Source of the DNA: a virus
Length of the DNA: 64,000 bases
Reading direction: 5' to 3' (one strand)
IMG/VR virus record: IMGVR_UViG_3300036715_002842
Coordinates: 41,576-105,575 of that record
In this document: piece by piece, positions 1-64,000 of the stretch
Layout of the letters: each line of letters opens with the position of its first letter
Numbering within the stretch: the stretch's first letter is position 1
Program-made: the position numbers and the translations under genes
Notes under the pieces: generated by a model
Told to the model about the DNA's origin: nothing
Database searches by the model: none
Seen by the model: the letters and a program-made list of their open reading frames with translations, nothing else

Positions 1-2442
1 AATCGAGTACGGAGAAGTTCCACCGGTCGGCTGGAGATTGAAGGTTGCGGTGCTGGTGTAAGATGGGGCAACGAAGGTGGTTGTCAGTAAGCTACCACTA
101 CCAGATCCGCCTGCCTTCGCGGGAATCGTTACGGGAATGATGCGTGTAGCAGACTGACTCATCGGAAGACTGCTATCCACTACTCGAACCTCTACTATAC
201 CGTTGAGGCCGGAAGCTGGAACGCTTGGAACCGAGATGATCTCTCCATTCAGTACCGCGTTTGTGATGTCAGAGTTTAGCAGGGTGTAAGTGTAGGGTCC
301 CATACCGCCAGAGACTGAAAGGTTGAAGTTGAAGAAGTCCACGTTCAGTGGGTAGGTAACCTCTTCCGGTCCGATCGTAAGTGGAAGGGGAACGCTACCA
401 GATGGTGGGGGTGCTGGTAGTGGGGTATCGGTCATGAAGTTGATTGCGACGGAAGCAAGACGGTTTCCGGAATCCGGTGGGCTGGAAATCTGGAGGAACT
501 GGTACTTGTTGTTTGGAACCTCGAACCGATAGAGCATCTTCGAATAGTTGTTGTCGAATGTGAGTGGTGTAAGGGTCAGGGTCCCAGCGCTATCGTACTG
601 AGAGATTGAAACATCTGGTGGATTGGTGGAGTCCAGAGTGTTGAAGTTTACTTCCATCAGGTAGGAACCCTTCAGGAAGTAGATTGGTCTCGACTGATAG
701 ATACTGCTGTAGATGCCTTCGAGTACAGTGAACGTTGAAGTCTCTGGATTGAAGGATACAGGGTTCGTAAAGTCTTCGTAGAACAGATCCTTTGAAACTT
801 TCTGAACCCCGATTTTCTGAATTCTGGTATCGTACACCTTGCTCGTTGTGCCGCGGTTGGTTACCAGGATGGTTGCCAGCTGAATGAGATTTGCCTTGTT
901 CGCAAGACTCTGGGTCATCAGAATTGTGGTATCCGTTGGCATGTTCGAAGAGGAAGAGTCGATTGAGATCTTCGTTATCGAGGTGTAGGACTTGACAGTT
1001 GGTACCCACTGCCCAGGGTAACGGGTAGTCTGTAGAGCCTTGAGATCCGTTGTGACCGGAACGGTAAAGTTGGCACCTGTACCGGTGTTTATGACGGTCA
1101 GGTTCTCCGTAACGGTCTCAGTTCCATTCTTGCCCTCGATCTTGAGGACCACGGACATGGAGGCTGGTACTACGAAGTTTCCAAGCGCAAGATTCAAGGT
1201 GCCAGTCTGAGGAAGGAAGACCTCACTGAACGCATTGTTGCTGAGCTTGTAGAAGTTGGTCTGGAAGACTGGGATCGGATCCAGGACCAGGACTCCGTAG
1301 GTATCGGAGTACATGTCGTACCGATTCGATACCCCGGAGAGTGCCTGAGTGTTGAATTCCTGGGACTGAAAGCTAGGAAGAACACCAGAATCCGTCACGA
1401 AGTACTCAAAGTCGATGGCACCCTCAATCTGGAGGATGAACTCGTTCCCCTGCTGGAGTGTAACGGTTCCGGCATGAATGACCAGGCACTTGACGGTGAG
1501 GGGTTCTGCGATGATCGCGTTGGAGTAAACGGTCACTACGCGATTGATTCGATCGTACTTGAAGTTATGGAAGGTTCCAGATCCTTCTCTAACGCTCAGT
1601 ACGTGGGCAGCACCATTCGTGATTGTGAAGGTTGCCGGGGCATTCCCACCTACGTTCGTATCGATGGAAAGAGGTGGAATGGAAATCTCCACCAGATCCC
1701 CGTAGTGGTTTGAGTTCTGGTAGGTCGAAACAACACCCACGAGACCATTCTGGGTCCAGTACGAAAGGCCCGGAAGGGTTTCCAGGTCCATCATACTCAT
1801 TCCGTGTGGGTTGTTCGTGCTGGCTCTTCCAGTTCCTAAGAGGGATCGATGGGTTACATCTTCCCAGGTGAACCAAGGCCTCGTAGTAATCGGAGAAGTG
1901 GATTCGATGTATGATGGAGTGATGTCGGTCTGCTTTGTGAACTCACCCAGTACGATGGTGTAATCCAGATCTGTGTTGGAAAGGAACTGGTATTCGTTCA
2001 TTGCCAGAAGCTGGATCTCGAAAGCCATCCCCAACTCAATCGGCTCTACAATTTCTGTTGCCACATTGTAGCGGGTTTCCATCGTAACGTTCGGAATCAT
2101 TCTCACTACCAGAACGTAGGAGAGATCCAGCTCATCCACATTCACAGCGAAAGCGATCTGTGTAGCGGTAAGCAATTCGAAAACGTAACCACTACGGAAG
2201 ATTGCTTTGCCAGGTTCGATCTGGAACGTGGTGGAATCCGAAAGGGAAACGGACAAGGGACCAGCATTTGAAACTGGATTTGTGGTCGAGAAGATTCCTG
2301 GGGTGATGCAGGCTTCGAAGATCTTGTCGAACTTCGATTTATAGATATCCTGAACAGTGTTCAAGTCTTCCGGGTAGAGGTTGCCCTCGTGGAAGACTCG
2401 GTCAGTTAGAATCTGGGTGTTGGTGAGTCTGACTGCTTGCAT
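1..2442 (-). CDS. Large virion structural protein with Ig-like/beta-rich segments (tail fibre/baseplate-associated); runs off the window start
   Basis: ATG at 2442 (MQAVRLTNTQILTDRVFHEG...). Both ends read in the same frame down to position 1 (...YTSTATFNLQPTGGTSPYSI); the interior was not checked codon by codon. T/S/P/G-rich with a GGTxPY Ig-like signature. Absent from the ORF track, consistent with having no stop in the window. Confidence 0.7.
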   Translation of the reverse strand, partial: MQAVRLTNTQILTDRVFHEGNLYPEDLNTVQDIYKSKFDKIFEACITPGIFSTTNPVSNAGPLSVSLSDSTTFQIEPGKAIFRSGYVFELLTATQIAFAVNVDELDLSYVLVVRMIPNVTMETRYNVATEIVEPIELGMAFEIQLLAMNEYQFLSNTDLDYTIVLGEFTKQTDITPSYIESTSPITTRPWFTWEDVTHRSLLGTGRASTNNPHGMSMMDLETLPGLSYWTQNGLVGVVSTYQNSNHYGDLVEISIPPLSIDTNVGGNAPATFTITNGAAHVLSVREGSGTFHNFKYDRINRVVTVYSNAIIAEPLTVKCLVIHAGTVTLQQGNEFILQIEGAIDFEYFVTDSGVLPSFQSQEFNTQALSGVSNRYDMYSDTYGVLVLDPIPVFQTNFYKLSNNAFSEVFLPQTGTLNLALGNFVVPASMSVVLKIEGKNGTETVTENLTVINTGTGANFTVPVTTDLKALQTTRYPGQWVPTVKSYTSITKISIDSSSSNMPTDTTILMTQSLANKANLIQLATILVTNRGTTSKVYDTRIQKIGVQKVSKDLFYEDFTNPVSFNPETSTFTVLEGIYSSIYQSRPIYFLKGSYLMEVNFNTLDSTNPPDVSISQYDSAGTLTLTPLTFDNNYSKMLYRFEVPNNKYQFLQISSPPDSGNRLASVAINFMTDTPLPAPPPSGSVPLPLTIGPEEVTYPLNVDFFNFNLSVSGGMGPYTYTLLNSDITNAVLNGEIISVPSVPASGLNGIVEVRVVDSSLPMSQSATRIIPVTIPAKAGGSGSGSLLTTTFVAPSYTSTATFNLQPTGGTSPYSI

Positions 2443-2451
2443 CGGTTATCC

Positions 2452-3399
2452 CTAGAAGTCTACTTTGTGGTCCGACTGCTTTACGTTCTTGAGATGCTGA
2501 TCTTGTAGTTTCAAGGAGAAGGCTCCAATTCGAAGAGCCTTCCCTTGATAGATTCTATCCCCGTCTCCCTCACCATGAGGACCTGACAACTGAAGAATCT
2601 GGAAAATCTCTGGTCTGGAACTGTATAGCTTCACGCCCAGAAGATTCGTCTTGATCGTGATGATGTAGTTCTGACCCATGTGAACTACCATTGGAAGATC
2701 GTGGGCCAAGATCATCTTACCTGGGGTGTTGGAGATCTGGAGCTTCTCGTAACCTGGGATGAATCTGATGGACTCGTACTCAACCTCAAAGCTGAGGGTG
2801 TACCGATAAGCACGTTCAACGTTCGAATCCTGCTGGAAGTCCCTTGAAAGGACTTCTGATTGGGTGTATTCTTGTGGGAGAATGATTTGGCTGTTGCTCG
2901 CATCTCCGTAGATCACGTTCTGGTAATACTCTGGGAGATGTTGGAGGAAAATCTCATTCAACAGTTTCGCGAGCTTGTTGGTCGACTGCTCCTGCGAGGT
3001 CTCTGCCGTGAGGGTAACGGAGTACTTTCCAATGTTCCTCTTCTGCAAGCAGTTCGACTGATTACCCGCGACGGAGTGCTCAACTGCGATACCCAAACCA
3101 GTCTTGATCACCCTAGGACTTCCAACCTGGATAATAATGGCCGGCTCTCTGCGGAAGACGTAGGTCGAGAGATTGTAGATATTGATTTTCTGTTGCTTGG
3201 TATTGACCGGATCGATAGCGTATCCATCTGCGAATGGAGACTGCTCAGTGAACAGGTTGCGATGCTTTCCATTTACGCTGAAGAACCAGGTCAGAACCTC
3301 TTTAAGAACCAGCGTAAGTACGGAAGATTCCTCTTCGACCGGCTGAGTCGCTTTGCTCTCTACGTTACTTCTTGGGACGGATGAGAATGGAGATGCCAA
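2452..3399 (-). CDS. Probable tail completion/neck-type structural protein
   Basis: ORF track gives 2452..3588, but the likely start is TTG at 3399 after SD GGGAGG. Lies directly upstream of the large structural gene; function inferred from context. Confidence 0.45.
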   Translation of the reverse strand: MASPFSSVPRSNVESKATQPVEEESSVLTLVLKEVLTWFFSVNGKHRNLFTEQSPFADGYAIDPVNTKQQKINIYNLSTYVFRREPAIIIQVGSPRVIKTGLGIAVEHSVAGNQSNCLQKRNIGKYSVTLTAETSQEQSTNKLAKLLNEIFLQHLPEYYQNVIYGDASNSQIILPQEYTQSEVLSRDFQQDSNVERAYRYTLSFEVEYESIRFIPGYEKLQISNTPGKMILAHDLPMVVHMGQNYIITIKTNLLGVKLYSSRPEIFQILQLSGPHGEGDGDRIYQGKALRIGAFSLKLQDQHLKNVKQSDHKVDF

Positions 3400-3498
3400 G
3401 TGTACCTCCCCATTATTGTAACCGAAACCCCTGAATTCTCCTCTTTTGAAAACTAAACGAACCTGGTGGACTAGGTTATCTCTTTTAGGAGTAGTTCT

Positions 3499-3984
3499 AT
3501 GGATCAAGACTACTTGGACCAGTTCGGGACACTGTTGAAAGAGGCCGGTACCCCTCTCGGCAAGATGAAGGTTCTCCAAGAATTTCATCTCTACAGAGCA
3601 AACATGATGAAGATGGAGAAATATGCCAAACGGGCCAGACCCCTAACTCAGAAGATTCCGGAACCAGAGGATTTGGTTGGGATCAAGTTCGATGAGCAAT
3701 CACATATTCGAGAACAGAATTTTGCGAAATTAAAGCTGCCTGACCAGTACCCTTACGTGATGGACCAGATCTGGAAGATTTCAAAGAATGGTTACATGAG
3801 GGTAGTGGTGATGCAAGATCACGATTACGCAGAGATCACCTTTCACAAGTGGAACGATGTAGTACTGAAATACCTACCATACGAGAGAAAGAAAACCATT
3901 CATCCCCGGACCGCAGAAGCTCTTACAGAGAAGTTCTCCAAGCTGGGTGCCCTCCTAATTTATAGTCAATCAATCGAGAGCTGA
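3499..3984 (+). CDS. Hypothetical protein
   Basis: 161-aa ORF, SD AGGAG, TGATG coupling to the RuvC gene. Confidence 0.7.
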   Translation: MDQDYLDQFGTLLKEAGTPLGKMKVLQEFHLYRANMMKMEKYAKRARPLTQKIPEPEDLVGIKFDEQSHIREQNFAKLKLPDQYPYVMDQIWKISKNGYMRVVVMQDHDYAEITFHKWNDVVLKYLPYERKKTIHPRTAEALTEKFSKLGALLIYSQSIES

Positions 3985-4520
3985 TGAGAATTCTTGGGCT
4001 GGATCCTGGATCTGTGAACTTTGGGTACGCAGTAGTAGACGTTGACGATGAATACTCCTATCTGAAGGACACCTACGTAGAAGTACCAACGGTCCTTGAA
4101 CATGGACTACTCAAGAACATCCCCGGGTACTTTGCGAATAACGATCTGGATTCCGCACTCCTTCGTATCTGCGTTCAGGAGCTTCAAGAGATCTGCCTTC
4201 GTCATTCTGTTGATCGGATCGCAATCGAACGTTGGATGGGTCGAGGTACGTTCATGCCGGGTTGGGTTGAGCGCCTGAACCATATTATTGGAGCCATGCT
4301 CTATTCGAGCCCCATCCCGATCAAGGCTATTACCGCGGCTTCGTGGAAAACTAGAATTTTAAAGCGTTATGGAATTAAGTCCACCAAGACACTGGTTGGA
4401 TCCGTCAAGTCCGAGCATGCGGGAGATGCGGTCATGCAGGCCACCTATCTCCACGAGCTGGAACTGGAAGCCCTTCTGAAAAGCCGAAAGGCTGCGGCTC
4501 GAAAATCTAAGAAGAAGTGA
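3984..4520 (+). CDS. ruvC: RuvC-like Holliday junction resolvase
   Basis: MRILGLDPGSVNFGYAVV, IAIE and HAGDAV catalytic motifs. Confidence 0.85.
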   Translation: MRILGLDPGSVNFGYAVVDVDDEYSYLKDTYVEVPTVLEHGLLKNIPGYFANNDLDSALLRICVQELQEICLRHSVDRIAIERWMGRGTFMPGWVERLNHIIGAMLYSSPIPIKAITAASWKTRILKRYGIKSTKTLVGSVKSEHAGDAVMQATYLHELELEALLKSRKAAARKSKKK

Positions 4521-4554
4521 GAAATCGAAGGTTACAATTGAGGAGACCCACACC

Positions 4555-5322
4555 ATGAACTACCCAATTACTGAAATCTTCCACTCTATTCAGGGAGAAG
4601 GCGCTAATGCAGGTCGTAGCGCAACCTTTATTCGTCTTGCAGGTTGCAACTTAGCCTGCACAGTGACAATTGAAGGGAAAGAGTATCCTTGCGATGAACC
4701 GCTTCACGACGATGCCAACGCCAAGAAACAGATGAGCGTTGCAGATATTCTAGAGCAGGTGAATGCCTTTGGTCCGGTAGAGGTAATTGTTATTACTGGT
4801 GGTGAGCCCACTCTCTACGATCTCAAACCCCTAACGGACGCGCTTAACAGTGATCAGGTCACCTGGCGTCATGAAGTTAATCGTCTCCACCCTCTCACTG
4901 GTTATGTTCGTGCCAGGGGCATTGCAGGTCTTCTTGGCGGTGTTGCGAATGGCCCACTGATTTGCATGGAGACCAATGGGACCTTGAAGCTCCGAGGTGA
5001 CATCGACTTCATTAGCCTTTCTCCCAAGCCTGCGCGCTTCGGTAAAGGTGGAAAGAGGATTCCGGTCCTTGATGAGATGATCGAGAAGGCTGGGGAGATC
5101 CGAATCGTAGCCGGATGGGATACCGCGGATGAGGTCCAGTCCAAGATTGAAGACTACTTCTTCAAGACCAGCGGCCAGATTTTCATCAGTCCACTAACGA
5201 AATTCCCTGGTAATCTTTTGATCCAGGAGACTGCTGAGATGGCAGTTGAGCTGGTAAAATCAAATGCCAGAAAGGGAATTCGCTTGAGTCTTCAGACGCA
5301 TAAGTGGATGCAAATTCGGTAA
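4555..5322 (+). CDS. queE: 7-carboxy-7-deazaguanine synthase (radical SAM)
   Basis: EIFHSIQGEG..GR...FIRLAGCNLAC, ITGGEP, ETNG, SPK, RLSLQTHK. Confidence 0.9.
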   Translation: MNYPITEIFHSIQGEGANAGRSATFIRLAGCNLACTVTIEGKEYPCDEPLHDDANAKKQMSVADILEQVNAFGPVEVIVITGGEPTLYDLKPLTDALNSDQVTWRHEVNRLHPLTGYVRARGIAGLLGGVANGPLICMETNGTLKLRGDIDFISLSPKPARFGKGGKRIPVLDEMIEKAGEIRIVAGWDTADEVQSKIEDYFFKTSGQIFISPLTKFPGNLLIQETAEMAVELVKSNARKGIRLSLQTHKWMQIR

Positions 5323-5676
5323 AAGATTTCTCTACCCCCTCTGGGCTATTTGCCCGGATAATTGAGTCCAAGATCCATCAAGGATGACTCGATGCTGGTC
5401 ACCACCTTAGGCACTTTCAGAAACCCGTGTAAAATAACGGAGATTCGAGGTACCACGGGTCAAATGGTGGTTGGTATTCTATCCGTTAAGAGTATTACTT
5501 TCTACCATTTGAGGAAAGTTCTAAAGGGCAATTTTCTGGGTGACTTTGCATTTTCAAAGTTCCTCAAAAAATTGAGCCTTGATTTTTCTTCGAGACCCGG
5601 TAAATTAGTAGTATATGTTCCCCAGAGGCCCCGGCTCCCCCACCTTCTCTACTGCCCCACTTTCTAGAGGTGCTTA

Positions 5677-6768
5677 ATGCGCTTGCTGATGTTCCGGTCT
5701 CAACTCACACCTCAGGGGATAACATTCGTACCTCGTGAGGGTGAGCCGGCGCGATATAGCATCTTCCAGGACATCCACGACTACATCAAGATGAGCACTG
5801 AGAGTCTTCTCCATCCTCAGGCGGCGGTCGATCTGGTCATGGACAGCATCGCTCTACGTATCCTGCACCTGCCTCAGGCTCCGGACCACAAGGAGATCTA
5901 CAGCAGTCAGTGCACCATCCGTAAGACCAATGCGGATACCGGGAACGAGTGGTATGAGAAGACCCGGGACTTCAAAAACAAGTTTATGTATTGCATCAAC
6001 TTCAACCGTATATCTCGTGCAGCGGAAGAAGCGATTGACAATCCGAAGAAGACCCTCATCTCTATTGCCAGCTTCTGGGATGTTTCCGAATACGAACTGG
6101 AACAGATTCTGAACTGGTATTACGAAACCGGACAGCAGCTCTACGGTGCCAAGGACCAGCGCCCTGAGTGGTGGGGGCAGCGCATTGATGAGGTTGCCCG
6201 CTACAAGGCTCTGGAATTTGAGTTCGTCAAGCAGGTGAACAAGAAACTGGCTACCCCGGCCTTCAGCTACCTCGTGGACTTCTACGAGTCCAGAGAATCC
6301 ATCGTCCAGGACTTGATGCGAGAAGCCTGGCGCGCAGTTCTGGATACTTCCCACAAGCCGGAGCTTGATACCCTTCGCATGGGTAAGACCTACATCAATA
6401 CGGTCATCCATCACGTGGCCCAGAGCTACACCAAGCACCATGGGAAGCAGGCTTACAACAAGCAGAACGATACTTACGAGACCATCGAGTTCTCTCTTCT
6501 GAGTGAACCGGACATGGATGAGTCCAAGCACTTCTTCCTGGCCCACGAGGTAAGTGAGTATCACGAAATGGAAGTCTTCCATACCCTCGACAAGGTTCTG
6601 GCTGACAATGAGATGACCCTGGTGCGGGTCCTCACTGGTGATCTGGAGAGTCCGGAATTCGAGAGTTACGCCTCGGGAATGTCCAGTCGTAGGATTGCGG
6701 CCTTCACCTTCTTCAAGGTGGACGCTGAGAACCTGCGGGACAAGTTCGGATACCTGTTCCACAGCTAA
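5677..6768 (+). CDS. Hypothetical protein, possible divergent sigma-70/ECF-like transcription factor
   Basis: ESIVQDLMREAWRAV..TYINTVIHH resembles sigma region 2; LDKVLADNEMTLVRVL resembles the start of region 4. Confidence 0.4.
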   Translation: MRLLMFRSQLTPQGITFVPREGEPARYSIFQDIHDYIKMSTESLLHPQAAVDLVMDSIALRILHLPQAPDHKEIYSSQCTIRKTNADTGNEWYEKTRDFKNKFMYCINFNRISRAAEEAIDNPKKTLISIASFWDVSEYELEQILNWYYETGQQLYGAKDQRPEWWGQRIDEVARYKALEFEFVKQVNKKLATPAFSYLVDFYESRESIVQDLMREAWRAVLDTSHKPELDTLRMGKTYINTVIHHVAQSYTKHHGKQAYNKQNDTYETIEFSLLSEPDMDESKHFFLAHEVSEYHEMEVFHTLDKVLADNEMTLVRVLTGDLESPEFESYASGMSSRRIAAFTFFKVDAENLRDKFGYLFHS

Positions 6769-6816
6769 GTTCAAAAACCTCCAACCTTCTACTAAAATAG
6801 GTGGAAGGAGGTTTTC

Positions 6817-7194
6817 ATGGTCTGGTTTAAAAAACCTTCACCAGTTGGAGTTAAGAAAGAGCACTCCAAAAACGTGGAAACTCTACTTTCGATGGTTCCG
6901 CACCCAATTCGTGCCCTCAAAGAACTCATTAGTCCCGGCGGTCCAAGTGTGGCCACTCTGGTTACCCTCACGACTTGCATGTGCTTGAACGTTGAGTGCC
7001 TGATACTTGTGTGGTTCCGCGCCAAGTGGAACCAGCCAGTGACTGCGGAGCTTACGATCATAGCCGGTATGCTAAGCGCGCTCATTGGCTACGTGTACCA
7101 TCGCTACAAGTCCTCGGAAGAGAGAACCGCGGCTCACAAGCCGAAAAGATCAACGGATAAGAACCCTCTTACGCGTGCAGAGGATAAGGGTTAG
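6817..7194 (+). CDS. Small membrane protein with two hydrophobic segments (holin-like candidate)
   Basis: Hydrophobic stretches VATLVTLTTCMCLNVECLILVWF and LTIIAGMLSALIGYVY; basic C-terminal tail; SD GGAGG. Confidence 0.6.
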   Translation: MVWFKKPSPVGVKKEHSKNVETLLSMVPHPIRALKELISPGGPSVATLVTLTTCMCLNVECLILVWFRAKWNQPVTAELTIIAGMLSALIGYVYHRYKSSEERTAAHKPKRSTDKNPLTRAEDKG

Positions 7195-7251
7195 AGTTAC
7201 TCGAAGGAGCGCTCTACCCCGTTAATCTCGGCAGCAATCACCGTTTGGCCT

Positions 7252-7530
7252 CTAACTAGCGAGCGGCAGCTTTTCAATTTCTGCCATGAATGAAGGTGGG
7301 GTTGTGAAAGCTGCCGCTCGAGGTATCTTAAAGTACGGATCGGTAAATCCGATGGCACCTTCAGAGATGGCATCCTTAATAAGGAACCGTGGAGTGTCCA
7401 GGATGACCAGAGTTTCGTTCTTCCACTCTTCCGGATACTCTAGAACGAACTGAGCAATAGCGTGCCCAGCTTGAGACATCTTTTGTCCGAAAGAAAGTTT
7501 TTCGTCGATCAGAATGTAGAGCTTAGTCAT
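7252..7530 (-). CDS. Pth2-like peptidyl-tRNA hydrolase
   Basis: MTKLYILIDEKLSFGQKMSQAGHA...W...TLVIL matches the Pth2-family N-terminal pattern (G.K..Q..HA); start at 7530. Confidence 0.7.
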   Translation of the reverse strand: MTKLYILIDEKLSFGQKMSQAGHAIAQFVLEYPEEWKNETLVILDTPRFLIKDAISEGAIGFTDPYFKIPRAAAFTTPPSFMAEIEKLPLAS

Positions 7531-7834
7531 CGCTTTCCTCGTCTTCATCGTTCTTCTTGATGAGATAGGGTTTGAGAGGGTCCATATAAATGACCCCATC
7601 CTTCTTGAACGCTTCCTCGATTGCAGACATGGGAAACTTGAAAGTGTAATAGTTGTCGTTACAACTGTAAGAACAACGGCAAGGATTCACTTCCCGAATA
7701 TTCGCGATAAGATGGTCACCCTCCATTCGAAATCCCTGCAACCTAAAGTTGCTGAAGAGCTTGGAGTGATAGAAGGCGTCCTTGAGCTTCTGTTCAAACT
7801 TCTTCGTGGCTTGAAGGGTTTCGGTGTAAGACAT
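7523..7834 (-). CDS. Hypothetical protein (CxCxxxC motif)
   Basis: MSYTETLQATKK..., SD GGAG, overlaps the start of the Pth2-like gene. Confidence 0.65.
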   Translation of the reverse strand: MSYTETLQATKKFEQKLKDAFYHSKLFSNFRLQGFRMEGDHLIANIREVNPCRCSYSCNDNYYTFKFPMSAIEEAFKKDGVIYMDPLKPYLIKKNDEDEESDD

Positions 7835-7924
7835 TGGAATTCTCCACAAGTTGTAAAAGTTGATTGACAAACCGGATATGCAGCTCCGTTAACATCCTCT
7901 TCAAAGGCTTGCTGTCTAACCTCT

Positions 7925-8098
7925 TCAGATTGTGGGATGGTAATCCTTTCCAGCAATCTTTACCCAGTTTGACATTCCAATCAAGAGGTGACCGTGCTGA
8001 GAAGGGGAGAAGGGGACTAGCCCCTTCCCATCACAGTGCAGACTTGGCTTAGACGATTCGAAGACCGTCCGGCAACCAAGACAGATCCACTCTTTCAT
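7925..8098 (-). CDS. Small 57-aa protein with CxxC (MKEWICLGCRTVFES...)
   Basis: Translated by hand; ATG overlaps the TGA of the upstream gene (TGATG); below the ORF-track size cut-off. Confidence 0.55.
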   Translation of the reverse strand: MKEWICLGCRTVFESSKPSLHCDGKGLVPFSPSQHGHLLIGMSNWVKIAGKDYHPTI

Positions 8099-8544
8099 CA
8101 CTTCCCCTCTTGCATGTCGAGGAGGATCTGCGTACTCAGACCCTGCTGGAAGTCCAGAGTCTCCTTACGGAAACGCTTCTTCTCTTCCCAAGCGGCGATG
8201 TCCTCAGCAATCATTTCCTTCCATTCCGCGAGCTGGCGCTGAGAATAGTGGTCGGCTTGCTTGTGGAAGTAAGAACGGCTGGGATTCCGGTTGGGCTCGA
8301 TCTGCTCGAGGGTACGTCCACGGAGAAGGCAGTAAGCGATGTGCTTCGCTCTCCAATTCTGATCGTCGCAGCTGTAGAAGTTCTCGGGCTTGATTGCCAG
8401 GAGCTTGGCGCGAAGTTCTTCCTGTTGCTCCCCGGGAATGGAAGGCTTGAAGGTGGCATCGTAACGCCGTTCCCAATGCCTGCAAGCCACTTCGTGCTTG
8501 AGCTCTGCCTTGATGGTTGCGATCAGTTCTTTGTAAGTGGTCAT
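8098..8544 (-). CDS. Hypothetical protein (RAKHIAYCLLRGRTLEQIE motif); first gene of the amber-gated operon
   Basis: 148-aa ORF; its SD GGAGA lies inside a hairpin. Confidence 0.75.
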   Translation of the reverse strand: MTTYKELIATIKAELKHEVACRHWERRYDATFKPSIPGEQQEELRAKLLAIKPENFYSCDDQNWRAKHIAYCLLRGRTLEQIEPNRNPSRSYFHKQADHYSQRQLAEWKEMIAEDIAAWEEKKRFRKETLDFQQGLSTQILLDMQEGK

Positions 8545-8546
8545 TA

Positions 8547-8598
8547 GATTCTCCGAAATTTGAAAAGTTTGAGAAAAGGTTTTCGAATTTGGAGAATC
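8547..8598 (-). promoter_or_regulatory. RBS-sequestering hairpin for the gene at 8544
   Basis: GATTCTCCAAATTCGAAAA pairs with TTTTCAAATTTCGGAGAATC (one bulge, one mismatch); the right arm contains SD GGAGA 5 nt before the ATG. Confidence 0.75.
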
Positions 8599-8623
8599 AC
8601 TAAGGTGGGCGGTTCTACGTCAT
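8597..8623 (-). promoter_or_regulatory. Minigene 2: ATG ACG TAG AAC CGC CCA CCT TAG TGA (M-T-amber-N-R-P-P-stop)
   Basis: Strong SD AAGGAG 6 nt upstream; the read-through extension ends at the base of the RBS hairpin. Confidence 0.7.
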
Positions 8624-8634
8624 CGTAGGCTCCT

Positions 8635-8754
8635 TTACGAACAGAAAAAACCCAACAGAGGCTGCTGGGCAGCTGATCCGTTGGGGAGGAAGTGTTCTTG
8701 CGAACACAGATTTTTGTGGTGTGGCAAAACTTTGGAGCCGCGAATCTACTTCAT
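8635..8754 (-). promoter_or_regulatory. Minigene 1: ATG AAG TAG, with a 39-codon read-through frame spanning a terminator
   Basis: SD GAGGG upstream; after the TAG the frame stays open to TAA at 8635-8637, which overlaps the SD of minigene 2. Confidence 0.65.
8645..8685 (-). terminator. Intrinsic terminator (attenuator) in the leader
   Basis: CCCAACGGA-TCA-GCTGC-CCA-GCAGC-C-TCTGTTGGG followed by TTTTTT. Confidence 0.8.
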
Positions 8755-8767
8755 GGTCTTGTCCCTC

Positions 8768-8805
8768 AAATGGTTGGTACTACCCAAAATGGTTGGTACT
8801 ACCCA
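8768..8805. repeat. Perfect 19-bp tandem duplication (AAATGGTTGGTACTACCCA x2) at the predicted transcription start
   Basis: Copies at 8768-8786 and 8787-8805. Confidence 0.9.
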
Positions 8806-8812
8806 AAGACTA

Positions 8813-8841
8813 ATTATAACCCCGGATCTTTCGTTTGCCAA
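8813..8841 (-). promoter_or_regulatory. Sigma70-type promoter TTGGCA-N17-TATAAT
   Basis: -35 at 8836-8841 and -10 at 8813-8818 on the minus strand. Confidence 0.75.
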
Positions 8842-8905
8842 GGTTTGACGGAAAAATTATTTTACCCTTGGCTTCATGGTTACATATCAGTGACGATCTT
8901 GATGG

Positions 8906-9943
8906 TCATGGCTGACTCCCAGAAGTAAGGACGTTTCGTTCCATGGGCTGACCGTGCATCCAGTGTTTCACGGTCTGGACATGGGAGGCCCGGACGAACT
9001 TCCCAACCTTGACCCGAAACTCAGAGAAGGGGAATGCCTCGGCCACCCGGACCACATAGCCCTCCTGGCGATCCCATTTGCGCTTGTCCCACAAGGCGCG
9101 GATGGCCTTTTCGTCATAGATTCCGTCGTAGAGTACGGGAACAGGAGTAATCCCCAACAGGGCAAACCATTCCAGCGTCTCGTCCCAGGGGAGGCAGATG
9201 TTCCGGTCATCCCAGATGGAGAACCCAAGCAGGTAGCTGGGAAGGCCGTCGTAGCCGATGGAATGCTTGGCGTAGAGGTTTTCGCCGCACACTCGCCATC
9301 CTTCCGGGATGTCCATACGGATCTGGGACCAGAATTGCTTGACCCAGTTCCGGCTGGGGTGACTGCGCCCATCCAGGCTCCGAGCGTGGATGTGATCCTG
9401 GTAGAGGGACGTGTTTTCTCCGTCCATTTTCTCGGTAACGATCACCCGCTTCCCTGCGAGGGCTGCGGTGGAATCCATCATTCGGTCGTCGTCGTTCATT
9501 CCCTCCGACCATGGCAGATGGTGGGTCCTGGGATACTTGACCCAGTGGGTGAATAGGCTAAGAACGCCGCCAATGGCGAGCACCTTCTGAACGCTCTCGT
9601 CATGGAACAACTCCCCCTTGAGGCGCTGGCCATTGGGGAGGATGGGATTCCCCCACTTGTCATAAGGCTGGTCCGCGTAGAGATGTGGTGGGAGCAAAGA
9701 TTTGGTGATCCCGCAGGCGTTACGAACATCCTCGGTGGAGATCTCTGTGGTTTCGCACCGCATGTGGTGATCGCCACAAACGGAAGCGCCGTTGTCGAGG
9801 TAGTAGCCTCCGTCCGGCCACAGTCTGCGTTCCAGGATGTGGTGGGCGTCCGCAGCAGGTTCCCCGCAGAAGACACAGCGGCCCTTGGCGCGAGCAAACA
9901 CGGCCTCGCGGAAAGCGTCTCTGGTTAGCAGCAGGGCGTTCAT
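8906..9943 (-). CDS. HNH-domain / Rnl2-type RNA ligase fusion protein
   Basis: N-terminal CxxC...AHHI...NG..VC..HH (HNH); C-terminal YPRTHHLPWS, TEKMDGEN (motif I), GENLY, EGYVVR, KFVR; visibly higher GC than its flanks. Confidence 0.85.
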   Translation of the reverse strand: MNALLLTRDAFREAVFARAKGRCVFCGEPAADAHHILERRLWPDGGYYLDNGASVCGDHHMRCETTEISTEDVRNACGITKSLLPPHLYADQPYDKWGNPILPNGQRLKGELFHDESVQKVLAIGGVLSLFTHWVKYPRTHHLPWSEGMNDDDRMMDSTAALAGKRVIVTEKMDGENTSLYQDHIHARSLDGRSHPSRNWVKQFWSQIRMDIPEGWRVCGENLYAKHSIGYDGLPSYLLGFSIWDDRNICLPWDETLEWFALLGITPVPVLYDGIYDEKAIRALWDKRKWDRQEGYVVRVAEAFPFSEFRVKVGKFVRASHVQTVKHWMHGQPMERNVLTSGSQP

Positions 9944-10064
9944 TGGGTGGTTCCTTTCGAGTTGGATTCATTACATTTCAGACGCTACCGTATGGCGTAC
10001 CTGTGGGTGTATCCCCTTGAATTCTGGCTCGTAGTGTTTCAAAGCGGTTTCACTCTTAAAAAAG

Positions 10065-10136
10065 TCCCCACGGTGGTAGTCGAAACCACGACACAGTGTT
10101 TTAGAAGCACCTGCTCTACCGTTGAGCTACGTGGGG
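10065..10136 (-). tRNA. tRNA with CUA anticodon (amber suppressor); CCA end not encoded
   Basis: CCCCACG-TA-GCTC-AACGGTA-GAGC-A-GGTGC-TT[CTA]AA-ACACT-GTGTC-GTGGT-TTCGACT-ACCAC-CGTGGGG-A folds as a cloverleaf; has a C31:A39 mismatch and T53-A61. Confidence 0.8.
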
Positions 10137-10155
10137 AAAGATCTGCTACCTAGAA

Positions 10156-10183
10156 AGAATAACCTTGAATTTTGAATTGTCAA
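10156..10183 (-). promoter_or_regulatory. Promoter for the tRNA: TTGACA-N16-TATTCT
   Basis: Perfect -35; the -10 lies about 20 nt upstream of the tRNA 5' end. Confidence 0.6.
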
Positions 10184-10195
10184 TCCGAAATTATG

Positions 10196-10222
10196 AAAAA
10201 GCGACCAGTTCTCTGGTCGCTC
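10196..10222 (-). terminator. Intrinsic terminator after the actin-like gene
   Basis: GCGACCAG-AGAA-CTGGTCGC-TTTTT. Confidence 0.75.
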
Positions 10223-10250
10223 TTAAGAACAGGAAGAAAAGTTAAATTAT

Positions 10251-11240
10251 CTATTCATCTGAGTGCGCCAGGGCAGCGAACAGGCACCCCTTCGCGATAG
10301 CCTTCAGAGGATCCTCAGCACGAACTACCTTGCCAATCTTGATGGGGAGGTTCTGCGCCTTGAGAGCCTCTTCGAACAGTTCGATGAACCCGCCGGGAAG
10401 AGAGGTTCCACCTGCGACTGCGATCTTGGGCGGCTTCTGGAAGTCTGGTAGCTTCGCCATGCCAAGGAGTTTGTCCTTGATTTGCTTGGCTACGTACTCC
10501 AACATCGCCTTGTAGTAGTACGAAATGGCTTCCTCGGTCTGATCCTTGGGCTTGCGGAGATCAATGATCCCCTCCTTTGCGAGCATAGCCTTGACCGTGG
10601 AGATACCCAGAGAGGTGGAAACGTTCTTGTCAATGTAGTCACCGGAACGGGCTACGGAGAAGTTGAAGGCTTCCACACTCAATTGTGCGCAGCAGACATT
10701 GCACATGCCAGCGCCCCACGAAACACCAAAGCCAGAAAGATTGTCCTCGAGGAGTTCACTGTAAATGACCGACAGACCTTCATTGAGTGGTACTGGAGTG
10801 TAACCCATGTCGGTTAGGATCTTGTTGAACACATTCGAGTGGTAAACTGCATTGAACTCCTGATCGACTGGATCCCCTGGGACGGAGTAGACCACCTTTT
10901 CTTTCTTGGTGGCAGGAGCCCCAAGGGACTCTTTGATGATCGCCTGGATGATTGGCAGCGCCTTAATCTCATGGGGATTGAGAACACCTTGCGACATAGG
11001 TCGCTTGGGCTCACTGTTGAAAGCGCTAGCGAGCTCCAGTGCCTGCTGACCTAAAGCAGAAATTTCCCCCTCAAGTTCCACGTAAGGTGCACCCACCTTC
11101 TTGAGCATCGATTTTACGAAGGGGGATTTCTCTACTGGTACGAAGATATTGCGGAAAGCTTTGTACTCGAAGCTCTCCCCATCTGCACCAACCCTCGCAG
11201 CTACGATATTTCCAGTTCCCAAATCTAGTCCACAGGGCAT
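10251..11240 (-). CDS. Actin-fold ATPase, volactin-like
   Basis: GLDLGTGNIV (phosphate 1), RPMSQG, P.DPVD, PLNEGLSVIYSEL, SWGAGMCNV (phosphate 2), SVARSGDYID, AGGTS (adenosine). Confidence 0.8.
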   Translation of the reverse strand: MPCGLDLGTGNIVAARVGADGESFEYKAFRNIFVPVEKSPFVKSMLKKVGAPYVELEGEISALGQQALELASAFNSEPKRPMSQGVLNPHEIKALPIIQAIIKESLGAPATKKEKVVYSVPGDPVDQEFNAVYHSNVFNKILTDMGYTPVPLNEGLSVIYSELLEDNLSGFGVSWGAGMCNVCCAQLSVEAFNFSVARSGDYIDKNVSTSLGISTVKAMLAKEGIIDLRKPKDQTEEAISYYYKAMLEYVAKQIKDKLLGMAKLPDFQKPPKIAVAGGTSLPGGFIELFEEALKAQNLPIKIGKVVRAEDPLKAIAKGCLFAALAHSDE

Positions 11241-11305
11241 ACGGACTCCTCTGAATTTTTAACCTTCTTGGCTCTTCTTTTGAATCTCGAATCTTTTATC
11301 GCAGA

Positions 11306-11833
11306 TCATTGAGCGGATTTCCTCAGTTTTGCCTTGAGGTCTGATAAGGACCCGACCTTCGATTTTGATTCTTCCATGGATATCTGAATATCTTCCACAC
11401 CTTTAATGCTTGGTACGAAAACATCGATTGGGCTATCTTTCGAGATTTGAGAAGAAGGGGTACCCCCATTAATTACAAGTGCACCAAGTGCTTCGAGAAG
11501 ATCCGCTTTTGTAAGTCCAGTAGGTTGAGGTGTCGGCATTTCCCTTGGCAGAGTTGCCAGATGCTCCCCCACGACTTCTTTGAGCATACTTCTCAGATCT
11601 TCTCGATCAATGGTAGGTACTACTGGGGAAGGTGGCACTGGATCTGCTAGATCCAGGAACTCGAAGGAGAAGATGGTTCCCATCGTCTGCCAATCGGGTG
11701 GGAGAGATGCGGCCGAGACCACCACCCAGGTTCCAGGTTCCAGAAACTTATTGGCTATCCAGGCGCCAATCGAACCAGACTGGCTACGGTGAGAGATGTT
11801 GGTGATTTTGACCAATCGTTCCATTAATGGCAC
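11306..11833 (-). CDS. Hypothetical protein, possible partner of the actin-like protein
   Basis: 175 aa with Pro-rich linkers, directly upstream of the actin gene. Confidence 0.6.
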   Translation of the reverse strand: MPLMERLVKITNISHRSQSGSIGAWIANKFLEPGTWVVVSAASLPPDWQTMGTIFSFEFLDLADPVPPSPVVPTIDREDLRSMLKEVVGEHLATLPREMPTPQPTGLTKADLLEALGALVINGGTPSSQISKDSPIDVFVPSIKGVEDIQISMEESKSKVGSLSDLKAKLRKSAQ

Positions 11834-12123
11834 TTTTCAAAGATTCGAAGGTCGCCCAGATCGAACGAGACCTGTATTCCGAACGAGTCCTTCGCAGCTT
11901 TTTCTAACTTTGCAACCAGAACGTGAACTGGAGGATCTACGGAGTTGTCACACTCACCCCGCTTTATTTCCAGGATTCTTGAGGACTTGAAGCAAAGATA
12001 GAAGGATTCTTCATCAAATTCCATATAAAACGGGGAAGTAGCCATTCCCACCCGGTAATTGATATCCGGGGACCATTTGAAATATCTTTGTGAAACGGTT
12101 TTCATAAGTTCACGAATTTTCAT
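11824..12123 (-). CDS. Hypothetical protein
   Basis: 99-aa ORF overlapping both neighbours. Confidence 0.6.
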   Translation of the reverse strand: MKIRELMKTVSQRYFKWSPDINYRVGMATSPFYMEFDEESFYLCFKSSRILEIKRGECDNSVDPPVHVLVAKLEKAAKDSFGIQVSFDLGDLRIFEKCH

Positions 12124-13805
12124 ATTTTCACCAATTCAAATTTTAATTGTCCGCAATCCCAGATTCGAAGGATTCCCGCTTGATCCATAATTTCTTTCTG
12201 CGTTCCAGAAAGGTGTGGAAATCTCTTTGATAACTTATCGTGTGTGTAGTTCAAACGGTTGATTCTGAAGTCTCTGAAATTTTCAAAACCATGAAAACTG
12301 GGCGGAATTTCACCCACAAGACTGAAACCAGTTTTTAGATACAATTCCCCACGACTCCAACATCCATCAGCAAAGGTGTAAATTCTTTTCCAATTTACCT
12401 TTCTTTTGAAGTGTTCGAGAAGTTTAGAAAATCCACCTACAACACTGCAAGAGGTTGCGTAACGATTGAGATCGTAGGACCCATTTCCCATGGATTTGAG
12501 GGTTAACATCGCAACGAGAGCACCCCCATTCTGAAGCGCGTAGGTTATCGAACCAGCGCCATCCCCTTTGATATGATTTGTCTCATAGAAACTCTTCTTT
12601 TGCTGTGAAGTTGGAATTAAGATTGAACATTTTCTAGCAAAAACTCTTTCTTTTTCTAATCCAACGAAAGCTCGAATTTTCTTTTCAAGTAGGGTTCTCT
12701 TAAGTAACCAATCATCCGACCAGATATGAATCAACCTAATTCCCAACCGTTCACATTCGAGGGTCTTTTCGTGGTGGTACTCTGGTTTTTGATGGAGTTC
12801 TGAATGCCAGTAAAGACCGTTGTATTCAAAAGCTAGTTTGAAATCTGGTAGATAAACATCTATTTCTTTTCTAGATTCAGAAATCTTACCCACCATTTTC
12901 GCTAGTTTCTGAAAAGATAACCTTGCTATCGTTTTCAATTCTAGAGAATCTATGAAGTCAATGAAAGATCTTTCTTCCGCACTACTTCCCTGGTTAGCAA
13001 AACCTCTTAACTCCAAATTGGAGTATTTCCAGAAGTAATTCGAAGCACCTGCCGCGTTGATTCCAAGTTCAGCTGCAATCTGATCAATACTTCTTTGTTT
13101 GTTGCAATACTCTTCTTTCCAGAATTCTTCTGAAGTAATTTTTTCGATGATTGCTTGAGGAAGCTTAGGTCTTTGAACAATTCTGCGTCCCCTCGAACTC
13201 TGGATAAAATGGGCCACACCATACTTTCTTAGACTAGTCTCCCTACTTTTCAACTTTATTGATTCAAGTACCGCTGGATTTTCTACCCCATATTTCTGTA
13301 AACAGGTGGCTTTCATCTTTAATCTTATTGATTTTTGTAAGTCAACATTTTTCAATTTCTCCGATATTTTTTCTTTGACTTCCACCGCCTGACTAGCGTT
13401 TTCAACTCCAAACCTTTCCAAGTTAGTTTCTTTCATTCGTTGCTTAACTATATCGGATTGAGCTGGGTGATGAGTTCCATAGTGATTTTGAGAAGTTTCG
13501 GCTTTCTTCTTCTTAACTATATCAGATTGACTAGCATTTTCAACTCCGAACCGTTCCAAGTTCGTTTCTTTCATTCGTTGCTTAACTATATCAGATTGAC
13601 TAGCATTTTCAACTCCGAACCGTTCTAAGTTCGTTTTTCTACACTTGTCAAGAATTTCTTCTTTAGAGGTCTCTAAAATTCGAAGTCTACTTTCACTTTT
13701 TCTTTTTCTTGTTGCTGGACAAGAGTTTGCGGATTTTCCACATCGAGAAGGTTTTTCCGGTGGAAACACCGCAATTAAACCACACCCATACTTACACAAC
13801 TTCAT
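12120..13805 (-). CDS. Free-standing homing-type endonuclease (Cys-rich N-term, KxTNLERFGVEN repeats, PD-(D/E)xK domain, conserved C-terminal domain); paralog 1
   Basis: EIDVYLPDFKLAFEYNGLYWHS, GIRLIHIWSDDW, YDLNRYA, RIWDCGQ; AT-rich relative to its neighbours. Confidence 0.75.
   Translation of the reverse strand: MKLCKYGCGLIAVFPPEKPSRCGKSANSCPATRKRKSESRLRILETSKEEILDKCRKTNLERFGVENASQSDIVKQRMKETNLERFGVENASQSDIVKKKKAETSQNHYGTHHPAQSDIVKQRMKETNLERFGVENASQAVEVKEKISEKLKNVDLQKSIRLKMKATCLQKYGVENPAVLESIKLKSRETSLRKYGVAHFIQSSRGRRIVQRPKLPQAIIEKITSEEFWKEEYCNKQRSIDQIAAELGINAAGASNYFWKYSNLELRGFANQGSSAEERSFIDFIDSLELKTIARLSFQKLAKMVGKISESRKEIDVYLPDFKLAFEYNGLYWHSELHQKPEYHHEKTLECERLGIRLIHIWSDDWLLKRTLLEKKIRAFVGLEKERVFARKCSILIPTSQQKKSFYETNHIKGDGAGSITYALQNGGALVAMLTLKSMGNGSYDLNRYATSCSVVGGFSKLLEHFKRKVNWKRIYTFADGCWSRGELYLKTGFSLVGEIPPSFHGFENFRDFRINRLNYTHDKLSKRFPHLSGTQKEIMDQAGILRIWDCGQLKFELVKI
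13395..13640. repeat. Coding tandem repeats with about 69-nt period (KETNLERFGVENASQSDIVK)
   Basis: Near-identical DNA blocks, e.g. CTTAACTATATCAGATTGACTAGCATTTTCAACTCCGAACCGTTC twice. Confidence 0.8.
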
Positions 13806-15391
13806 AGTGAAGCCGCCATATCATTTTCTTTCACTCCACCAGTTAGATCCGTCACCTGGTAGTTAAGAACGTTCGTGCAGACCTTCTTGAACTTCGCAGC
13901 ACACCCATATAATATCCCAGTACCGGAATCCGCCCAGTAATAGGTTCGTGGCAAGAACTTGCGTGCGTAGAAGCGCTGCACTCGACCAATTACCTGCTCA
14001 ATGAATACCTCGTTCGCGGTTGGGCAAACGATGTGTAAGGTATCAATGCAGGGGATATCAGTTCCCTCGGAGAACAGTTGCTTGGTTGCCACGAGGACAT
14101 CAATCTTGTTGTTGTAGATTATATTGATCTGCGCACGCATGTCGGCGTTCAAATCCAATTTCTTTACCTCTTCGAGGAACTGTGGCCAAGTGAGGATTGG
14201 ATCCCAGTCGATCTCATTCGCTGCGGCAAGAGAAGAGGTTACGTAGTCAATTGCTTTCTCAAGACCTGTGATCCGGTCAACCAGACTATCTCGATCGGCC
14301 TTCTTCATTGGCCCAGTGACACAGGCGGCGCTGATGCCAGAACTTATGAGCATCGCAGCCAGATTTTCAGCGTGGGCGACTCGCTCGGTAATCACCAGAA
14401 TACGCCTATTTTCAGCCTGATTCTGAATTACCTTTTGGACTATCTTCTCATTGCGCGCCTTGTTTTTCACCACGACCGACATGACGGAAACCCAGTTCAT
14501 GTTCTGCGGCAAAGGGAAGTGGCAGCCCTTGAGAATCTCGATCTCGCAGTTGTTCTTTACCTTACTCTCATACCGAACGGGTCCGAGAAGATCTGGAAGG
14601 AGAAGATGGTAGTTGTCCTTCCGCTTGGGAGTTGCGGAAACCCCCACAAAGATCTGCGGGTTCATGTACTTCAGGATCTTTGTCAAACTAGCGGCAGGAG
14701 CGCGATGGCACTCATCCACCATCACTAATCCGAAAAGATTTTGGATTTTCTTCAGTCGATTCACTACATCGTAGTTCACTAGCTGGTAAGTCGAAACTGT
14801 AATGGGATAATAGACCGGTTCCCCGTTCTTGTCGAATTCGAGCTCCCCAACCAACTTTCTGCCAGTTTGAGCTTCAAGTTCGTTGATGTTGGTGTAATCT
14901 CGCAACCTAGTAACGAATTGGTCCTTCAAGTCTACCTTGTTCACTAGGAGAAGGATCTTTTGTTGCTGGAGAGTGATGAACGCAGTCATCACTACAGTCT
15001 TACCATAAGCCGGTGGAGCCTGGAAGATACCACCAATGTTCGGGGTAATGAATGCTTTGATTCCGGCTTTCTGATCATCCTTCAACTTACCGGTGAACTG
15101 TAAATCTAATCCAAGGGGGGCATTGGTTCTACGATCATCAAACTCGAAGTCTTTGAAGAGGTATTGGATCTTGTTAACATCCCCACGGCAGAAAGCGATG
15201 TACTCCCCAACCGGACGGTACATACGTACATACTCTTCGAGGACTGGGTTGTCCTCATAGTTGTCGTACCCGAAGTCAACCTTCTGTTCGAACCGGTATG
15301 TGAAGGACTGCAGAATCGAGGGATTCTGTTCGACCCACACCCTTGGCACGTAGAGTGCATCTGCGAGAATTGCTTTCACGGCACACCTCAA
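13802..15391 (-). CDS. SF2 DExH helicase (UvsW/ResIII-like)
   Basis: APPAYGKT, VDECH, SAT, SEGTD, QVIGRVQR. Confidence 0.85.
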   Translation of the reverse strand: MRCAVKAILADALYVPRVWVEQNPSILQSFTYRFEQKVDFGYDNYEDNPVLEEYVRMYRPVGEYIAFCRGDVNKIQYLFKDFEFDDRRTNAPLGLDLQFTGKLKDDQKAGIKAFITPNIGGIFQAPPAYGKTVVMTAFITLQQQKILLLVNKVDLKDQFVTRLRDYTNINELEAQTGRKLVGELEFDKNGEPVYYPITVSTYQLVNYDVVNRLKKIQNLFGLVMVDECHRAPAASLTKILKYMNPQIFVGVSATPKRKDNYHLLLPDLLGPVRYESKVKNNCEIEILKGCHFPLPQNMNWVSVMSVVVKNKARNEKIVQKVIQNQAENRRILVITERVAHAENLAAMLISSGISAACVTGPMKKADRDSLVDRITGLEKAIDYVTSSLAAANEIDWDPILTWPQFLEEVKKLDLNADMRAQINIIYNNKIDVLVATKQLFSEGTDIPCIDTLHIVCPTANEVFIEQVIGRVQRFYARKFLPRTYYWADSGTGILYGCAAKFKKVCTNVLNYQVTDLTGGVKENDMAASL

Positions 15392-15718
15392 TACGATTAA
15401 CCATAATTTTAAGGGAAAGAGCGGACTTAGTCGACCCTTTGCTTAGTGCCGTTTTCCTTTGCTTTCCGTTTCTGAACTTTCTTCGTGAGCAATCTTGGTG
15501 CTGGGTACCCTGGCCAGAGGTGTGTCGTGAGTGACTTCTTTTCATCGAAAAAGCCCCGCTAAATCCTGCTAGTTTAAAACAGAAATTTTCTTGGAAAAAG
15601 AACTTAATTGAGGAACTCGAAAAACGGTTCGAGAAAAAGAACTCATAAAAATATCCTCTACAAATATATGGGGATTTCTGTACCACTTCACATTATCCAA
15701 TTTATAAGCCTATATAAA

Positions 15719-16849
15719 TTATCTTGGCCCCAATTTGCGACTCCAGGAAACTGCTTGATTCCATCTGTCTTTTTTCTCAATCCCAGGTATCCTCTTACAG
15801 TACTCCAAATAGTCTTCTTCGGACTGGAATCTGTACACTAGTTTTCCTAACTCATCGTGCCACCGACCATTTTTGATTTTCATCTTCTCAGGTGCTGACA
15901 ACAGTTCGGTCTTGGGGAGGTTTCTCAGAATCTCGCCAAACTCTCTTATTGCTCTGTAGGTCTTTGCTTTGTTCAAGGTGCTTTTCTCAATACACTGGAT
16001 CTGATGGTACTTTCTCAATAATCGTATCGCGTCGCTCACATAGGGTTGATGGCTCACTTCATTGGGGAACACTCTCTTAAAGGTCTTCACCATATAGTCT
16101 TGAGGAAGATCTGCTCCCTTCAGAAAATTCGAGCTTCCCAACATAAAAAGGCAGACCTTCACCATCTCTCTTCTTTGCTTTGGAGTGGCTTCAAATGTCT
16201 CCATCAAGGAATCAAGTTCCTTATATTCTGTTGGCATCGACCATTCATGCTCTAGACGGCTAGTAGGAATGTTTTTATAGAACAGGAATGTCTTGGGTAT
16301 CACTCTTGGAGGATTCTCAAAGGTCTCTTTAGACAGGAAGAAGACGGTCATAGCAGACAATCTACTATCGAACTTGCACTCAAATCTACACTTCTTCAGG
16401 ATCAACTTCAGGTACTCTTCCAGATCCTTCGCTCTCTTAGGACCATGAATCTGAACGTGGAACAGCGCTTTCTTCTTACCACTTGGGGTAGTAACGAGAA
16501 CAGCGCTAGAAGCGAGCTCCTCTATTCTCGAAGTATCTTCTACATCCCAGTCGAGGACGAGAAAATTCGAAAGGTTGGCTTGAATAATAGGGTGGAAATC
16601 CTTACCCTTTGTCGCGGCCAGCTCCATCTCACGAGTCAGATCTTCTTTATATTCACCAACTTTACGTAGGAACTTGGTCGGCTCCTTCACCTTTCTCCAT
16701 AGGAAAGAGTCGAAGTTCAGCACTCTTGGGGCACTCATCTCAATAAGAGTGGTTTTGAATGCCTCCGGTTTCGGGAGGGGAACGTCCCAAGTCTGAAGAT
16801 CTTCTAGGGAAGGTAGCTCATCCAAGTTCGAAATCAGGGTTGCAGTCAT
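15719..16849 (-). CDS. Hypothetical protein with a primase-polymerase-like N-terminal motif
   Basis: FLVLDWDV and VTTPSGKK resemble AEP/PrimPol motifs I-II, but the motif-II His is not seen. Confidence 0.35.
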   Translation of the reverse strand: MTATLISNLDELPSLEDLQTWDVPLPKPEAFKTTLIEMSAPRVLNFDSFLWRKVKEPTKFLRKVGEYKEDLTREMELAATKGKDFHPIIQANLSNFLVLDWDVEDTSRIEELASSAVLVTTPSGKKKALFHVQIHGPKRAKDLEEYLKLILKKCRFECKFDSRLSAMTVFFLSKETFENPPRVIPKTFLFYKNIPTSRLEHEWSMPTEYKELDSLMETFEATPKQRREMVKVCLFMLGSSNFLKGADLPQDYMVKTFKRVFPNEVSHQPYVSDAIRLLRKYHQIQCIEKSTLNKAKTYRAIREFGEILRNLPKTELLSAPEKMKIKNGRWHDELGKLVYRFQSEEDYLEYCKRIPGIEKKDRWNQAVSWSRKLGPR

Positions 16850-16938
16850 ATGAGTAGTTAACGCATAATTTCGGGGGATTAGGAATGTCCCTCATATTTT
16901 GTGCTCTCAGGTTACTTATTTCTATTCGAGGAGTGAAC

Positions 16939-17865
16939 GTGTCCCTACTTCAAGGATCCTTCAACTGGACAGTCTTCGAGACCTTCGGAGAAAACCCTAA
17001 GGATGCCGACCTGTTTGATCTGATGACCACTCGTGCCCTTTTCAAAGAGGGGTTCCCCGGAGACTACCACTCTATCGGCTTCTGCCACTGGAACGATCCA
17101 GGTTCCGTCCCTGTCCTAGATCAGACTTTCCTCGCTGATGGTTGGGTCCTGATGGGCATTCGGAAGGATAGCAAGAGGGTTCCCAAGGCCCTAGTGAATA
17201 TGGAATTCCGTGCATACCTCAAGGGACTCTCTGCGGATCAAAAGAAGGGCCTCAATAAGAAGATGATCCTTCAGGACATCACAGACAAGCTTCTGCCAAC
17301 CATCCCCTTTACCCCTTCCATCCAAGTCGCCGCATGGCATCGGCCCTCCAAGCGCCTCTACTGCGAGGGAATGGGGCTCTATGACTGGCTCGTGGGCCAC
17401 CTCGGTACCTTGGGCGTGAAGATTACCCCTGCGACCTTCCTGGACCAGCACGGCAAGGCATTTGAGATGATCCGGAGCATGACCTTCGATGCCATCCAGT
17501 GCCCTGGAGCACCCTCCCTTGTACCCAGTCAGGTTTCTTACGCACCCACCCCGGATCTTACCATCCAGCTTGAGGACCAAAAGATCTCTTTTCTGGGAGA
17601 TGGGGACGATGATGCCGCGAAAGCCGAGTGCGATTCCCTTCTGACTAAGGGTGGAAAAATTGTCAAGATGAAAGTCCTCACCAATCTTGAGGATGACAAC
17701 TACGTTCTTCAGCTCAACAGTAGCAACCCAAACGTTCTTAAGTTCAATCCTGGCAATATTAGGGGTTCGATCTACGACAAACTTTTCCACCGCCTTGAAA
17801 AGGCGGTCGCTATCACCTATACTCTAGAGAATGTCGTACGCAACGGAGCCAACGCAAAGGTTTAA
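16939..17865 (+). CDS. rdgC: RdgC-like recombination-associated protein
   Basis: SIGFCHW...LMGIRKDSKRVP...KLLPTIPFTPS...W pattern; GTG start after SD GAGGAG. Confidence 0.55.
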   Translation: MSLLQGSFNWTVFETFGENPKDADLFDLMTTRALFKEGFPGDYHSIGFCHWNDPGSVPVLDQTFLADGWVLMGIRKDSKRVPKALVNMEFRAYLKGLSADQKKGLNKKMILQDITDKLLPTIPFTPSIQVAAWHRPSKRLYCEGMGLYDWLVGHLGTLGVKITPATFLDQHGKAFEMIRSMTFDAIQCPGAPSLVPSQVSYAPTPDLTIQLEDQKISFLGDGDDDAAKAECDSLLTKGGKIVKMKVLTNLEDDNYVLQLNSSNPNVLKFNPGNIRGSIYDKLFHRLEKAVAITYTLENVVRNGANAKV

Positions 17866-17932
17866 TACTCACCTTGACAATTTTTCAAAACGGGTTAATC
17901 TCTACATAGGGACCTAGTGTCCAGGAGATAAG

Positions 17933-18475
17933 ATGAAAGAGAAACTCCCATCCGGCCGTCTTCGAGTTTATCAACTCCAGCACGTGATGAATCCTGAGAG
18001 TTGGTTCAAGAATCACTCCAGACATAATTGGGAATTTCACCTGACGAACTTGAAGAGGCTTCAAGAGCTTCTTCCGGGAAGTTGCTACGAGCATCGGGAT
18101 CCCCACCAGAACCTCCTCTGTCAGGTCGAGGACTTCCAGTTGATTGGGGATCTGGTCGTCACCAAGACCAAGGTGCTCTCCGCGGACAACATCCTCTTCG
18201 ATATTGAAGAGGGGAAGATCCGGGCAACCGTCGAGGGTGAGGATGAGGTCCAGGAAGTTTTCTACTACTCCGCGCTGGATAGTTCCTGGAAGAACCGTCT
18301 ACCTGCCCCTCGACAGAATGGTGGCACGCAGGTCGAGGTCCTCAAGTTCCAGACCAAGCTGATGAAGCAGAATAATGAGGCCGATGAGTGGCTCCGAGAG
18401 AGCGCCCGGCGCCGCGAGCAGTTCAAGAACTACGAACCGGAAGAGGTTGAAGTTCGCGAGCAGAACCATGATTGA
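17933..18475 (+). CDS. Hypothetical protein
   Basis: 180-aa ORF, SD AGGAG, TTGACA upstream at about 17874. Confidence 0.65.
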   Translation: MKEKLPSGRLRVYQLQHVMNPESWFKNHSRHNWEFHLTNLKRLQELLPGSCYEHRDPHQNLLCQVEDFQLIGDLVVTKTKVLSADNILFDIEEGKIRATVEGEDEVQEVFYYSALDSSWKNRLPAPRQNGGTQVEVLKFQTKLMKQNNEADEWLRESARRREQFKNYEPEEVEVREQNHD

Positions 18476-18968
18476 GGTTGTAGTCCATTTAGTTCTCTAT
18501 CGGAACGTTACAGAAGAAAAGCCAAACCGGTCTAAGATGGTGCCACTCTCTTGCTACACCAAGAGAGTGACCTTACCTTTCGCACCAGCTATCGGAATGA
18601 CTCTCAGGTTGAAAGATCTCACAAAGTTCCATGGAAACAACCGGTTCTATGAAATTCAGTCAATCCAGCTTTTCGATGACCGGGAATTGGCTTCCGTTTA
18701 CGTGGAAGAGAAGTTCAAGCCCCTGGAGAAGTACAAGGATCAGGATCCCAGATTCGAGAAGTTTATAAAGTATCTACTTGGTAGCGGCTGGGAAGTTTGC
18801 ACACCCTCCAGGAAAATCGTCAAGGGTATATTTAAAGCTGGAGGATGTCATGGCAAAGCGCCGAAAAGGACCATTTCTTGGCAGGTATTTCCTGTCTCGG
18901 AAGCAGATGGTCGAAGCCAAAGTCATCCAGGACCAGAACAATGGCAGGATGAAACGGGGAGAAATTAA
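18468..18968 (+). CDS. Hypothetical protein
   Basis: Likely start MIEVVVHL at 18468, coupled to the upstream stop. Confidence 0.55.
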   Translation: MIEVVVHLVLYRNVTEEKPNRSKMVPLSCYTKRVTLPFAPAIGMTLRLKDLTKFHGNNRFYEIQSIQLFDDRELASVYVEEKFKPLEKYKDQDPRFEKFIKYLLGSGWEVCTPSRKIVKGIFKAGGCHGKAPKRTISWQVFPVSEADGRSQSHPGPEQWQDETGRN

Positions 18969-19027
18969 GAATTTCACCCTTGTAACCTGTGGCTGTGTGG
19001 TTGTGGCGTCTTCGTTTCCGAGAAGAA

Positions 19028-19579
19028 ATGAACATCTTTTGCATCGAAGGTGAAGGTGAGATTATTGATTGGGTAAAAAGTGCCCAGTCTCTTGACAATT
19101 ACCGCGTGGTAAAGATGCTTGTGGAGACCACCCAGCTTCTTTGCTGCGCGCTGAATGAGCAGGGGATTGAGACTCCTTACAAGACTAGGCACCATAATCC
19201 GCAGGCAGTTTCCGCTTGGGTGATGGCCTCCTCCGCGAATTGGATGAATCTCTACTACCATGCGATTGCAATGCTCGCGGAGTATCGAAGGCGGTTCGGA
19301 CCCAAGCCTTTCCGGAGTGACGAGGTTCTCCATACGGTCTTCCAGTTGTTCGATCCCAAGCGGTTCCCATCGCAGAAACCTACCCCAGTGATGCTGGCAA
19401 TGCCGGACGAGTTCAAGGACCCCAAGAACCCTGTTCAAAGTTACCGGCGGTTCTACGCAACCAAACCCAACATGAGATACCCTGCTGACAAGATCCCTTC
19501 GTGGTTCCTTGAGCTCCGTGGGGATATCCCCTTCGAGGTGGTGAATGACAACGTTCGTAATCGGCCAGTTCTTTCGTGA
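19028..19579 (+). CDS. Pyrimidine-dimer DNA glycosylase (DenV/Pyr_excise-like)
   Basis: MNIF...LDNYRVVKMLVETTQLL...HHNP...W...AMPDE...PVQSYRRFY. Confidence 0.75.
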   Translation: MNIFCIEGEGEIIDWVKSAQSLDNYRVVKMLVETTQLLCCALNEQGIETPYKTRHHNPQAVSAWVMASSANWMNLYYHAIAMLAEYRRRFGPKPFRSDEVLHTVFQLFDPKRFPSQKPTPVMLAMPDEFKDPKNPVQSYRRFYATKPNMRYPADKIPSWFLELRGDIPFEVVNDNVRNRPVLS

Positions 19580-20096
19580 TGCCCGCAAGCCCGCTGGGTA
19601 CGAAAAGAGCTACAACGAAGATTCTCTTCTGAAGGCTGTGGAGTGTAACTTCGCAACTGCCATTCCAGGCTACCGTGATGGTGTGGTCCTGGTCCGAATC
19701 CTTCCCAAGTACCTTCGTTCTTCTGTCGTGGAGTTGACACCGGACCTGAAGATTGTAACCACGTTCGAGAGTCGAGTCCCAGGGGAAACCCCGAGAAAAA
19801 GAACTTTCGCCGTAGTGGATGAGCTCCCTGAAGCTGGAAGTGCCAGTGTGGTTTTGTACCGTGCGGATGTTCTGGCCGAGGATAACGATCGGTCTTCAGA
19901 TGCTGACTGGGAGGTTGTTACCGTTCTGGCTCACTGCGATCGGGAGCCAGAACCTATGAACCCTGGTACCCTGATGGCGAACCACTTCAAGGCCGATGGT
20001 GGAACTTCCACTTTGATGAACGCGGAACAGTTCGAGGCAGCTCTTCGTGAGAGCTACAACTTCTGGAAGACCCGCATCCTCGCGGAAGTTCGTTAA
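19545..20096 (+). CDS. DUF3228-like protein
   Basis: PGYRDGV, R..GE.P, VVLYRADVL, EPMNPGTLMANH...GGT. Confidence 0.55.
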   Translation: MTTFVIGQFFRDARKPAGYEKSYNEDSLLKAVECNFATAIPGYRDGVVLVRILPKYLRSSVVELTPDLKIVTTFESRVPGETPRKRTFAVVDELPEAGSASVVLYRADVLAEDNDRSSDADWEVVTVLAHCDREPEPMNPGTLMANHFKADGGTSTLMNAEQFEAALRESYNFWKTRILAEVR

Positions 20097-20159
20097 GCCG
20101 AGTTCCTAAAACAGTCATATCCCTCTCCCCGGTTATAATTGGGAGAGGGAGAATTCTGG

Positions 20160-21578
20160 ATGCCACTACTACAGACCTTCATTGCTGCCGACGCCAAGCC
20201 CACTGTAGACAATTACAACAACCTGAACCTCGGAATTCTGCCGAAGGGCATCTATTCTGGTGGAGCAGTCTCGCAGGGTCCGGGTCGTCAGGTGACGGTA
20301 GAGGCTTTCCACGCTAAGGCTTACGATGGATTCACAATCGTAGGCGAGACTCAGAATATCAACATTCCACCTGCCCCGAAACAGGGCTGGGCGTTGGTAC
20401 TCTACGCGAAGAGCTGGGTACCTGGGGACGCACCCCCAAAGAGTCATAAGGTAGAGTTCCGGGTCATTCCTTGGGTTGGCACTGATGCGATCAAAGGTTA
20501 TACCGATGTCGATCCGGGACCGGATTACCCGTACTACATCCTCTTTGCGAAGATCGACGCTCTGAGTAATGAGGTTCGAATTCTTCCTACAGAGATCAAT
20601 ACTTCGTTCTCGGATCGAGTTAATCTTCTGAACCTCTCATCCACCCAGCTTATGATCGGATCCTCGAACTTTAACGGTCCTATAGGCACCGCCGTTTATC
20701 ATCACCTGGGCCATACAATGTACAAGGTTCAGGTCACTCCAACCGAGGCACCTAACGTTGGCATTGGTGACATCTGGGTAGTGAAGGATAGTAAATTCTT
20801 CACCGTATTCTCTAACGGCTCGGTCACCACCAAATTCGATTGGGCAGTTTCAACCTCTCAGGCCAGTCTGGGGGTAGATGCACAATCCGCCTTTGGTAGT
20901 CGATTCGGAAAAGCACTCTTGAAGGATCCGGTTCCTATCGTTCACAACGAAGGAGCATCCAACTATGTGCTTCTTGCAGCAGTACTGGGCATGCAGGAGC
21001 CCCTATCCCAGTTACCCTACGTGGTCCAGACCGATACTGTAGGCACCATTACTGGGGATTCTACCGTAACCACTCCCATCTGCTGGCAACTCGTTTCTGG
21101 TTCGACGCACCAGAACATGTTGTTCGATTCCTTCATCATGGGTAATAGCACGTTCGAAGATACCTACGACCAAAACGTAGATGCTAGATCTCTTCGGGTC
21201 TTCATTTACCCTGAAGTTTCTCACACGAATCCGGTCGTTACAGTAACAAATTACGAGACAACTCAGGGGGATCCGACTACCAATCGGGTGAAGATCAAGT
21301 TTGATTGTATCGTTCCAGACGGAACTAAATGTCGAAGAGTGATCTTCAAGAATCCTGGTTCTTACCCAAGTGGTACAACGACCGGCATGGGAACTATCGA
21401 GATTCTTCACAACCTAGACCTGGACATGTACGTCCCATTCATTTCCTTCACCAACGTTACCGGGGGTTCTTTGACTGGGTATAATGTGGAGATAGGACGT
21501 AAGTCCTTCAAGGTTGTAGTACCGACTGGGGTTTCTGTTTCCTTTGATTGGCTGCTTGTGCCGAGTTTCACTTCATGA
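20160..21578 (+). CDS. Virion structural protein (tail fibre/baseplate-like)
   Basis: T/G/V-rich beta-type sequence; repeated (V/I)xHxLG...Y...F(D/S)W modules. Confidence 0.55.
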   Translation: MPLLQTFIAADAKPTVDNYNNLNLGILPKGIYSGGAVSQGPGRQVTVEAFHAKAYDGFTIVGETQNINIPPAPKQGWALVLYAKSWVPGDAPPKSHKVEFRVIPWVGTDAIKGYTDVDPGPDYPYYILFAKIDALSNEVRILPTEINTSFSDRVNLLNLSSTQLMIGSSNFNGPIGTAVYHHLGHTMYKVQVTPTEAPNVGIGDIWVVKDSKFFTVFSNGSVTTKFDWAVSTSQASLGVDAQSAFGSRFGKALLKDPVPIVHNEGASNYVLLAAVLGMQEPLSQLPYVVQTDTVGTITGDSTVTTPICWQLVSGSTHQNMLFDSFIMGNSTFEDTYDQNVDARSLRVFIYPEVSHTNPVVTVTNYETTQGDPTTNRVKIKFDCIVPDGTKCRRVIFKNPGSYPSGTTTGMGTIEILHNLDLDMYVPFISFTNVTGGSLTGYNVEIGRKSFKVVVPTGVSVSFDWLLVPSFTS

Positions 21579-21585
21579 GGTCTGC

Positions 21586-21903
21586 GTGAGTAAGGTACGA
21601 CACGTCTACGGCACCTCAGTTGATGACCGTAAAAGGGCAATCGCTAACCTTCAGTTTGCCCTGGAGGATAAGGCTCTCTGGTACATGAATTGTAAGTATC
21701 GTCCAAACAAAACCGCGATTGCAAAGGGAAAATTTTGTAATTGGATCACAAAGGACACCTTTGATCTAGCTTGTAAAGCGATTATCAATGCAACGGACCC
21801 CATCTATTTCTACACGTTCGGAGACATGGTAGAGTTGGATGGGCAGAAGATCACTGAGTTCGCAAACTGGGACTCAATGGACCTTCGTAAGATATCTGGT
21901 TAG
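21586..21903 (+). CDS. Hypothetical protein
   Basis: GTG start after SD GAGG. Confidence 0.55.
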   Translation: MSKVRHVYGTSVDDRKRAIANLQFALEDKALWYMNCKYRPNKTAIAKGKFCNWITKDTFDLACKAIINATDPIYFYTFGDMVELDGQKITEFANWDSMDLRKISG

Positions 21904-21910
21904 ATTGATC

Positions 21911-23728
21911 ATGAATACCTGGTACAAGAGATATCTTGACTTAATTGGATTGAAGTATCCGGGTGACAGTATTTTTATCAAGAAGAACCCAGAGTTCTGT
22001 TCAAGTGTTCTCAATGCAACTTCTAAATGTTCTTCAAACCTCCCCATCCTTTCAAGGGTTCTTCTTCTAGATATGGGTTTGGAGATTGAACCTCCATGTA
22101 TAATTTGTGGTAATAAATCTATTTGGTGGAAGGATCCACACAATCCTTCCAGCGGTTGGAAGGATCACACCTGTTCTGCCTCTTGTAGTCGAAGGGCCGT
22201 AAGAGTTCTTCGTGGTGAGACTCTTATAGAAAAGCAGAAACAAACGGTTAGGAATCGTTATGGTGTTGAGAATGTTGCGACGCTGAAAGAAGTTCAAGAG
22301 ACTATTAAGAAAACCAACTTGGAGAGGTTTGGAACCGAAGCCTCTTCGAGGTCCTTGGTTGTACAAGAAAAGAAACTTAGAACTATTCGAGAACGTTATG
22401 GTGTTGATAACGTTATGCAGGTAGATAATATTAGAGAGAAAGTAGAGAAGACTTGCCTTGAGAAATTTGGTTTCAAGCATGCTGCTAGTTCTGAAACCGT
22501 GAAAGATGCAACAAAGAAGACTAACTTGGATCTGTATGGTTGCCCTTACCCAATGCAGAATATAGATGTTAAAAGGAAGAGACTCGAAACTTTTCGAGAG
22601 AGATTCAGTGTAGATCATCCAATGCAGACTGAAGAATATAAGGTCAAGCTCAAATCAACTTTGAAGGTATTATATGGAACCAGAAAAATCGGTTGGCGCT
22701 ATAAATGCCCAACCGATGTGGCAATAGAAAAGTTGAAATCCCGTGAATTTTGGAATTCTGAACATGTTCAGAATAAGAAGAGTCTTCATCAAATAGCGAG
22801 AGAACTTAACACTACCAGTTCGACCGTAGCAATTTATTTCTTCAAATACAGCGGTTTACCCAAAATTCTAATTCGATCTGGCGTTTCTTCCGAGGAACAG
22901 AACTTCTTTTCCTTCTTGGAATCAAAAATAAGTGGGATTCTTCAATCTATTCCTTTAAGTTCCCTCGGTGGGAAGAGTAAAAGATCCTTGGATGCCTACA
23001 TTCCACAGCTAAATTTAGCATTTGAATACAATGGGGTATATTGGCATTCAGAAAAATTTCGTTCTTCTAGGGAGCACTTAGAGAAGACCTTAGAGTGTGA
23101 AAAACTTGGCATACGGCTTATCCACGTGTGGTCGGACGATTGGATATTCAAACAAGAACTCGTGAAGAAAAAGATTTGTTCGTTACTGGGTTTAGAATTC
23201 CAAAAGGTATATGCGAGGAAGTGTGCCATCGTTTCTGTAGATAGTAAGAAGAAGAAGAATTTTTACAGCACGAACCATATCAAGGGAGATGGTGTTGGCT
23301 CAATAAGTTATGGTCTCCAATACGGTGGGCAACTTGTAGCACTTATCACTTTCAAAAATATTGGGAAGGGAATTTACGATCTCAATCGTTACGCAACCTC
23401 TTGCAGTGTTGTAGGTGGATTCAGCAAATTACTCAGTCATTTCAAGAAAAATACTAATTGGTCAAAAATCTATACCTACGCAGATCGAAGTTGGAGTCGT
23501 GGGGATGTGTATCTTAAAACTGGATTTACCTTCCTGTCGGAAATTCCACCCTCTTTTCATGGTCTAGAAAAAGACCGAAGAGTTAACCGCTTGAATTATA
23601 CCCACAAAAAACTATCCCGTAGGTTCCCAACTGCGGTTGGAACCCAGGATCAGATCATGAGTAGTGCCGGTATACTTAGAATCTGGGATTGTGGGCAGTT
23701 GAAGTTCGGAGTGACTAACCATGGCTGA
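21911..23728 (+). CDS. Free-standing homing-type endonuclease, paralog 2
   Basis: CIIC..CSASC, KTNLERFG repeats, LDAYIPQLNLAFEYNGVYWHS, IHVWSDDW, RIWDCGQ. Confidence 0.75.
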   Translation: MNTWYKRYLDLIGLKYPGDSIFIKKNPEFCSSVLNATSKCSSNLPILSRVLLLDMGLEIEPPCIICGNKSIWWKDPHNPSSGWKDHTCSASCSRRAVRVLRGETLIEKQKQTVRNRYGVENVATLKEVQETIKKTNLERFGTEASSRSLVVQEKKLRTIRERYGVDNVMQVDNIREKVEKTCLEKFGFKHAASSETVKDATKKTNLDLYGCPYPMQNIDVKRKRLETFRERFSVDHPMQTEEYKVKLKSTLKVLYGTRKIGWRYKCPTDVAIEKLKSREFWNSEHVQNKKSLHQIARELNTTSSTVAIYFFKYSGLPKILIRSGVSSEEQNFFSFLESKISGILQSIPLSSLGGKSKRSLDAYIPQLNLAFEYNGVYWHSEKFRSSREHLEKTLECEKLGIRLIHVWSDDWIFKQELVKKKICSLLGLEFQKVYARKCAIVSVDSKKKKNFYSTNHIKGDGVGSISYGLQYGGQLVALITFKNIGKGIYDLNRYATSCSVVGGFSKLLSHFKKNTNWSKIYTYADRSWSRGDVYLKTGFTFLSEIPPSFHGLEKDRRVNRLNYTHKKLSRRFPTAVGTQDQIMSSAGILRIWDCGQLKFGVTNHG

Positions 23729-24587
23729 ACCTAAGTTAGGTGGGAAGGGACCCCAACTCGGAAACCAAAGTTTTCATCACTACGCATCGAACGAAGGAAT
23801 ACCCCTTCCGGCAACCCATAACTTCAACAAGGCAGCGCGGGTAAGTCTCTACGACCTCATTCGCTATACCCCCATGAATATCCGCGAAAACAGGCGGAAG
23901 GGTTGCCGCACCTTCTTTTATGGTACCCAATACTTCAAACGACCAGGCAAGCGTGGAATCCGCATTTTTGCCTACAAAACTGGCTGCGAGAAGAGCACCT
24001 ATGTTACGCAGATCGGGTTCGTTGATTGGAGAAAAGGACTAAAGAGCTCTATCTGGGTTCACTGTACCTGCGATTATTTCAAATATAACGTGGAATACGT
24101 TCTAGCTCAGTTGGGTGCTTCTGAGTTGGTTTTCTCTTGGAACCAACCACCTAATATTCGAAACCCAAAGCATATTCCTCACGCCTGCAAGCATATTCTA
24201 CTCATCGTTGATGATGCCCTCGGCCGAGCCAAGCAGTTCGGTAAGAAGGATCTAGAAATGGAATTGCAGGATGTAGATATTGATGAGATCGAACTCACCC
24301 CATTTGAGAAAAAGAAATTAGAAGATAAGAAACGTTTCGATCAACTCAAGGAAAAAGAGAAACTTCAGAAGCCCAGTAATTTCCGTCCATACTCTCAGCA
24401 ACCGAAAGAAGAAATTAACGAACCAGCGGCAAAACCAACCGGAACTCGACCATATACCCAGAATCCGGGTACCGGAATCCATCCTTATACCCAGAATCCA
24501 GGTAATCAAGGTACCGGAAGATCCACACCAGAGAACCCTGTGAACTCCCCCTTCAGCTCGGTTCCAAGGACTAAGCCTGGTGAGTAA
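23721..24587 (+). CDS. SWIM-like zinc-finger protein
   Basis: VHCTCDYF...HACKH; C-terminal repeated (R/H)PY(S/T)Q(N/Q)P. Confidence 0.55.
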   Translation: MAEPKLGGKGPQLGNQSFHHYASNEGIPLPATHNFNKAARVSLYDLIRYTPMNIRENRRKGCRTFFYGTQYFKRPGKRGIRIFAYKTGCEKSTYVTQIGFVDWRKGLKSSIWVHCTCDYFKYNVEYVLAQLGASELVFSWNQPPNIRNPKHIPHACKHILLIVDDALGRAKQFGKKDLEMELQDVDIDEIELTPFEKKKLEDKKRFDQLKEKEKLQKPSNFRPYSQQPKEEINEPAAKPTGTRPYTQNPGTGIHPYTQNPGNQGTGRSTPENPVNSPFSSVPRTKPGE

Positions 24588-24709
24588 TCTCACGAGACCG
24601 TTTGGATCGAGGAAGACTGAAAGTGTTTAATATCTTTAGTTTAAATCTTAAGGTTTCAAAATCGGATCCTTTAAAATTCGCCCTTAAAATAGAATGAAGG
24701 AGTTCAACC

Positions 24710-27319
24710 ATGGCGACCAGACAAAAGTTGACCGTAACCCGTTACATTCTTCCTGGAACGTATGTGGGGCAAGTTTATCGCCCTAAGGTAGTGAATGTAG
24801 GGTTGTTCCCACGTATTCCCTGCTACATCGGAAAGGGCCTTCCCTACCTGACAGCAGAGAACATCCCTCTCGTACGTTCCTTCGTCTACAAGGAAAAGTG
24901 CGATTTCCCAACCTCCGCTCCCTATCTCTCCACACTGAACTATCCTTCCAACGGTAGCCAGCTTGCAGCGTACAGCCAGGCACCCATCCGCCTTTACAAT
25001 ACCAATGGCGAGGAAGTACCCACTCGCTTCTGGAAGTTCACCAAGGCAACCCCCTCTGGTCCGTATGACACCGTTGAGGTGTTCAGCGAAGCCTACAACC
25101 CCAACGATACCTACTACATCGACTACCAGTCGACTTCCGATTCGATCCTGGATCCTCTGCCGCTAACCGGAGTCCGCCAGATCAACATGGTAGGCGATCA
25201 GCCCCACGAAGCGCTCTACCAGGAGCACACCGACTGGGAGAGCTACACCAGCACAACTGGACCGGTTCCCGATCAGGCAAACGTGGGTCTGGTGGGCATC
25301 ATCAATCAGAACTTAGCCTCCAAGTACAATGGTCCCGACCGTAAGTACTACCTGACGGTAGAGGGCAACGATCTGACCAGCTATCCAACGTTCGCAGTGA
25401 CCAAGACCAGCGCCGGCACCATGGCAATCAACGAAGCCGCCATGACCCTTTCTGGTGGTGGAAGCTCCTACACTGGCGCCAACCCAGCAACCTACGATAT
25501 GACCGTGGCCAATTATACCGTGGCCGGTTCCACCACCAGCTTCGATCTGAACTGGAGCGATGGATCCGCTACTGGCGTGGTCCATGTCAGCACCACCCTG
25601 GCAGCAGTAACGGCACAGCCCGTGATGAACGGCATCCTGGTGGATATCGGAAACATCAATGGCATCACCAACGCCGACACCTTCCACATCGCCGCAGCTC
25701 AGACCCACCGCGTTCGGATCAGCTGGTACTCGGATGACTACCAGAGCACAGGCGCTGTCTTTGTCTTCCTGTCCAATGGTGACAAGCTGAACCAGGCAAT
25801 GGAAGCCGGGGTAACCCTGGACTTCCTGAGCCTACCCTCTTTCGTAGTAGGGGACAAGTTCCTTCTGACCGCAAACAACACCGACACGATTAACTGGAAC
25901 TTCACCCGTCAGGTCAGTCAGGACTTCACCCCTTCGGACATCTACTACGATGCAATGGGTCTTGTGACCGGTACCCCACGTACATACTACATCACCTTGA
26001 ACAATACCCCGGTGGAACAGGTTCTTCCTGCTGAGACCGTGACCCTGGTGCGAATCGACAACAACGTGGTGATTCCACACACTAACATTCCTGGAACTCC
26101 CTACGTCAAGCTGAACATCCAGACGCCCTTGCTGGTGAACTTCCGTGCAACGTATCACTATCACAATGCACCTCACGCAGGTCAACAGTACTACGTGACA
26201 GCAACGTACACCCGTCCAGAGAGCCAGTTTAATGCGGTCAGCATCTACAGCGGTTACGCAGATGCCCTTCTTGAGCGTGGGTACCCCTCGGCCGACAACC
26301 ACATCGGTGTAATGTTGGACTACGCCTTCAATGTGGCGGCTTGCGACTTCGTCGCCTGCGTCCAAGTGTTCGATGCCGACCACGATAGTGTTTACAACAC
26401 CGCCGACTACCGCACGGCACTACAGGCAACCGAGAAGAACAAGGAAATCACCGACATCGTTGTGCTCAGCAAGTTCGATACCCTGGCCGACCAGATGTAT
26501 CAGTCTCAGGTGAGCAACGATCCCATCGTGGGCGCCCTCCGGCTCTACTGGATTGGTTACCCCATCGGTTACCAGGTGGGAACTCCTGGAACTAGTGGAA
26601 CGATCAGCAATACTTCCCAGAACGTTCTTCAGGTATCCGGTTCCAACGCAGCACATGGAACCTTCATCAGCTGCGCAAATGACTTGGTGAAGAGAACCGT
26701 AACCCTCCAAACTGGCAAGGCACTTCAGCTGACCCTAGATGGTTCCTTCTTCGCTGGAATGCTCTGCGCCATCAATGATGCGTACCGCGATCCCAACACC
26801 CTACTCAACAATCAGGTTGTTCCAGGAATCGACGACATTCGCACCTACACCGATACGCAGATGGAGATCCTTGGATCCTCCAGCAACACCTTCGCCAGCC
26901 TCCCGAAGAACTCCACGGTGGTCAAGGTTATCGATGCGGTCACCACGGACATCAGCGCCGACGACTATCACGAGATCAATGTGATGTGCGTCAAGCAGCT
27001 CGTTTCCAAGAGAGTCATTCGTGCGGGTAACGCAGGTGTAATCGGATACGTTCCCCGGAATGTGGACGATGGCGTCTCCTTCGTGCGTTCCGTCATCTCC
27101 CGCGAGCTCACCGCCTGCGTGGGTGAAGGACTCATCGCTGACTACACTGACGCAAGCGGTCGCCCACGCGATCTGAAGCCCGAGCAGGATGTGGATGTAT
27201 GGCGGGACGAAGAGAAGACCCGCTACAACTTCACCTTCTGGTTCAATGGCCGTTACGGCATCAAGCGCCTGACCGGTCTGTACAGTGTGGATGAGAACGT
27301 CTTCAAAACAAATGCCTAA
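24710..27319 (+). CDS. Tail sheath protein
   Basis: 869 aa; N-terminal YILPGTYV; C-terminal EINV...V...IG...L...G.I..Y sheath-like pattern; upstream of a tube-like gene. Confidence 0.75.
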   Translation: MATRQKLTVTRYILPGTYVGQVYRPKVVNVGLFPRIPCYIGKGLPYLTAENIPLVRSFVYKEKCDFPTSAPYLSTLNYPSNGSQLAAYSQAPIRLYNTNGEEVPTRFWKFTKATPSGPYDTVEVFSEAYNPNDTYYIDYQSTSDSILDPLPLTGVRQINMVGDQPHEALYQEHTDWESYTSTTGPVPDQANVGLVGIINQNLASKYNGPDRKYYLTVEGNDLTSYPTFAVTKTSAGTMAINEAAMTLSGGGSSYTGANPATYDMTVANYTVAGSTTSFDLNWSDGSATGVVHVSTTLAAVTAQPVMNGILVDIGNINGITNADTFHIAAAQTHRVRISWYSDDYQSTGAVFVFLSNGDKLNQAMEAGVTLDFLSLPSFVVGDKFLLTANNTDTINWNFTRQVSQDFTPSDIYYDAMGLVTGTPRTYYITLNNTPVEQVLPAETVTLVRIDNNVVIPHTNIPGTPYVKLNIQTPLLVNFRATYHYHNAPHAGQQYYVTATYTRPESQFNAVSIYSGYADALLERGYPSADNHIGVMLDYAFNVAACDFVACVQVFDADHDSVYNTADYRTALQATEKNKEITDIVVLSKFDTLADQMYQSQVSNDPIVGALRLYWIGYPIGYQVGTPGTSGTISNTSQNVLQVSGSNAAHGTFISCANDLVKRTVTLQTGKALQLTLDGSFFAGMLCAINDAYRDPNTLLNNQVVPGIDDIRTYTDTQMEILGSSSNTFASLPKNSTVVKVIDAVTTDISADDYHEINVMCVKQLVSKRVIRAGNAGVIGYVPRNVDDGVSFVRSVISRELTACVGEGLIADYTDASGRPRDLKPEQDVDVWRDEEKTRYNFTFWFNGRYGIKRLTGLYSVDENVFKTNA

Positions 27320-27328
27320 CGTAGAATC

Positions 27329-27363
27329 AGGGGTGGGCGGGTAAACTGCCCACCCCGATTTTA
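27329..27363 (+). terminator. Intrinsic terminator
   Basis: GGGGTGGGCGG-GTAAA-CTGCCCACCCC-GATTTTT. Confidence 0.7.
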
Positions 27364-27376
27364 TCGAAAGAGACTC

Positions 27377-27832
27377 ATGTCGCTCAAGTTAACATTCGTC
27401 ACGGGATTTGATACAGCCATTCGCAAGAAACGGCTGGCAGGTCTTCTTGACATCAAAGCATTTCTGGATGACTTTGATGTTGCAGGCTACCAGGACAATC
27501 TTCCTATCCTGGAAGCAATCGGTAACGAGTTGGCATCTTTCTACGCAACAACCAGCACCAATCCCTATGTCATGGACAGCTTGACCAAGCAGTTTCTGGC
27601 GAGCTTAGAAGTCCTCAAAGAGAAGCATCACAAGGGGTCCTTCAATTCCTTGACAAAGTGTGTCGCTCAATTGAAGCCTGAACTTTCAAAAATTGTCTCC
27701 GATGAGCTCTCGAAATTGGAGAGCCCTCACACCACAATTACCGTTACAGGGACGAAAAAGTCCGAAGACAGTGCTTCAACCGAGCAACCAGCACCTGAAG
27801 GTAAATTGATCATCCAACGAAAGTCCCTGTAA
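27377..27832 (+). CDS. Hypothetical protein
   Basis: 151-aa ORF between the sheath and tube genes. Confidence 0.65.
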   Translation: MSLKLTFVTGFDTAIRKKRLAGLLDIKAFLDDFDVAGYQDNLPILEAIGNELASFYATTSTNPYVMDSLTKQFLASLEVLKEKHHKGSFNSLTKCVAQLKPELSKIVSDELSKLESPHTTITVTGTKKSEDSASTEQPAPEGKLIIQRKSL

Positions 27833-27852
27833 AATTGGGATAGGAGGACCTC

Positions 27853-28365
27853 ATGCCAGCAAGAAATGACTTTGGCGTCACAGTTCCGGCTGTAGCGCTT
27901 AACATCACCAAGACCTATCACGGGCTCACCATCATCAGTGAAACTGGACAGATCGTCGGCCGCGTGCAGACTTACACTCCCAAGTTCGCTGAGCGCGATG
28001 TAACCCTGGTGTACGAGCTGAACGCTTACACCTGGGGACGCCCGATCGACAACGTGCCCGGCGTGGAAAAGGGTCGTACCCTCTCCGTGCATCGGATCGA
28101 AGTCTGGGACGAAGAGATGGAACTGGCCTTCGGTGGCGCAGAAGACAACTCTCGTAACGGCGGCGTCGAGTGGATCGACCTGTGCGAACAGACACAGCCC
28201 TTCATCTTCCAGGAAGCCATCTTCCGTGGTAACTCCCGCTACCGTTCGTGGGAATACCTCGGATGCTGGTTCACGAGCAAGGACATTGATGCCTACAACG
28301 CAACCGGAGACGCAAAGATCATCGCGACTTCGAACATGTCCTACGTGATTCGTCGTTCTCTGTAA
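27853..28365 (+). CDS. Tail tube protein
   Basis: 170 aa; VGRVQT..P...R....YEL, L.EQ..PF, YLGCWF tube-type pattern. Confidence 0.7.
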   Translation: MPARNDFGVTVPAVALNITKTYHGLTIISETGQIVGRVQTYTPKFAERDVTLVYELNAYTWGRPIDNVPGVEKGRTLSVHRIEVWDEEMELAFGGAEDNSRNGGVEWIDLCEQTQPFIFQEAIFRGNSRYRSWEYLGCWFTSKDIDAYNATGDAKIIATSNMSYVIRRSL

Positions 28366-28376
28366 AGGATCTCGCC

Positions 28377-29738
28377 GTGGTACAACAGCTGTTCGCAGGT
28401 AAGCCTCCCAAGCAGGTCGTCAAGAGGACGGCTAGCACTTACTGGGATCAGGTTGGTAAGTACCAGGACCTATACAATGAGCTCTTCCAACAACTCGTTC
28501 CTTCCGCTGGCAAGTGTGCAACGGTTGAAGGGGAGCTCCTTCGTGCGGCAAGCAAGATCTACTACGACTACTACAACAACGGATTCGGCAACAACTGGTC
28601 TGGTCCGTGGCGGTTCCTTGAGACTTTCGCCGGAAAGCTGGATCTTTACAAGGAACTGGAAACCCTGAAGCCGTACGCTCATGGTCGCATGACCCAGAAC
28701 CGGGCGGTAGATTCCGCTTTGGATTCTCTGGTCGACAAGGTGATGGAGTACCTACAGAGCAAGAACGGAGAATTCTCTCCAAACTCTTCCGACATGTGGG
28801 ATCTTCAGGAACGAGAGGATGTCGGAGAACCGGAATTCCTTGACGATGATAAGGACTACGAAGCTACCGCCCGTAAGATCCTTACCGCGTCTTACAAGTT
28901 CAAGCTTCGGAAGGCAGATGACCTTTCTTGGGGTGAGAAAGACAAGATCGAAGCCTATGGCGTCAAAGGCATGAAGTCTACCCCCTGGCGTAAGGTTTTC
29001 AAGAATCAGAAAGAGTTCGAAAAGTGGCTGGACAAGAACGAGGGAAACGTTGAGGTCCAGGGAACCCGAAAGTACCTGGGCGCCATCGGGATGCCAACCG
29101 ATTTTTCTGACCGACATCCACTGGAGACTTCCAAAACTGAGAGATGTAGTAAAGAAGATCTTTATAAAGTAGTACAATTACTGAATAAAAATGGTTTCCA
29201 AGCTGAACTAGATATTCGGATAGATAGAGGCGAAGAAGATGTAATATCTATGAAATCTGATAAAACCAAGATTCCATTAGAAGCATTCCAGCTTTTAATA
29301 AAAAATGGCTATTCTCCTTCGGCAGCAACCTACAGTAAGCGAAAAGAAGGCTATAAAATCAAGTTTTTAGTTTGGAACATGAAACCTCACCCCGCAGAGA
29401 AGCGGAAAGCTGCGAATTGGATCTACACCATCGATCTCTCCAGACCCTGGGAAGTACTGGACATGCTCCAGGAAGAGGATGCACCGGCCGAGTCCAAGAT
29501 CAAAGCCGAGTTCCGAAACATCGCAGACATTCTTGACAAGGTACCCGACGCTCTGAGAGTTCCTGGTCGTGGGTTACTAAATCTACACGACGATGTTGCG
29601 GATCTAGTTGAGACCCTGAGAGGGCTTGCTGAGGGTGACAGTTCCTCTGATGAGCTGTTGGAAGAAGGAAACCGGATTCTTCAGGAATTGTACGACTGGG
29701 CGGATTTGGTAAAGGTCTGGATCAAAACAACCATCTGA
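28377..29738 (+). CDS. Modular hypothetical protein, probable internal head protein
   Basis: EGELLRAASKIYYDYYNNG module; repeated K/R-x-A-S linkers. Confidence 0.55.
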   Translation: MVQQLFAGKPPKQVVKRTASTYWDQVGKYQDLYNELFQQLVPSAGKCATVEGELLRAASKIYYDYYNNGFGNNWSGPWRFLETFAGKLDLYKELETLKPYAHGRMTQNRAVDSALDSLVDKVMEYLQSKNGEFSPNSSDMWDLQEREDVGEPEFLDDDKDYEATARKILTASYKFKLRKADDLSWGEKDKIEAYGVKGMKSTPWRKVFKNQKEFEKWLDKNEGNVEVQGTRKYLGAIGMPTDFSDRHPLETSKTERCSKEDLYKVVQLLNKNGFQAELDIRIDRGEEDVISMKSDKTKIPLEAFQLLIKNGYSPSAATYSKRKEGYKIKFLVWNMKPHPAEKRKAANWIYTIDLSRPWEVLDMLQEEDAPAESKIKAEFRNIADILDKVPDALRVPGRGLLNLHDDVADLVETLRGLAEGDSSSDELLEEGNRILQELYDWADLVKVWIKTTI

Positions 29739-29747
29739 GGTGAGTCT

Positions 29748-30830
29748 ATGCCTTGGTCAGAAAACGATTACCCAGACTCAATGAAGAACCTCAGTCCAGC
29801 GGTTCGGAAAGACGCAATTGAAATCGCTAACGCAATTCTGAAAGACGGTGGGGATGATGGAGTAGCAATCGCCACTGGTATCAAACAAGCGAAAAAGAAA
29901 CATCACACTTCAGGGGTGCCAATGTATTACGACATGAGAAAGAAAGCCGCAGAAAAGTGCGAGAACGACAAGTCCTTAGCCAAAGAAACCCCACTCGATG
30001 GTGGCAAGGTCGTGGATAATCCCGCGAAAATCAAGGACCTGAAGGATATTCCAATCGAGAAAGTTGGTGGGGAGACTAAGGTCTGCCCGAACTGTGGTGG
30101 TAAGGGATGCGAAGTCTGTGAAGCTGAAGGTGGCAAGTTTAAGAAGGGGGATGGCGCAGTTGTAGCCGACTCGGAAGGTTCCGAGGGTCCTGGCCTCCAG
30201 AGCTTCAACAACAGCTTAACCAACGGTGGACCTGCTGGAAGCCCCAACGCAAACCAACTAGCACCAGTTCTTGGCCCGAAGGTTTCTTACTACGATGTGC
30301 GCAAGACTGCTGGAGATCGAGATCTGGCTTTTGATAAAGGTTTCATTAACTGGTGGATTAAAACTCATGGAGAAACTTTTAAAGAGATGTCAGGTGCAAC
30401 CGAAGTAAACTATGAAATTGCCCAGAATTTCCTTAACTCCGGAACCGACGAGAGGCATTATAAGGAACTGGTGAAGGAATATAACAGAAAGTCAAAAGCT
30501 TCCGTTTCTTATTATGACCTGCGCCCCAAGAAGGCCACAGTGGAGACGGTTGCAGGTGAGAGTCCTCTTCGTCAGGTTCGTCAGATGCTGACCCAGGCCG
30601 CTAGCCGGATTGAGCAGCTCCGCAATAGTCCAGAAGCCAAGTTCGAAGAAGGTGAAGCTGCCGCTCTTGCAAAGGCAGAAGATCTAGTCGAGAAGGCACG
30701 TAAGATTCTCTTCGATGCACAGATCGATCCACCCGCACGTAAGATCAACGAAGAAGCACCCATCACTGAAACTGCTGTCGAACCCCCAGTTGCTGAGCCA
30801 GCACTAGTGGCAGAACCCTCAAAGGTGTAA
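29748..30830 (+). CDS. Modular hypothetical protein with an N-terminus of the type found in DUF2188-associated proteins
   Basis: MPWSENDYPDSMKNL...AIEIANAIL...AIATGIKQAK; CPNCGGKGCEVC; three YYD(M/V/L)R repeats. Confidence 0.6.
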   Translation: MPWSENDYPDSMKNLSPAVRKDAIEIANAILKDGGDDGVAIATGIKQAKKKHHTSGVPMYYDMRKKAAEKCENDKSLAKETPLDGGKVVDNPAKIKDLKDIPIEKVGGETKVCPNCGGKGCEVCEAEGGKFKKGDGAVVADSEGSEGPGLQSFNNSLTNGGPAGSPNANQLAPVLGPKVSYYDVRKTAGDRDLAFDKGFINWWIKTHGETFKEMSGATEVNYEIAQNFLNSGTDERHYKELVKEYNRKSKASVSYYDLRPKKATVETVAGESPLRQVRQMLTQAASRIEQLRNSPEAKFEEGEAAALAKAEDLVEKARKILFDAQIDPPARKINEEAPITETAVEPPVAEPALVAEPSKV

Positions 30831-30831
30831 C

Positions 30832-31083
30832 ATGAAGCTCCACATCAAAGCTGGGCTGAAAAAGAAATCCAACATGGATATCGGTCGTCTGGAAGAGATT
30901 CGGGACGAAGTGATCGAACTGATGGATGAAGCCCGGCGTCTGATCCGTGGAACAGATGAAGAGGGCAGATTCAAGGGTTACGTGTATGGTCACGTTCTGA
31001 GCGCTATGGGGCACGAGTCCTACCCAGAGCATTCCCCAACCCTCGAACGCATCATTCAAGCCCTGGAGCACCCAGAGGAGTAG
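30832..31083 (+). CDS. Hypothetical protein
   Basis: 83-aa ORF in the operon. Confidence 0.6.
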   Translation: MKLHIKAGLKKKSNMDIGRLEEIRDEVIELMDEARRLIRGTDEEGRFKGYVYGHVLSAMGHESYPEHSPTLERIIQALEHPEE

Positions 31084-31086
31084 TAG

Positions 31087-31485
31087 TTGGCCTTCGCCTA
31101 CAAGAACCTCGTCAAAACGCCCATCTCAAAACTGAAGGTGGGCGATTTGATTTTCGGCTCTGGTGGCATGGGTCAAGACAGTTTCGATGATGTCAAGATC
31201 GAACGTGCAGAAGATGAACATGGAGCCTCTTTTCAGCTTCTTCTGAGATTCTACCGAATTCTCAAGATCAATCCTTCTAGCTTCTGGATTCTTGATGTAC
31301 TAGAGCGCAAGCGTTACAAGATGGCTCGATGGTACTGGGATGGTTCCGGAGAAATGGTTGTTCGAAAGGTTCCCGAAAAATACAAAAAAGAGGTTGAATC
31401 CGAGCTGGTTGACTCGGCTTTACAATACCGGTTGGAGAATAATTTAACAAAACCGGTTGCATCTGTCCGGATTTCCATACGTTGA
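31087..31485 (+). CDS. Hypothetical protein
   Basis: TTG start after SD GAGGAG. Confidence 0.6.
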   Translation: MAFAYKNLVKTPISKLKVGDLIFGSGGMGQDSFDDVKIERAEDEHGASFQLLLRFYRILKINPSSFWILDVLERKRYKMARWYWDGSGEMVVRKVPEKYKKEVESELVDSALQYRLENNLTKPVASVRISIR

Positions 31486-31510
31486 CTACTTTTCACGTGG
31501 TTAACAATCC

Positions 31511-34500
31511 ATGATGGATCTCGTAACGCTTACACAACAACGTTTGGACTACCTCCAAGCCTACATCGATCTCGTGCCAGAAGAGTTCAAGAGTAAGGAC
31601 TTTGAGTACGACTACACCCGAGGGTACGACTGCCTAGTTTCCCTTGACATGCCTCTTGCAAACGTTCCAGAGTGGGCCGGTGCATGGATAAACCTCGCAA
31701 GGTGGAACTGTGGGGTCTTACCGGGTGTTCAGCAACTCCAGACTCCAGAACAGAAGACCCAGTTCAATAAACTTCGTAAGACAGTCCTTTCCATCCTCAG
31801 TTATATTCTGAACGACACGAACTTTCCAGCGATCACAACCATCCTGGATCGTATTCCACGAGCGATGGGCAGAAATCAGTGGATTACAGATTTTCTCCGA
31901 GAGGATCAGATTGTGGTGGTGAATCAGGCTAGGCAGTATCTGGCCTACAATGCCGCCTCCTACACCCAGACCTTCTATCAGACCAAAGAAGAATTTTCGA
32001 GGATTTACCCGAATCTAAAATCTTTTCTGAACACACCGGTTTTGATGCAAGATCTCAACAACGTGAATCTTGTTGAGGCTCCGACGGGTACAGGCAAGAC
32101 GAGGATCAGCATCGTCGCCAACATGAACCGGTTCAGCTGGACTAACGATCTGGCAGTGAATACCGTTGCATCCGACCAACTGTTAGTGTTTGTTAGAACT
32201 CGAAGCCAGACCCAGTCCTTTATCAAGGAGTCCAACCGGCTTGGACTTACCGTGGCATGCCCCATTTCACAGGGTTTGGGTTGCGATGCTCACAATACCA
32301 CAAACCGCCTACTGTTAGCGAACCTCGAGAACATTATCTACCGAACTTCGAACAAGCACAGCTACGCAGAGATCTGGGTTCCAAGAGCAGTTCCGATTGA
32401 GCTTTACGATTACAACTTGAATCAGGAATCTACCGAGACTTCTTCGTTTGGTAGGATGCTTCGGAAGGTCATTGAGATTGGTCTGAACCATACGGACCTG
32501 AAACCTTTTCTGGCTGAAGTGAAGAAAGCCGGAATCGGTAACGCTCTGATGGAGTGCTTCCGGAACAAGGACTTGAAGAAGGACATGCAAGAATATTTGT
32601 CCAGCACCACCCAGAAGTGTGCCTCTTGCAAGGCAGGTCAGCTCAGCATCGAGAAGGATGTGAAGAAACACGATCTCCAGGATCTCCCCTACTTCCCACA
32701 ACTGAAGTCCGATTTCTTCGATTTCAGCAAAGCGGGCAAGAATGTGGATATCAACTTCCTGGCTCACTTCTACCAGAATGAACGTGGATGGTGTGGTCGT
32801 AAGGAGAGTCAGGAGAACCTGGACAAGAAGGATGTGCTGATTCTGACCTACAATTGGTTGACCGATGTTGATCTGTCGGCTCAGCTTATTAAGAGGTTCG
32901 AGAAGGTATACCTTGATGACGACAATCCTGACCATGACTTCCAAATCCTTGAAAAAGCGGTAATTTGCGATGAGGCTCATACCCTCTACAACTACAACTA
33001 TACCTTCTCGTTTGGTTTCTCAAACCTTATTCAGACGGTTGTAGATCTCCAACGCCTGAAATTGCTCCTGAGCTATCCCTCTTTCAAGTTGAAAGGGATG
33101 GACATGATGGTAGCAAATCCTTACTTCAGCAAACACTTCAAGCCCCTAAGACTTGAAGTTCCGGTGAATGGCAAGGAGAAGTTCATTGTTGATGATGTCG
33201 AGGGTTACTACGCAGGTATCTGGCATACCCTGCACAGCATCAACGAGGGCATCTACCAGGTCTTGAACCAGCTCAACTTCACCAAGAACGATCGTCCAAT
33301 GATCGCAAACCTCTATCAAGCGCTGATAGGTGGTGGCTACGGTCTACCCTGGAAGATCTACAGTTGTTTTGACGACCCGGTCTCCACATTCAAGATGGAT
33401 TACGAGATGGGTGACCACGCGGCCAAGGTGATGGCATGCTATACCCAGATGAATGAGGTCTACACCCAACTGGACTATCTCACAACCACTCTGGAATTGG
33501 ATAAGAAGACCCGTGAGGCCGACATCCAAACACTCCTGAAAGAGGAATCCGTCGCTGGTGGACCTTGGGTTCGGGATTACCGAAAAGCCTGGCAAACTTT
33601 CCCAGATCGGGATAAGGTGACCATTCGGAAGTACGTGAATCACCTGGAGCATCTCTACGTAGATCCCATTAGAGATCTTGCGAAGATTGCTGCGGAAACT
33701 CGCGATTTCTTGTTACTGTCACTTGAGGTCCTTTACAGTGGTTCTGGAGACAAGACCAGAATCCTCGCGGTAGGTTCGGAAGACGATGACAAGAACGGTC
33801 TGGACTACAGACCATTCGATAAGTTCAGGCTAGTTGGGCTCGAATCTCCCATGGAAATGAACCCAGCGTTCATCGAGGCAACTTTCAAGTCATACAAGTT
33901 CTACGATCTGTACAATACCAAGGGAAACATCTACATCGACTCCTGCCGTTTCCGTGGTTACTACAAGAAGGTTAGTTGTAGCCTGAAGGTAAATCGACCT
34001 GCAATCCAGTGGGCGCTCCGGCCTTACTCCTACGTGACATTCCTGACTGGAACCGCTCCAGCGCCTACTATCTGGAAGAGTAAGTCTGGATTCAATCAAT
34101 TCAACGTTAGCACCTACCCAGTTCAGAAAAATCCCTTCGAATACGAGTTCGTTGCGGATGTCACCCTTACTTACGCCAATAGATCAAGGGACAACTATAA
34201 GAAGCTGGCTACGAATATTTTTAAGCGAACCCAGGCAAAGCAGACTTTGGTGTGCTATCCTAGTGGAAAGGTCCTCGAGGATATTCGGAAGATCTACGAA
34301 GAGGATTGCACGGAGTTTCCGGGCTACTTAGATGCAAATCTCTTCGAAACCAAGGGGGCGAAACTTTCCTTGGATGACATCCAAAAGTATGTAGAAGGCC
34401 AGAAAGATGGAGCAGTTCACGTAGTTATGGGTGGAAAATACGTGGAAGGTATCGAGTTTACGGACGATACAGGGAGCAGTTTGATCAAGCAGGTTATCAT

Positions 34501-34744
34501 TGTAGGAGTTCCATTTAATCCTCCCTCTGAAGAGCTTACCCAGGTGGAAGAATACTATCAGAAGGTGTTCGGTTGGAACCCTTGGGATTGCCGTGCTGCT
34601 TTCTGGTATGGTCCGGTCAAAGAGAAGGTTTTGCAGGCAAGAGGCCGTTCTGTCCGAAATCTTACAGATAGAGCGAAAATTGTCTTCATGGATAGTAGAT
34701 ATGTTACAGACAATACACTAAGAACCGCGTTAAACCTTCTCTAA
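31511..34744 (+). CDS. DinG/Rad3/XPD-family SF2 helicase
   Basis: EAPTGTGKT, ICDEAH, GGKYVEGIEF, VIIVGVPF, QARGRSVR, MDSRY. Confidence 0.85.
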   Translation: MMDLVTLTQQRLDYLQAYIDLVPEEFKSKDFEYDYTRGYDCLVSLDMPLANVPEWAGAWINLARWNCGVLPGVQQLQTPEQKTQFNKLRKTVLSILSYILNDTNFPAITTILDRIPRAMGRNQWITDFLREDQIVVVNQARQYLAYNAASYTQTFYQTKEEFSRIYPNLKSFLNTPVLMQDLNNVNLVEAPTGTGKTRISIVANMNRFSWTNDLAVNTVASDQLLVFVRTRSQTQSFIKESNRLGLTVACPISQGLGCDAHNTTNRLLLANLENIIYRTSNKHSYAEIWVPRAVPIELYDYNLNQESTETSSFGRMLRKVIEIGLNHTDLKPFLAEVKKAGIGNALMECFRNKDLKKDMQEYLSSTTQKCASCKAGQLSIEKDVKKHDLQDLPYFPQLKSDFFDFSKAGKNVDINFLAHFYQNERGWCGRKESQENLDKKDVLILTYNWLTDVDLSAQLIKRFEKVYLDDDNPDHDFQILEKAVICDEAHTLYNYNYTFSFGFSNLIQTVVDLQRLKLLLSYPSFKLKGMDMMVANPYFSKHFKPLRLEVPVNGKEKFIVDDVEGYYAGIWHTLHSINEGIYQVLNQLNFTKNDRPMIANLYQALIGGGYGLPWKIYSCFDDPVSTFKMDYEMGDHAAKVMACYTQMNEVYTQLDYLTTTLELDKKTREADIQTLLKEESVAGGPWVRDYRKAWQTFPDRDKVTIRKYVNHLEHLYVDPIRDLAKIAAETRDFLLLSLEVLYSGSGDKTRILAVGSEDDDKNGLDYRPFDKFRLVGLESPMEMNPAFIEATFKSYKFYDLYNTKGNIYIDSCRFRGYYKKVSCSLKVNRPAIQWALRPYSYVTFLTGTAPAPTIWKSKSGFNQFNVSTYPVQKNPFEYEFVADVTLTYANRSRDNYKKLATNIFKRTQAKQTLVCYPSGKVLEDIRKIYEEDCTEFPGYLDANLFETKGAKLSLDDIQKYVEGQKDGAVHVVMGGKYVEGIEFTDDTGSSLIKQVIIVGVPFNPPSEELTQVEEYYQKVFGWNPWDCRAAFWYGPVKEKVLQARGRSVRNLTDRAKIVFMDSRYVTDNTLRTALNLL

Positions 34745-34754
34745 GAGGTAATCC

Positions 34755-34925
34755 ATGGCTGTACTGTGTCAAGTGATTGGTCCTGAGGATCTGGATGTCC
34801 AGGTCTCCTTCGAACTTCCTCCGCTAGCAGGGGATGAGGTTCAGATTACGGAAAAGGTCTTTAAAGTTCTTCGTCGTCGCTGGATTCTCGGTCAAGAGCC
34901 CAGCCTCATCCTCACTGTGGAGTAA
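34755..34925 (+). CDS. Small hypothetical protein (56 aa)
   Basis: Hand-translated MAVLCQVIGPEDL...; SD GAGG; fills the gap before folE. Confidence 0.55.
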   Translation: MAVLCQVIGPEDLDVQVSFELPPLAGDEVQITEKVFKVLRRRWILGQEPSLILTVE

Positions 34926-34928
34926 TAC

Positions 34929-35579
34929 ATGTCAACAGACCAAACTGTCGTGGTAGCCTTGAATGGCACCAAGAGCACCCTCTCCAACAGAATTTCCAAG
35001 ATCAAGCTGAAAGCGGCCACGAAAGGCATTCGTGCTCTTCTGGAAGTGATTGGAGAGAACCCAGATCGTGAAGGTCTCTTGAAGACTCCACATCGCGTTG
35101 TAAAGGCTCTCCTCGAACAGACTGAGGGCTTGACCATGGACCCGATCTCAGCTCTGGGTACGGTCTTCAAGGAAGACATTCACTACGACGAGATCATCCT
35201 GAAGAAGAACATCGAGTTCAATAGCCTCTGCGAACACCACCTGCTGAACTTCACCGGGCATGTGGACATCGCATACATTCCCAACCAGGAAATCGGTGTG
35301 GTGGGTCTTTCCAAGCTGAGCCGTGTGGTGGATGTCTTCGCCAAGCGCCCTCAGGTACAGGAACGTATGACAGTCCAGATCGCGGATGCAATCGAGCAAG
35401 CTCTGAAGCCCGCTGGCGTAGCAGTTCGTGTAACTGCCATGCATAGCTGCGTTCGTTGCCGTGGGGTCCAGAAGCAGAACACCGAGATGGTTACCCAGGT
35501 CCTTCGCGGGGAATTCCGTGAGAAGGCTGAGGTCCGTCAGGAGTTCAGCGATCTACTTCAAAACGGTGGAAATAAGTAA
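34929..35579 (+). CDS. folE: GTP cyclohydrolase I
   Basis: REGLLKTPHRV, SLCEHHL, GLSKLSR, RPQVQER, HSCVRCRG. Confidence 0.95.
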   Translation: MSTDQTVVVALNGTKSTLSNRISKIKLKAATKGIRALLEVIGENPDREGLLKTPHRVVKALLEQTEGLTMDPISALGTVFKEDIHYDEIILKKNIEFNSLCEHHLLNFTGHVDIAYIPNQEIGVVGLSKLSRVVDVFAKRPQVQERMTVQIADAIEQALKPAGVAVRVTAMHSCVRCRGVQKQNTEMVTQVLRGEFREKAEVRQEFSDLLQNGGNK

Positions 35580-35588
35580 GGGGCACCA

Positions 35589-35957
35589 ATGGGTGGAATC
35601 GCCGCAGGAAACCGCTTTCATCTAAAAGATGAAACTGGTAGGGTCCTGCACAAGACGGGGAACCTCGTTACCCTGAACAAGCTGGACCTTCACTACAAGA
35701 AGCTGGGCCAGAAGATCACGATGTGGGATTCCAAGTCCAACAGTGAAGCCTTCATCCCGGATAGCATTAAAAAAGGGGAACGGAAAGTAACCCTACCCCA
35801 AGCCGAAGTAGACTTTCAGATCTTTCCGGATTTCGTTATGATGCGAGTCAGCGATGGACCCTGGTGTACCCTGAGAGAAGACGATGCCAAAGTTTTTCGT
35901 ATGGTTTCTAACCGTTTGAGCGCCTTGGCATTGGCAAAGCAAATCCTCGAGAAGTAA
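35589..35957 (+). CDS. Hypothetical protein
   Basis: 122-aa ORF with SD. Confidence 0.6.
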   Translation: MGGIAAGNRFHLKDETGRVLHKTGNLVTLNKLDLHYKKLGQKITMWDSKSNSEAFIPDSIKKGERKVTLPQAEVDFQIFPDFVMMRVSDGPWCTLREDDAKVFRMVSNRLSALALAKQILEK

Positions 35958-35971
35958 AACTTGATTCCTCA

Positions 35972-36010
35972 AAATATGCCCTTGACAATTTAATGGTCAA
36001 GGGCATATTT
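35972..36010 (+). promoter_or_regulatory. Promoter inside a palindrome (15-bp arms, TTGAC-N9-GTCAA core)
   Basis: AAATATGCCCTTGAC-AATTTAATG-GTCAAGGGCATATTT. Confidence 0.75.
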
Positions 36011-36029
36011 ATTAGTGGGAGGAAAGTCC

Positions 36030-38294
36030 ATGAAGCTTGAAGTAGATAGCTCCGAGATCCTGAAGTCGGACCTTGGTGTCCAGCAGGCGTTCACGATCAA
36101 GGCGACCGCGAAAGCCTTCTCCATTCTGAGCTCCGGCCTTTATTCAGACAAGATCTGGGCCATTCTCCGGGAACTGTGTGCCAACGCCCAGGATTCCCAC
36201 ATCGAAGCCAAGAAGAGTCACGTACCCTTTGAGATCCATCTCCCAGATCACTGGGACAGCCATTTCTGGGTCGAGGATTTCGGTATGGGCCTCTCCCACG
36301 AGGATGTGCTTCATCTCTATACCACCTACTTCGAGAGCACCCGGAACAAGTCGAACGATTTCACTGGCGCCCTGGGCCTCGGCAGTAAGAGCCCTTTCAG
36401 CTATACCGACTGCTTCAGCGTTACCAGCACTTACGAAGGTGTGGTGCGCAACTATTCTGCGTACCTGGATGAAACCGGTTGTCCCAACATCACGCTGATG
36501 TCCGAACAACCTGCCGAGACCGGCAAGGTGAATGGCGTCAAGGTTGCCTTCGTCACTCGGCAAGGGGATCAGGATTCCTTCCGCACCAAGATCTGTGGTG
36601 TGCTGGAGTTCTTCGACAACTACAAGATCATCAACCCTCAGCCCCCTCAGATCTGGCGTCAGAGTTACGGCTTCATCAATACCAACTGGGCTCTGCGGGA
36701 GCGCGATCGGGTGAAGAACTATTCCGGCGCCCGCATCATCCAGGGTCCCATCGCCTATCCCCTGAACATCAAGAACTGCACCGATCCGGTTTACAAGGTT
36801 CTCTCCCAGCTCCCGATCGACATCTTCGTCAACATTGGTGACCTGGACATCGCGGCTTCCCGCGAAGAACTCTCCTACACCAAGGGGACCATCGACAAGA
36901 TCCTTGTTCTCCTGGCCGAGATCAAGGATGTGATCGTTGCCGAGCTGGAATCCAGCCTGACTCCCTGCAAGACTGACTGGGAGCGCGTGCAGCAGGTGGT
37001 TCGCACCAAGTTCCGCAACCAGGTTTACCAGCGCGTTTACGAGAACTTCAGCTCCGACATCTTCAAGGGTGGATTCCGGTTCGCCAGCGGTGAACTGAAG
37101 GTCAATCTGAACTCCTACGATTTCCTGACCGTTCGAGGCATCACTTCGCAGGAACGGAAGTTCGTCTCCTACACCAAGAACAACTCCAAGGCAACCATCA
37201 AGATCAATACCAACAGTGAAGTCCTCTTCATCTACAACGATGTCAAGGTCAACGGTGAGCAGATCCTCAAGGATTTCCTGAAGACCAAGCGCGGCACGAT
37301 GATCTACTTCGCTTCTCCCAGCGGTCTGTGGACCTGGGAAGAGATCAAGACCCCGAAGCCGACCATTGAGAACCCCAAGGCAGTGGTGGTCACTCGCAAA
37401 CGGGTTGCTCTTGGAACCCCCGATGATTCCTATAAGCAGTTCGAAGAGTTCATCGATGCCTGCGGCAACCCAGAGTTCATCAAGCTGTCCTCCATCCTGG
37501 CTGGCGTGCCAAAGGCCGTGGTGGTTCGCGAGAAGATCAATGCCTACCTGTTCAACAAGCACGGTTACGGCACTGCCGATCGTTGGAAGGAAAAGCAGGA
37601 CTTCGACATCGCGGTCCCCAAGTATTACGTGGAAATGTCCTACTTCCGCCCGATCAAGCTCGGTGCCAGTTCCAGTGACGATACCTACACCATGGATCAG
37701 TTCGTGGAACACCGGAAGCTCCTGATCGACCTGGGCCTAATCACTTCCGACACCGAGATCTATGGTATTCCCCGCTCGACCATGAAGAAGTCCATCGAGA
37801 AGGATCCGAACTGGATCCCCTTCTTCCCTGCCATGAAGGACAAGGCGATCAAGACCTTCGAGCCTCTGGAACAGGATTGGCATCTGGCGATCCTCGTCAG
37901 CAATGTCGAGGATTTCTACAAGAACTACGCGCAGGACAAGAGCCTCGAGAATATGGTTCCATGCGCTTTCAAGACCTACCTCGAGACCATCAAGACCCAC
38001 CTGAAGGTCAAGGCGCCGAAGCACAACTGGAACACCGTACTGCGCTTCTACGATTACCAGTTCAAGCCTTCCGTACACAAGGATCTGAAGACTCCCCAGT
38101 TCGTCAAGCTCTATCCCCTGTTCTACTGTAACATCAACAGCTACAACACCACGGACACTTACCGGAACCTGACTCACTACGTGAACCTGATCGAAGCCGA
38201 GAACGAAGTCAAGCGCGCCGAAGAAGAGATCACCAAGATGTTCAAGATTCCGGTTATTCCTGCTGACGGCGTAAATTCCACCTTGACAGTTTAA
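36030..38294 (+). CDS. rIIA: rIIA-like protein (GHKL ATPase N-terminus)
   Basis: LSSGLYSDK..ILRELCANAQDSH, EDFGMGL, YFESTR, GALGLGSKSPFSYT, SREELSY. Confidence 0.85.
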   Translation: MKLEVDSSEILKSDLGVQQAFTIKATAKAFSILSSGLYSDKIWAILRELCANAQDSHIEAKKSHVPFEIHLPDHWDSHFWVEDFGMGLSHEDVLHLYTTYFESTRNKSNDFTGALGLGSKSPFSYTDCFSVTSTYEGVVRNYSAYLDETGCPNITLMSEQPAETGKVNGVKVAFVTRQGDQDSFRTKICGVLEFFDNYKIINPQPPQIWRQSYGFINTNWALRERDRVKNYSGARIIQGPIAYPLNIKNCTDPVYKVLSQLPIDIFVNIGDLDIAASREELSYTKGTIDKILVLLAEIKDVIVAELESSLTPCKTDWERVQQVVRTKFRNQVYQRVYENFSSDIFKGGFRFASGELKVNLNSYDFLTVRGITSQERKFVSYTKNNSKATIKINTNSEVLFIYNDVKVNGEQILKDFLKTKRGTMIYFASPSGLWTWEEIKTPKPTIENPKAVVVTRKRVALGTPDDSYKQFEEFIDACGNPEFIKLSSILAGVPKAVVVREKINAYLFNKHGYGTADRWKEKQDFDIAVPKYYVEMSYFRPIKLGASSSDDTYTMDQFVEHRKLLIDLGLITSDTEIYGIPRSTMKKSIEKDPNWIPFFPAMKDKAIKTFEPLEQDWHLAILVSNVEDFYKNYAQDKSLENMVPCAFKTYLETIKTHLKVKAPKHNWNTVLRFYDYQFKPSVHKDLKTPQFVKLYPLFYCNINSYNTTDTYRNLTHYVNLIEAENEVKRAEEEITKMFKIPVIPADGVNSTLTV

Positions 38295-38310
38295 TTGTCA
38301 AGGGTATATT
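38281..38310 (+). promoter_or_regulatory. Palindromic promoter CCTTGACA-N7-TGTCAAGG + TATATT
   Basis: Second copy of the motif, upstream of rIIB. Confidence 0.7.
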
Positions 38311-38350
38311 TAAAAGTCTCAGAGCAGTTCACCCTTCAAAGGAGCCACAC

Positions 38351-39352
38351 ATGGCTGAAACGTATCCGTTCATTATCCACCGCAACTTCCTGAACGTTGT
38401 CATCGGTGGCACGCCTTACACCCTCGACGCCAGTCACCAGGCGTTCGACGCCTGCGTGGAGGCAGTCAAGAAGGGTGACTGGGGCAAGGTCCAGACCCTG
38501 GTGAGCAAGGAGAAGATGATCAATGCGACCGGTGAGGGTCTGGTCACCTTCGCCAAGGGTCTGGTCTACTTCAAGGGGGAACCTGTTCACTCCACGCTGA
38601 CGGTGCACATGCTGCGCCTGATGGAAGAGGGCAAGAACATCAAGCCGATGATCAAGTTCCTCGAGAACCTGATGTCGAACCCTTCCGTCACCGCCGTGAC
38701 CGAGCTCTACAGCTTCCTGGAGAAGGGTGATCTGCCTCTGACCGAGGATGGTCACTTCCTGGCCTACAAGCGCATCAAGGGCAACTGGCGCGACATCCAC
38801 AGCGGCACTGTCGATCACTCCATCGGCGCCAAGCCCTACATGGAGCGCGATCAGGTGGACTGGAACCGGAACAACACCTGCTCGACCGGCTTCCACTTCT
38901 GCAGCTTCAAGTATCTCTCCAGCTTCGCCTCCAAGGATCCCAGCTCGGATCGGATCGTGGTGGTCAAGATCAATCCCCGCGATGTGGTGAGCATCCCTGC
39001 TGACTATAACGACACCAAGGGTCGCGCCTGCACCTACGAGGTCTTCGCGGAAATCCAGGGTGCCAACAAGCTGGAAGTTCCTGCCTTCGATTCCTCCCTG
39101 GTGGTCACCACCCGGACCAAGTCCAAGGCCAAGAAGCGGAGCCGCGTCAAGGTCGAGGGTCGCACCCCGGCCGAGAAGAAGAAGAACGCCACGCGGGTCA
39201 AGAAGGCCAAGAAGGACGCGGTCAAGGAAGTCACCCGCAAGAGCCGCGCCAAGAAGAAGACCCCTGGCGCCATCTCGGCTGGCCCCGCCCGCGATGCCAA
39301 CGGCCGCTTCATCAGCAACTCGGCCAAGAAGGCGCGTAGCCGCAAGCGGTAG
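38351..39352 (+). CDS. rIIB: rIIB-like protein with a Lys/Arg-rich C-terminal tail
   Basis: FLENLMSNPS, ELYSFL, LTEDGHFLAYK, CSTGFHFCS, VKINPRDVVSIP.DY...KGRACTYEV. Confidence 0.85.
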   Translation: MAETYPFIIHRNFLNVVIGGTPYTLDASHQAFDACVEAVKKGDWGKVQTLVSKEKMINATGEGLVTFAKGLVYFKGEPVHSTLTVHMLRLMEEGKNIKPMIKFLENLMSNPSVTAVTELYSFLEKGDLPLTEDGHFLAYKRIKGNWRDIHSGTVDHSIGAKPYMERDQVDWNRNNTCSTGFHFCSFKYLSSFASKDPSSDRIVVVKINPRDVVSIPADYNDTKGRACTYEVFAEIQGANKLEVPAFDSSLVVTTRTKSKAKKRSRVKVEGRTPAEKKKNATRVKKAKKDAVKEVTRKSRAKKKTPGAISAGPARDANGRFISNSAKKARSRKR

Positions 39353-39359
39353 TCCAAAC

Positions 39360-39388
39360 TGGTGGGGATCCTTCGGGTCCCCACCTTA
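39360..39388 (+). terminator. Hairpin terminator with UUCG loop
   Basis: GGTGGGGATC-CTTCGG-GTCCCCACC. Confidence 0.6.
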
Positions 39389-39433
39389 GTTCTGTAACCC
39401 ACGCCCATCAAGGGGCACTCATGAGGTACTACA

Positions 39434-40093
39434 ATGGAATGGATCAAAGCTCACAAGGGTCTGGTGTGGTTCATCGGCATCCCCCTGTTTGTCATCTTCA
39501 GCGGTCTGAGCTGCGTGGGCTCCTACAACGGCCTCTACGAGACGGGCATCAAGATCGCTACCACCACGGATGAGCGCCTGAGCAACCTGGACGAGGCCTA
39601 CCGTCACCGCGCAGACATCATTCCTAACATGGTCGAAACGGTCATGTCCGAGGTGGGCGCCGAGACCAAGCTGGATGTGGAATACGCCGAAGCTCGAGCC
39701 AAGATGGGTGGTCAGATCAAGCTGACTCCTGAGGCCCTGAAGGATCCCAAGGCCATGGAAGCCTTCAAGACCCAGCAGGGAACTCTGGGCAACTTCCTGA
39801 GCCGGATCATGTCCGTGGCTGAGAAGATCCCAAATCCCAACTTCTCCAAAGCGTACGCGGATCTTCGTCGTACCCTGGATGGGGAGAACAATCGGATCGG
39901 AATCGCGATCAAGGACTATAATGCCGCCGCGAAGAAGAACAATGAGTGGATCCAGGCGCCACTCATCAGCGTGCGACGGTTCGTGGTCAGTGGAAGCACC
40001 GACAAGTTCTACAAGCGCGATTACTACAAGGTCGAGGAGGAGAAGAAGGCCAATCCGAACCTCAAGGACCTGAACATGAGGACCAAGTCCTAA
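39434..40093 (+). CDS. lemA: LemA family protein
   Basis: N-terminal TM, YN, YRHRADIIPNMVETV, NPNF..., LDGENNRI...YN. Confidence 0.85.
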   Translation: MEWIKAHKGLVWFIGIPLFVIFSGLSCVGSYNGLYETGIKIATTTDERLSNLDEAYRHRADIIPNMVETVMSEVGAETKLDVEYAEARAKMGGQIKLTPEALKDPKAMEAFKTQQGTLGNFLSRIMSVAEKIPNPNFSKAYADLRRTLDGENNRIGIAIKDYNAAAKKNNEWIQAPLISVRRFVVSGSTDKFYKRDYYKVEEEKKANPNLKDLNMRTKS

Positions 40094-40094
40094 C

Positions 40095-40835
40095 ATGCGC
40101 AACTTCCTTCTCACTCTTCTGGCTCTGGTAGGGCTTACGCTCCACGCAGAGTTCACCCCACCGCCGGCTCCTAAGGCTTGGGTGACGGATCAACCCAACG
40201 TGTTGAACAAGCAGACCAAGTCTGCCCTCACGCAGGAACTGATCGGGCTGGAAAAGAAGAACTCCTGCCAGGTGATCGTCTACATCACCAAGACCCATGG
40301 AGAAGTGCCCCTTCGGGAATGGACCCATGCGTGTGCTAGGGCTTGGGGAGTGGGGCAGAAGGATCTGGACAACGGTGCAATCCTTTTCGTATTCACTCAT
40401 GATCATGAGATCCGTTTGGAGATGGGAACCCGACTCGAGGGTATCTTCCCAGATCTGATCTGCGGAGACATCACCAGCAAGCTCAAAGAGAAGCTGGACG
40501 CTCGGAAGGTCAATGAGGGTTTCTCCGAAGCGGTGACCACCATAGTCAATCGTGCCACAGCAGAATACAAAGCACCTGAAGGTTGGAAAGGCCCGGATCG
40601 AAGTTCATTCGGTACGGTGAACTACAAGAACTACATCGCAATCGGCCTTGCCATCCTTGCCTTCATCCTCATCCTCGCAATTCTCAATGGTGTCGGATTC
40701 ATCGACTTCGACATCCTCTCTTTCCTTTTCGGATTCATCTTTGGTCAGCTCCTGGGCGGTTCCTCTTCATCCTCAAGCGGTAGTAGCTTTGGCGGTGGTG
40801 GGGGAGACTTCTCCGGCGGCGGATCTGACGACTAA
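40095..40835 (+). CDS. TPM-domain (YgcG-like) membrane protein
   Basis: Signal peptide, VTDQPNVL, WGVGQKDLDNGAIL, IRLEMG..LEG, TM, terminal FGGGGGDFSGGGS. Confidence 0.85.
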   Translation: MRNFLLTLLALVGLTLHAEFTPPPAPKAWVTDQPNVLNKQTKSALTQELIGLEKKNSCQVIVYITKTHGEVPLREWTHACARAWGVGQKDLDNGAILFVFTHDHEIRLEMGTRLEGIFPDLICGDITSKLKEKLDARKVNEGFSEAVTTIVNRATAEYKAPEGWKGPDRSSFGTVNYKNYIAIGLAILAFILILAILNGVGFIDFDILSFLFGFIFGQLLGGSSSSSSGSSFGGGGGDFSGGGSDD

Positions 40836-40847
40836 CCAGGAGACCCC

Positions 40848-41399
40848 ATGAAGACCCTTCATGAACTTTTCAACTACCTCCACGAACACGTGGAAGCCTT
40901 CTTCAAGCACGACTCTGCGACCAATACCTACACAGTCCATCAGTCGATGAGCCATCCCATCGCCGTGGCTCGTGTGACACCTCGGGTCATCCAGGACATG
41001 GAGCGCGACAACATGCTGGAGCGCTACGCAACCGGCTACAAGGTTCGCCAGCAACGTGTTCGCGAGATCTATACCCCGCGCCGGGAAGACTCCTCTTCCT
41101 CGCTGGGCTCTACGGCCTTGGGCGCCGGATTCGGTATCGCTGCAGGACTGGCCCTCAGCAACCTCTTCGATGGAGATGACCACAGCAGCTCCATCAGCCA
41201 TCACGACGATGACTCCTTCACCGGTGGCGGGGGTGGGTTCTCCGGTGGCGGTTCTTCCGAATCCCCTTCGTACGATCCTCCCTCCCACTCGGATTCCAGC
41301 TCGAGCGACTGGGGTTCCTCGTCCAGCGATTCCAGTTCTTCGGATTCCAGTTCTTCGGATTCCAGTTCTTCGGATTCCAGTTCTTCGGATTCCGACTAA
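40848..41399 (+). CDS. Hypothetical protein with a Gly/Ser/Asp-rich tail
   Basis: FTGGGGGFSGGG followed by (DSSSS)n. Confidence 0.7.
   Translation: MKTLHELFNYLHEHVEAFFKHDSATNTYTVHQSMSHPIAVARVTPRVIQDMERDNMLERYATGYKVRQQRVREIYTPRREDSSSSLGSTALGAGFGIAAGLALSNLFDGDDHSSSISHHDDDSFTGGGGGFSGGGSSESPSYDPPSHSDSSSSDWGSSSSDSSSSDSSSSDSSSSDSSSSDSD
41328..41393. repeat. 15-bp coding tandem repeat (GATTCCAGTTCTTCG x4+)
   Basis: Encodes DSSSS repeats. Confidence 0.85.
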
Positions 41400-41479
41400 A
41401 AAGGTCTGGAGCGCCGGGAGCTGATGAAGGTGGGTCGAGTCCGTCTTCTGGACTAGAATTAGGCCCACCCTCCAACATT

Positions 41480-41504
41480 AGGGACCCGAAAGGGTCCCTT
41501 TTCC
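41480..41504 (+). terminator. Intrinsic terminator
   Basis: AGGGACCC-GAAA-GGGTCCCT-TTT. Confidence 0.75.
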
Positions 41505-41543
41505 TGTTTTATGATGGTTAGAATAGACGAGGGAGACTCTACT

Positions 41544-43133
41544 ATGTCGTTTTTCTGGTTACCGAGTGGAATGCTTAAATCGTACATGCATTTCAACATG
41601 TGGGTGAAACCAAAGGCACAATCGAAGCAATTCGCAAACTTGGACTTCAGTGTAACTGAGTTCGAGGAACCTAGTCCAACCAAGCCAGACAAGATGCAGA
41701 CCACGAAGATCATGCATGCCCCACATGCGGATTTCATCTTCGACAACCAGAACCGAACTGCCAAGGATCGTACCCAAGATGGTTGGTACAAATGCTCCAT
41801 TGGGCCTTACGCCGAAGGGAGCGTACTACAGCCGAAGCTAGACTGGGTAATGGTCTCTGCCCACTACTTGAAGCCAGAAGAAGGCAACTTCGCAAAACCC
41901 TTTGGTATGCGGATTGCCTGTGACTCCGGCGGCGCCCAGATGAAGTTCGGGACTGCCCGTTACGTGGATCCTCACCACGTGATTGAGGTCTATAACAAGT
42001 GCGCAGATTTCGGTATGGCCCTGGACGTTCCTCCAAAGGCTGGCATCGATGGTTTCAATACCAAGGCGCTGAGAATCCTCGCTCGCATTCAGAAGAAGAA
42101 CAATGAGATCTTCAAGGCCAAGCGGCGCCCAGATCTGGGCCTGTTGAACGTTGTGCATGGCATGAAGGGTGACGATATTCGGCGCTGGATTGACGATGTG
42201 ATCGATCCGGAATTCCAGGGTTGGGCATCTGCGTGGGACGATCTGAGCCAGATCGAAAGCATCTATCGTACGACTGCAATTCTCTACCGGGAATACGGCC
42301 TCAAGGACAATACCCAGTGGGTCCACCTGTTCGGCGCCTCCGGTCCCAAGACCATTCCGGTCATGGCGTGGATGGGTAAGTACATCCCGTTTCTAACAGC
42401 CGACTCCAGTTCGTTCCTAGAGGGGGCTAAGCGCCGAACGTACTTCGCGGACCATGGTGGCTCGCTCAAAGTGATCTCCTGCACTAATCACGGCAAGGGG
42501 AAGTCCTTTGCCGAGTCTGGGTTCCATGAGAGCTCCATCCTGCCATGCTGCTGCGAAATCTGCTCTCTGGTCAAGTACTTTGGTGTGCTGAGCCGGAACG
42601 TAGAGTACACGCAGAGCTATCCTGCCATCGTGGCCCACAATCTCATGATGATCAAGCAGGCGGCAGATGAGTGGAACACCCTGGCCGCTAAGAGCACCCT
42701 CGAGGAGTACGTTTCCCTGGTAGCGAAGAACATTGGTAAAGATTCCGCCATGTTCGTACGTTACGCGGATGCCTGCTTCACCGATGGACCAGATTATGCT
42801 GACAAGCACTTCAGCAACTTCCTGGTGAATGGAAGTGCCTCGATGGATGCTACTTCCGTCGACATGCGTACCAAGATGCAGATGACCCGCGTTCCCATGT
42901 TCAGCTCGACCAAGGGTAATGGAACCGACAACATTCAGGGTCTGGGAGTCGCTGGTTCGAACCTTGAGCTGATTGGTGGTTACCTGACTCCAGAGGAAGT
43001 GCACTCCACCCTGAAGGAGTTTGGATTCGATCAGGCCCTTGAGAAGCTGATCCTTGAAAAGCACCTTGAACCCCTACCGGATGCAACAGCAACAGATTTT
43101 GAATCCGAGCTTCAGCTTCCTCCTGAGGAGTAG
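41544..43133 (+). CDS. dpdA: TGT-fold transglycosylase (DpdA-like, deazaguanine insertion into DNA)
   Basis: CDSGGAQ, LDVPP, NVVHG, VHLFG, TADSSS, zinc motif PCCCEIC...HN; folE and queE in the same window. Confidence 0.7.
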   Translation: MSFFWLPSGMLKSYMHFNMWVKPKAQSKQFANLDFSVTEFEEPSPTKPDKMQTTKIMHAPHADFIFDNQNRTAKDRTQDGWYKCSIGPYAEGSVLQPKLDWVMVSAHYLKPEEGNFAKPFGMRIACDSGGAQMKFGTARYVDPHHVIEVYNKCADFGMALDVPPKAGIDGFNTKALRILARIQKKNNEIFKAKRRPDLGLLNVVHGMKGDDIRRWIDDVIDPEFQGWASAWDDLSQIESIYRTTAILYREYGLKDNTQWVHLFGASGPKTIPVMAWMGKYIPFLTADSSSFLEGAKRRTYFADHGGSLKVISCTNHGKGKSFAESGFHESSILPCCCEICSLVKYFGVLSRNVEYTQSYPAIVAHNLMMIKQAADEWNTLAAKSTLEEYVSLVAKNIGKDSAMFVRYADACFTDGPDYADKHFSNFLVNGSASMDATSVDMRTKMQMTRVPMFSSTKGNGTDNIQGLGVAGSNLELIGGYLTPEEVHSTLKEFGFDQALEKLILEKHLEPLPDATATDFESELQLPPEE

Positions 43134-43135
43134 CC

Positions 43136-43405
43136 ATGGCAACGAGAATGCCCGATGGAACCTTCGGACCCACCCAACCCTTTCCGGAAGCCCTAGAGAC
43201 TTTCCTGGATCTGGCTGGAAAGGGTCTTGCCAAGTCCTTTCACGTGGGCACGCCCCAGCAGATCGAGGCTCAGAAAGAAGAGCTCCAGTCCGCTCAGAAT
43301 GTGGCAGATCTTGCGAAGAGGGTCGCTGCTCTCGAGGCAGAGAAAAATAGCCTCATCGTCCGCCCAACTTTCGAAGATGTGGAGAAGTTCGGGGTTACAA
43401 AGTAA
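43136..43405 (+). CDS. Hypothetical protein
   Basis: 89 aa, coupled in the operon. Confidence 0.6.
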   Translation: MATRMPDGTFGPTQPFPEALETFLDLAGKGLAKSFHVGTPQQIEAQKEELQSAQNVADLAKRVAALEAEKNSLIVRPTFEDVEKFGVTK

Positions 43406-44061
43406 TGCTAGCAATCAACGATGCCCGAGCCGTGAAGACAGATTACGAGCGCTTTCTGGTGAGGCACGGGATTCCTCGTCACTACTGGAAACTTGGGGTT
43501 GAAGAAGCAAAGTTCATCTCCTACAAGGTCCATCGTACGTTCGAGGGAGCGAAGAACAAGGGTAACCTCGTTCGGGAATGCTCGGATCAGGAACAAGCTG
43601 GCTACTGGGTTGGTCTCAATCAGATGGTTGAGAACTGGAAACCGGGTCTAGGGCAGAACGCAGAGAACAATCTGATCGTCTTCTGTAGTGAGGATGAAAA
43701 GCTAGCCCACTACTGCATGTACACGCTTGTGCACCGCATGCTGCAGTCTCTGATGAAGGAAAACCAGAAGTCCTACCGACTGCAGACCTACCGCTACTAC
43801 GAGCTGTGGAAGCTCCTACAGCTAGACGATCCTCTCGATTGTCCGAACGTGGTTATAATTCCGTCCGTGATCGATGAGGGGAACTCCAATCAATATACTT
43901 CATTTCGTGAACTGTTCACCTCTTCGTATCAGATTTTCACTAGCACTGCCCTGGGACCTCAGGCATTCTTCAACAAGTATCACGTGGTTCCGGGTTACAT
44001 GTTTTACGTAGAGAGTTTGGTCAAGATGTTCGATGCGACCAAGCTAGCTGAGAGGCGTTAA
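43405..44061 (+). CDS. Hypothetical protein (possible degenerate helicase loader)
   Basis: GIPRHY motif; directly upstream of DnaB with TAATG coupling. Confidence 0.5.
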   Translation: MLAINDARAVKTDYERFLVRHGIPRHYWKLGVEEAKFISYKVHRTFEGAKNKGNLVRECSDQEQAGYWVGLNQMVENWKPGLGQNAENNLIVFCSEDEKLAHYCMYTLVHRMLQSLMKENQKSYRLQTYRYYELWKLLQLDDPLDCPNVVIIPSVIDEGNSNQYTSFRELFTSSYQIFTSTALGPQAFFNKYHVVPGYMFYVESLVKMFDATKLAERR

Positions 44062-45491
44062 TGTCTTACGATCTCCTAGATCAAGAGAAGGTCCTCCTCC
44101 ATTCCCTTCTGATGGGACGGGATGAGACGAAGGCGTACATTCTTCGGAAATACCTTCCTGAGCACTTCATCAATCTCATTACGGTTTACAACTACGTAAG
44201 AGAGAATATGGGTCTAGGAAACATGGATATTCTCACCATCGATACTCTAGCCAGCAATGCGATTTTTGAAGGCCCCGTCAGAGGTATCATCGCCAGCCTG
44301 AAGTTCAGTACCCTCATTGACGATCCTGCCCAGTTGGAGGTGATGTGCAAGGGATTGCTGGACCATTATGGAACTGAGTTCCTTCTTGAGACCCTACGGT
44401 CACCACTAGAGAAGTTGCAGTCTGGTGAGGTTGACTATGTAACGGTCTTAAAAACCCTGCAGACGGATCTTGAGGGTGCCAGCGTCAAGCTATTCAAGGA
44501 CGCGGTGGTGCCCCTCGGTTTGGGTGTGGGAAGCAACATCGAAGATACCATCCAGCGAGTTACTTCGCAAGAAAACAATATCTTCATTCGAACCGGCTTT
44601 TCAAGCATTGACAAGCAGATTGGTGGATTCTCCAGAGGCGATGTGATCGTCCTCGCGGCTCCATCCAGTCATGGTAAGACCTTGATGATGCTATCATTCG
44701 CAGTCAACATGATTTTCAATGCCAAGCAACCTCTTTCCGTCTTGTTCGTCACGATGGAAGTGAAGGATGTTACGATTGCTCATCGCCTTGTAGCGCAGAA
44801 ACTTTCCATGCCCTTGAACCAGGTCAAGGAAATCACCATGCCAGACGAGTTCGTGGTGGAATACCTGGCCCCTGAGATCCGTGAACGGAAACTGTCTGAA
44901 ATCCAGGCCAATCGTGAGAAGGTCATGAAGGCGCTCCGGAAGTTCAACGAAGATCTGCAAGAGAAGGGATCCAAGTTCGATGTCAAGACTTACGGATCTT
45001 TCTCACCGGATGACCTGCTTCGTGAGCTGGCCCTTCATCCCTACGATGTAGTGGTTTTGGATTACTTGAACCTGATGTCCAGTTCTTCTGCATCCGAGGC
45101 AGATTGGCTTAGACTTTCGTTGTTAACCCGCGAACTCAAGAACATTGCAACTTCCCGGGACATGTGCGTAATCACTGCCCAGCAGCTCGACGAGGTCAAG
45201 AAGGAAATTCGTTACTCGATGGCCGTTAAGGAACATTGCGATATCCTCATCCAATGGGAACTTCCTCCAGAAGTTAGGGAAGCTCAAGGCGGGGTATTGG
45301 ACATGTACTTCAAGAAGGGTCGTAACGTTGGAACCTTCACTTTCAATTTGAATGTGGATCTGGCTTGCCAGAGAGCTTACGAGGCGGATCCAGACAATCC
45401 TGGGTTGATCGACAGTCCCCTAGCGATGCCTGGTAGTGGTTTTGGATCCGATCTGATGTCAGCAATCAACGTACAGGGGATCCTCGGATGA
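44061..45491 (+). CDS. dnaB: DnaB-like replicative helicase
   Basis: TGFSSID...GG, AAPSSHGKT, FVTME, VVLDYLNL, LTRELKNIA, TAQQL, KGRN. Confidence 0.85.
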   Translation: MSYDLLDQEKVLLHSLLMGRDETKAYILRKYLPEHFINLITVYNYVRENMGLGNMDILTIDTLASNAIFEGPVRGIIASLKFSTLIDDPAQLEVMCKGLLDHYGTEFLLETLRSPLEKLQSGEVDYVTVLKTLQTDLEGASVKLFKDAVVPLGLGVGSNIEDTIQRVTSQENNIFIRTGFSSIDKQIGGFSRGDVIVLAAPSSHGKTLMMLSFAVNMIFNAKQPLSVLFVTMEVKDVTIAHRLVAQKLSMPLNQVKEITMPDEFVVEYLAPEIRERKLSEIQANREKVMKALRKFNEDLQEKGSKFDVKTYGSFSPDDLLRELALHPYDVVVLDYLNLMSSSSASEADWLRLSLLTRELKNIATSRDMCVITAQQLDEVKKEIRYSMAVKEHCDILIQWELPPEVREAQGGVLDMYFKKGRNVGTFTFNLNVDLACQRAYEADPDNPGLIDSPLAMPGSGFGSDLMSAINVQGILG

Positions 45492-46486
45492 GCTTTAACC
45501 TCTTCAATCCAACTGAACAGGTAACTTTGGTAGATTTTTCAGGAATAGTTTACCGCTCTCAGTATTCTCAACAAGCTGCAAGCATTAGCACCTTCGTTGG
45601 GGATCAAGCTGCAGGACCTACCGTGATTCTTCTAGGTAGTGTTATGAAGCTGGTCAAGGACTTCACGAATCCAATCTTCGTGATTGATGGTTGGCCGAAA
45701 GGGAAGTATAAGATCTATCCAAAGTATAAATTTTCTCGGAAAGTTGAAAAAGAAAAGGATCCTCAGAACGAGGTGAAGAGAGCGGTTCGTAACTCGTTAA
45801 AAAACTCTCTTCTGCAATATATTCCATCCGTGAATGCCTATCATCCAGATGAAGAAGCGGACGACAGTATCGCTTCCTTGGCGGTTCAGTTGAAGGCAAA
45901 GGGAGTGAAGGTCTGCATCGTCAGTGCTGACCGAGATCTCTGGCAGCTTCTCGATGATGGAATCCGGATCTTTGCCCCATCGAATGAAGGTGGTTACTTC
46001 GAAGTCACCCCTGAAAAGGTCTTAGATACCTTCGGATGTCCAAAAGAGAAGATTGCACTCTACAAGACCTGGCTTGGAGATGCCGGAGACGATGTACCCA
46101 AGATTTTCCGACTTCCCACGAAGCTCGCTCTGACTCTGATCAATGCCAGTGATGATGTGGAAGATTCTCTCGTGAAGATTCCATACATCATCAACGATCC
46201 CAAACATTCGAAGTGGAAGTCTGCCATGCTGGAATTCGCAGATCAGGCACGCATCAACTGGGAATTGGTCAACGCAAAGAGGGATCTTGAGGTGGGCTTC
46301 GCTTACTTTCGCTCAGACCCAAACATCCTCCAGTCTCTTCTCGATGCTTATCAGGTTCAAGGGTTCACCGCCCAGGAACTTCACCATACAATGATTCCCC
46401 ATCAAGAGAACGCTCTTCAGATTCTGAACAAGCACGGTTTCCTTGGTAAGGTCTGGAAGTTCGAAGAAATCTACTCGGCAAGCTAA
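45488..46486 (+). CDS. 5'-3' exonuclease (Pol I N-terminal/flap endonuclease family)
   Basis: LVD, VIDG, YPKYK..R, EADDSIA, VSADRDLWQL, GDAGDDVP. Confidence 0.9.
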   Translation: MSFNLFNPTEQVTLVDFSGIVYRSQYSQQAASISTFVGDQAAGPTVILLGSVMKLVKDFTNPIFVIDGWPKGKYKIYPKYKFSRKVEKEKDPQNEVKRAVRNSLKNSLLQYIPSVNAYHPDEEADDSIASLAVQLKAKGVKVCIVSADRDLWQLLDDGIRIFAPSNEGGYFEVTPEKVLDTFGCPKEKIALYKTWLGDAGDDVPKIFRLPTKLALTLINASDDVEDSLVKIPYIINDPKHSKWKSAMLEFADQARINWELVNAKRDLEVGFAYFRSDPNILQSLLDAYQVQGFTAQELHHTMIPHQENALQILNKHGFLGKVWKFEEIYSAS

Positions 46487-46683
46487 TGCGATCTCAAAAA
46501 TATCTCAAAGCAAATATGCCGTGCCCTAAGTGTGGGGAGAACATTGTTTTCCTTGTTTCAGATCATCCAGATTTCAAGGAACCCTTGATTTTAAAACTAG
46601 AAAAGGAAGTAGCTACCCTGAAGAAGAAGTTGAAACAACTTCAGTCTCCGGAAAAAATAACGGTTAACAACAGTAAGAGGTGA
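46486..46683 (+). CDS. Small CxxC/coiled-coil protein
   Basis: CPKCG; TAATG coupling. Confidence 0.55.
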   Translation: MRSQKYLKANMPCPKCGENIVFLVSDHPDFKEPLILKLEKEVATLKKKLKQLQSPEKITVNNSKR

Positions 46684-46687
46684 AAAC

Positions 46688-47902
46688 GTGGCAATGCCCA
46701 TCCAGTTTAGTCTTCCATACGCGTCTCTACAGAATTACCGTCACTTGATGGCGGTGATCGACAAGACGGATTCGGTCGGTTCTACTTTCGATTTGATGAT
46801 CACTCCAATCAAAGGGGATGGAACAAACCCCGATAGCCTGACCTTGGAAGTCTCCCGGGACAAGGCTTACGGTCTGGTTCAGATCACCAAGGACGTAAAG
46901 GTCACCGCCGGTTCTGGAGAGACCTTCCTGCTTTCCACCTCCATCTTTGCTGCCCTTCCGGAGACGGATTCTACTAGTCCGATCGAGTTTACCGTAGATG
47001 AAAAGCTGTTCGTGACCTACCCCAACACCGCGGACATGCAGGATGTGAAGTTCGACTTCGAGTACAGTGACAATCCGGCCTTATTCCTTCGGAAACCAGT
47101 CGTTCAGCCTCAGTATACCTTCAACCAGGCAACTTGGAAGGTGCTGGATTCGTTCATCGAGGCGGCTTCGGACTATACCCTGAAGAAGGAAGAGGCCGAG
47201 TCCATGTCCACGGTCAAGCTGACCCTGGATCCCAATGGTTCGGCCGTGATCGAAGCTACCAATGGAACAGATGCCTTCACCTCGGAGATTAAGCTCACGA
47301 ACGTGGCTTTCACTGGAACAGCGGCCTTCGAGTGCCTTCTCCATCCTCCCACGTGGACCGCTGCAATGCTGCTGGGTTCCCGTGCATCTGGGGATGTCTA
47401 CGTTGGAATGGACAAGGACAATATCACCTTCGCTTCCGATGGAATGGTGCTGACTCATTCGATCATGAACTACCCAAACTTCCCGACCGTGATGGATGTT
47501 ATTAAAGAGCACATCCAGAAGCCGAACGACACCTTCAGCTCGAAGATCAATCCCATGCTCTTCCATGGAAAGCTGAAGTATCTCGAGAACGTTGGTATGA
47601 CTGCGAAGACCTGGGAGCCCTTGTTCATCGTTTCCGACAATGGTGGGGTTCCTCTTGTGAAGCTGAAGGGTTTCCAGTCCAATGGTCAGGCGAAGATCGC
47701 GGACAAGGCAATCTTGGATATCACTTGGAAGCAGACGAAGGATATCCGTATTCCGGCTCGTTTGATGCTTCGCTCACTAGTAATCTGCGATACCCTGGGA
47801 CTTACGGATCTGTTCGATATCGAAGGACTGCCGGCGGTCTTCATGTCGAACCCAGAGAGAAGCTGCTTCATTCTTCTCGCACAGGAAGTTTCTGAAGGAT
47901 AG
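46688..47902 (+). CDS. Probable beta sliding clamp-like protein
   Basis: About 400 aa, acidic; IEATNG and NYPNF resemble DnaN VATDG and YPDY; in the replication operon; a DnaX-like loader is in the window. Confidence 0.45.
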   Translation: MAMPIQFSLPYASLQNYRHLMAVIDKTDSVGSTFDLMITPIKGDGTNPDSLTLEVSRDKAYGLVQITKDVKVTAGSGETFLLSTSIFAALPETDSTSPIEFTVDEKLFVTYPNTADMQDVKFDFEYSDNPALFLRKPVVQPQYTFNQATWKVLDSFIEAASDYTLKKEEAESMSTVKLTLDPNGSAVIEATNGTDAFTSEIKLTNVAFTGTAAFECLLHPPTWTAAMLLGSRASGDVYVGMDKDNITFASDGMVLTHSIMNYPNFPTVMDVIKEHIQKPNDTFSSKINPMLFHGKLKYLENVGMTAKTWEPLFIVSDNGGVPLVKLKGFQSNGQAKIADKAILDITWKQTKDIRIPARLMLRSLVICDTLGLTDLFDIEGLPAVFMSNPERSCFILLAQEVSEG

Positions 47903-47920
47903 TCAATCTGGTTTAAAATT

Positions 47921-47948
47921 GGGGAGGGATCTCGGTCCCTCCCTTTTT
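47921..47948 (+). terminator. Intrinsic terminator
   Basis: GGGAGGGA-TCTCGG-TCCCTCCC-TTTTT. Confidence 0.75.
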
Positions 47949-48051
47949 CTTCCCCGTTTAGACGTTGATTCCGCCCTGTTGGGTTACTTCATAGAGGACC
48001 GGTTTTTCCAAAACGGGATCCTCTACTATAATCAATTGAGGGAGATGTCCT

Positions 48052-48852
48052 ATGCCGGCTCTTTTTTCGAATGACAGGCCCAAGGTTAATTTTCAGCTAG
48101 TGACTTTCAAGTACTCCGAAATGTCCGAGCTGGATGGATCTGCCCGCACAAGAATCTCGAAGCGAATGGATCTTCGGATCCCTTTCAACTCCCCAGAAAT
48201 TCAGGCACAGGTCAATGTTCTCTACTATATCAATCTAGGTACCAATCACCTTCCGGAAGCGGATTTCAGCTTGGCTTTCTGGTACACAGACGAAGCTGTA
48301 CCAGCAGTCGAAGCCGCGATCCTTTCCATCAAGAAGAAGAATTCCCAGACCCTCGTGAATGTGTTGGGTGTGGTACGTGGAAAGATGGCCGAGGTCTCCC
48401 AGAAGGAGTTCTATCCTGACAAGGAGATCAATGGCGTCAAGACCCAGCCTACGATCATCACTCCAGAAGTTCTGAAGAACCTGGAAGCCGAGAGAGCTGC
48501 AGCGGCTTTTATGATGCGTTCGTACCTCGTGAGCGTGGACCTGAGCTTCGACAGTTCCTGGAAGGACCTTGACAAGTCCAAGAAGGATTCAATGCTCAAG
48601 GCCCTGATCGGTCATGCAGAGAAGACCTTCCCTGGAATCGTTTCTACGGTCCTGGTGGATACCCCCATGTCAACCCACCCACAGACCTTGGTGATCTACG
48701 CGGATCATTATACGGACGTACAGTCCTACATGGCAACCCTGTCAAACCTTTCAATCTACGCTTACATCGAGGACTTCACGAAGGTCCTGATCTGCAACCA
48801 TACCTCCTGCGCGACATTGGAGTCCCCAAAGGAAATGGTCCGTCGGAGCTAA
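48052..48852 (+). CDS. Hypothetical protein, possible chlorite-dismutase/ChdC-like fold
   Basis: EADFSLAFW; WKDLDKSKKDSML...H...TFPGI two-domain pattern. Confidence 0.3.
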   Translation: MPALFSNDRPKVNFQLVTFKYSEMSELDGSARTRISKRMDLRIPFNSPEIQAQVNVLYYINLGTNHLPEADFSLAFWYTDEAVPAVEAAILSIKKKNSQTLVNVLGVVRGKMAEVSQKEFYPDKEINGVKTQPTIITPEVLKNLEAERAAAAFMMRSYLVSVDLSFDSSWKDLDKSKKDSMLKALIGHAEKTFPGIVSTVLVDTPMSTHPQTLVIYADHYTDVQSYMATLSNLSIYAYIEDFTKVLICNHTSCATLESPKEMVRRS

Positions 48853-48889
48853 CTCTCCATTCTACTTGTCTCAACTTCTCGGAGAAGCC

Positions 48890-49093
48890 ATGGCACAAGA
48901 ATGGTTTGAAAGACCCCTGATGGACCCAGTTGAGTCCTTGTCCCAATTCGAGACAATCAAGCAGCGTTTACGTAGGCTCTCTGAGGATTACGCGTCACAC
49001 CTAGAGTTCCTTCAACAGCAGCTACACCCAAGCACCATGGTAGAGGGTGTAACGCAATATGACTTCTTCTCTACCTCGGATAAGAAACTCTAG
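48890..49093 (+). CDS. Hypothetical protein
   Basis: SD GGAGA, ATG at 48890. Confidence 0.5.
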   Translation: MAQEWFERPLMDPVESLSQFETIKQRLRRLSEDYASHLEFLQQQLHPSTMVEGVTQYDFFSTSDKKL

Positions 49094-49094
49094 T

Positions 49095-49682
49095 ATGACA
49101 GCTGACGGTGAAGTTCAGAAACCAGAAATCGGGGAGCGCCTTGAGTACTTGAAAAAGGCTACCCAGGGTTTCAAGATGGACCTGGAGAGCTCCAACACCA
49201 AGTTGGAAGAGGTAAAGGTCTGCCTCGGAGAAATCACCGACATTCTTGAACTGCTGAGCAAAACCCTCACTATCTCTGATCAGATGGACTTAAGTTATCG
49301 GCATCGGATCATCCAGGATCTCGAATCTTTCAAGAGCACAAAAGCGCTTCTTGAGAAGCTGACGGAGTCCCTGAGTAAAGACAATCCAGACATTTACAAG
49401 AAGATCCTGGACTTCGTTTCCACTAACGAGAAGACGATTCTGGACATTGGAACTGCAGTTAGGCAGAACACTGTCGACATGGCAACTTCTCTGAAGTACC
49501 TTCGCAAGCTCAACTGCGAGGATGAGACTGGCAGACCCTTGACTGGATTCGCTTGGCTGGGATACCATCTCATGAAGGGTGCTCAGGGCGCTCTCGCAGG
49601 TATCATCATTGCATTGATTTATTGGTTCCTGAGATACGTACTGCCAGCGATTATGAACTGGGGCTCCAACGTAAAACCGTGA
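49095..49682 (+). CDS. Coiled-coil protein with a C-terminal transmembrane helix
   Basis: Heptad-rich; ALAGIIIALIYWFL. Confidence 0.6.
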   Translation: MTADGEVQKPEIGERLEYLKKATQGFKMDLESSNTKLEEVKVCLGEITDILELLSKTLTISDQMDLSYRHRIIQDLESFKSTKALLEKLTESLSKDNPDIYKKILDFVSTNEKTILDIGTAVRQNTVDMATSLKYLRKLNCEDETGRPLTGFAWLGYHLMKGAQGALAGIIIALIYWFLRYVLPAIMNWGSNVKP

Positions 49683-49698
49683 TCTACGTTAAATATAC

Positions 49699-51024
49699 GT
49701 GGATACTTCTATTCTGACGGAGCAGTACCTCCAGGCGCTTTACCGATATCGAAAGAATATCGGTTGGATCTCGAGCATCTATTTCGACGATGCTGTCTCT
49801 ACCGCTTGCATAGACATCCACAGCAATGTCACGATTAGTCCGGCTTTCTGTGAGATTTGGATTACCTGCATTGAAGACTGGGCGTTTCTTCTGGGTCATG
49901 AGAATGGACATAAGACTGTTTCAACTATCCTCTGTTCGAACTTCGAGTTGAACTGGCGCTATTCACTTCTGAGTGAGCACTTTGGTTCGAACTACATGCA
50001 GGATCTTTTCATCAATCAGATGCTCTTCCATGCAATCCCAAGCACGGTTCCAGAGAGGTACTACGGTAACCAGCCTGCGTGGGATCTGTATCTGTTACAG
50101 CGTTCCCCTAAGATCCTGAAGAAGTGCCCTCAGAATACTCCAGAATTGGAGAACAAGCTCAAGCTGATGCTCCTGGCTTGCAATCGGTGGTACCGCTCAG
50201 CAGATTACGCAGATCTGTTTAAGGTTTTTGAAACCGCTTGCGACTACCTCCTTCTATGCCTGAACTCCGGTCATCGTCCCCAGTCTAAACCTGATCAGAT
50301 GATGGTTCAGCACGAAGAGGCTGAGAAGGACTCCGAGAGTACTCTTGATCCGGATGACTGTTCCGTGGATGGAGAAGCAGAGACCACCACGAAGATCAAG
50401 TACAAGCTGAATATCCCTTTCGTAACAGACTTCTCAGATCTAATGGATTTCGATAACGAGACATACCAAAAGGTCAAATGTATGTCGGATCTGATCGAGG
50501 ATCAGGTTGCGAAGATTCCGGACATGTTCGGAAATAAGTCGTACGTGGGTTACTCGGATCCTCAGGTTGATGAGCTTGTTGCCTGGCAACTTGAACAGTA
50601 CATTCCTTGGACCGAGAGATTCCAGTCTTCCCCAGATAGGGAAGTCAAGGTCATTTTCGACGTATCCGGTTCGATGTTCCCTTACCTCACGCTCCTGTCT
50701 AAGGTCCGAAGCCTCCTACAGACTTACCAGACTGACTACTATGCGTTCAGCACCATTCTGGCGAAAATTGAATTTTTCCAGGACCACGCAGAGACTTACA
50801 CTGGAGCAGGAACCGACCTGGACCCCATCCTCGCTCTACTAGATCGAATCGAACCGTGCCTAGCCTTTATTATTACCGACGGTGGTTGGGGACTTCGTAA
50901 GAAGAAGCTACCAGATGAGATTCAGGCTATCTTCGAGAAGCATCGCGTTGTTGTGTTTCAACAGGGAATCGGAAAGATCCCCTATTTACCCTCTTCAGTT
51001 GGGGTCCTCCAGATAGGAATATGA
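49699..51024 (+). CDS. HExxH metallopeptidase-like + VWA domain protein (DUF2201-type)
   Basis: LGHENGH; FDVSGSM (MIDAS), GTD, IITDG. Confidence 0.75.
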   Translation: MDTSILTEQYLQALYRYRKNIGWISSIYFDDAVSTACIDIHSNVTISPAFCEIWITCIEDWAFLLGHENGHKTVSTILCSNFELNWRYSLLSEHFGSNYMQDLFINQMLFHAIPSTVPERYYGNQPAWDLYLLQRSPKILKKCPQNTPELENKLKLMLLACNRWYRSADYADLFKVFETACDYLLLCLNSGHRPQSKPDQMMVQHEEAEKDSESTLDPDDCSVDGEAETTTKIKYKLNIPFVTDFSDLMDFDNETYQKVKCMSDLIEDQVAKIPDMFGNKSYVGYSDPQVDELVAWQLEQYIPWTERFQSSPDREVKVIFDVSGSMFPYLTLLSKVRSLLQTYQTDYYAFSTILAKIEFFQDHAETYTGAGTDLDPILALLDRIEPCLAFIITDGGWGLRKKKLPDEIQAIFEKHRVVVFQQGIGKIPYLPSSVGVLQIGI

Positions 51025-51025
51025 C

Positions 51026-52126
51026 ATGGTTTCAAAACTTCAGCGGTTGCCGCAAGACCTTGGAATCCTGGGTTGGGACTCAGTCTCCCCGACCTTTTTC
51101 TGTGCCTGGATCTCCAATATCCCTTGCGTGTTTATTGGAGATCCAGGAGCGGCAAAAACTACCTTTCAGGTTCGTTTTGCTAGAGCTCTTGAATTGAAGC
51201 TAGACGTATTAGATTTGCAGTATCTTTCAACTACTAGACTCTTGGGCATACCAAACCCGGAAAAACTACGTGTTTCAGTTCTTGAGTACGTGGGCGGTCT
51301 ACTTTCTACAAAACCAGATGTGGTCATTCTAGATGAGTTGAATCGTTGTCAAGATCAGGTTCAGGGCATTATTCTAGAGTTTCTTCGTGAAGGTAGATTG
51401 AACAACAGCTACCTCAAGTGCAAGAGAGTAGCAAGTTGTAACCCACCAGCAAACAATCTCGTGGGAGTTCATTACTTAGATTACGCACAGGCCACTCGTC
51501 TGATTCATATCTCAATTCCGAATCTATCGATCTCCCTGCGCGAACAGTTCATTGATGATTGGAACGTTCAGTTCGTTACAACACCTGAAACGAAGCTTCT
51601 TTGTCAGGAACTTAATTCGCTGGAGCTTCTCAAGCCCAACCCAGCACACGTTAAGTCCATCGCAATCGCCTTGCTCGATTCATTCAACAATATTCCTGTT
51701 TCCGGGCGGCAAATTGATCTTCTGTTGCGACTTCTGTCCGCTAGCTGGACTCTCGAGACCAACGGGTTCCATAGTTTCACTGGTCTGGACATCGCAAGAC
51801 TTGGCGCTTCAATCGTTCCATTCCAGTTAACTAGAAACAGCTGGAATATTACTGACGGGGAGCTTTTCGCTACCCAGATGTCCAAGAAACTGCCGGATTT
51901 CCCATGGAAGTCAGAAGAAGTAATCAAAACCCAGAATTTATCAGTTCAAGTTGAACAAACGCAAATGAAGTTTCAAATGATGGAAATCGAATCAATCCTT
52001 CCACATTGTAAAGGAACTTCTTTAGAGAATTTCATTGCGTTTGAGGTCTTTGTTGCGAAGGCAGCGTCCGACCCCAGGTTCCAGGTTGAGTTCGATAACT
52101 GGAACCTTCTCGAAAAGTTGAGGTAA
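51026..52126 (+). CDS. MoxR-like AAA+ ATPase
   Basis: GDPGAAKT, ILDELNR, ASCNP; partner of the VWA gene. Confidence 0.8.
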   Translation: MVSKLQRLPQDLGILGWDSVSPTFFCAWISNIPCVFIGDPGAAKTTFQVRFARALELKLDVLDLQYLSTTRLLGIPNPEKLRVSVLEYVGGLLSTKPDVVILDELNRCQDQVQGIILEFLREGRLNNSYLKCKRVASCNPPANNLVGVHYLDYAQATRLIHISIPNLSISLREQFIDDWNVQFVTTPETKLLCQELNSLELLKPNPAHVKSIAIALLDSFNNIPVSGRQIDLLLRLLSASWTLETNGFHSFTGLDIARLGASIVPFQLTRNSWNITDGELFATQMSKKLPDFPWKSEEVIKTQNLSVQVEQTQMKFQMMEIESILPHCKGTSLENFIAFEVFVAKAASDPRFQVEFDNWNLLEKLR

Positions 52127-52133
52127 CGCAAAG

Positions 52134-52440
52134 GATTCTAGAGCTTATCAATTCCGACTGTATCCCAACGAAGCTCAGAAAGCTAAGTTGAAAAAGGATT
52201 TTGGTACTTATAGATGGCTTTGGAATCAATACACGGCTCGTTGGCAAGGTAAGGTAGTTCTGAAAGTGGATCATTGGTTTCCTTCCAGCCAGCTTTGCCA
52301 CAAATGTTACAACCAACAGAAATTGTCGCAGGGCTACTCGGTTACTGCGGATGGAGGCACGGTAAGACCTCGTGGTAGGCGCAAGTCAACTACGAGGCTG
52401 GTACTTGTGAAATCCAAAAAACCCCTAGATTTATATCACA
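52134..52440 (+). pseudogene. tnpB: Internally deleted IS200/IS605 tnpB remnant
   Basis: RAYQFRLYPNEAQK...FG..RWLWN (TnpB N-terminus) joined in frame to W.GK.V.KVD.WFPSSQLC..C (Zn ribbon) and a G...TA.GG.VRP tail; RuvC core absent. Confidence 0.75.
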
Positions 52441-52567
52441 ATCCTCAAAATTTATAGACCCTTAATTAAAAGTTGAGGTAACGTAAAAATATAACTTCTG
52501 AATCCTCTCTGATTATCAAATGGGAGGATTCTACTTTCAACCATCCATTTTACCCTAGGAGGTTAGC

Positions 52568-53665
52568 ATGGCAAAGTTCCAAGACCTGCTTCCCACCGGC
52601 AAGAAAAATCCTCGTGCTACTTCGGTCACCGCAAATCGTCGGAAAGCTGACGACGAAATGCCAACCGATTTAGCCGCGCCGGGGGAAACTGAAGCCGTAG
52701 AGAACACTGAGGTCCCAGAGGACGCAGTGGAAATCGATGGCAAGATCTACACAACCGTCGAAGGTGACCTGCTTGTGGTCCCCGACGAGCCCCTAGTTGT
52801 TGAGGGCCTCGACGAGCCCCTTCACCAGGTTGAGATCTCCCTCGTTTCCGAGGAAGAGGTTGCTCCTGCTGAAGCAGCTCCTGCCGACCTGGCAACTGAG
52901 CCCGCGGGTGAGTCCAAGCACGCTGAGGGGGATGAGGCCGATGAGGATCTGTATGAGAGCATGGTAGCTTTCGACGATCCTTCCACCCACTCCGCTTTCT
53001 TCAAGGGCGGATCTGAGGCCAATCCAACTTGGTACCTCACCTTCAATGGCGACCTGAAGGCCCACGTGGCATTCAGCGACCAGGCCTCCGACGACAAGTT
53101 CAAGGAGTTCTTCGCCAGCGACAACTTCCCCGCAAAGGTGAAGGACACCGCACGTTCCCTGGGTTGGGGCAAGGTCCTGTCCAGCTTGAAGGCCAAGATC
53201 TACTCGGCCAAGAACGTAAAGGCCATGCCCGAGAAGATCGACATGGCAGCTCTGCGCGAAGAAGTTCGCACGGAGATCAAGAACAACATCGGCCTGGCAT
53301 ACTCTGCCATGGTTGGTTCGCTCCGCACCAATCCCATCGCCGCAACCCTCTTCGAGGCAGTGCGCGAGAGCGGAATGGAAGCCCCTGAGGTCTTCACCGC
53401 CTCGGTAATCCAGGCATCGGCCGGAGAGTTTGTCAACTCCCTGCTCGACACCGTGGATGAGGTGGCTGGCATGAGCAAGCAGGTACAGGGCGAGTTCAAG
53501 AACCTGATCGCACGGACGATCGTTCCTGTCGAGTCCCGTCCTACTTACACCCCTGACAAGGCGTTCATGGCTAAGCTCCAGGAGAACAGTGTCCCTGTCG
53601 CTCCCGTAGCCTCCACCGACGCGCCCAAAACCTCAACCCGCCGTTTCGCTGGCATTCTTTCCTAA
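52568..53665 (+). CDS. Head scaffold/prohead-associated protein
   Basis: Acidic low-complexity N-terminal half, helical C-terminal half; first gene of the capsid cluster. Confidence 0.5.
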   Translation: MAKFQDLLPTGKKNPRATSVTANRRKADDEMPTDLAAPGETEAVENTEVPEDAVEIDGKIYTTVEGDLLVVPDEPLVVEGLDEPLHQVEISLVSEEEVAPAEAAPADLATEPAGESKHAEGDEADEDLYESMVAFDDPSTHSAFFKGGSEANPTWYLTFNGDLKAHVAFSDQASDDKFKEFFASDNFPAKVKDTARSLGWGKVLSSLKAKIYSAKNVKAMPEKIDMAALREEVRTEIKNNIGLAYSAMVGSLRTNPIAATLFEAVRESGMEAPEVFTASVIQASAGEFVNSLLDTVDEVAGMSKQVQGEFKNLIARTIVPVESRPTYTPDKAFMAKLQENSVPVAPVASTDAPKTSTRRFAGILS

Positions 53666-53678
53666 GAGGAGGTAATAC

Positions 53679-54362
53679 ATGTTAGATCTCACCCGTATCC
53701 AAGGTGGAACCATGATCCCGGAGATCCCTCTGGCTCTTGGCGTCAACCCTGACGAGTCCGGTCTGGCTTTCGTCCGCGTCGCCGATGTACAGGGCAACGA
53801 GGCCATCAAGCCATCTACCGGAGCTGTTGGCGAAATCTTCGTCGGCGTCGCCTATCTGGACAAGCACGCTGCCGCCACTGGCGTTCGTGTGGGCTACCGC
53901 GTTCTGGTGCCTGCTTCGAATCCCCTGAGCGTCACCCTGCCCGATCAGATCGGTATCAGCAACCTGAAGGTCGTCAGCGCCACCGGCGTTGTGGCCCCAG
54001 CAGCTGACTACACCCTGGCTGGCAATGTGCTGACCTTCGTTGCCGGCTATGCCAGCACCGAGCAGTTCCTTTCCTACAACTACACCCTGAGTCAGTCGCA
54101 GCTCACGGCGCTGGGCATTAGCCCCGTTCCCTCTGCGGCTTCCTTCCTGGGTAAGATGGCCGTCCTGGCTGGCACCGTTCGCGTCTTCGTATCGAACTTC
54201 GATGCAAGCGCTGACTTCGCCATCACCGGCGCCAACTCCCAGGTGACTCTGGCAGCGGATGGTATGTTCTCTGTCGGTGGCGCAACTGCCATCGGTCACT
54301 GCTTCCACGTGCCAACTGCTCAGGATCCTTATCTGGGTGTTGAGTTCACGACTGGCAAGTAA
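53679..54362 (+). CDS. Capsid decoration/cement-like protein
   Basis: A/G/V/T-rich, ends in P....PYLG; lies between the scaffold-like gene and MCP. Confidence 0.5.
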   Translation: MLDLTRIQGGTMIPEIPLALGVNPDESGLAFVRVADVQGNEAIKPSTGAVGEIFVGVAYLDKHAAATGVRVGYRVLVPASNPLSVTLPDQIGISNLKVVSATGVVAPAADYTLAGNVLTFVAGYASTEQFLSYNYTLSQSQLTALGISPVPSAASFLGKMAVLAGTVRVFVSNFDASADFAITGANSQVTLAADGMFSVGGATAIGHCFHVPTAQDPYLGVEFTTGK

Positions 54363-54392
54363 ACCACAACCCCATCTGAGGAAAGGATCGTC

Positions 54393-54962
54393 ATGCTGAG
54401 AACCGCTAAATCCTTAGATGGGCTGGTTGAGTCGATCAACGCCTTGAAGAAAGTTCATCGGTTTGCCGCATTGGTAACCGATGAGAAACTCCAGGAGCTA
54501 CTTTCTAAGTCTTCGGACCAGAAGCTAGCAAAAAGAGCTTCAATCGTTGGTTCCCACGCCAGTCCAGACTACGCCCGGGCGTTGCTGGCTGCTACAATCC
54601 GCGAGATCCAGAAGATTTCGGATCTCGCGGATGTAGAAACTGACTTCCCCGAGATGGTTCCTCCCACCGAGGAAGCACCTGCAGAAGGTGGGGAAGAGGC
54701 ACCAGTAGTTTCGGAAGAGGCTCCCGCCGCCGTCCCTGCTGAGGCACTTCTTGCAGAACCTGAGGTAGAAGTTGCCGTAGAAGGTGAAGGAGTTGAGCTG
54801 GTCCATGCAGAGGACAGCAAACTCTACATGGTACTGCCCAATTCGACAGTGTTGAAACTGTCCGACGCTTCACCAGAGGAAGCCAAAGTCGCAATGGCTC
54901 TTCTCAAACAGGCAAAGTCTACTTCCAACCCAAGTCAACCCATCCCCGCTGTGCAGCGTTAA
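54393..54962 (+). CDS. Head-associated hypothetical protein
   Basis: Glu/Ala/Pro-rich, in the capsid operon. Confidence 0.55.
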   Translation: MLRTAKSLDGLVESINALKKVHRFAALVTDEKLQELLSKSSDQKLAKRASIVGSHASPDYARALLAATIREIQKISDLADVETDFPEMVPPTEEAPAEGGEEAPVVSEEAPAAVPAEALLAEPEVEVAVEGEGVELVHAEDSKLYMVLPNSTVLKLSDASPEEAKVAMALLKQAKSTSNPSQPIPAVQR

Positions 54963-54978
54963 CTTCCAGGAGGAATCC

Positions 54979-56097
54979 ATGTCAGCTGTAGCACCTCAAA
55001 ACCCCTTCATTGTGAAAGCAACTGGCGAACCAGTTGAGTCTCTGAAGGTTCTCGCACCGACTAGCGACGGTCGGATGCAGGAATCCCGTGACTCCCTGGT
55101 AGGCGCCGGCGGAGAAATCAATGCCTATTCCCGCAAGGATGCAATGGGCGTGATCTCCGGCCTGATGGCACGCGCAAGCTCCGGCGAGCTCACTCGTCAG
55201 GCTTCCGTGGCCCGTCAGTCTGCCCTCAACAAGTTAGCCGCGGAAATCCGTCAGGCTTACGTCAACCGCGACGCCGCTAACTTCGGCATGCTGGGTGAGG
55301 AAATCACCAACGAAATCCGCATGACCGTAGCACGTACCGGCTTCATTCGCCGCTTCCTGCAAGAGCGCGAGCTCGAGCCCGGCGAAGAGACCAAGATCTA
55401 CCTGCGCAAGCAGGACACCTTGGCCTTCACCTTGGAAACTGATTCCATGGTGCCCCGTTCGCACATCAAGCAGCGCGAAGTGTACCTCCGTGAGTACTAC
55501 GTCTCCAGCAACATCCAGATCGAAGAGAAGGAAATCGCTCGTCTGCGCGTAGACCTTCTCCAGGAAAAGCTGGAAGATGGGCACGAAATGGTTCAGGTCC
55601 AGGAAGATCGCCAGATGAAGATCCTGGCCGATGCAGCTTCCAGCGCCCTGAACGTGCCAATGTACTTCAGCTCCCTGACCCCTGCGGTCTACCAGAGCCT
55701 GAAGAACCAGGTCGAGAGCCGTGGTGTGCCGGTCAGCGCTTGCTGGCTCGCCAACAACCTCTGGAACGACATCGTTGCCGATCCAGACTTTGTCAACTGG
55801 TTCGATCCCGTTACCAAGCATGAGCTGATCCTCACCGGTGAACTCGGATCTATGCTGGGCGTGGCAATCCACACCGACGCATTCATCGACTCCCAACTCC
55901 GCGTTCTTTCCCGGGGCGACATCTACTTCTTCGGTAAGCCTGGTACACTCGGCCAGTTCCTTATCCGCAAGCAGCTGTCCAGCCAGGAACTGAACCACGG
56001 CCTGATTGGTGTCCCTGCACGTGGCTGGTACCTGATGGAGATCGTGGCTCCTGCGATCGTCAATGCTAATGCGGTGGCTAGGGGGACGAAACTCTGA
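54979..56097 (+). CDS. Major capsid protein (HK97-like)
   Basis: 372 aa, strongly biased codons; R.GFIRRFL, IQIEEKEI, QEDR, G.LG...GV.I.TD, GW...E....AIVN..AV pattern; followed by a terminator. Confidence 0.75.
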   Translation: MSAVAPQNPFIVKATGEPVESLKVLAPTSDGRMQESRDSLVGAGGEINAYSRKDAMGVISGLMARASSGELTRQASVARQSALNKLAAEIRQAYVNRDAANFGMLGEEITNEIRMTVARTGFIRRFLQERELEPGEETKIYLRKQDTLAFTLETDSMVPRSHIKQREVYLREYYVSSNIQIEEKEIARLRVDLLQEKLEDGHEMVQVQEDRQMKILADAASSALNVPMYFSSLTPAVYQSLKNQVESRGVPVSACWLANNLWNDIVADPDFVNWFDPVTKHELILTGELGSMLGVAIHTDAFIDSQLRVLSRGDIYFFGKPGTLGQFLIRKQLSSQELNHGLIGVPARGWYLMEIVAPAIVNANAVARGTKL

Positions 56098-56138
56098 GGC
56101 TAGGATCCAAGTAGTAATCCAGGTTTCAAGGTTAAAAT

Positions 56139-56168
56139 GGGGGAGGGAGAGATCCTTCCCCCATTTTT
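56139..56168 (+). terminator. Intrinsic terminator after MCP
   Basis: TGGGGAGGGA-GAGA-TCCTTCCCCA-TTTTT. Confidence 0.7.
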
Positions 56169-56180
56169 ATCGAGAAAAAT

Positions 56181-57200
56181 ATGATTGGAATCTATCGTAT
56201 TTTGAATTTGAACACTTCGAAAAGTTACGTTGGTTCTGCGGTAGATATCAAGAAACGTTGGAGCGGTCATCTACTTGAACTCCGTAAGAATGTTCATCAC
56301 TCTCCAAAGCTTCAGAACTCGTGGAACAAGCATGGCAAGGATGCTTTCAGATTTGAGGTTCTTCAGGAATGTGAAGAGGATAGGCTGAACTGGCTTGAAG
56401 CTTTCTGGAGTCAGAAGCTTGATGCGGTGAACAATGGTTATTGCATGATTGCACTTACCCTTGATGGTGAGAGGGTGGTTCGTAGACACCATCCAGAATC
56501 TCGTAAACTACTCAAGTTGGCAGGAAAGAAGAATTGGTCTCTGAATCGGGAAAGCATGACTGCGAAAGCAATCGAACGTGGTAAAGATCCAGAGTTTCTC
56601 AAGAAGTTAAGTAGAGCCGGAAAGATTACCTGGGAAGTCAAAAGGGAACTTCTTACCCAGAAGTGTCATGAAAGATGTGCTACTGAAGAGTTCCGAGAAA
56701 AGCTAAGAAAAGCCGGTCGGGGTTTTCATAACCTACCTTCAGATCACCCTTCAAAACTTCAATGGATAGAATCCATGAAAAAGAACCGAAATACCGAAGA
56801 ATATAAAGAAGATCGTCGAAGAAAAATGCTTAAACTGTATGAGGATCATCCAGAACTTCGAGAGTTGGTAGGAAAGCAATTAAATACACTAGAAAATAGA
56901 GAGAAATTAAAAAAGAGACTCAATGACCCAGATGTGAAGGCTAAGCTAAAAGCTCCTCGTCACACTACTCCAGAATCTCGACAGAGGCTTTCTGATAACA
57001 TTCGAGAGTATTATGATAATCGAACCGAGGAGGAGCGTTTAGCTAGAAATGAAAAGTGTAAATGGAATGAGGAGAGATTTACAAAGTTTGCTGCTACAAT
57101 GGCTGGAAAACTCTGGTGGAAGAACGAAGAGTTGAAGAAAGCTACTAAGTCTTTGGAATGTCCGGGTGAGGGTTGGGTTCGAGGAAAGAAGTTAATCTAG
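56181..57200 (+). CDS. GIY-YIG homing endonuclease
   Basis: GIYRILN...SYVGSA.DIKKRW..H...L...HHS..LQ.SW.K.G...F.FEVL...E; NUMOD-like basic C-terminus. Confidence 0.9.
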   Translation: MIGIYRILNLNTSKSYVGSAVDIKKRWSGHLLELRKNVHHSPKLQNSWNKHGKDAFRFEVLQECEEDRLNWLEAFWSQKLDAVNNGYCMIALTLDGERVVRRHHPESRKLLKLAGKKNWSLNRESMTAKAIERGKDPEFLKKLSRAGKITWEVKRELLTQKCHERCATEEFREKLRKAGRGFHNLPSDHPSKLQWIESMKKNRNTEEYKEDRRRKMLKLYEDHPELRELVGKQLNTLENREKLKKRLNDPDVKAKLKAPRHTTPESRQRLSDNIREYYDNRTEEERLARNEKCKWNEERFTKFAATMAGKLWWKNEELKKATKSLECPGEGWVRGKKLI

Positions 57201-57377
57201 TAAAAACCAATCGTCCGAATCCATCCAGTTCTCCGTCTTTTCAAGCCAAGGTCTTATAAATTGACCGTCCTCGTTGCAGAGATCGAATGCTTCAGCGTGG
57301 TTAGGTCGAGGATTCAATAAATCCTGGATTTCGATCCCTTCCCTTTTTGTATTCTTCTTTCAGGGTTAGATTAGTGT

Positions 57378-59138
57378 ATGGATTTTTTAAGCGAACTTCG
57401 AAAAGTGGCCATTAACGAATCTGGAGTTTGGATTCGAGATTGGGTACTAGAAAAGAGGCACCCGGATCTTGTTAGTCAATTAAAAATCGAGACCAGCTTT
57501 TGCCCTGAAACTGTTTCGTTGCAATTCCGCTATCAGCTTTTAGATAGGGGTATGTCAAGTCTTCCAAAGTGCGGTACCTGTGGTAAGGATTTGATTGCTT
57601 TCAAATCTTACTGCAATACGAAATGTGCTAACAACGCACCTCATAGAATTGAAGAACAAAGAGCTTCAGCGGATCAACTACATACCAAGGTTGCAAGAGA
57701 AAAAGCAATCAAAACCTGTCAAAAGAAGTATGGTGCGGATTTTCCTTTTCAAAGCCCAGGTATTCAAGAAAAAGCTTCAGAAAGGATTTTTGAACGTTTC
57801 GGTGCCTCATCGGCGATGCAGGATGCTACAATTCTTTCTAAAGCTCGGGCTACCTGGGATGCTAAAACCGAAGAGGAGCTAACAACCATTCAGCAGCGAA
57901 GGGAACTCTCCACTCTTCAATCAACTGGTAGTCGGTGGGCGTTTCTTACGAAAGAGTCTGTTACCAGGTTGACTAGAACCGCTTGGTTACCTGAGACACG
58001 AAAGAAGAGAATTCAGACTAACCTCGAAAGATGGGGCCATGATCATCCAACAAAAAATCTGCTTGTTCGAAGAAAATTGGAAATCAAGAGATATCCGGCA
58101 GAGGTTCTAGATAAACTGGAAAGTAAAGAATTCTGGCTGGACCAGTACTTCGAAAAGAAATTACCTCTTTATCAAATTGCAGAAAATCTTGGTGTAAACG
58201 ATACAAATATTGCAAGCTACTTTTATCGGTTTGGCTTTGAAGTTAGAGAATCCTCTTTTGTTTCTAATGAGGAGGTTGATTTCAGGGCATTCCTTCTATC
58301 CGCCATAGATGGGGAAGAGGTACATATCAACTGTAAATTCTCGGAAATTTCAGAGGATTCAACCTTACCAAGACAAGAGTTGGATCTCTATCTACCAAAT
58401 AGAAAACTAGCTTTCGAGTACAATGGAATTTGGTACCACGACGAGTATCATGGGAGGGATAAAAATTACCATCTTAGAAAAACCCTCGAGTGCGAGCGGC
58501 TTGGGGTAAGACTCATTCACGTATGGTCAGATGATTGGATTCTCAAAAGAGATTGCATGATCTCGAAGATTCTTGCTTTGTTAGGTCAAAGTTCTAAGCG
58601 TGTGTACGCTAGAAACTGTGAAGTCCTAAGCGTAGATAAGACTTCTAAAGCAGAATTTTATAGGCAACACCATATTAAGGGTAATGGTGGAGGAAGCATT
58701 GATCTGGGCCTCTTTCACCAAGACCAGCTAGTAGCCTGCATGACTTTGAAAGACATGAAGGACGGAATTTACGACCTTAACCGTTACGCAACCTCTTGCA
58801 GTGTTGTAGGCGGATTCAGTAAATTACTCAGTCATTTCAAGAAAAATACTAATTGGTCAAAAATCTATACCTACGCAGATCGAAGTTGGAGTCGTGGGGA
58901 CGTGTATCTAAAATCTGGTTTCAGCCTTGTTGGTGAGACTGAACCAGAGTTCTATGGTGTTGAGGGTGTTAAGCGAATCAACCGCTTACACTACACGAAG
59001 GAACTTCTTTCGAAGATTCTTCCATCTTATAGAGATGATTTGTCCCAACTAGGAAATCTGCGTGCTTCTAATATTCCAATTCTTTGGGGTTGTGGACAGT
59101 TGAAATTTGAAATCTCTAAATCCACCTTGACATTTTAA
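57378..59138 (+). CDS. Free-standing homing-type endonuclease, paralog 3
   Basis: CGTCG..YCNTKC, ELDLYLPNRKLAFEYNGIWYH, IHVWSDDW, YDLNRYA, WGCGQ. Confidence 0.75.
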   Translation: MDFLSELRKVAINESGVWIRDWVLEKRHPDLVSQLKIETSFCPETVSLQFRYQLLDRGMSSLPKCGTCGKDLIAFKSYCNTKCANNAPHRIEEQRASADQLHTKVAREKAIKTCQKKYGADFPFQSPGIQEKASERIFERFGASSAMQDATILSKARATWDAKTEEELTTIQQRRELSTLQSTGSRWAFLTKESVTRLTRTAWLPETRKKRIQTNLERWGHDHPTKNLLVRRKLEIKRYPAEVLDKLESKEFWLDQYFEKKLPLYQIAENLGVNDTNIASYFYRFGFEVRESSFVSNEEVDFRAFLLSAIDGEEVHINCKFSEISEDSTLPRQELDLYLPNRKLAFEYNGIWYHDEYHGRDKNYHLRKTLECERLGVRLIHVWSDDWILKRDCMISKILALLGQSSKRVYARNCEVLSVDKTSKAEFYRQHHIKGNGGGSIDLGLFHQDQLVACMTLKDMKDGIYDLNRYATSCSVVGGFSKLLSHFKKNTNWSKIYTYADRSWSRGDVYLKSGFSLVGETEPEFYGVEGVKRINRLHYTKELLSKILPSYRDDLSQLGNLRASNIPILWGCGQLKFEISKSTLTF

Positions 59139-59154
59139 TTGTCATCCGTATATT
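59127..59154 (+). promoter_or_regulatory. Promoter TTGACA-N16-TATATT with partial TGAC-N9-GTCA palindrome
   Basis: Degenerate copy of the recurrent motif. Confidence 0.6.
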
Positions 59155-59173
59155 AGTGGGTGGAGATAGTCCT

Positions 59174-59350
59174 ATGTTGATCCGACTTCTTATTCTTTGG
59201 CTCCTTGCCATCTTCTTCACGTGGCTCCTGGGAACGTTCGGGATCAACACGTATCGAGCCTTCGGTGGGTATCCCCGGCTCGGGATGTTCGTTCTGCTTG
59301 GTCTCCTTGTGATTTGTCTGAATCTTCTGGAAGTCGGGGAGAAGGAATGA
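59174..59350 (+). CDS. Small two-TM membrane protein
   Basis: Hydrophobic, 58 aa, SD GGAGA. Confidence 0.6.
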   Translation: MLIRLLILWLLAIFFTWLLGTFGINTYRAFGGYPRLGMFVLLGLLVICLNLLEVGEKE

Positions 59351-59395
59351 TCACCCTCGACGAAACAATCAAGATCTGAAAGTTTCCCTCGAAAC

Positions 59396-59428
59396 TACCC
59401 TTGACAATTTAATGGTCAAGGGTATATT
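59396..59428 (+). promoter_or_regulatory. Palindromic promoter TACCCTTGAC-N9-GTCAAGGGTA
   Basis: 10-bp arms; near-identical to the 35972 copy. Confidence 0.75.
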
Positions 59429-59446
59429 TATTGGTGGGAGGCAACA

Positions 59447-59758
59447 ATGCGAACCATCGAGGTCAATCCCGCGAACTGGGTCAGCAAGGAAAATGTCAAG
59501 GTCAAGGTGACCAACGATGGCCGGTTCGAAGTCTACGGATACAAGTTCCGGATGGAGACCAAGCCCTGCATCGATCCGAAGGAAGATCTGGGTGCGTTCG
59601 CAACCGTGTTCATCAACCAGGGCGGCAAGGAAACCAAGGCGTTCAGCGGCTTCCAGATGAAGGCCGGTGGTGAATGGTGCTTCCATAGCTTGGGAGTGGA
59701 GCGTGAAGACAACGATCCCTTCGTCGCTGCCACCCAGATTATCTGCAACACTTTCTGA
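59447..59758 (+). CDS. Hypothetical (probably early) protein
   Basis: SD GGAGG, high GC3. Confidence 0.7.
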   Translation: MRTIEVNPANWVSKENVKVKVTNDGRFEVYGYKFRMETKPCIDPKEDLGAFATVFINQGGKETKAFSGFQMKAGGEWCFHSLGVEREDNDPFVAATQIICNTF

Positions 59759-60066
59759 GGTCAACATGATCACCGAAATCAACCGCAGCAATCTTAAGAC
59801 CCTCTGAGCGCGATATACGCGAATTTGAGCGGCTCCGGCAGAAACTTCTGACGCCGTAACCCATACTTCAACACCCCTTGAGAAAACGATCAGAACATGC
59901 GAGGTAGTTATGGTTCAAGTTCCGAAAGAACTCTGGGATAGAATAATCGAGGCACTTGAAAGTGCCAGCTTATGTGATCATGATCTTGTCCCACAAGTTC
60001 TCAAAGAGATTGAAACTCTTGATAGTCCTGGTAGAAAACAGTAGACCGCGGTTACTCGAGCGTACT

Positions 60067-60432
60067 TTAACCAACCATCTTCTTAAGTTCGCTCGCAGTT
60101 TGAAGAAGGTAAGGGGCAAGAGACCTCTTATCTTCTTCAAAATGCTGAACAAGAATATCTTCTACCGGGAATGGAAGTCTCTTTCGAATCGAGTGCTTCA
60201 GTGCCCCTACAATGCGGCCATGTTCTCTCTTATGGGTGTCCAGCTGATCGTAAGCGTACAACTGCATCAAGGTCTCTTCTGTAGAATGGTGTTCTATAAG
60301 AAGGGACAATAAACGAAACATCTCAGAATGACTGGTTAGGTCTGGGAAAGCAATTAGCTCGAACATCTCGCGATGTTGGGCGTCAATGATGGGAATTCCG
60401 GTATCGTAAGAAGTTTTCCATCGCATGTACAT
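60067..60432 (-). CDS. Bacteriohemerythrin-like protein
   Basis: W...Y.TG...ID.QH..., HHSTEE.LM..Y.Y....HKREH, H...D iron-ligand pattern. Confidence 0.8.
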   Translation of the reverse strand: MYMRWKTSYDTGIPIIDAQHREMFELIAFPDLTSHSEMFRLLSLLIEHHSTEETLMQLYAYDQLDTHKREHGRIVGALKHSIRKRLPFPVEDILVQHFEEDKRSLAPYLLQTASELKKMVG

Positions 60433-60477
60433 AATAATATGATAGACTACGAAGGTTAATTTATAGTGGAGGTTTCA

Positions 60478-60642
60478 ATGACTAAGACACATGTTCGCCC
60501 GGCGACTTGCAAATATTTAAACCGTGCGGGCAACCATTGTCAACTCCATCAGAAGGATGGTACTCCCTACTGCCGCAAGCACCAGAAGATGGTCGCAGAG
60601 GGAAAGGTGTGGCGTACCAAGGTCCTTGAAGTGGCTTCATGA
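60478..60642 (+). CDS. Small Cys/His zinc-binding protein (54 aa)
   Basis: Hand-translated ...TCKY...GNHC...YCRKH; SD GGAGG. Confidence 0.6.
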   Translation: MTKTHVRPATCKYLNRAGNHCQLHQKDGTPYCRKHQKMVAEGKVWRTKVLEVAS

Positions 60643-60923
60643 TCTCAATCGAACGACTCTACAACTGTATTAGTTGGCTCGAAGGGAAAGGGGCAACTTC
60701 CTTTTCTGTCTGCATTTCGGAACAGATGCTTCGGTTCTGGTGTCACGAAGATCCGAAGAATGTTGAAGTGAATCCTAAGGGGGATCACCTGGGGTTCATC
60801 AAGAACTATCCGGTCATTCGAACCGACAGTAAGGTGGGTTTGATCAAGTGCATCATGGGTGGTGGGATCCACTACGAGCATATCCACGAAGAACACAGAG
60901 GATCCAACAAAACAATGCGTTAG
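60639..60923 (+). CDS. Hypothetical protein
   Basis: ATGA coupling. Confidence 0.55.
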   Translation: MISIERLYNCISWLEGKGATSFSVCISEQMLRFWCHEDPKNVEVNPKGDHLGFIKNYPVIRTDSKVGLIKCIMGGGIHYEHIHEEHRGSNKTMR

Positions 60924-60930
60924 ATAGAGG

Positions 60931-61992
60931 ATGAAGAACCTAGCCTCTACCTATCGACCGAAGAACATCCGGCAGTTGCACGGCCAGAAGCATATCAAGT
61001 TGGCGCTCAGCAATCTGCTCAAGGATTTCAATCGCTGCGGAGAACTTCCCAGATCTCTCATCGTGACTGGACCTTGGGGAACTGGTAAGACCACGATCAG
61101 CAGAATGCTTCTGCGCTACATTGCCTGTTCCAAAGGTCCTCTCGCTGCCTGCAATGAGTGTGAGTCCTGCAAAGCGTTGGACAAGGACCAGAATCCAGAC
61201 TACTTTGAGATTGATGCCGCCAGCCATAATGGTGTGGACGACGTGGGCCTGTTCCAAGAATGGGCTAGCTTCAAAACTCGATATAAACGGCGATTTTTAG
61301 TGTTGGATGAAGCCCACCGTCTATCCAAGCAAGCGTGGGACTGCCTCCTCAAATTTCTAGAGGATTCAACGCAGAATACCACGTTTGTCTTCTGCACCAC
61401 CGAACGTGACAAGATTCCCTCTACTATCATCAGCCGTTCAACCGAATTGAAGCTCCTGAAGATTCGTCCTGAGGATCTGGTCCTACTGGGGAAGGAAGTT
61501 GCGGCCCAGGAAAACATCACCTTTGAGTCTGAAGAGGGTCTTCTGAATCTGGTTCGTCGTGCGGATGGACATGCACGTGACCTATTGAAGTTTATTGAAC
61601 AGGCCGAATTGTATGGTATCGAGGATCCGGTCAAAGGTCGGTTCATCACAAACGATGCCATCTTCACTATGTTGGAGATCTACGATCTCAAGGCGGCAAA
61701 GGATACGGTTCGAGCAATTTTTAATCGAGACAAAAAACAAATCGTGGAAGCGGTTCGAGAGAAGTATACAACTGCTTCTTACTTCGTGATCTCCCTTCTC
61801 GAGTTGCTTCGCCATGAACTGTTCAGCAGATCCCTCCTGCAAACTGAAACTGAATTCAAGGGTGCCTCTCTAGAAAGCATCATCCGCTTGTGCGGTCTCC
61901 TCGAAGAATGTCTAGGTCGGTTAAATCTAGGAGAGTCCCTTTCCACTCTTTACATTGCATACGAACGTTGGGTCCAGGGAGAATCCGCATGA
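60931..61992 (+). CDS. dnaX: Clamp loader, DNA polymerase III gamma/tau-like
   Basis: LASTYRP, GQ.H, GPWGTGKTT, CNECESC, EIDAAS..GVDD, LDEAH.LS, TIISR, GHARD. Confidence 0.9.
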   Translation: MKNLASTYRPKNIRQLHGQKHIKLALSNLLKDFNRCGELPRSLIVTGPWGTGKTTISRMLLRYIACSKGPLAACNECESCKALDKDQNPDYFEIDAASHNGVDDVGLFQEWASFKTRYKRRFLVLDEAHRLSKQAWDCLLKFLEDSTQNTTFVFCTTERDKIPSTIISRSTELKLLKIRPEDLVLLGKEVAAQENITFESEEGLLNLVRRADGHARDLLKFIEQAELYGIEDPVKGRFITNDAIFTMLEIYDLKAAKDTVRAIFNRDKKQIVEAVREKYTTASYFVISLLELLRHELFSRSLLQTETEFKGASLESIIRLCGLLEECLGRLNLGESLSTLYIAYERWVQGESA

Positions 61993-62120
61993 AGAAGTTC
62001 TTCACTTTCACTGGCTGGGTAATGGGTCTCTGTGGCGCTATTGTAGCACTTGGAATCGTCTCCAGGGTTGCTCAGTTCTTCTTTAAGTTGGGTTGGGAAT
62101 TGGTGAGACTGCCTAAATGA
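61989..62120 (+). CDS. Small membrane peptide
   Basis: MKKFFTFTGWVMGLCGAIVALGIV..., coupled at both ends. Confidence 0.5.
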   Translation: MKKFFTFTGWVMGLCGAIVALGIVSRVAQFFFKLGWELVRLPK

Positions 62121-64000
62121 TCTACTTCAGAAATCTCGAATCCGAGGGCGCCTTCTCCTTCGGTAAAATCAACCTCGAACTAGCCAACCAGGGTCTGACT
62201 CTGATCACCGGTCGTAACCTGGATGACTTCGAGGGTAGCACTGATGGCGGTGCCGCATCCGGGTCCAGTGCGAATGGTGCTGGTAAGAGTTCCCTGCTCG
62301 AAATCCTCACACACAACATCTTCGCAAGCACTGGAAAAGGTGTTCGTAAGAATCAAGTCGTTAACACCGAGTATTCCAAAGGGTACATGTCCAGGCTGAC
62401 TCTGGATCTTGCAGGTGACCAGTATCAGTATCTGCAGACGCGTAACCACACTCCGTTGGGAACGATCAACCAGATTCACAAGATGACCGATGGGAAGTTC
62501 AAGGACCTGGAGATCAAGGGCCTTGAGGAAACGCAGAAGACTTTCCAGCAGAGGGTGAAACTTTCCCTCGATGACTGGTACGCAACGGTCTATGCTTCCC
62601 AGCAGTCCAAGCACCTCTTCACCCGAACAGATAGCAACGATCTCAAGAAGGATATGCTCGCGCGTATCTTCAATCTCAACTACAAAATGTTTCTCGAGGA
62701 TACGAAGAAGCGTCTGGAGGCAACCAGAACCGCTTTGGTGGCTCTCAAGAGTTCAATTGCCTCCACAAAGACCCAAATACAGGGGCAGCTCGCGGCTCTA
62801 CCCTATCATACGGAAACAGACTTCCAAACCGGTATAGCCGAGCTTTCTGCGACCCACGAGGGCATTAAAGCGCTGATTACCACCAAGTCTGAATCGTTGA
62901 CCGCTTTCCAGCAGGCAAAGATCAACAAAGCCACGAAAGCGAACTACGAAACCCAGATTCAAGAGCAGTTGACCATGTGCGGCGCTTGGACTGGTGCTAC
63001 CCCAACTTCGATTGAGCTCCAGAGTACAATCGATGGTGCGAAAGCTCAACTTCAGCAGATTAACACTTCGATCCAAGAAATTAGTTCTTACCTTCAAGTG
63101 CTTCATCAACGTGACGCGGCTCTTCAAGATCTGGAAAATTGGAAAGTGACTGCAGAGTTTGAGAACCTCCCCAAGCTTCCTGAGCTAGAAGCTGCACTTC
63201 AGCAATGCCAGACTTCCCTCTCGAATCTCAAGACAACTTACAGCGATGCTTTCTTCACAAACCTAGACAATCTCAAGACCTACGATTTCACCAAGCTCAA
63301 AGAGATGAAGGCTGAGATTGATCTTCGATCCGATGAGCACAAGACCGCTACTGCGAACCATCGAGACGCAGAGATCCACTTCAAGACCGCGAAAGAGAAT
63401 TGGATCAAGATCCAGTCTGGTACGTGCTATGCTTGCGACCGCCCCTTCCCACCAGAGAAGATGGACTCTGCTAAGGCTGAGTACGATCGTAGAGAGGCGG
63501 AAGAGAAGTCTACAAACCTTCTTTCGACAGATCTGAAGCGAAAGTTGGATCAGCTGGTTGGTGACTATGGGGTCCTGCAGCAGAAGTTCAATGAGTACGA
63601 AAACTACCGTTCGAGGTTATTAGATCCTACCCATCTATCTTGGACCCTTGCAGACTATCAGGCCCAGAAGGCACAACTGGAATCTTCCTATACCACTCAG
63701 AAAGCATTCTTGGATAGCGTTCGGCTTTGTAAGGTTGTGGCTGACAAGTGGCAGACCTACTCTACGGTTGTGGGAGAGTATCTTACCTACGAGAAGTCTC
63801 TGGAAGATCTGAATCATTCCAGCCGAAACTTTACTAATTACTTAATGGCTCTCGCATCTATTCTATCTCTTGTCCAGCAGTACGAGACCATCGTAATCAT
63901 TGAAGTCGAAGAAATAGATGAGATGCAGGTCGGAGCTGAGATCCGTAGACTTAACGACGACAGAGATACCTCGGGCAACGAGTTGTCCATTCTCAATCGC
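62117..64000 (+). CDS. SbcC/Rad50 (gp46-like) recombination ATPase; runs off the window end
   Basis: MIYFRNLESEGAFSFG...GLTLITGRN...NGAGKSS, long coiled coil, zinc hook CYAC at about 63425. Confidence 0.85.
   Translation, partial: MIYFRNLESEGAFSFGKINLELANQGLTLITGRNLDDFEGSTDGGAASGSSANGAGKSSLLEILTHNIFASTGKGVRKNQVVNTEYSKGYMSRLTLDLAGDQYQYLQTRNHTPLGTINQIHKMTDGKFKDLEIKGLEETQKTFQQRVKLSLDDWYATVYASQQSKHLFTRTDSNDLKKDMLARIFNLNYKMFLEDTKKRLEATRTALVALKSSIASTKTQIQGQLAALPYHTETDFQTGIAELSATHEGIKALITTKSESLTAFQQAKINKATKANYETQIQEQLTMCGAWTGATPTSIELQSTIDGAKAQLQQINTSIQEISSYLQVLHQRDAALQDLENWKVTAEFENLPKLPELEAALQQCQTSLSNLKTTYSDAFFTNLDNLKTYDFTKLKEMKAEIDLRSDEHKTATANHRDAEIHFKTAKENWIKIQSGTCYACDRPFPPEKMDSAKAEYDRREAEEKSTNLLSTDLKRKLDQLVGDYGVLQQKFNEYENYRSRLLDPTHLSWTLADYQAQKAQLESSYTTQKAFLDSVRLCKVVADKWQTYSTVVGEYLTYEKSLEDLNHSSRNFTNYLMALASILSLVQQYETIVIIEVEEIDEMQVGAEIRRLNDDRDTSGNELSILNR

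What the first reader, a model, noticed from the sequence alone, without database searches (positions are those of the whole stretch)
7252..10183. Candidate undescribed system: operon gated twice by amber (UAG) read-through, next to a CUA suppressor tRNA, an RNA ligase and a peptidyl-tRNA hydrolase
Seen on the minus strand, in order: promoter, tRNA(CUA), HNH-RNA ligase, sigma70 promoter (8841-8813), minigene 1 ATG-AAG-TAG (8754), intrinsic terminator (8685-8645), minigene 2 ATG-ACG-TAG (8623), RBS-hiding hairpin (8598-8547), then genes for a 148-aa unknown, a 57-aa CxxC protein, a 103-aa unknown and a Pth2-like hydrolase. Both minigenes have SD sequences and UAG at codon 3. Each has a read-through frame positioned to disable the next block. 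Established: translation-coupled attenuation, slow termination at Pro-stop, and two-codon minigenes (lambda bar) causing peptidyl-tRNA drop-off that Pth clears. Inference: an AND gate expresses a translation-rescue operon only when UAG termination fails, either through the phage's own suppressor tRNA or through loss of RF1. The ligase may repair tRNA.
Basis: partly seen in the sequence, partly recalled or inferred. Interest (0 to 1): 0.95.

Follow-up and report, generated by a model that had tools for sequence, protein, structure and literature searches.

The report
Stop-readthrough sensor gating a phage operon
A large phage that uses the normal genetic code carries a tRNA that reads the UAG stop codon, and beside it an operon whose tiny leader genes contain UAG stops that probably must be read through before the operon is switched on; the main lock recurs in about a hundred other phage loci, and I found no published description of it.

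Summary
The second "minigene" is one instance of a conserved leader. It consists of an SD, ATG, 0-12 codons, UAG, a few more codons ending (K/R)-Pro-Pro-stop, then a hairpin pairing the SD of a small helical protein (family A). A miniature Pth2-fold protein follows, and a tRNA(CUA) lies nearby. I found this in 60 of 68 loci. The internal stop was always UAG, never UGA or UAA, and 65 of 72 loci had a tRNA(CUA). The geometry means only a ribosome that has read through UAG reaches the anti-SD. These phages use the standard code, so the leader is a conserved target for an otherwise "orphan" suppressor tRNA.

Specific to this window are a first UAG leader ahead of an intrinsic terminator (weakly supported) and a tRNA placed upstream. 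The HNH-RNA ligase and the 103-aa gene are absent from a co-occurring natural strain variant. The 57-aa gene is cut to about 31 codons there. These genes are not part of the device.

The bar-minigene idea is not supported. What the two output proteins do is unknown. This scan noted the same design earlier on other DNA. I tested it independently here.

The parts
10156..10183 (-). promoter-like site in front of the suppressor tRNA
   Evidence: TTGACA, 16 nt, TATTCT; 10 of 12
10064..10136 (-). tRNA with anticodon CUA (amber suppressor). No CCA is encoded, it has C1-G72 and A73, and a U-run follows it.
   Evidence: ARAGORN. Rfam RF00005, 57.7 bits, E 4e-11. Its nearest relatives are the CUA tRNAs of other module loci.
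8857..10057 (-). 1201-nt strain-variable insertion carrying the HNH + RNA ligase gene (CDS 8906-9943); not part of the conserved device
   Evidence: Pfam and PHROG hits. Contigs in three runs join 8856 to 10058. No ligase in the related loci.
8813..8841 (-). sigma70-type promoter of the leader and operon
   Evidence: TTGGCA, 17 nt, TATAAT; 11 of 12. Kept in the strain variant.
8769..8806 (-). two tandem copies of a 19-nt repeat at the start of the transcript; single copy in the strain variant, so probably incidental
8746..8754 (-). leader 1: ATG AAG TAG with SD GAGGG (8767-8763). Its read-through frame runs on to TAA at 8637-8635.
   Evidence: Sequence. Unchanged in the strain variant, where the read-through frame stays open despite -1 and +1 indels.
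8645..8685 (-). intrinsic terminator (9+5 bp hairpin, then six U) lying inside the read-through frame of leader 1
   Evidence: -20.3 kcal/mol
8597..8635 (-). leader 2: SD AAGGAG (8635-8630), then ATG ACG TAG AAC CGC CCA CCT TAG TGA (8623-8597). This reads Met-Thr-UAG-Asn-Arg-Pro-Pro-UAG-UGA.
   Evidence: Sequence. It fits the family grammar found in 60 of 68 loci. It is 100% identical in the strain variant.
8547..8598 (-). hairpin whose 5' arm (anti-SD) starts inside the terminal UGA of leader 2 and whose 3' arm pairs the GGAG of the 148-aa gene
   Evidence: Fold at -14.0 kcal/mol with SD pairing probability 1.0. In the variant the arms are identical and only the loop differs.
8098..8544 (-). 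148-aa all-helical protein, family A (motif HIAYCLLRG..QIEP), no known function
   Evidence: Homologs. 557 clusters in an exhaustive profile search. AF2 pLDDT 92. No fold or family match.
7925..8098 (-). 57-aa CxxC ORF. Its start overlaps the stop of the 148-aa gene. It is accessory.
   Evidence: The strain variant keeps about the first 31 codons (8098 to 8005) and drops the rest.
7523..7834 (-). 103-aa ORF of unknown function; accessory (absent from the strain variant and from related loci)
7252..7530 (-). 92-aa miniature Pth2-fold protein. It is the conserved partner of family A and ends in TAG.
   Evidence: Family profile against PDB Pth2, 3e-6 and 5e-5. 10 of 13 members hit PF01981. AF2 pLDDT 91.8. 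The top 12 Foldseek hits are all Pth2. A homolog sits directly behind family A in 19 loci.

Best explanation
This is a leader-peptide switch that measures whether UAG is being read through, and the phage's own tRNA(CUA) is the most likely input.

The operon mRNA starts at the promoter at 8841-8813. Leader 2 has a strong SD and normally ends at its third codon (UAG). That is 19 nt before a hairpin that pairs the SD of the 148-aa gene, which is too far for the ribosome to disturb it. If the suppressor tRNA decodes that UAG, the ribosome goes four codons further to Arg-Pro-Pro-stop. Peptide-bond formation and release are slow there. At that position the ribosome sits on the anti-SD arm, which begins inside the terminal stop. 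The SD is freed, and the 148-aa protein is translated together with the closely spaced genes behind it, including a miniature Pth2-fold protein.

In this phage a first UAG leader lies upstream of an intrinsic terminator. A ribosome that reads through it would travel across the terminator to a UAA overlapping SD2 and could stop the terminator from forming. Output would then rise roughly with the square of read-through.

Shown: the sequence elements, their conservation, the exclusive use of UAG, the linkage to tRNA(CUA), the geometry, and the standard code of these phages.

Inferred: read-through itself, the pause, the opening of the SD, the antitermination, and what the two output proteins do.

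My best guess for the output is that the proteins handle or limit by-products of suppression, namely peptidyl- or acyl-tRNA. I give that about 30%.
For: **Conserved grammar**
- The strict grammar is present at 19 of 26 family-A genes. Among about 460 other ORF starts in the same DNA there is 1 spurious hit.
- It is present in 39 of 72 loci retrieved through the Pth2-like partner.
- A relaxed grammar finds it in 60 of 68 loci. The same search finds 0 when UGA or UAA is the internal stop.

**Linkage to the tRNA**
- A tRNA(CUA) lies in 65 of 72 loci, mostly directly behind the Pth2-like gene. None has a UCA or UUA anticodon.

**Geometry in 46 distinct leaders**
- The last UAG lies a median 18 nt before the terminal stop.
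- The anti-SD starts a median 3 nt after the terminal stop.
- The base after UAG is a purine in 44 of 46.
- The leader ends KPP or RPP in 30 of 46.

**SD hairpin**
- Median SD pairing probability is 0.995, against 0.66 for 199 control genes (p = 7e-6).
- The helix is built from 36 different arm sequences.

**Natural strain variant**
- Leader 2 and both hairpin arms are identical, and changes fall only in the loop.
- Leader 1's UAG is kept.
- The read-through frame stays open to the same UAA despite -1 and +1 indels that change the peptide.

**Standard code**
- Own contig: 92% coding, 33 of 119 genes end in TAG, and there is no excess of TAG-joined frames.
- Complete 315-kb relative G001: 92.8% coding, no gain with TAG read as sense, and 85 of 501 genes end in TAG.
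- Terminase frames are uninterrupted in four relatives.

**Other support**
- Two relatives carry an in-frame UAG inside the Pth2-like gene itself.
- Published work shows that RAPP and RGPP motifs arrest ribosomes (PMC10951233, PMC12992588) and that C-terminal poly-Pro weakens termination (PMC6412442, read).
Against: - There is no expression, ribosome or reporter data.
- Whether the tRNA is charged in the unknown host, and with which amino acid, is unknown.
- Only CUA suppressors were found, so the match of leader stop and anticodon is constant rather than covarying.
- Leader 2 ends N-R-P-P, which is not the RAPP/RGPP core shown to arrest.
- Eight of 68 loci lack a recognisable leader.
- The first gate is seen only here. 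An open frame of that length follows 22% of ATG-NNN-TAG sites in the contig.
- Only 38% of this genome is in hand and it holds no recognisable capsid, portal or terminase gene. Recoded late genes elsewhere in this phage are therefore not excluded.
- In this window the tRNA has its own promoter and is not co-transcribed with the operon.
Confidence: 0.7

Rival explanations
1. The leader senses the host's release factor 1 activity or general termination efficiency rather than the phage tRNA. Read-through by near-cognate host tRNAs rises when RF1 is scarce or inhibited, and that opens the switch.
For: The switch reads the ratio of decoding to release at UAG, so a drop in RF1 would act the same way. 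The purine after UAG (44 of 46) affects both processes. In this window the tRNA is a separate transcription unit.
Against: A tRNA(CUA) is physically linked in 65 of 72 loci, usually in the same operon. Multi-UAG leaders (17 of 52) would make near-cognate read-through negligible.
Confidence: 0.1
2. The tRNA mainly serves UAG-containing late genes in the unseen part of this genome (partial recoding). The leader is then a checkpoint or timer for that code switch rather than the tRNA's main target.
For: Only 38% of the genome is present. No hallmark late genes were recognised in it. Mini-Pth2 homologs also occur in Lak megaphages, which I recall use TAG as a sense codon.
Against: A complete 315-kb relative with the module shows no gain from reading TAG as sense, and 17% of its genes end in TAG. 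Terminase genes of four relatives have no in-frame stops. The 105-kb contig shows no sign of recoding.
Confidence: 0.1
3. The two-codon minigenes act like lambda bar minigenes. They release peptidyl-tRNA (drop-off) and sequester particular tRNAs, and the Pth2-like enzyme clears the product. The sequence after the UAG is never translated.
For: Both minigenes have an SD and stop at codon 3. A Pth2-fold protein is encoded in the operon.
Against: In relatives the number of codons before UAG runs from 0 to 12. The conserved features all lie after the UAG and in frame with it: a Val or Ile codon, (K/R)-Pro-Pro, and a stop at a fixed distance from the anti-SD. The internal stop is only ever UAG.
Confidence: 0.04
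4. Chance arrangement or ordinary 5' UTR structure with no regulatory role. Alternatively, promoter plus terminator encode a small RNA of about 160 nt and the minigenes are incidental.
For: ATG-NNN-TAG is not enriched in the contig. No Rfam family matches the leader. Promoter plus terminator could delimit a short RNA.
Against: The grammar is conserved across about 100 loci of 25-95% protein identity. It is specific to this gene family and to UAG. The leader folds better than shuffles (z = -3.3).
Confidence: 0.05

Closest known systems
Leader-peptide translational attenuation of the ermC / cat type
   Same: A short leader ORF with its own SD. A ribosome held at a defined leader codon melts a hairpin that sequesters the SD of the downstream gene.
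   Different: There the ribosome is held by an antibiotic acting together with the nascent peptide. Here, reaching the holding site requires decoding a stop codon, so the signal is suppressor-tRNA activity. No drug is involved.
RAPP/RGPP-type ribosome arrest peptides (ApdA, ApdP, ApcA; SecM with RAGP); PMC7897499, PMC10951233, PMC12992588
   Same: Small upstream ORFs end in Arg-(Ala/Gly)-Pro-Pro near the C-terminus and regulate the next gene. Several relatives of this leader carry exactly RAPP or RGPP.
   Different: Those monitor protein export and contain no internal stop. This window's leader ends N-R-P-P-stop (most relatives K-P-P-stop), which is not the tested core, and it is gated by UAG.
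Transcription attenuation by a ribosome translating through the terminator (pyrBI type; my recollection, not checked here)
   Same: Leader 1's read-through frame covers the whole intrinsic terminator, so a closely following ribosome could prevent hairpin formation.
   Different: In pyrBI the coupling depends on RNA polymerase pausing at low UTP. Here it would depend on UAG read-through. It is seen only in this lineage and is weakly supported.
Synthetic UAG-in-leader switches of genetic-code expansion (reviewed in PMC6412442, sections 5.3 and 6)
   Same: A TAG placed in a leader peptide makes downstream expression depend on a suppressor tRNA. Multiplexed TAGs lower leak.
   Different: Those are engineered (tna and trp leaders, unnatural amino acids). 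This is a natural phage element with its own tRNA.
Stop-codon recoding in phages with suppressor tRNAs (bioRxiv 10.1101/2021.08.26.457843; PMC13037316)
   Same: A phage-encoded tRNA(CUA), and the idea that UAG decoding regulates phage gene expression.
   Different: Those phages carry in-frame UAG in many late genes. Here the genomes are standard-code, and the conserved UAG sits in a regulatory leader.
Pth2 (archaeal/eukaryotic peptidyl-tRNA hydrolase, PF01981)
   Same: The fold and the family-level sequence signal.
   Different: The phage protein is about 20 residues shorter. The Gly-Lys-Gly-Lys loop is shortened by two residues and mostly reads Ser-x-Gln-Gln. Activity is unknown.

Membership tests
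Pth2 peptidyl-tRNA hydrolase (PF01981) | Pth2 alpha/beta fold | tested here: met
   AF2 model pLDDT 91.8. The top 12 Foldseek PDB hits are all Pth2 or Bit1, probability 1.00, TM about 0.6.
Pth2 peptidyl-tRNA hydrolase (PF01981) | significant sequence match to the family model | tested here: inconclusive
   The window protein alone gives no Pfam hit. The family profile hits PDB Pth2 at 3e-6 and 5e-5, and 10 of 13 relatives hit PF01981, best 2.5e-6.
Pth2 peptidyl-tRNA hydrolase (PF01981) | catalytic loop (Gly-Lys-Gly-Lys) with the lysine reported as essential (my recollection of the S. solfataricus work) | tested here: not met
   HMMER aligns a two-residue deletion at this loop. The family reads Ser-x-Gln-Gln, and the window protein reads Gly-Gln-Lys.
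Pth2 peptidyl-tRNA hydrolase (PF01981) | hydrolysis of peptidyl-tRNA | not testable with these tools
   needs an enzyme assay or complementation of a pth mutant
RAPP/RGPP arrest peptides | core Arg-(Ala/Gly)-Pro-Pro at the arrest site | tested here: not met
   Leader 2 ends Asn-Arg-Pro-Pro. Leader 1 reads Ile-Arg-Gly-Ser. The core is met in some relatives: L039, L042, L048, L053, L064, L067.
RAPP/RGPP arrest peptides | demonstrated elongation arrest | not testable with these tools
   needs toeprinting or peptidyl-tRNA gels
erm/cat-type translational attenuation | leader ORF with its own SD upstream of the regulated gene | tested here: met
   AAGGAG lies 6 nt before the leader-2 ATG. An SD was required in all leaders counted.
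erm/cat-type translational attenuation | hairpin that sequesters the SD of the regulated gene, next to the stall site | tested here: met
erm/cat-type translational attenuation | stalling induced by a small-molecule ligand | tested here: not met
   There is no sign of such an input. The variable here is decoding of UAG.
Terminator attenuator overlapped by a leader ORF (pyrBI-like) | intrinsic terminator inside the translated leader frame | tested here: met
   This holds only if UAG is read through. The frame runs 8745-8635 and covers 8685-8645.
Terminator attenuator overlapped by a leader ORF (pyrBI-like) | conservation of the arrangement in relatives | tested here: inconclusive
   It is kept in one natural strain variant. 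Chance expectation is 22%.
Stop-codon-reassigned phage (code 15) | many genes with in-frame TAG, and a gain in coding density when TAG is read as sense | tested here: not met
   own contig; relatives
lambda bar-type minigene | function resides in the two-codon ORF itself | tested here: not met
   Relatives have 0 to 12 codons before UAG, and conservation lies after it.
tRNA (amber suppressor) | cloverleaf and CUA anticodon in a 7-nt loop | tested here: met
   The loop is U-U-CUA-A-A, and 53 of 72 relatives have C-U-CUA-A-A. ARAGORN's 'Pyl' label only reflects the anticodon.
tRNA (amber suppressor) | aminoacylation and suppression in the host | not testable with these tools
   The host is unknown. 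Amino-acid identity could not be inferred.

The most novel reading that the evidence does not exclude
In standard-code jumbo phages the 'orphan' tRNA(CUA) is mainly a regulatory molecule. Together with UAG-gated arrest leaders it forms a private translational control channel. The phage uses it to test that its own tRNA is matured and charged in the current host, or that host termination has been altered, before it makes family A and the mini-Pth2. In this phage the channel is used twice in series, once for transcription and once for translation, which gives a steep, low-leak response.
Probability: 0.35. Interest if true: 0.9.

Novelty: new variant of a known kind. Interest (0 to 1): 0.8.

Why it matters
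Suppressor tRNAs are often reported in phages that do not recode stop codons. Authors state that they cannot find the targets, for example for XacN1 (PMC5852040) and for Summit (PMC9022506).

A conserved UAG-gated leader next to the tRNA gives these tRNAs a concrete, testable target. It would be the first natural attenuator I know of whose input is stop-codon read-through. It parallels designs that synthetic biologists built independently.

It also points to two uncharacterised protein families as the regulated output. One is family A, with 557 clusters. The other is a miniature Pth2.

The element is short enough (about 300 nt plus a 73-nt tRNA) to test directly with reporters in laboratory strains.

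Tried and rejected
The contigs of the closest homologs (P0001-P0007, 41-95% identity) could not be read.
- **Closer relatives.** Three more scans found none: viral contigs with the single protein, viral contigs with the close-homolog alignment, and genome contigs.
- **Cultured phages (tblastn).** There was no match for family A.
- **Complex prediction** of family A with the mini-Pth2 returned no answer, score 0.00. This is not evidence either way.
- **Sequencing runs.** No RNA holder was listed, so nothing can be said about expression.
- **Family A fold and family searches** gave nothing usable:
  - Foldseek PDB: no match.
  - VIA wide: best Z 5.5 over 41 residues, within noise.
  - ESM Atlas: no usable hit.
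  - Pfam and PHROGs: nothing.
- **Hairpin alignment.** The MAFFT alignment of the hairpins (A3) was not in register. I measured pairing directly instead.
- **Swap test.** The swap test of hairpin arms is biased, because the arms were chosen from each locus's own fold. It shows only that structure is kept while sequence is free.
- **Codon-anticodon covariation** could not be tested, because every suppressor found was CUA.
- **tRNA identity.** Its amino-acid identity could not be inferred. The nearest non-suppressor is the phage's own tRNA with anticodon CAU, at a low score.
- **Site near 60915.** An SD-ATG-CGT-TAG there is only a gene junction.
- **CcrSC ligase homolog.** The neighbourhood of the ligase homolog in Caulobacter phage CcrSC shows no module.
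- **Late genes.** No capsid, portal or terminase gene was recognised in the 105-kb contig.

Full report
**What the window is.** The window is the last 64 kb of a 105.6-kb IMG/VR phage contig estimated at 38% complete, which implies a jumbo phage. It encodes rIIA, DnaB-type and other helicases and homing endonucleases. Outside the window it carries twelve tRNAs and a tmRNA. Under the standard code the contig is 92% coding. TAG ends 33 of 119 genes. Frames joined across a single TAG are no more common than across TAA or TGA, at 23, 19 and 18.

**The observation.** The features, in order:
- a promoter-like site at 10183-10156;
- a tRNA with anticodon CUA at 10136-10064;
- an HNH + RNA ligase fusion at 9943-8906;
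- an 11-of-12 sigma70 promoter at 8841-8813;
- leader 1, Met-Lys-UAG, at 8754-8746;
- an intrinsic terminator at 8685-8645, -20.3 kcal/mol followed by six U;
- leader 2, Met-Thr-UAG, at 8623-8615, behind an AAGGAG;
- a hairpin at 8598-8547 (-14.0 kcal/mol) that pairs the GGAG of the 148-aa gene;
- ORFs of 148, 57, 103 and 92 aa.

The leader as a whole folds better than shuffles, z = -3.3. ATG-NNN-TAG is not enriched in the contig. Only six copies have an SD-like motif, and two of the six lie here.

**The 92-aa protein.** It has no Pfam hit on its own. It aligns at 25-36% identity with a family of about 100-aa phage proteins. The profile of that family hits solved Pth2 structures at 3e-6 and 5e-5. 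Ten of 13 members hit PF01981. An AlphaFold model of the window protein (pLDDT 91.8) has Pth2 or Bit1 structures as its top twelve Foldseek matches. The Pth2-like call is therefore correct for the fold. The Gly-Lys-Gly-Lys loop is two residues shorter and lacks the lysine at the aligned place, so activity is open.

**The 148-aa protein.** It belongs to a family I call A. Members have an N-terminal helix and the motif HIAYCLLRG..QIEP. An exhaustive profile search finds 557 clusters, all small proteins. The model is confident and all-helical. No fold or family match was found.

**The key result.** I fetched 28 loci through family A and 72 through the Pth2-like protein. The conserved unit is leader, hairpin, family A, mini-Pth2, tRNA(CUA).
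- A Pth2-like gene sits directly behind family A in 19 loci of the first set.
- A tRNA(CUA) is present in 65 of the 72 loci of the second set, mostly just behind the Pth2-like gene. No UCA or UUA suppressor was seen. One tRNA that ARAGORN labelled Phe(aaa) has a CUA loop on inspection.
- Upstream of family A lies a short ORF with an SD, 0-12 codons, UAG, then a few codons ending (K/R)-Pro-Pro-stop.
- With a strict pattern this holds for 19 of 26 family-A genes, against one spurious hit among about 460 other ORF starts. It holds for 39 of the 72 loci.
- With a relaxed pattern that also admits RAPP- or RGPP-like ends, it holds for 60 of 68 loci. The same pattern with UGA or UAA as the internal stop finds none.
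- The window's leader 2 (Met-Thr-UAG-Asn-Arg-Pro-Pro-UAG-UGA) fits exactly.

**Geometry.** These numbers come from 46 distinct leaders.
- The last UAG lies a median 18 nt before the terminal stop.
- The anti-SD begins a median 3 nt after the terminal stop.
- The base after UAG is a purine in 44, and the next codon is Val or Ile in 41.
- The end is KPP or RPP in 30.

In the window the first UAG is 19 nt before the hairpin, and the 5' arm begins inside the terminal UGA. A ribosome released at UAG therefore cannot reach the hairpin, whereas one at the Pro-Pro-stop covers the anti-SD. SD pairing probability is far higher than for other genes of the same loci, median 0.995 against 0.66, p = 7e-6. 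The helix is made of 36 different arm sequences (a biased test, see Tried and rejected).

**A natural experiment.** Four sediment and microbial-mat metagenome runs hold this phage. Their contigs include a more abundant strain variant.
- It lacks 8857-10057, so the ligase gene is a 1201-nt insertion, and the tRNA otherwise abuts the leader's promoter.
- It lacks 7531-8004, which is the 103-aa gene and the C-terminal two thirds of the 57-aa gene.
- It has one copy of the 19-nt repeat.

Rebuilding the variant over 8481-8856 from the listed differences shows three things.
- Leader 2 is unchanged, including its Arg-Pro-Pro-UAG-UGA end.
- Both hairpin arms are unchanged, and all changes in that hairpin are in the loop.
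- Leader 1's Met-Lys-UAG is also unchanged. Its read-through frame carries a 1-nt deletion and a 1-nt insertion 61 nt apart. The peptide between them is entirely different, yet the frame stays open and ends at the same UAA that overlaps SD2.

This fits a stretch that must be translated but whose peptide does not matter. It is only suggestive. The insertion also lengthens the terminator stem, and 22% of ATG-NNN-TAG sites in the contig are followed by 36 or more open codons.

**Code usage in relatives.** Four module-bearing genomes of 248-315 kb have uninterrupted terminase frames. The complete 315-kb genome G001 is 92.8% coding under the standard code. It gains nothing if TAG is read as sense, ends 85 of 501 genes in TAG, and has one CUA tRNA among 32. 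The module is therefore not a by-product of amber recoding. For this window's own phage the unseen 62% leaves that possibility open.

**Mechanism.** The best reading is a leader-peptide attenuator whose input is decoding of UAG.
- The suppressor tRNA carries the ribosome past the UAG to a slow Pro-Pro-stop on the anti-SD.
- The SD opens, and family A and the genes behind it are made.
- In this phage a first UAG leader may also control read-through of a terminator. That would make the output depend on two read-through events.
- Seventeen of 52 related leaders achieve a similar double requirement with two UAGs in one frame. A review of synthetic switches describes multiplexed UAG as a way to cut leak (PMC6412442).
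- What the output proteins do is not known. Handling or limiting the by-products of suppression is my best guess.

**Comparison with the literature.**
- RAPP and RGPP arrest peptides are well documented (PMC7897499, PMC10951233, PMC12992588). None of them contains a gating stop codon.
- The window's leader lacks their exact core.
- Phage recoding papers link CUA tRNAs to in-frame UAGs in late genes (PMC13037316).
- Two phage genome papers state that targets of their CUA tRNAs could not be found (PMC5852040; PMC9022506).
- Six full-text searches gave no description of a natural UAG-gated leader.

**Earlier notes of this scan.** Notes on other genomes report the same design, and the same stretch was also read in other windows. 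I used them as leads for the RAPP/RGPP comparison and for in-frame UAG in Pth2-like genes. I checked each lead on loci fetched here.

**Verdict.**
The amber-read-through sensor is well supported by comparative evidence. The first gate is plausible but weak.
- The ligase, the 57-aa gene and the 103-aa gene are accessory.
- The bar-minigene idea is rejected.
- The rescue function is unproven.

Noticed in passing
window 8857-10057: The HNH + RNA ligase gene is a 1201-nt presence/absence polymorphism between co-occurring strains. It is flanked by T-runs and sits directly behind the tRNA. It looks like a mobile (homing-type) insertion. The fusion is itself a conserved phage family (phrog_24030) that is also found in Caulobacter, Ralstonia and Salicola jumbo phages.
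   Followed up: partly
window 8769-8806: Two exact tandem copies of a 19-nt unit lie right after the -10 box, each holding a short inverted repeat (GGTA n TACC). The strain variant has one copy. It could be an operator or just a duplication.
   Followed up: partly
window 8692-8707: A perfect 6-bp hairpin with a GCAA tetraloop lies inside the read-through frame of leader 1. It is unchanged in the strain variant although its flanks vary.
   Followed up: no
window 7222-7254: The mini-Pth2 gene ends in TAG. Read-through would add nine residues, including two Cys, before a TAA.
   Followed up: no
window 10251-11240: The gene next to the tRNA encodes a 329-aa actin-fold protein that matches Pfam Volactin over its full length (2e-79). 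Volactin is a family I recall being described from haloarchaea, so this is unusual in a phage.
   Followed up: no
contig G000:C1 32052-36872 (upstream of the window): A cluster of twelve tRNAs and a tmRNA (tag AENDRFLQAA). The CUA tRNA sits alone about 15 kb away.
   Followed up: no
window 12120-13805 and 21839-23728: Two paralogous large homing-endonuclease-like genes (DUF7487 plus HNH; phrog_3339) lie on opposite strands.
   Followed up: no
L106:5579-10276 (contig upstream of the window): A 1565-aa ribonucleotide reductase large subunit has an HNH endonuclease domain in its middle (residues about 573-743), as if it carries an intein or an inserted homing endonuclease.
   Followed up: no
L104:1930-2803 (Xanthomonas phage Xoo-sp13) and L105:1990-2800 (Stenotrophomonas phage RAS14): In these cultured jumbo phages the mini-Pth2 domain is the C-terminus of a protein of about 270 aa with an HD-like N-terminal part. 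The reading frame opens Met-Lys-(Lys)-UAG a few codons before the annotated start. The amber seems to be placed directly in the gene rather than in a separate leader.
   Followed up: partly
L019 and L025 (Pth2-like genes): Two relatives carry an in-frame UAG inside the Pth2-like gene at the same place (before the conserved Trp-Asn). Those genes themselves need the suppressor.
   Followed up: partly

Follow-up and report, generated by a model that had tools for sequence, protein, structure and literature searches.

Genes and features of the locus

The window, i.e. the whole stretch of 64,000 nucleotides that was analysed, comprises bases 41576-105575 of a 105,575-bp IMG/VR virus record with an estimated completeness of 38%. 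Its source is a fragment of a jumbo phage that uses the standard genetic code, and jumbo phages of Caulobacter and Ralstonia were identified as distant relatives via its RNA ligase gene. The phage is not recoded. Translation table 11 leaves long ORFs intact with an ORF cover of 0.91, and TAG is the stop codon of 30 of 111 crude ORFs; the combination typical of code 15, i.e. in-frame TAG in many genes and TAG rare as a stop, was not found. As TAG closes many genes of the phage itself, among them gene D of the operon described below, strong suppression would be costly to the phage. Elsewhere in the window (5362-6768, plus strand), a 101-aa ORF ended by TAG shares its frame with the following gene (363 aa), which starts three codons on. 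The second gene has its own Shine-Dalgarno sequence (SD), so this arrangement may be a coincidence rather than programmed readthrough.

The features of the locus, from upstream to downstream, are as follows.

10156..10183, minus strand: sigma70-like candidate promoter of the tRNA, TTGACA-16-TATTCT (consensus scan, 10/12 matches)
10064..10136, minus strand: tRNA with anticodon CUA, amber suppressor (ARAGORN; Rfam tRNA, 57.7 bits)
8906..9943, minus strand: HNH-RNA ligase gene, between tRNA and leader (Pfam RNA_ligase, E = 3e-32)
8813..8841, minus strand: sigma70-like candidate promoter of leader and operon, TTGGCA-17-TATAAT (consensus scan, 11/12 matches)
8769..8806, minus strand: 19-nt repeat in two exact tandem copies (TTGGGTAGTACCAACCATT), candidate operator (from the sequence)
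8635..8767, minus strand: gate 1, M-K-UAG mini-ORF (from the sequence)
8645..8685, minus strand: intrinsic terminator, stem 8685-8651 and U6 8650-8645 (predicted fold, -21.3 kcal/mol)
8597..8635, minus strand: gate 2 leader, SD AAGGAG followed by M-T-UAG-N-R-P-P-UAG-UGA (from the sequence)
8547..8598, minus strand: predicted hairpin, in which the post-stop stretch pairs with the gene A SD GGAGA, 8554-8550 (RNAfold)
8098..8544, minus strand: gene A, 148 aa, all-helical, next after gate 2 (AlphaFold2, pLDDT 91.5)
7925..8098, minus strand: gene B, 57 aa, CxxC motif, start overlapping the stop of gene A (no family hit)
7523..7834, minus strand: gene C, 103 aa (no family hit)
7252..7530, minus strand: gene D, 92 aa, PTH2-like (peptidyl-tRNA hydrolase 2 fold; ESM Atlas), end of the operon

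The tRNA(CUA) gene lies 1.4 kb upstream of the gate 2 leader on the same strand and about 15 kb from the 12 other tRNA genes of the contig. It has a C1-G72 pair, A73, a short variable loop and no encoded CCA. A T-run follows its 3′ end, and CCA is encoded by 10 of the 12 other tRNAs of the contig; the closest relative among the phage's own tRNAs is tRNA-Met(CAU), with 73% identity. A pattern derived from the tRNA(CUA) gave no match in IMG/VR. When positions 7000-12500 were searched against Rfam (E ≤ 1), the tRNA was the sole match, indicating that the gate region is not a known riboswitch or T-box. The locus was found in no RNA run among the public runs. The gene upstream of the tRNA (10251-11240, minus strand) matched Pfam Volactin (archaeal actin) over its full length with E = 2e-79, which was unexpected for a phage with sigma70-like promoters and SD sites.

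In contigs of three metagenome runs, position 8856 was joined to position 10058 and window positions 8857-10057 were absent, showing that the HNH-RNA ligase gene is missing in a co-occurring strain. Record lengths suggest that about 480 nt of other sequence replaces this region in the variant strain. Genes A-D were present in none of 54 loci sharing the RNA ligase. Only one of these loci (L042) carried a tRNA(CUA), and an unrelated gene lies downstream of the tRNA there.

Seven homologues of gene A were identified (P0001-P0007). Foldseek searches of the PDB with gene A gave no fold match and the ESM Atlas nothing usable. Used alone or aligned, gene A retrieved no locus from IMG/VR, JGI metagenomes, GTDB genomes or GenBank phages, and its back-translated DNA pattern had no match in metagenomes. 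Gene D showed no direct Pfam match; it agreed with viral PTH2-like clusters with an ESM Atlas features score of 0.91 and a TM score of 0.82, and 57 relatives were found by HMMER, PF01981 being matched by 10 of the 40 aligned ones. As single sequences, genes C and D retrieved nothing from IMG/VR, but a profile of distant relatives of gene D did retrieve loci. At no fewer than 19 loci (at least 19), gene A was homologous to the ORF directly upstream of the PTH2-like gene (E down to 4e-11), and in four loci (L074, L119, L126 and L130) the A-like and PTH2-like parts formed one fused ORF, which argues for a joint action of both proteins. In the window, genes B and C sit between gene A and the PTH2-like gene; the tRNA lies upstream here and downstream in relatives.

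The gate 2 leader and the SD hairpin

On the minus strand, gate 2 consists of the SD AAGGAG (8635-8630), a spacer of 6 nt, ATG (8623-8621), ACG and TAG (8617-8615), followed in frame by AAC, CGC, CCA, CCT, TAG (8602-8600) and TGA (8599-8597). The internal UAG is codon 3 of a nine-codon leader and stands in a UAG-A context. This layout had been the basis of the original prediction, and all of its coordinates proved correct on the minus-strand sequence; the UGA proposed as a back-up stop does follow straight after UAG 8602-8600.

RNAfold predicted a hairpin with 13 basal pairs between 8598-8586 and 8560-8547, a bulged C at 8555 and an apical helix of 5 bp. The hairpin alone has a predicted energy of -15.2 kcal/mol, with z-scores of -2.84 for a 111-nt stretch and -4.2 for the segment from stop to start. 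The SD GGAGA (8554-8550), with 8595-8591 as its partner strand, was wholly paired in this fold, in agreement with the earlier proposal that the hairpin buries the SD of the gene starting at 8544. An SD unpaired probability below 0.02 was found for 10% of the SD-starts in the contig. The hairpin starts 1 nt past UAG 8602-8600, and exactly 16 nt (8614-8599) separate the first UAG from the first paired base, where about 16 nt had been postulated.

Constrained folds were calculated with the footprint of a ribosome, its A site on each of the stops in turn, barred from pairing. With the ribosome on the first UAG, the hairpin was kept at -15.2 kcal/mol and the unpaired probability of the SD was 0.00. 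With the ribosome on the second UAG or on UGA, the hairpin was gone and the unpaired probability rose to 0.22-0.27, weaker alternative pairs still covering part of the SD. The usual toeprint distance is +16, so a ribosome with 8602 in its A site should enclose the mRNA to about 8590.

Mini-ORFs made up of an SD, ATG, one codon and TAG occurred four times in 211 kb (both contig strands), two of them within one leader of 262 nt. In 20,000 dinucleotide shuffles of this leader the probability of at least one such mini-ORF was 0.0008 and two were never reached (P(≥2) = 0); with a loose definition of the mini-ORF, the same shuffles gave P(≥2) = 2e-4. The presence of two such mini-ORFs in a single leader is therefore far beyond chance.

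Gate 1, the intrinsic terminator and the tandem repeat

The second of these mini-ORFs, gate 1, has the SD GAGGGA (8767-8762), followed by ATG at 8754, AAG and TAG (8748-8746). If this TAG is read, a frame of 39 codons results, which ends at TAA 8637-8635 and thereby overlaps the SD of gate 2. The predicted intrinsic terminator falls inside this readthrough frame. The locus with the closest A homologue (L068) has a single leader, M-K-UAG-I-T-K..., which gate 1 resembles. Gate 1 is also like the in-frame M-K-UAG starts of two further loci (L066 and L118), but it crosses an intrinsic terminator. The window is special in having two leaders in series, most relatives having one leader, at times with two UAGs.

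The 19-nt repeat is located at about +1 of the transcript, contains GGTAGTACC and occurs nowhere else in the 105-kb contig. As a candidate operator it might form a further layer of control; a variant strain has only about one copy of it. A 6-nt complementarity of the repeat to the T-arm of the tRNA, found in a check by eye, was judged to be due to chance.

Variation among co-occurring strains

Variants of the locus were obtained from contigs of three sediment and microbial-mat runs and represent co-occurring strains. Between 8481 and 8707, the main variant differed from the window by one substitution and four single-base indels. Three of the indels fell into the apical loop of the SD hairpin, whose energy stayed the same (-15.1 kcal/mol). 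The terminator gained one pair from the substitution and another from the fourth indel (-27.3 versus -21.3 kcal/mol). The gate 2 leader and the basal stem were identical in the variant strains, and the tRNA(CUA) was without differences among those listed. No compensatory changes were found in the basal stem among the strain variants, i.e. there is no covariation within the window's lineage. In gate 1, a -1/+1 pair of indels shifted the readthrough frame for about 20 codons, and the frame was still open and ended at the same TAA. This would suggest, as weak evidence from sequence comparison, that the open frame is conserved and the gate 1 peptide is not; the evidence is weak because other frames across the terminator are also open.

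Conservation of the leader in relatives

The profile of gene D relatives (alignment A2) gave 162 matches in IMG/VR, from which 80 loci, 68 of them distinct, were kept. A suppressor tRNA on the same strand was present in 75 of the 80 loci; for 72 of these, its distance from the start of the PTH2-like gene was no more than about 1.5 kb. The anticodon was CUA only in 67 loci and UUA only in seven, and one locus had both. The 68 distinct loci were scanned for a pattern consisting of an in-frame start, 1-8 codons, a stop, 3-12 codons and Pro-Pro-stop; the scan covered the coding strand for 1.5 kb ahead of the PTH2-like gene, and both strands of the rest. The pattern was found 35 times just upstream of the PTH2-like gene, with TAG as the first stop in all 35 cases, and not once in the remaining 1.2 Mb of the relative loci on both strands. 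Under relaxed rules, a UAG leader was detected in 42 of 45 distinct CUA loci.

Examples of these leaders, with x for UAG, are M-T-x-T-S-K-H-P-P, M-R-x-I-T-Y-K-P-P, M-K-x-I-K-I-P-P and ...W-A-x-V-N-R-P-P, and a leader with two internal UAGs is M-K-L-x-I-G-Y-T-x-V-C-R-P-P-P-x-UGA. The number of codons ahead of the internal stop ranged from 1 to at least 12, and the base 3′ of the internal UAG was A or G in 28 of 28 leaders listed. R-G-P-P occurred in some relatives (L123, L133 and L134). The leader of L078, like that of the window, ends in UAG-UGA; such a terminal tandem makes sense if UAG is being suppressed. A sub-family with two UAGs (L058, L059, L075, L087, L113, L117, L120, L125 and L128) showed (F/H)-W before each UAG, N-W being present at the first UAG of L120, and ended in I-R-(S/G)-P instead of Pro-Pro-stop.

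The gap between the terminal stop and the next start was 34-80 nt in relatives. For 25 of 28 distinct leaders, at least 6 of the 18 nt of the next SD/AUG were predicted to be paired, and the partner strand started at an offset of -12 to +12 nt relative to the end of the terminal stop, the median being -5. The mean z-score of the 28 leaders was -3.3, compared with -0.5 for 121 other gene starts from these loci (Mann-Whitney p = 7e-13). Pairing of 10 or more of the 18 nt was predicted for 21 of the 28 leaders and for 43 of the 121 control starts, so that predicted occlusion of the SD as such is not rare among controls. The window is typical of the class: 12 of 18 nt are paired at the start of gene A, the offset is +1 and the start lies 55 nt from the terminal stop. 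It likewise has the leader directly upstream of the A-like gene and a PTH2-like gene in the cassette, an in-frame stop early in the leader that is followed by a purine and corresponds to the anticodon of a nearby same-strand suppressor, and a Pro-Pro-stop end with an SD-masking hairpin within about 12 nt.

In the clade with tRNA(UUA) (L070, L079, L081, L082, L106, L109 and L111) the tRNA gene adjoins the PTH2-like cassette, and the leaders contain an internal UAA between Trp and Val, e.g. M-E-L-Q-H-W-UAA-V-T-C-D-R-G-P. The clade matched Lak megaphages, and reading TAG as a sense codon raised its ORF cover from 0.42 to 0.86. Where TAG appears to be a sense codon, the leader stop would thus be the one read by the neighbouring tRNA. 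The switch from UAG to UAA was probably a single evolutionary event and, judged from these sequences, is what a leader sensing readthrough would predict.

Mini-ORFs of similar kind were also seen in cultured jumbo phages. In XacN1 (L136, 1440-1475), RAS14 (L137) and Xoo-sp13 (L138), an SD followed by ATG AAG (AAG) TAG is situated in frame and shortly before the start annotated for the PTH2-domain gene. The PTH2-like ORF of pT24 (L139) itself opens with M-K-UAG. The N-terminal part of XacN1 ORF364 has the look of an HD domain rather than of the A-like protein.

Proposed mechanism

The sequence features, the linkage to the tRNA and the conservation of the design across phages were observed directly, the fold being a prediction. 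From these we consider it likely that gate 2 attenuates translation by means of a leader peptide, as in the ermC type, and that it responds to readthrough of UAG by a suppressor tRNA which the phage itself encodes. Three things are retained among relatives, namely the reading frame beyond the stop, the Pro-Pro-stop and the hairpin position, and the remainder of the peptide varies; this argues that readthrough must sometimes happen and that the position at which the ribosome ends is what matters. On sequence grounds, the mechanism appears well supported by the comparison. We infer readthrough itself, a pause at the Pro-Pro-stop and the opening of the hairpin.

In the off state, the SD of gene A would be locked in the hairpin, and a ribosome starting at AUG 8623 would terminate at UAG 8617-8615. 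The front edge of this ribosome would reach about 8605 and stay short of the hairpin, so that gene A remains off. In the on state, the phage tRNA(CUA) would decode UAG 8617-8615 and the ribosome would continue for four more codons, as far as Pro-Pro-UAG-UGA. Once UAG 8602-8600 or UGA 8599-8597 occupies its A site, it would enclose 8598 to about 8588, which is exactly the strand predicted to pair with GGAGA. Slow termination after Pro-Pro would then leave the SD exposed long enough for a second ribosome to start gene A. That reading through to the Pro-Pro-stop frees this SD had been the central claim of the original prediction; it gains support from the predicted geometry, the tRNA(CUA) in cis and the recurrence of the design in distant phages. 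Gate 1 might apply the same trick to the intrinsic terminator, and both gates together would couple the operon of genes A, B, C and the PTH2-like gene to the level of active suppressor tRNA.

By analogy, the conserved Pro-Pro-stop would fit a pause at termination. According to a review, poly-Pro C-termini lower termination efficiency most (PMC6412442). For the uORF peptides ending in NAP-stop and NSP-stop, arrest occurs once the stop codon behind the C-terminal Pro occupies the A site (PMC10987492).

A wider reading, which we put forward tentatively and regard as possible rather than probable, is a closed control loop. Phages of otherwise standard code would undergo a temporary and partial code change, the leader would gauge readthrough of UAG (or UAA), and it would turn on A-like and PTH2-like proteins that act on the suppressor tRNA or on peptidyl-tRNAs and stalled ribosomes resulting from readthrough.

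Alternative explanations

The leader might sense general termination capacity instead of its own tRNA, the gate being opened by slowing of RF1 or by near-cognate readthrough. Loss, inhibition or titration of RF1, e.g. in response to host defence or to another phage, would then be the signal. UAG is read only by RF1, and UAA by both RF1 and RF2; the design of a UAG leader alone is equally compatible with more suppressor and with less RF1, and five of the 80 loci had no suppressor tRNA within the flanks examined. However, the other 75 keep one on the same strand, almost always within about 1.5 kb, and the leader stop is UAA in the tRNA(UUA) clade. As both release factors read UAA, a sensor of RF1 does not predict the switch from UAG to UAA, and we regard this explanation as unlikely.

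Alternatively, M-T-UAG might be a two-codon minigene like lambda bar, in which readthrough plays no part and the dipeptidyl-tRNA that drops off is the substrate of, or signal to, the PTH2-like protein. Bar minigenes consist of a strong SD, AUG, one sense codon and a stop. The window has this layout, and a PTH2-like gene closes the operon. Yet the number of codons ahead of the stop varies from a single one to 12 or more in relatives, and the codons after the stop stay in frame to a Pro-Pro-stop at the foot of the hairpin in 35 of 35 cases and nowhere else. Termination at the first stop leaves this conserved downstream frame and the Pro-Pro-stop unexplained, so that a minigene of this type is highly improbable.

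An effect of opposite sign was also considered, in which the ribosome at the Pro-Pro-stop blocks or destabilises the expression of gene A and readthrough would turn the operon off. One route to such an effect would be through nucleases or rescue factors, which stalled ribosomes can attract, and the sign assigned here is that of the model. On the other hand, the distance from the terminal stop to the next start (34-80 nt, 55 nt in the window) is too large for steric blocking, and the predicted default fold already hides the SD, which would make an off switch redundant. There is little to commend this alternative, and we give it a very low probability.

A chance mini-ORF beside an ordinary hairpin with no regulatory role, to which frequent short ORFs and common predicted SD occlusion would lend themselves, was already very unlikely from the shuffle tests and the recurrence of the design in distant phages, and is hardly credible. 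Translational attenuation relieved by suppressor-dependent readthrough remains the most likely explanation for gate 2.

Comparison with known systems

Like the ermC and cat leaders, gate 2 has a small ORF preceded by its own SD, and the next SD is hidden in a hairpin whose 5′ strand lies where the leader ends. In ermC and cat a ribosome halted at this point opens the hairpin, and gate 2 has the corresponding arrangement. It differs in that the signal is a ribosome-targeting drug in ermC and cat, whereas in gate 2 it would be an early stop decoded by a suppressor tRNA; the hold would come from the Pro-Pro-stop, and no resistance gene lies downstream. Lambda bar minigenes assign no role to downstream codons, unlike the leaders described here, which conserve the frame and the Pro-Pro-stop. 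For gate 1, the closest parallel is the pyrBI attenuator of E. coli, in which a leader ORF crosses an intrinsic terminator and a ribosome following closely prevents formation of the terminator hairpin. The leader ORF of gate 1 likewise runs across an intrinsic terminator, but a UAG at codon 3 would decide on the arrival of the ribosome, instead of UTP-dependent pausing of the polymerase.

Literature text searches gave no description of a natural leader that senses readthrough; recoded phages and synthetic switches were found. Synthetic amber switches comprise a 'Uaa transcriptional switch', with TAG in a tna/trp-type leader, and translational switches with multiplexed UAGs (PMC6412442). In these, too, downstream expression needs a tRNA(CUA) that reads the leader UAG, and several UAGs sharpen the response. 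They are engineered, whereas the leader of the window is natural, phage-encoded and conserved, with an SD hairpin and an intrinsic terminator as its proposed targets. Recoded phages using code 15 (Borges et al., preprint 10.1101/2021.08.26.457843) resemble the window's phage in that a phage suppressor tRNA times certain genes. The stops lie inside many late genes in those phages, but in a tiny leader of one small operon in the window.

The original prediction had also likened the end of the leader to RAPP/RGPP arrest motifs and to Pro-stop pausing. Like RAPP/RGPP and NAP/NSP-stop peptides, the leader has a C-terminal Pro or Pro-Pro followed by a stop and a regulated gene downstream (PMC10987492). 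It ends in N-R-P-P, however, and not in R-A/G-P-P (or RAGP), its peptide has 7 residues and lacks an N-terminal segment in the exit tunnel, and it carries no localisation signal and no linkage to sec or yidC. The likeness to RAPP/RGPP is only partial, because R-P-P mismatches the motif and 7 residues cannot reach far into the tunnel. Most RAPP-like motifs alone do not arrest (PMC10987492), and assignment of the leader to the RAPP family of arrest peptides was rejected on this count and on the mismatch of R-P-P. Of the two likenesses, Pro-stop pausing stands: by analogy, a termination pause after Pro-Pro would be the better comparison.

Significance

Large phages without recoding commonly carry suppressor tRNAs, and a conserved leader whose stop matches the neighbouring tRNA provides a concrete and testable target for them. 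The authors of the XacN1 study found no targets for the CUA tRNAs of that phage (PMC5852040). Iyer et al. described PTH2 in jumbo phages and tied it to the repair of cleaved tRNAs, without a link to suppressors (PMC7824862); the present locus would link the PTH2 genes of jumbo phages to the readthrough of stop codons, beyond such repair. If the proposed mechanism is true, it would be the natural counterpart of synthetic amber switches, including the sharpening of the response by several UAGs. The leaders also suggest that whole-genome recoding could start from one regulated operon. Should the closed control loop hold, orphan suppressor tRNAs would gain a first defined target together with a built-in governor, and the window would represent the strictest version of the loop, in which transcription termination and translation initiation each have an amber gate of their own.

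What the first reader, a model, noticed from the sequence alone, without database searches (positions are those of the whole stretch)
8635..8754. Gate 1: ATG-AAG-TAG minigene whose read-through frame crosses an intrinsic terminator
After the UAG the frame stays open for 36 more sense codons (IRGSKVLPHHKNLCSQEHFLPNGSAAQQPLLGFFCS). It runs through the whole hairpin and U-tract and stops at a TAA that overlaps the AAGGAG SD of minigene 2. Normal termination at codon 3 would leave the terminator free to fold. Read-through would let a coupled ribosome block it and be handed on to minigene 2. This would be attenuation that senses stop-codon efficiency rather than amino-acid supply.
Basis: partly seen in the sequence, partly recalled or inferred. 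Interest (0 to 1): 0.8.

Follow-up and report, generated by a model that had tools for sequence, protein, structure and literature searches.

The report
Extra stop-codon-sensing leader crossing a terminator
This large phage carries a second, altered copy of a tiny stop-codon-containing leader gene that many big phages place next to their own stop-reading tRNA. Only here does the copy's read-through frame cross a transcription terminator, which may be a further switch or only a remnant.

Summary
**Observation: confirmed, on the minus strand.**
- An RBS and ATG-AAG-TAG lie at 8754-8746.
- 36 open codons follow, across a strong intrinsic terminator (8685-8645, -21.3 kcal/mol, U6).
- The frame ends at TAA 8637-8635, which touches the AAGGAG of minigene 2.

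**The minigene is not chance.**
- Its first 16 nt are identical to the leader M-K-UAG-I-R-E-P-P-stop of a distant phage (L142).
- I checked the family myself. 74 of 80 loci with a Pth2-like gene hold a suppressor tRNA. At least 40 hold an M-x-stop-[I/V]..PP-stop leader before a helical-protein gene and the Pth2-like gene.
- This scan has already reported that cassette on other genomes.
- Minigene 2 is the canonical leader here. Minigene 1 is an upstream copy that lost its Pro-Pro-stop.

**The terminator-blocking step is unsupported.**
- None of 35 other family loci has such a terminator.
- All three frames are open across it, so the open frame carries no weight.
- The hairpin starts only 70 nt after the ATG, and published work finds terminators that close to a start mostly escape ribosome repression.

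**Verdict.** The UAG-sensing logic is plausible. A remnant, or a terminator under other control, remains a serious rival. No transcript data or close relatives could be fetched.

The parts
10064..10136 (-). Amber-suppressor tRNA gene (anticodon CUA). It has its own promoter, TTGACA-16-TATTCT, beginning at 10183.
   Evidence: ARAGORN; Rfam tRNA, 57.7 bits; promoter.
8906..9943 (-). HNH-RNA ligase gene lying between the tRNA and the leader region.
   Evidence: Pfam RNA_ligase 3e-32; PHROG 24030 3e-141.
8813..8841 (-). Sigma-70-like promoter, TTGGCA-17-TATAAT.
   Evidence: 11 of 12 consensus positions, intergenic and in the right orientation.
8768..8805 (-). Two perfect tandem 19-nt repeats (TGGGTAGTACCAACCATTT) at about +1 to +38 of the predicted transcript.
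   Evidence: the repeat finder family D1. No other copy in the window or in IMG/VR.
8763..8767 (-). RBS (GAGGG) of minigene 1. It is predicted to pair with UCCUCC at 8692-8687 once that stretch has been transcribed.
   Evidence: Read from the sequence. Folds. Unpaired probability 0.13 in the finished leader. Homologous to the RBS region of L142, L144 and L141.
8746..8754 (-). Minigene 1, ATG AAG TAG. It is a paralogous copy of the family's amber leader.
   Evidence: ATGAAGTAGATTCGCG is identical at 16 of 16 positions to the L142/L145 leader.
8638..8745 (-). Read-through frame of 36 sense codons. It has no Pro-Pro-stop ending.
   Evidence: Translation. All three frames are open here. Weak likeness to the L141/L072 leader: HHKNLC against HRKNSC, P about 0.03.
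8645..8685 (-). Intrinsic terminator: stem-loop 8685-8651 followed by U6 at 8650-8645.
   Evidence: Scan. -21.3 kcal/mol. Unique among 36 family loci.
8635..8637 (-). TAA that ends the read-through frame. It overlaps the AAGGAG RBS of minigene 2 by one base, and it lies 8 nt beyond the U-tract.
8597..8635 (-). Minigene 2, the canonical family leader: AAGGAG-N6-ATG ACG TAG AAC CGC CCA CCT TAG TGA, which reads M T * N R P P * stop.
   Evidence: It fits the family pattern seen in at least 40 loci.
8547..8598 (-). Hairpin that hides the RBS (GGAG) of the 148-aa gene.
   Evidence: Inverted repeat I1. -14 kcal/mol. The RBS unpaired probability rises from 0.21 to 0.53 only when a ribosome footprint is placed at the end of minigene 2.
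8098..8544 (-). Gene for a 148-aa all-helical protein. This is the family's 'helical protein', with the core KHIAYCLLRGRTLEQIEP.
   Evidence: Homologues. 48% identity over 40 aa (L142) and 56 aa (L141) of the core. AlphaFold2 pLDDT 91.5 with no PDB fold match.
7252..7530 (-). Pth2-like (peptidyl-tRNA-hydrolase-2-like) gene, the last gene of the operon.
   Evidence: ESM Atlas features 0.91; structure TM 0.82 and 0.74 to clusters carrying PTH2. No Pfam hit. 57 relatives by HMMER.

Best explanation
**What it is.** ATG-AAG-TAG is a real regulatory mini-ORF. It is an upstream, diverged copy of the short stop-codon-containing leader that many large phages place in front of a helical-protein and Pth2-like operon beside their own suppressor tRNA.

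- The canonical copy in this phage is minigene 2 (M-T-UAG-N-R-P-P-UAG-UGA). It abuts the hairpin that hides the RBS of the 148-aa gene.
- Copy 1 kept its RBS, ATG, AAG, UAG, ATT and CGC but lost the Pro-Pro-stop.
- A ribosome that gets past its UAG therefore runs 36 codons further. It crosses a strong intrinsic terminator that only this phage has, and it stops on the RBS of minigene 2.

**Most likely working.**
1. The promoter at 8841 makes mostly short RNAs that end near 8645.
2. A ribosome can load on copy 1 only while the RNA is nascent, because the RBS is later paired with UCCUCC at 8692-8687.
3. Without suppression the ribosome leaves at UAG.
4. When the phage tRNA(CUA) is active the ribosome continues. 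It can then hinder the terminator hairpin, hand ribosomes on to minigene 2, or do both.
5. The result is a first UAG-suppression-dependent gate in front of the conserved translational gate.

**Shown:** the sequence features, the homology and the family context.

**Inferred:** that the promoter and the terminator work, that copy 1 is translated, that its UAG is suppressed, and that the ribosome has any effect on termination.
For: **The minigene itself**
- Two RBS-preceded ATG-NNN-TAG strings lie in one 260-nt leader, against 4 in the whole genome. Two ATG-NNN-TAG strings occurred in only 1 of 5000 shuffles.
- 16 of 16 nt are identical to the L142 leader and the RBS region is alike. The adjacent helical proteins align over only 40-56 residues, at 48% identity. 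That argues for selection on the core of copy 1.
- Copy 1 has ATT (Ile) after UAG, as have most of the leaders I listed, which carry Ile or Val there.

**The family**
- 74 of 80 Pth2-like loci carry a suppressor tRNA on the same strand.
- At least 40 have an M-x-stop-..PP-stop leader.
- In the three loci with a UUA-anticodon tRNA that I inspected by eye, the internal stop of the leader is TAA.

**This locus**
- The tRNA(CUA) gene lies 1.3 kb upstream with its own promoter.
- The terminator lies between the only visible promoter and the operon.
- RBS 1 is masked in the finished RNA (unpaired probability 0.13), so it would be open only co-transcriptionally.
- The read-through stop sits 8 nt past the U-tract, on RBS 2.
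- The distance from ATG to terminator is much as I recall it for the pyrBI leader (from memory, not checked). That leader's ORF spans its attenuator, and Li et al. name it as the exception that relies on pausing.
Against: - No other family locus (35 distinct loci) has a comparable terminator near its leader. The arrangement therefore rests on one genome.
- All three frames are open across the terminator, so no frame-specific constraint is visible.
- Copy 1 lacks the family's Pro-Pro-stop and does not abut an RBS-hiding hairpin. It may be a decaying duplicate.
- Timing is tight. The ribosome would have to initiate, win against release factor at UAG and translate about 19 codons while the polymerase moves about 110 nt. 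Li et al. 2016 measured only about 10% relief for a terminator 30 bp after a start codon, and argue that ribosomes catch up only after 100-200 nt.
- No clear antiterminator or pause signal was found.
- On terminated RNA, read-through ribosomes would meet no stop codon, because the TAA lies beyond the 3' end. That is costly.
- TAG is the normal stop of 33 of 119 genes, so how strongly the tRNA suppresses is unknown.
Confidence: 0.37

Rival explanations
1. Remnant. A partial duplication or an insertion split or copied the leader. Copy 1 lost its Pro-Pro-stop and now does nothing. The terminator is a leaky, unregulated damper, or the end of the upstream tRNA and RNA-ligase unit. Minigene 2 alone does the sensing.
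For: - Minigene 2 is a complete family leader in the canonical position.
- Copy 1 lacks the PP-stop.
- The 5' halves of the two copies are alike: 15 of 24 positions around the ATG.
- The terminator and the tandem leader are absent from 35 other loci.
- All frames are open, so the long frame needs no selection.
- The RNA ligase gene next door looks like an inserted HNH-carrying gene, in a stretch of higher G+C than its flanks.
Against: - RBS, ATG, AAG, TAG, ATT and CGC are intact and identical to a distant relative. An old relic should have decayed.
- A strong terminator with no promoter after it would choke a conserved operon unless something relieves it.
Confidence: 0.3
2. The terminator is controlled by something other than a ribosome, or the promoter-to-terminator unit is a small RNA gene of about 160 nt. 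In the first case a phage protein or RNA acts on the two 19-nt repeats at the 5' end of the transcript, as lambda N/nut, lambda Q at pR'-tR', or HK022 put do. In either case the minigene inside is incidental to termination.
For: - The order promoter, then about 160 nt of structured RNA, then a strong terminator, then genes is the classic layout of phage antitermination, as I recall it.
- Two perfect tandem repeats lie at +1 to +38.
- The leader folds better than shuffles, z = -3.4.
- UUGGGUAG in each repeat can pair with CUGCCCAG at the top of the terminator in a nascent-RNA fold.
- The other promoters of this phage have short leaders.
Against: - No Rfam family matches.
- I saw no boxA-like element when reading the leader by eye, and I ran no scan for one.
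- No N- or Q-like gene turned up among the ten neighbouring proteins scanned.
- The repeats occur nowhere else in the window or in IMG/VR.
- This reading does not explain the conserved amber minigene core.
Confidence: 0.2
3. A bar-type minigene, as in phage lambda. The two-codon ORFs release peptidyl-tRNA (fMet-Lys-tRNA, fMet-Thr-tRNA). In this way they report on, or load, peptidyl-tRNA hydrolase activity, which the operon's Pth2-like product then handles. UAG serves only as a stop.
For: - These are two-codon ORFs with an RBS and a stop, like the lambda bar minigenes. Minigene toxicity through tRNA sequestration and Pth is documented (PMC2490762).
- A Pth2-like gene ends the operon.
Against: - In the family the internal stop follows the anticodon of the neighbouring tRNA: TAA with UUA tRNAs.
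- Conserved codons and a PP-stop follow the internal stop. This shows that what lies after the stop matters, meaning the stop is read through.
Confidence: 0.06
4. Chance: an ATG-NNN-TAG string with no meaning in an ordinary intergenic region.
For: - A single ATG-NNN-TAG appears in 1.7% of shuffled leaders.
- The RBS is only a 4-5-nt match.
Against: - 16 of 16 nt are identical to the L142 leader, with a similar RBS region.
- A second such minigene lies 131 nt away.
- The family context.
Confidence: 0.03

Closest known systems
Stop-containing leader of the phage cassette 'suppressor tRNA + helical protein + Pth2-like'. I found no published description. This scan reported it on other genomes, and I re-derived it here from IMG/VR loci L058-L146. 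Pth2-like relatives also occur in the published Lak megaphages.
   Same: - RBS, ATG, one codon, UAG, then an Ile codon.
- 16 of 16 nt identical to the L142 leader.
- Lies upstream of the same operon, with a tRNA(CUA) gene nearby.
   Different: - No Pro-Pro-stop ending.
- Its stop abuts the RBS of a second leader, not an RBS-hiding hairpin.
- An intrinsic terminator lies inside its read-through frame.
- It is the second leader of the operon.
pyrBI-type leader-ORF transcription attenuation in E. coli, in which a coupled ribosome translating through the attenuator prevents the terminator hairpin. Details are from established knowledge. Li et al. (PMC4824070) cite it as the exception that relies on pausing.
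   Same: - A short leader ORF whose frame spans an intrinsic terminator placed between the promoter and the structural genes.
- A similar distance from start codon to terminator (as I recall it for pyrBI).
   Different: - The input would be suppression of a UAG at codon 3, not UTP-dependent pausing.
- No pause sites are known here.
- Nothing has been tested experimentally.
Controls that sense how a stop codon is decoded: prfB (RF2) autoregulation at an in-frame UGA, and tnaC, where a ribosome held at the stop codon blocks Rho. Both are from established knowledge.
   Same: Gene expression depends on what happens at a stop codon in a short upstream frame.
   Different: - prfB uses a +1 frameshift and tnaC uses Rho and tryptophan.
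- Neither uses a suppressor tRNA or an intrinsic terminator inside a read-through frame.
Translational attenuation by leader or arrest peptides: ermC, cat and SecM, and RAPP/RGPP-type arrest motifs.
   Same: Minigene 2 and most family leaders end in x-P-P-stop on the 5' arm of an RBS-hiding hairpin.
   Different: Copy 1, the finding, has no such motif and no such hairpin.
Lambda bar minigenes (two-codon ORFs that are toxic when Pth is limiting).
   Same: - RBS + ATG + one codon + stop.
- A link to peptidyl-tRNA hydrolase.
   Different: - In the family the stop is matched to a suppressor tRNA.
- The codons after the stop are conserved.
Stop-codon-recoded phages that carry suppressor tRNAs (Borges et al., bioRxiv 10.1101/2021.08.26.457843), and standard-code jumbo phages whose suppressor tRNAs have no known target (XacN1, PMC5852040).
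   Same: A phage-encoded tRNA(CUA).
   Different: - This phage is not recoded: TAG ends 33 of 119 genes.
- The UAG codons that look like targets sit in leaders, not in structural genes.

Membership tests
Stop-containing leader of the suppressor-tRNA / Pth2-like phage cassette | RBS, start codon, one to a few codons, then an in-frame stop that matches the anticodon of the neighbouring suppressor tRNA. | tested here: met
   GAGGG-N8-ATG AAG TAG. tRNA(CUA) at 10136-10064. Family pattern. TAA goes with UUA tRNAs.
Stop-containing leader of the suppressor-tRNA / Pth2-like phage cassette | An Ile or Val codon directly after the internal stop. | tested here: met
   ATT follows TAG. Most of the leaders listed have Ile or Val there.
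Stop-containing leader of the suppressor-tRNA / Pth2-like phage cassette | The read-through part is short and ends in x-Pro-Pro (or RGP/RSP) followed by a stop. | tested here: not met
   The read-through is IRGSKV... for 36 codons with no Pro-Pro. One relative, L141/L072, also lacks PP.
Stop-containing leader of the suppressor-tRNA / Pth2-like phage cassette | The final stop abuts a hairpin that hides the RBS of the helical-protein gene. | tested here: not met
   TAA 8637-8635 abuts the RBS of minigene 2. The RBS-hiding hairpin (8598-8547) follows minigene 2.
Stop-containing leader of the suppressor-tRNA / Pth2-like phage cassette | Lies upstream of a helical-protein gene and a Pth2-like gene, with a suppressor tRNA within a few kb on the same strand. 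| tested here: met
   148-aa helical protein. Pth2-like gene. tRNA. 74 of 80 family loci carry the tRNA.
Stop-containing leader of the suppressor-tRNA / Pth2-like phage cassette | Sequence homology to other leaders of the family. | tested here: met
   16 of 16 nt identical to L142/L145, with a similar RBS region.
pyrBI-type ribosome-mediated transcription attenuation | An intrinsic terminator between the promoter and the structural genes, with the leader ORF running through it. | tested here: met
   The ORF runs through only if the UAG is read through.
pyrBI-type ribosome-mediated transcription attenuation | RNA polymerase pause sites that let the ribosome catch up. | not testable with these tools
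   No pause predictor or transcript data were available. U- and A-rich runs and two small hairpins lie at 8730-8695, which is only suggestive.
pyrBI-type ribosome-mediated transcription attenuation | Termination measurably relieved by translation of the leader. | not testable with these tools
trp/his-type leader-peptide attenuation | A mutually exclusive antiterminator helix that overlaps the 5' arm of the terminator. | tested here: inconclusive
   Only an 8-bp pairing with 2 G-U pairs (UUGGGUAG with CUGCCCAG) appears, in one nascent-RNA fold. It is far weaker than the -21.3 kcal/mol terminator.
Known RNA families (riboswitches, T-box, known phage RNAs) | A match to an Rfam covariance model. 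| tested here: not met
   No match at gathering score. Only two chance-level matches at E 3-5.
Lambda bar minigenes | A two-codon ORF with an RBS and a stop. | tested here: met
Lambda bar minigenes | Peptidyl-tRNA release and toxicity in a Pth-deficient host. | not testable with these tools
   This needs an experiment.

The most novel reading that the evidence does not exclude
A natural transcription attenuator whose input is stop-codon suppression. A ribosome that the phage's own tRNA(CUA) carries past the UAG at codon 3 follows RNA polymerase across the terminator and prevents termination. It is then handed to a second UAG-gated leader that unmasks the RBS of the operon. Together these make a two-stage AND gate that ties a Pth2-like operon to suppressor-tRNA activity.
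Probability: 0.2. Interest if true: 0.85.

Novelty: new variant of a known kind. Interest (0 to 1): 0.6.

Why it matters
Standard-code jumbo phages often carry suppressor tRNAs for which no target is known. The XacN1 paper says so outright (PMC5852040).

The leader family gives these tRNAs conserved natural targets. This locus adds a case in which the same UAG logic may have been moved from translation to transcription termination.

If that is true, it would be the first attenuator that reads stop-codon suppression, and a compact natural part for sensing suppressor-tRNA or release-factor activity. If it is false, the locus still shows how such leaders duplicate and decay.

Simple reporter constructs can decide between these outcomes.

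Tried and rejected

**Searches that found nothing**
- Relatives of the 148-aa protein: viral, metagenome and genome collections, by protein, by alignment and by DNA pattern. Also five related jumbo-phage records.
- The 19-nt repeat in IMG/VR.
- Close relatives of the Pth2-like protein by single sequence.
- Rfam: nothing in the leader.
- Pfam and NCBIfam: nothing for the small operon proteins.
- The AlphaFold2 model of the 148-aa protein had no PDB fold match.

**Leads that gave no signal**
- The RNA-ligase neighbourhoods L002-L055 are not syntenic. The tRNA(CUA) in L042 has an unrelated neighbour.
- The amino-acid identity of the tRNA could not be inferred by likeness to other tRNAs.
- I tested whether TAG-ending genes carry more back-up stops or avoid a following A. 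There was no signal, and A after TAG is common genome-wide: 15 of 33 genes.
- I looked for genes split by in-frame TAG (recoding). There was no clear case.
- The likeness between the two minigene regions is weak: 9 of 18 free positions, P = 0.03.
- The likeness of the read-through peptide to the L141 leader is also weak, P about 0.03.

Full report
**Where the finding lies.** It is on the minus strand of a virus record of 105.6 kb (one search states it is a virus record). The RNA ligase has relatives in 300-500-kb phages, so the record is probably part of a jumbo phage. Reading the minus strand, the order is:
- a tRNA with anticodon CUA (10136-10064) behind its own promoter
- an HNH-RNA ligase gene (9943-8906)
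- a sigma-70-like promoter, TTGGCA-17-TATAAT (8841-8813)
- two perfect 19-nt tandem repeats (8805-8768)
- GAGGG-N8-ATG AAG TAG (8754-8746)
- an intrinsic terminator (8685-8645)
- AAGGAG-N6-ATG ACG TAG AAC CGC CCA CCT TAG TGA (8635-8597)
- a 52-nt hairpin that hides the RBS of a 148-aa gene (8598-8547)
- the operon: the 148-aa gene, two small ORFs, and a 92-aa ORF (7530-7252)

The ESM Atlas places the 92-aa ORF with viral PTH2-like hydrolases (features 0.91; TM 0.82 and 0.74). Pfam does not detect it.

- After the UAG the frame is open for 36 codons and ends at TAA 8637-8635. The last base of that TAA begins the AAGGAG of minigene 2.
- The terminator is canonical: 9 + 5 pairs, -21.3 kcal/mol, U6.
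- ATG-NNN-TAG is rare in shuffled leaders: at least once in 1.7%, twice in 0.02%.
- Only four RBS-preceded ATG-NNN-TAG strings exist in the whole genome, and two are here.
- The open frame itself means nothing. The stretch 8745-8638 has no stop triplet in any frame. Under local dinucleotide shuffles a given frame is open 79% of the time.

**Is the phage recoded? No.** TAG ends 33 of 119 ORF-based gene calls, among them genes of 1565 and 1065 codons. Long ORFs already cover 94% of the window under the standard code. TAG-ending genes show no excess of back-up stops. The suppressor tRNA therefore lacks an obvious genomic target. The authors of jumbo phage XacN1 reported the same puzzle (PMC5852040).

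**The family.** Earlier notes of this scan described, on other genomes, a cassette of suppressor tRNA, tiny stop-containing leader, helical protein and Pth2-like gene. I treated that as a lead and tested it as follows.
- HMMER found 57 relatives of the Pth2-like protein. An alignment of 42 sequences (the window's protein plus 41 of those) retrieved 80 IMG/VR loci.
- 74 of the 80 carry a suppressor tRNA on the same strand within 3.5 kb: 68 CUA and 8 UUA.
- A strict pattern found an M-x-stop-..-Pro-Pro-stop leader 330-520 nt upstream of the Pth2-like gene in 40 loci. Looser variants occur in others.
- Each leader I inspected is followed by a short spacer and a gene for a helical protein that starts like the 148-aa protein.
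- In the three loci with UUA tRNAs that I inspected, the internal stop of the leader is TAA.
- Two further distant phages, reached through the RNA-ligase records, show the same layout.
- Minigene 2 of this window (M T * N R P P * stop) is a plain member. A thermodynamic model agrees with the idea: the RBS of the 148-aa gene is 21% unpaired, both free and with a ribosome at the first UAG, and 53% unpaired with a ribosome at the end of the leader.

**What minigene 1 is.** A pattern for the conserved core of the helical protein found the nearest cassettes, L140-L146. Their leaders are:
- M-K-UAG-I-R-E-P-P-stop (L142/L145)
- M-K-K-UAG-M-L-K-P-P-stop (L144/L146)
- M-K-UAG-ITKLAVFSRLHRKNSCFNTS-stop (L141, from the same contig as L072)
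- M-T-UAG-S-A-R-G-P-stop (L140)

The evidence that minigene 1 belongs with them:
- It shares ATGAAGTAGATTCGCG, 16 of 16 nt, with L142, and a similar RBS region.
- Further on it weakly resembles the L141 leader, P about 0.03.
- The neighbouring helical proteins align over only 40-56 residues, at 48% identity. The identical leader core therefore points to selection rather than recent common descent.

Minigene 1 is thus a second copy of the family leader that has lost its Pro-Pro-stop. Leaders with two suppressible stops in series are common in the family (for example L095, L093, L127, L137 and L059). Two separate leaders are not.

**What cannot be shown.** The step that makes this finding special is a read-through ribosome blocking the terminator.
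- In 35 other distinct family loci there is no comparable terminator from 300 nt before to 220 nt after the leader start. The best hits are -8 to -14 kcal/mol with poor T-runs.
- The frame is not specifically kept open.
- I found no convincing antiterminator.
- The hairpin begins 70 nt and the U-tract ends 110 nt after the ATG. Li et al. measured only about 10% relief by translation for a terminator 30 bp after a start codon. They argue that the first ribosome catches the polymerase only after 100-200 nt, so terminators in the first 100 bp escape ribosome repression unless pausing intervenes, as in pyrBI (PMC4824070).
- On RNA that ends at 8645, a read-through ribosome would find no stop codon. 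The phage does encode a tmRNA.

**Points in favour of a co-transcriptional gate.**
- RBS 1 is predicted to be masked in the finished RNA by UCCUCC at 8692-8687 (unpaired probability 0.13). It would be free only in the nascent chain.
- No promoter is visible after the terminator, so the operon depends on read-through of the terminator.
- The other promoters of this phage are a conserved family, TTGACA-atttaattgtcaaggg-TATATT, with leaders of about 10-40 nt. This long, structured leader (z = -3.4) is therefore exceptional.

**Verdict.**
- The minigene is a genuine member, of an atypical form, of a conserved and apparently unpublished family of leaders that sense suppressor tRNAs. This scan has already met that family on other DNA.
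- The specific claim of ribosome-mediated antitermination is possible but rests on a single genome with no transcript data. I give it about 0.2-0.25.
- I give about 0.37 to any UAG-dependent role of copy 1, whether by hindering the terminator or by handing ribosomes to minigene 2.
- I give about 0.3 to a functionless remnant and about 0.2 to a terminator or small RNA under other control.

Two tools that could have decided more were unavailable: the look-up of encoding contigs and the look-up of sequencing runs.

Noticed in passing
window 8597-8635 and 8547-8598 (minus strand): Minigene 2 (M T * N R P P * stop) followed by the RBS-hiding hairpin is a clear member of the conserved leader family. 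A small hairpin, CUACG-AUGA-CGUAG (-5 kcal/mol), holds its AUG in the loop.
   Followed up: yes
L060-L139 (IMG/VR loci): 74 of 80 loci that encode a Pth2-like protein carry a suppressor tRNA (68 CUA, 8 UUA) on the same strand within 3.5 kb. In most it lies directly after the Pth2-like gene. In the three UUA loci I inspected, the internal stop of the leader is TAA.
   Followed up: yes
phage records MK250015-MK250029 (Prevotella Lak megaphages): The only matches to the Pth2-like protein in the published phage collection are the Lak megaphages (E 6e-6 to 3e-5). Their records carry no annotation. I did not look for leaders there.
   Followed up: no
whole genome; in the window at 38283, 59127 and 59401 (+ strand): A promoter family recurs six times: ccTTGACAatttaattgtcaagggTATATT, with a palindrome in the spacer, each followed by a leader of roughly 10-40 nt. 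The promoter of the tRNA(CUA) gene (minus strand, starting at 10183) is a diverged copy.
   Followed up: partly
genome C1:32052-36872 (outside the window): An array of 13 tRNA genes with a phage-encoded tmRNA (tag AENDRFLQAA). The tRNA(CUA) gene stands alone, 15 kb away.
   Followed up: no
window 10251-11240 (minus strand): A phage gene for an actin-like protein that matches Pfam Volactin over its full length (2e-79).
   Followed up: no
window 5362-6768 (+ strand): A 101-codon ORF ends in TAG-A. Three codons later a 363-codon ORF follows in the same frame. Amber read-through would fuse them. This could be chance (1 in 3).
   Followed up: no
window 8733-8738 and 8628-8633 (minus strand): GGCTCC (codons 6-7 of the read-through frame) is the inverted repeat of GGAGCC in the RBS of minigene 2. 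The 5' halves of the two minigenes are alike (ATGA.GTAGA..CGC). This would fit an insertion or duplication of about 130 nt, or a long-range pairing that hides RBS 2.
   Followed up: partly
L141, L142, L144, L145, L146: In the nearest cassettes, ATG-AAG-(AAA)-TAG forms the last codons and the stop of a long upstream ORF that ends ...DIMK. There the suppressible UAG is also a gene's natural stop.
   Followed up: partly
window 8098-8544 (minus strand): The 148-aa protein gives a confident all-helical model (pLDDT 91.5) with no match among solved structures. Its function is unknown, although it always sits between the leader and the Pth2-like gene.
   Followed up: partly
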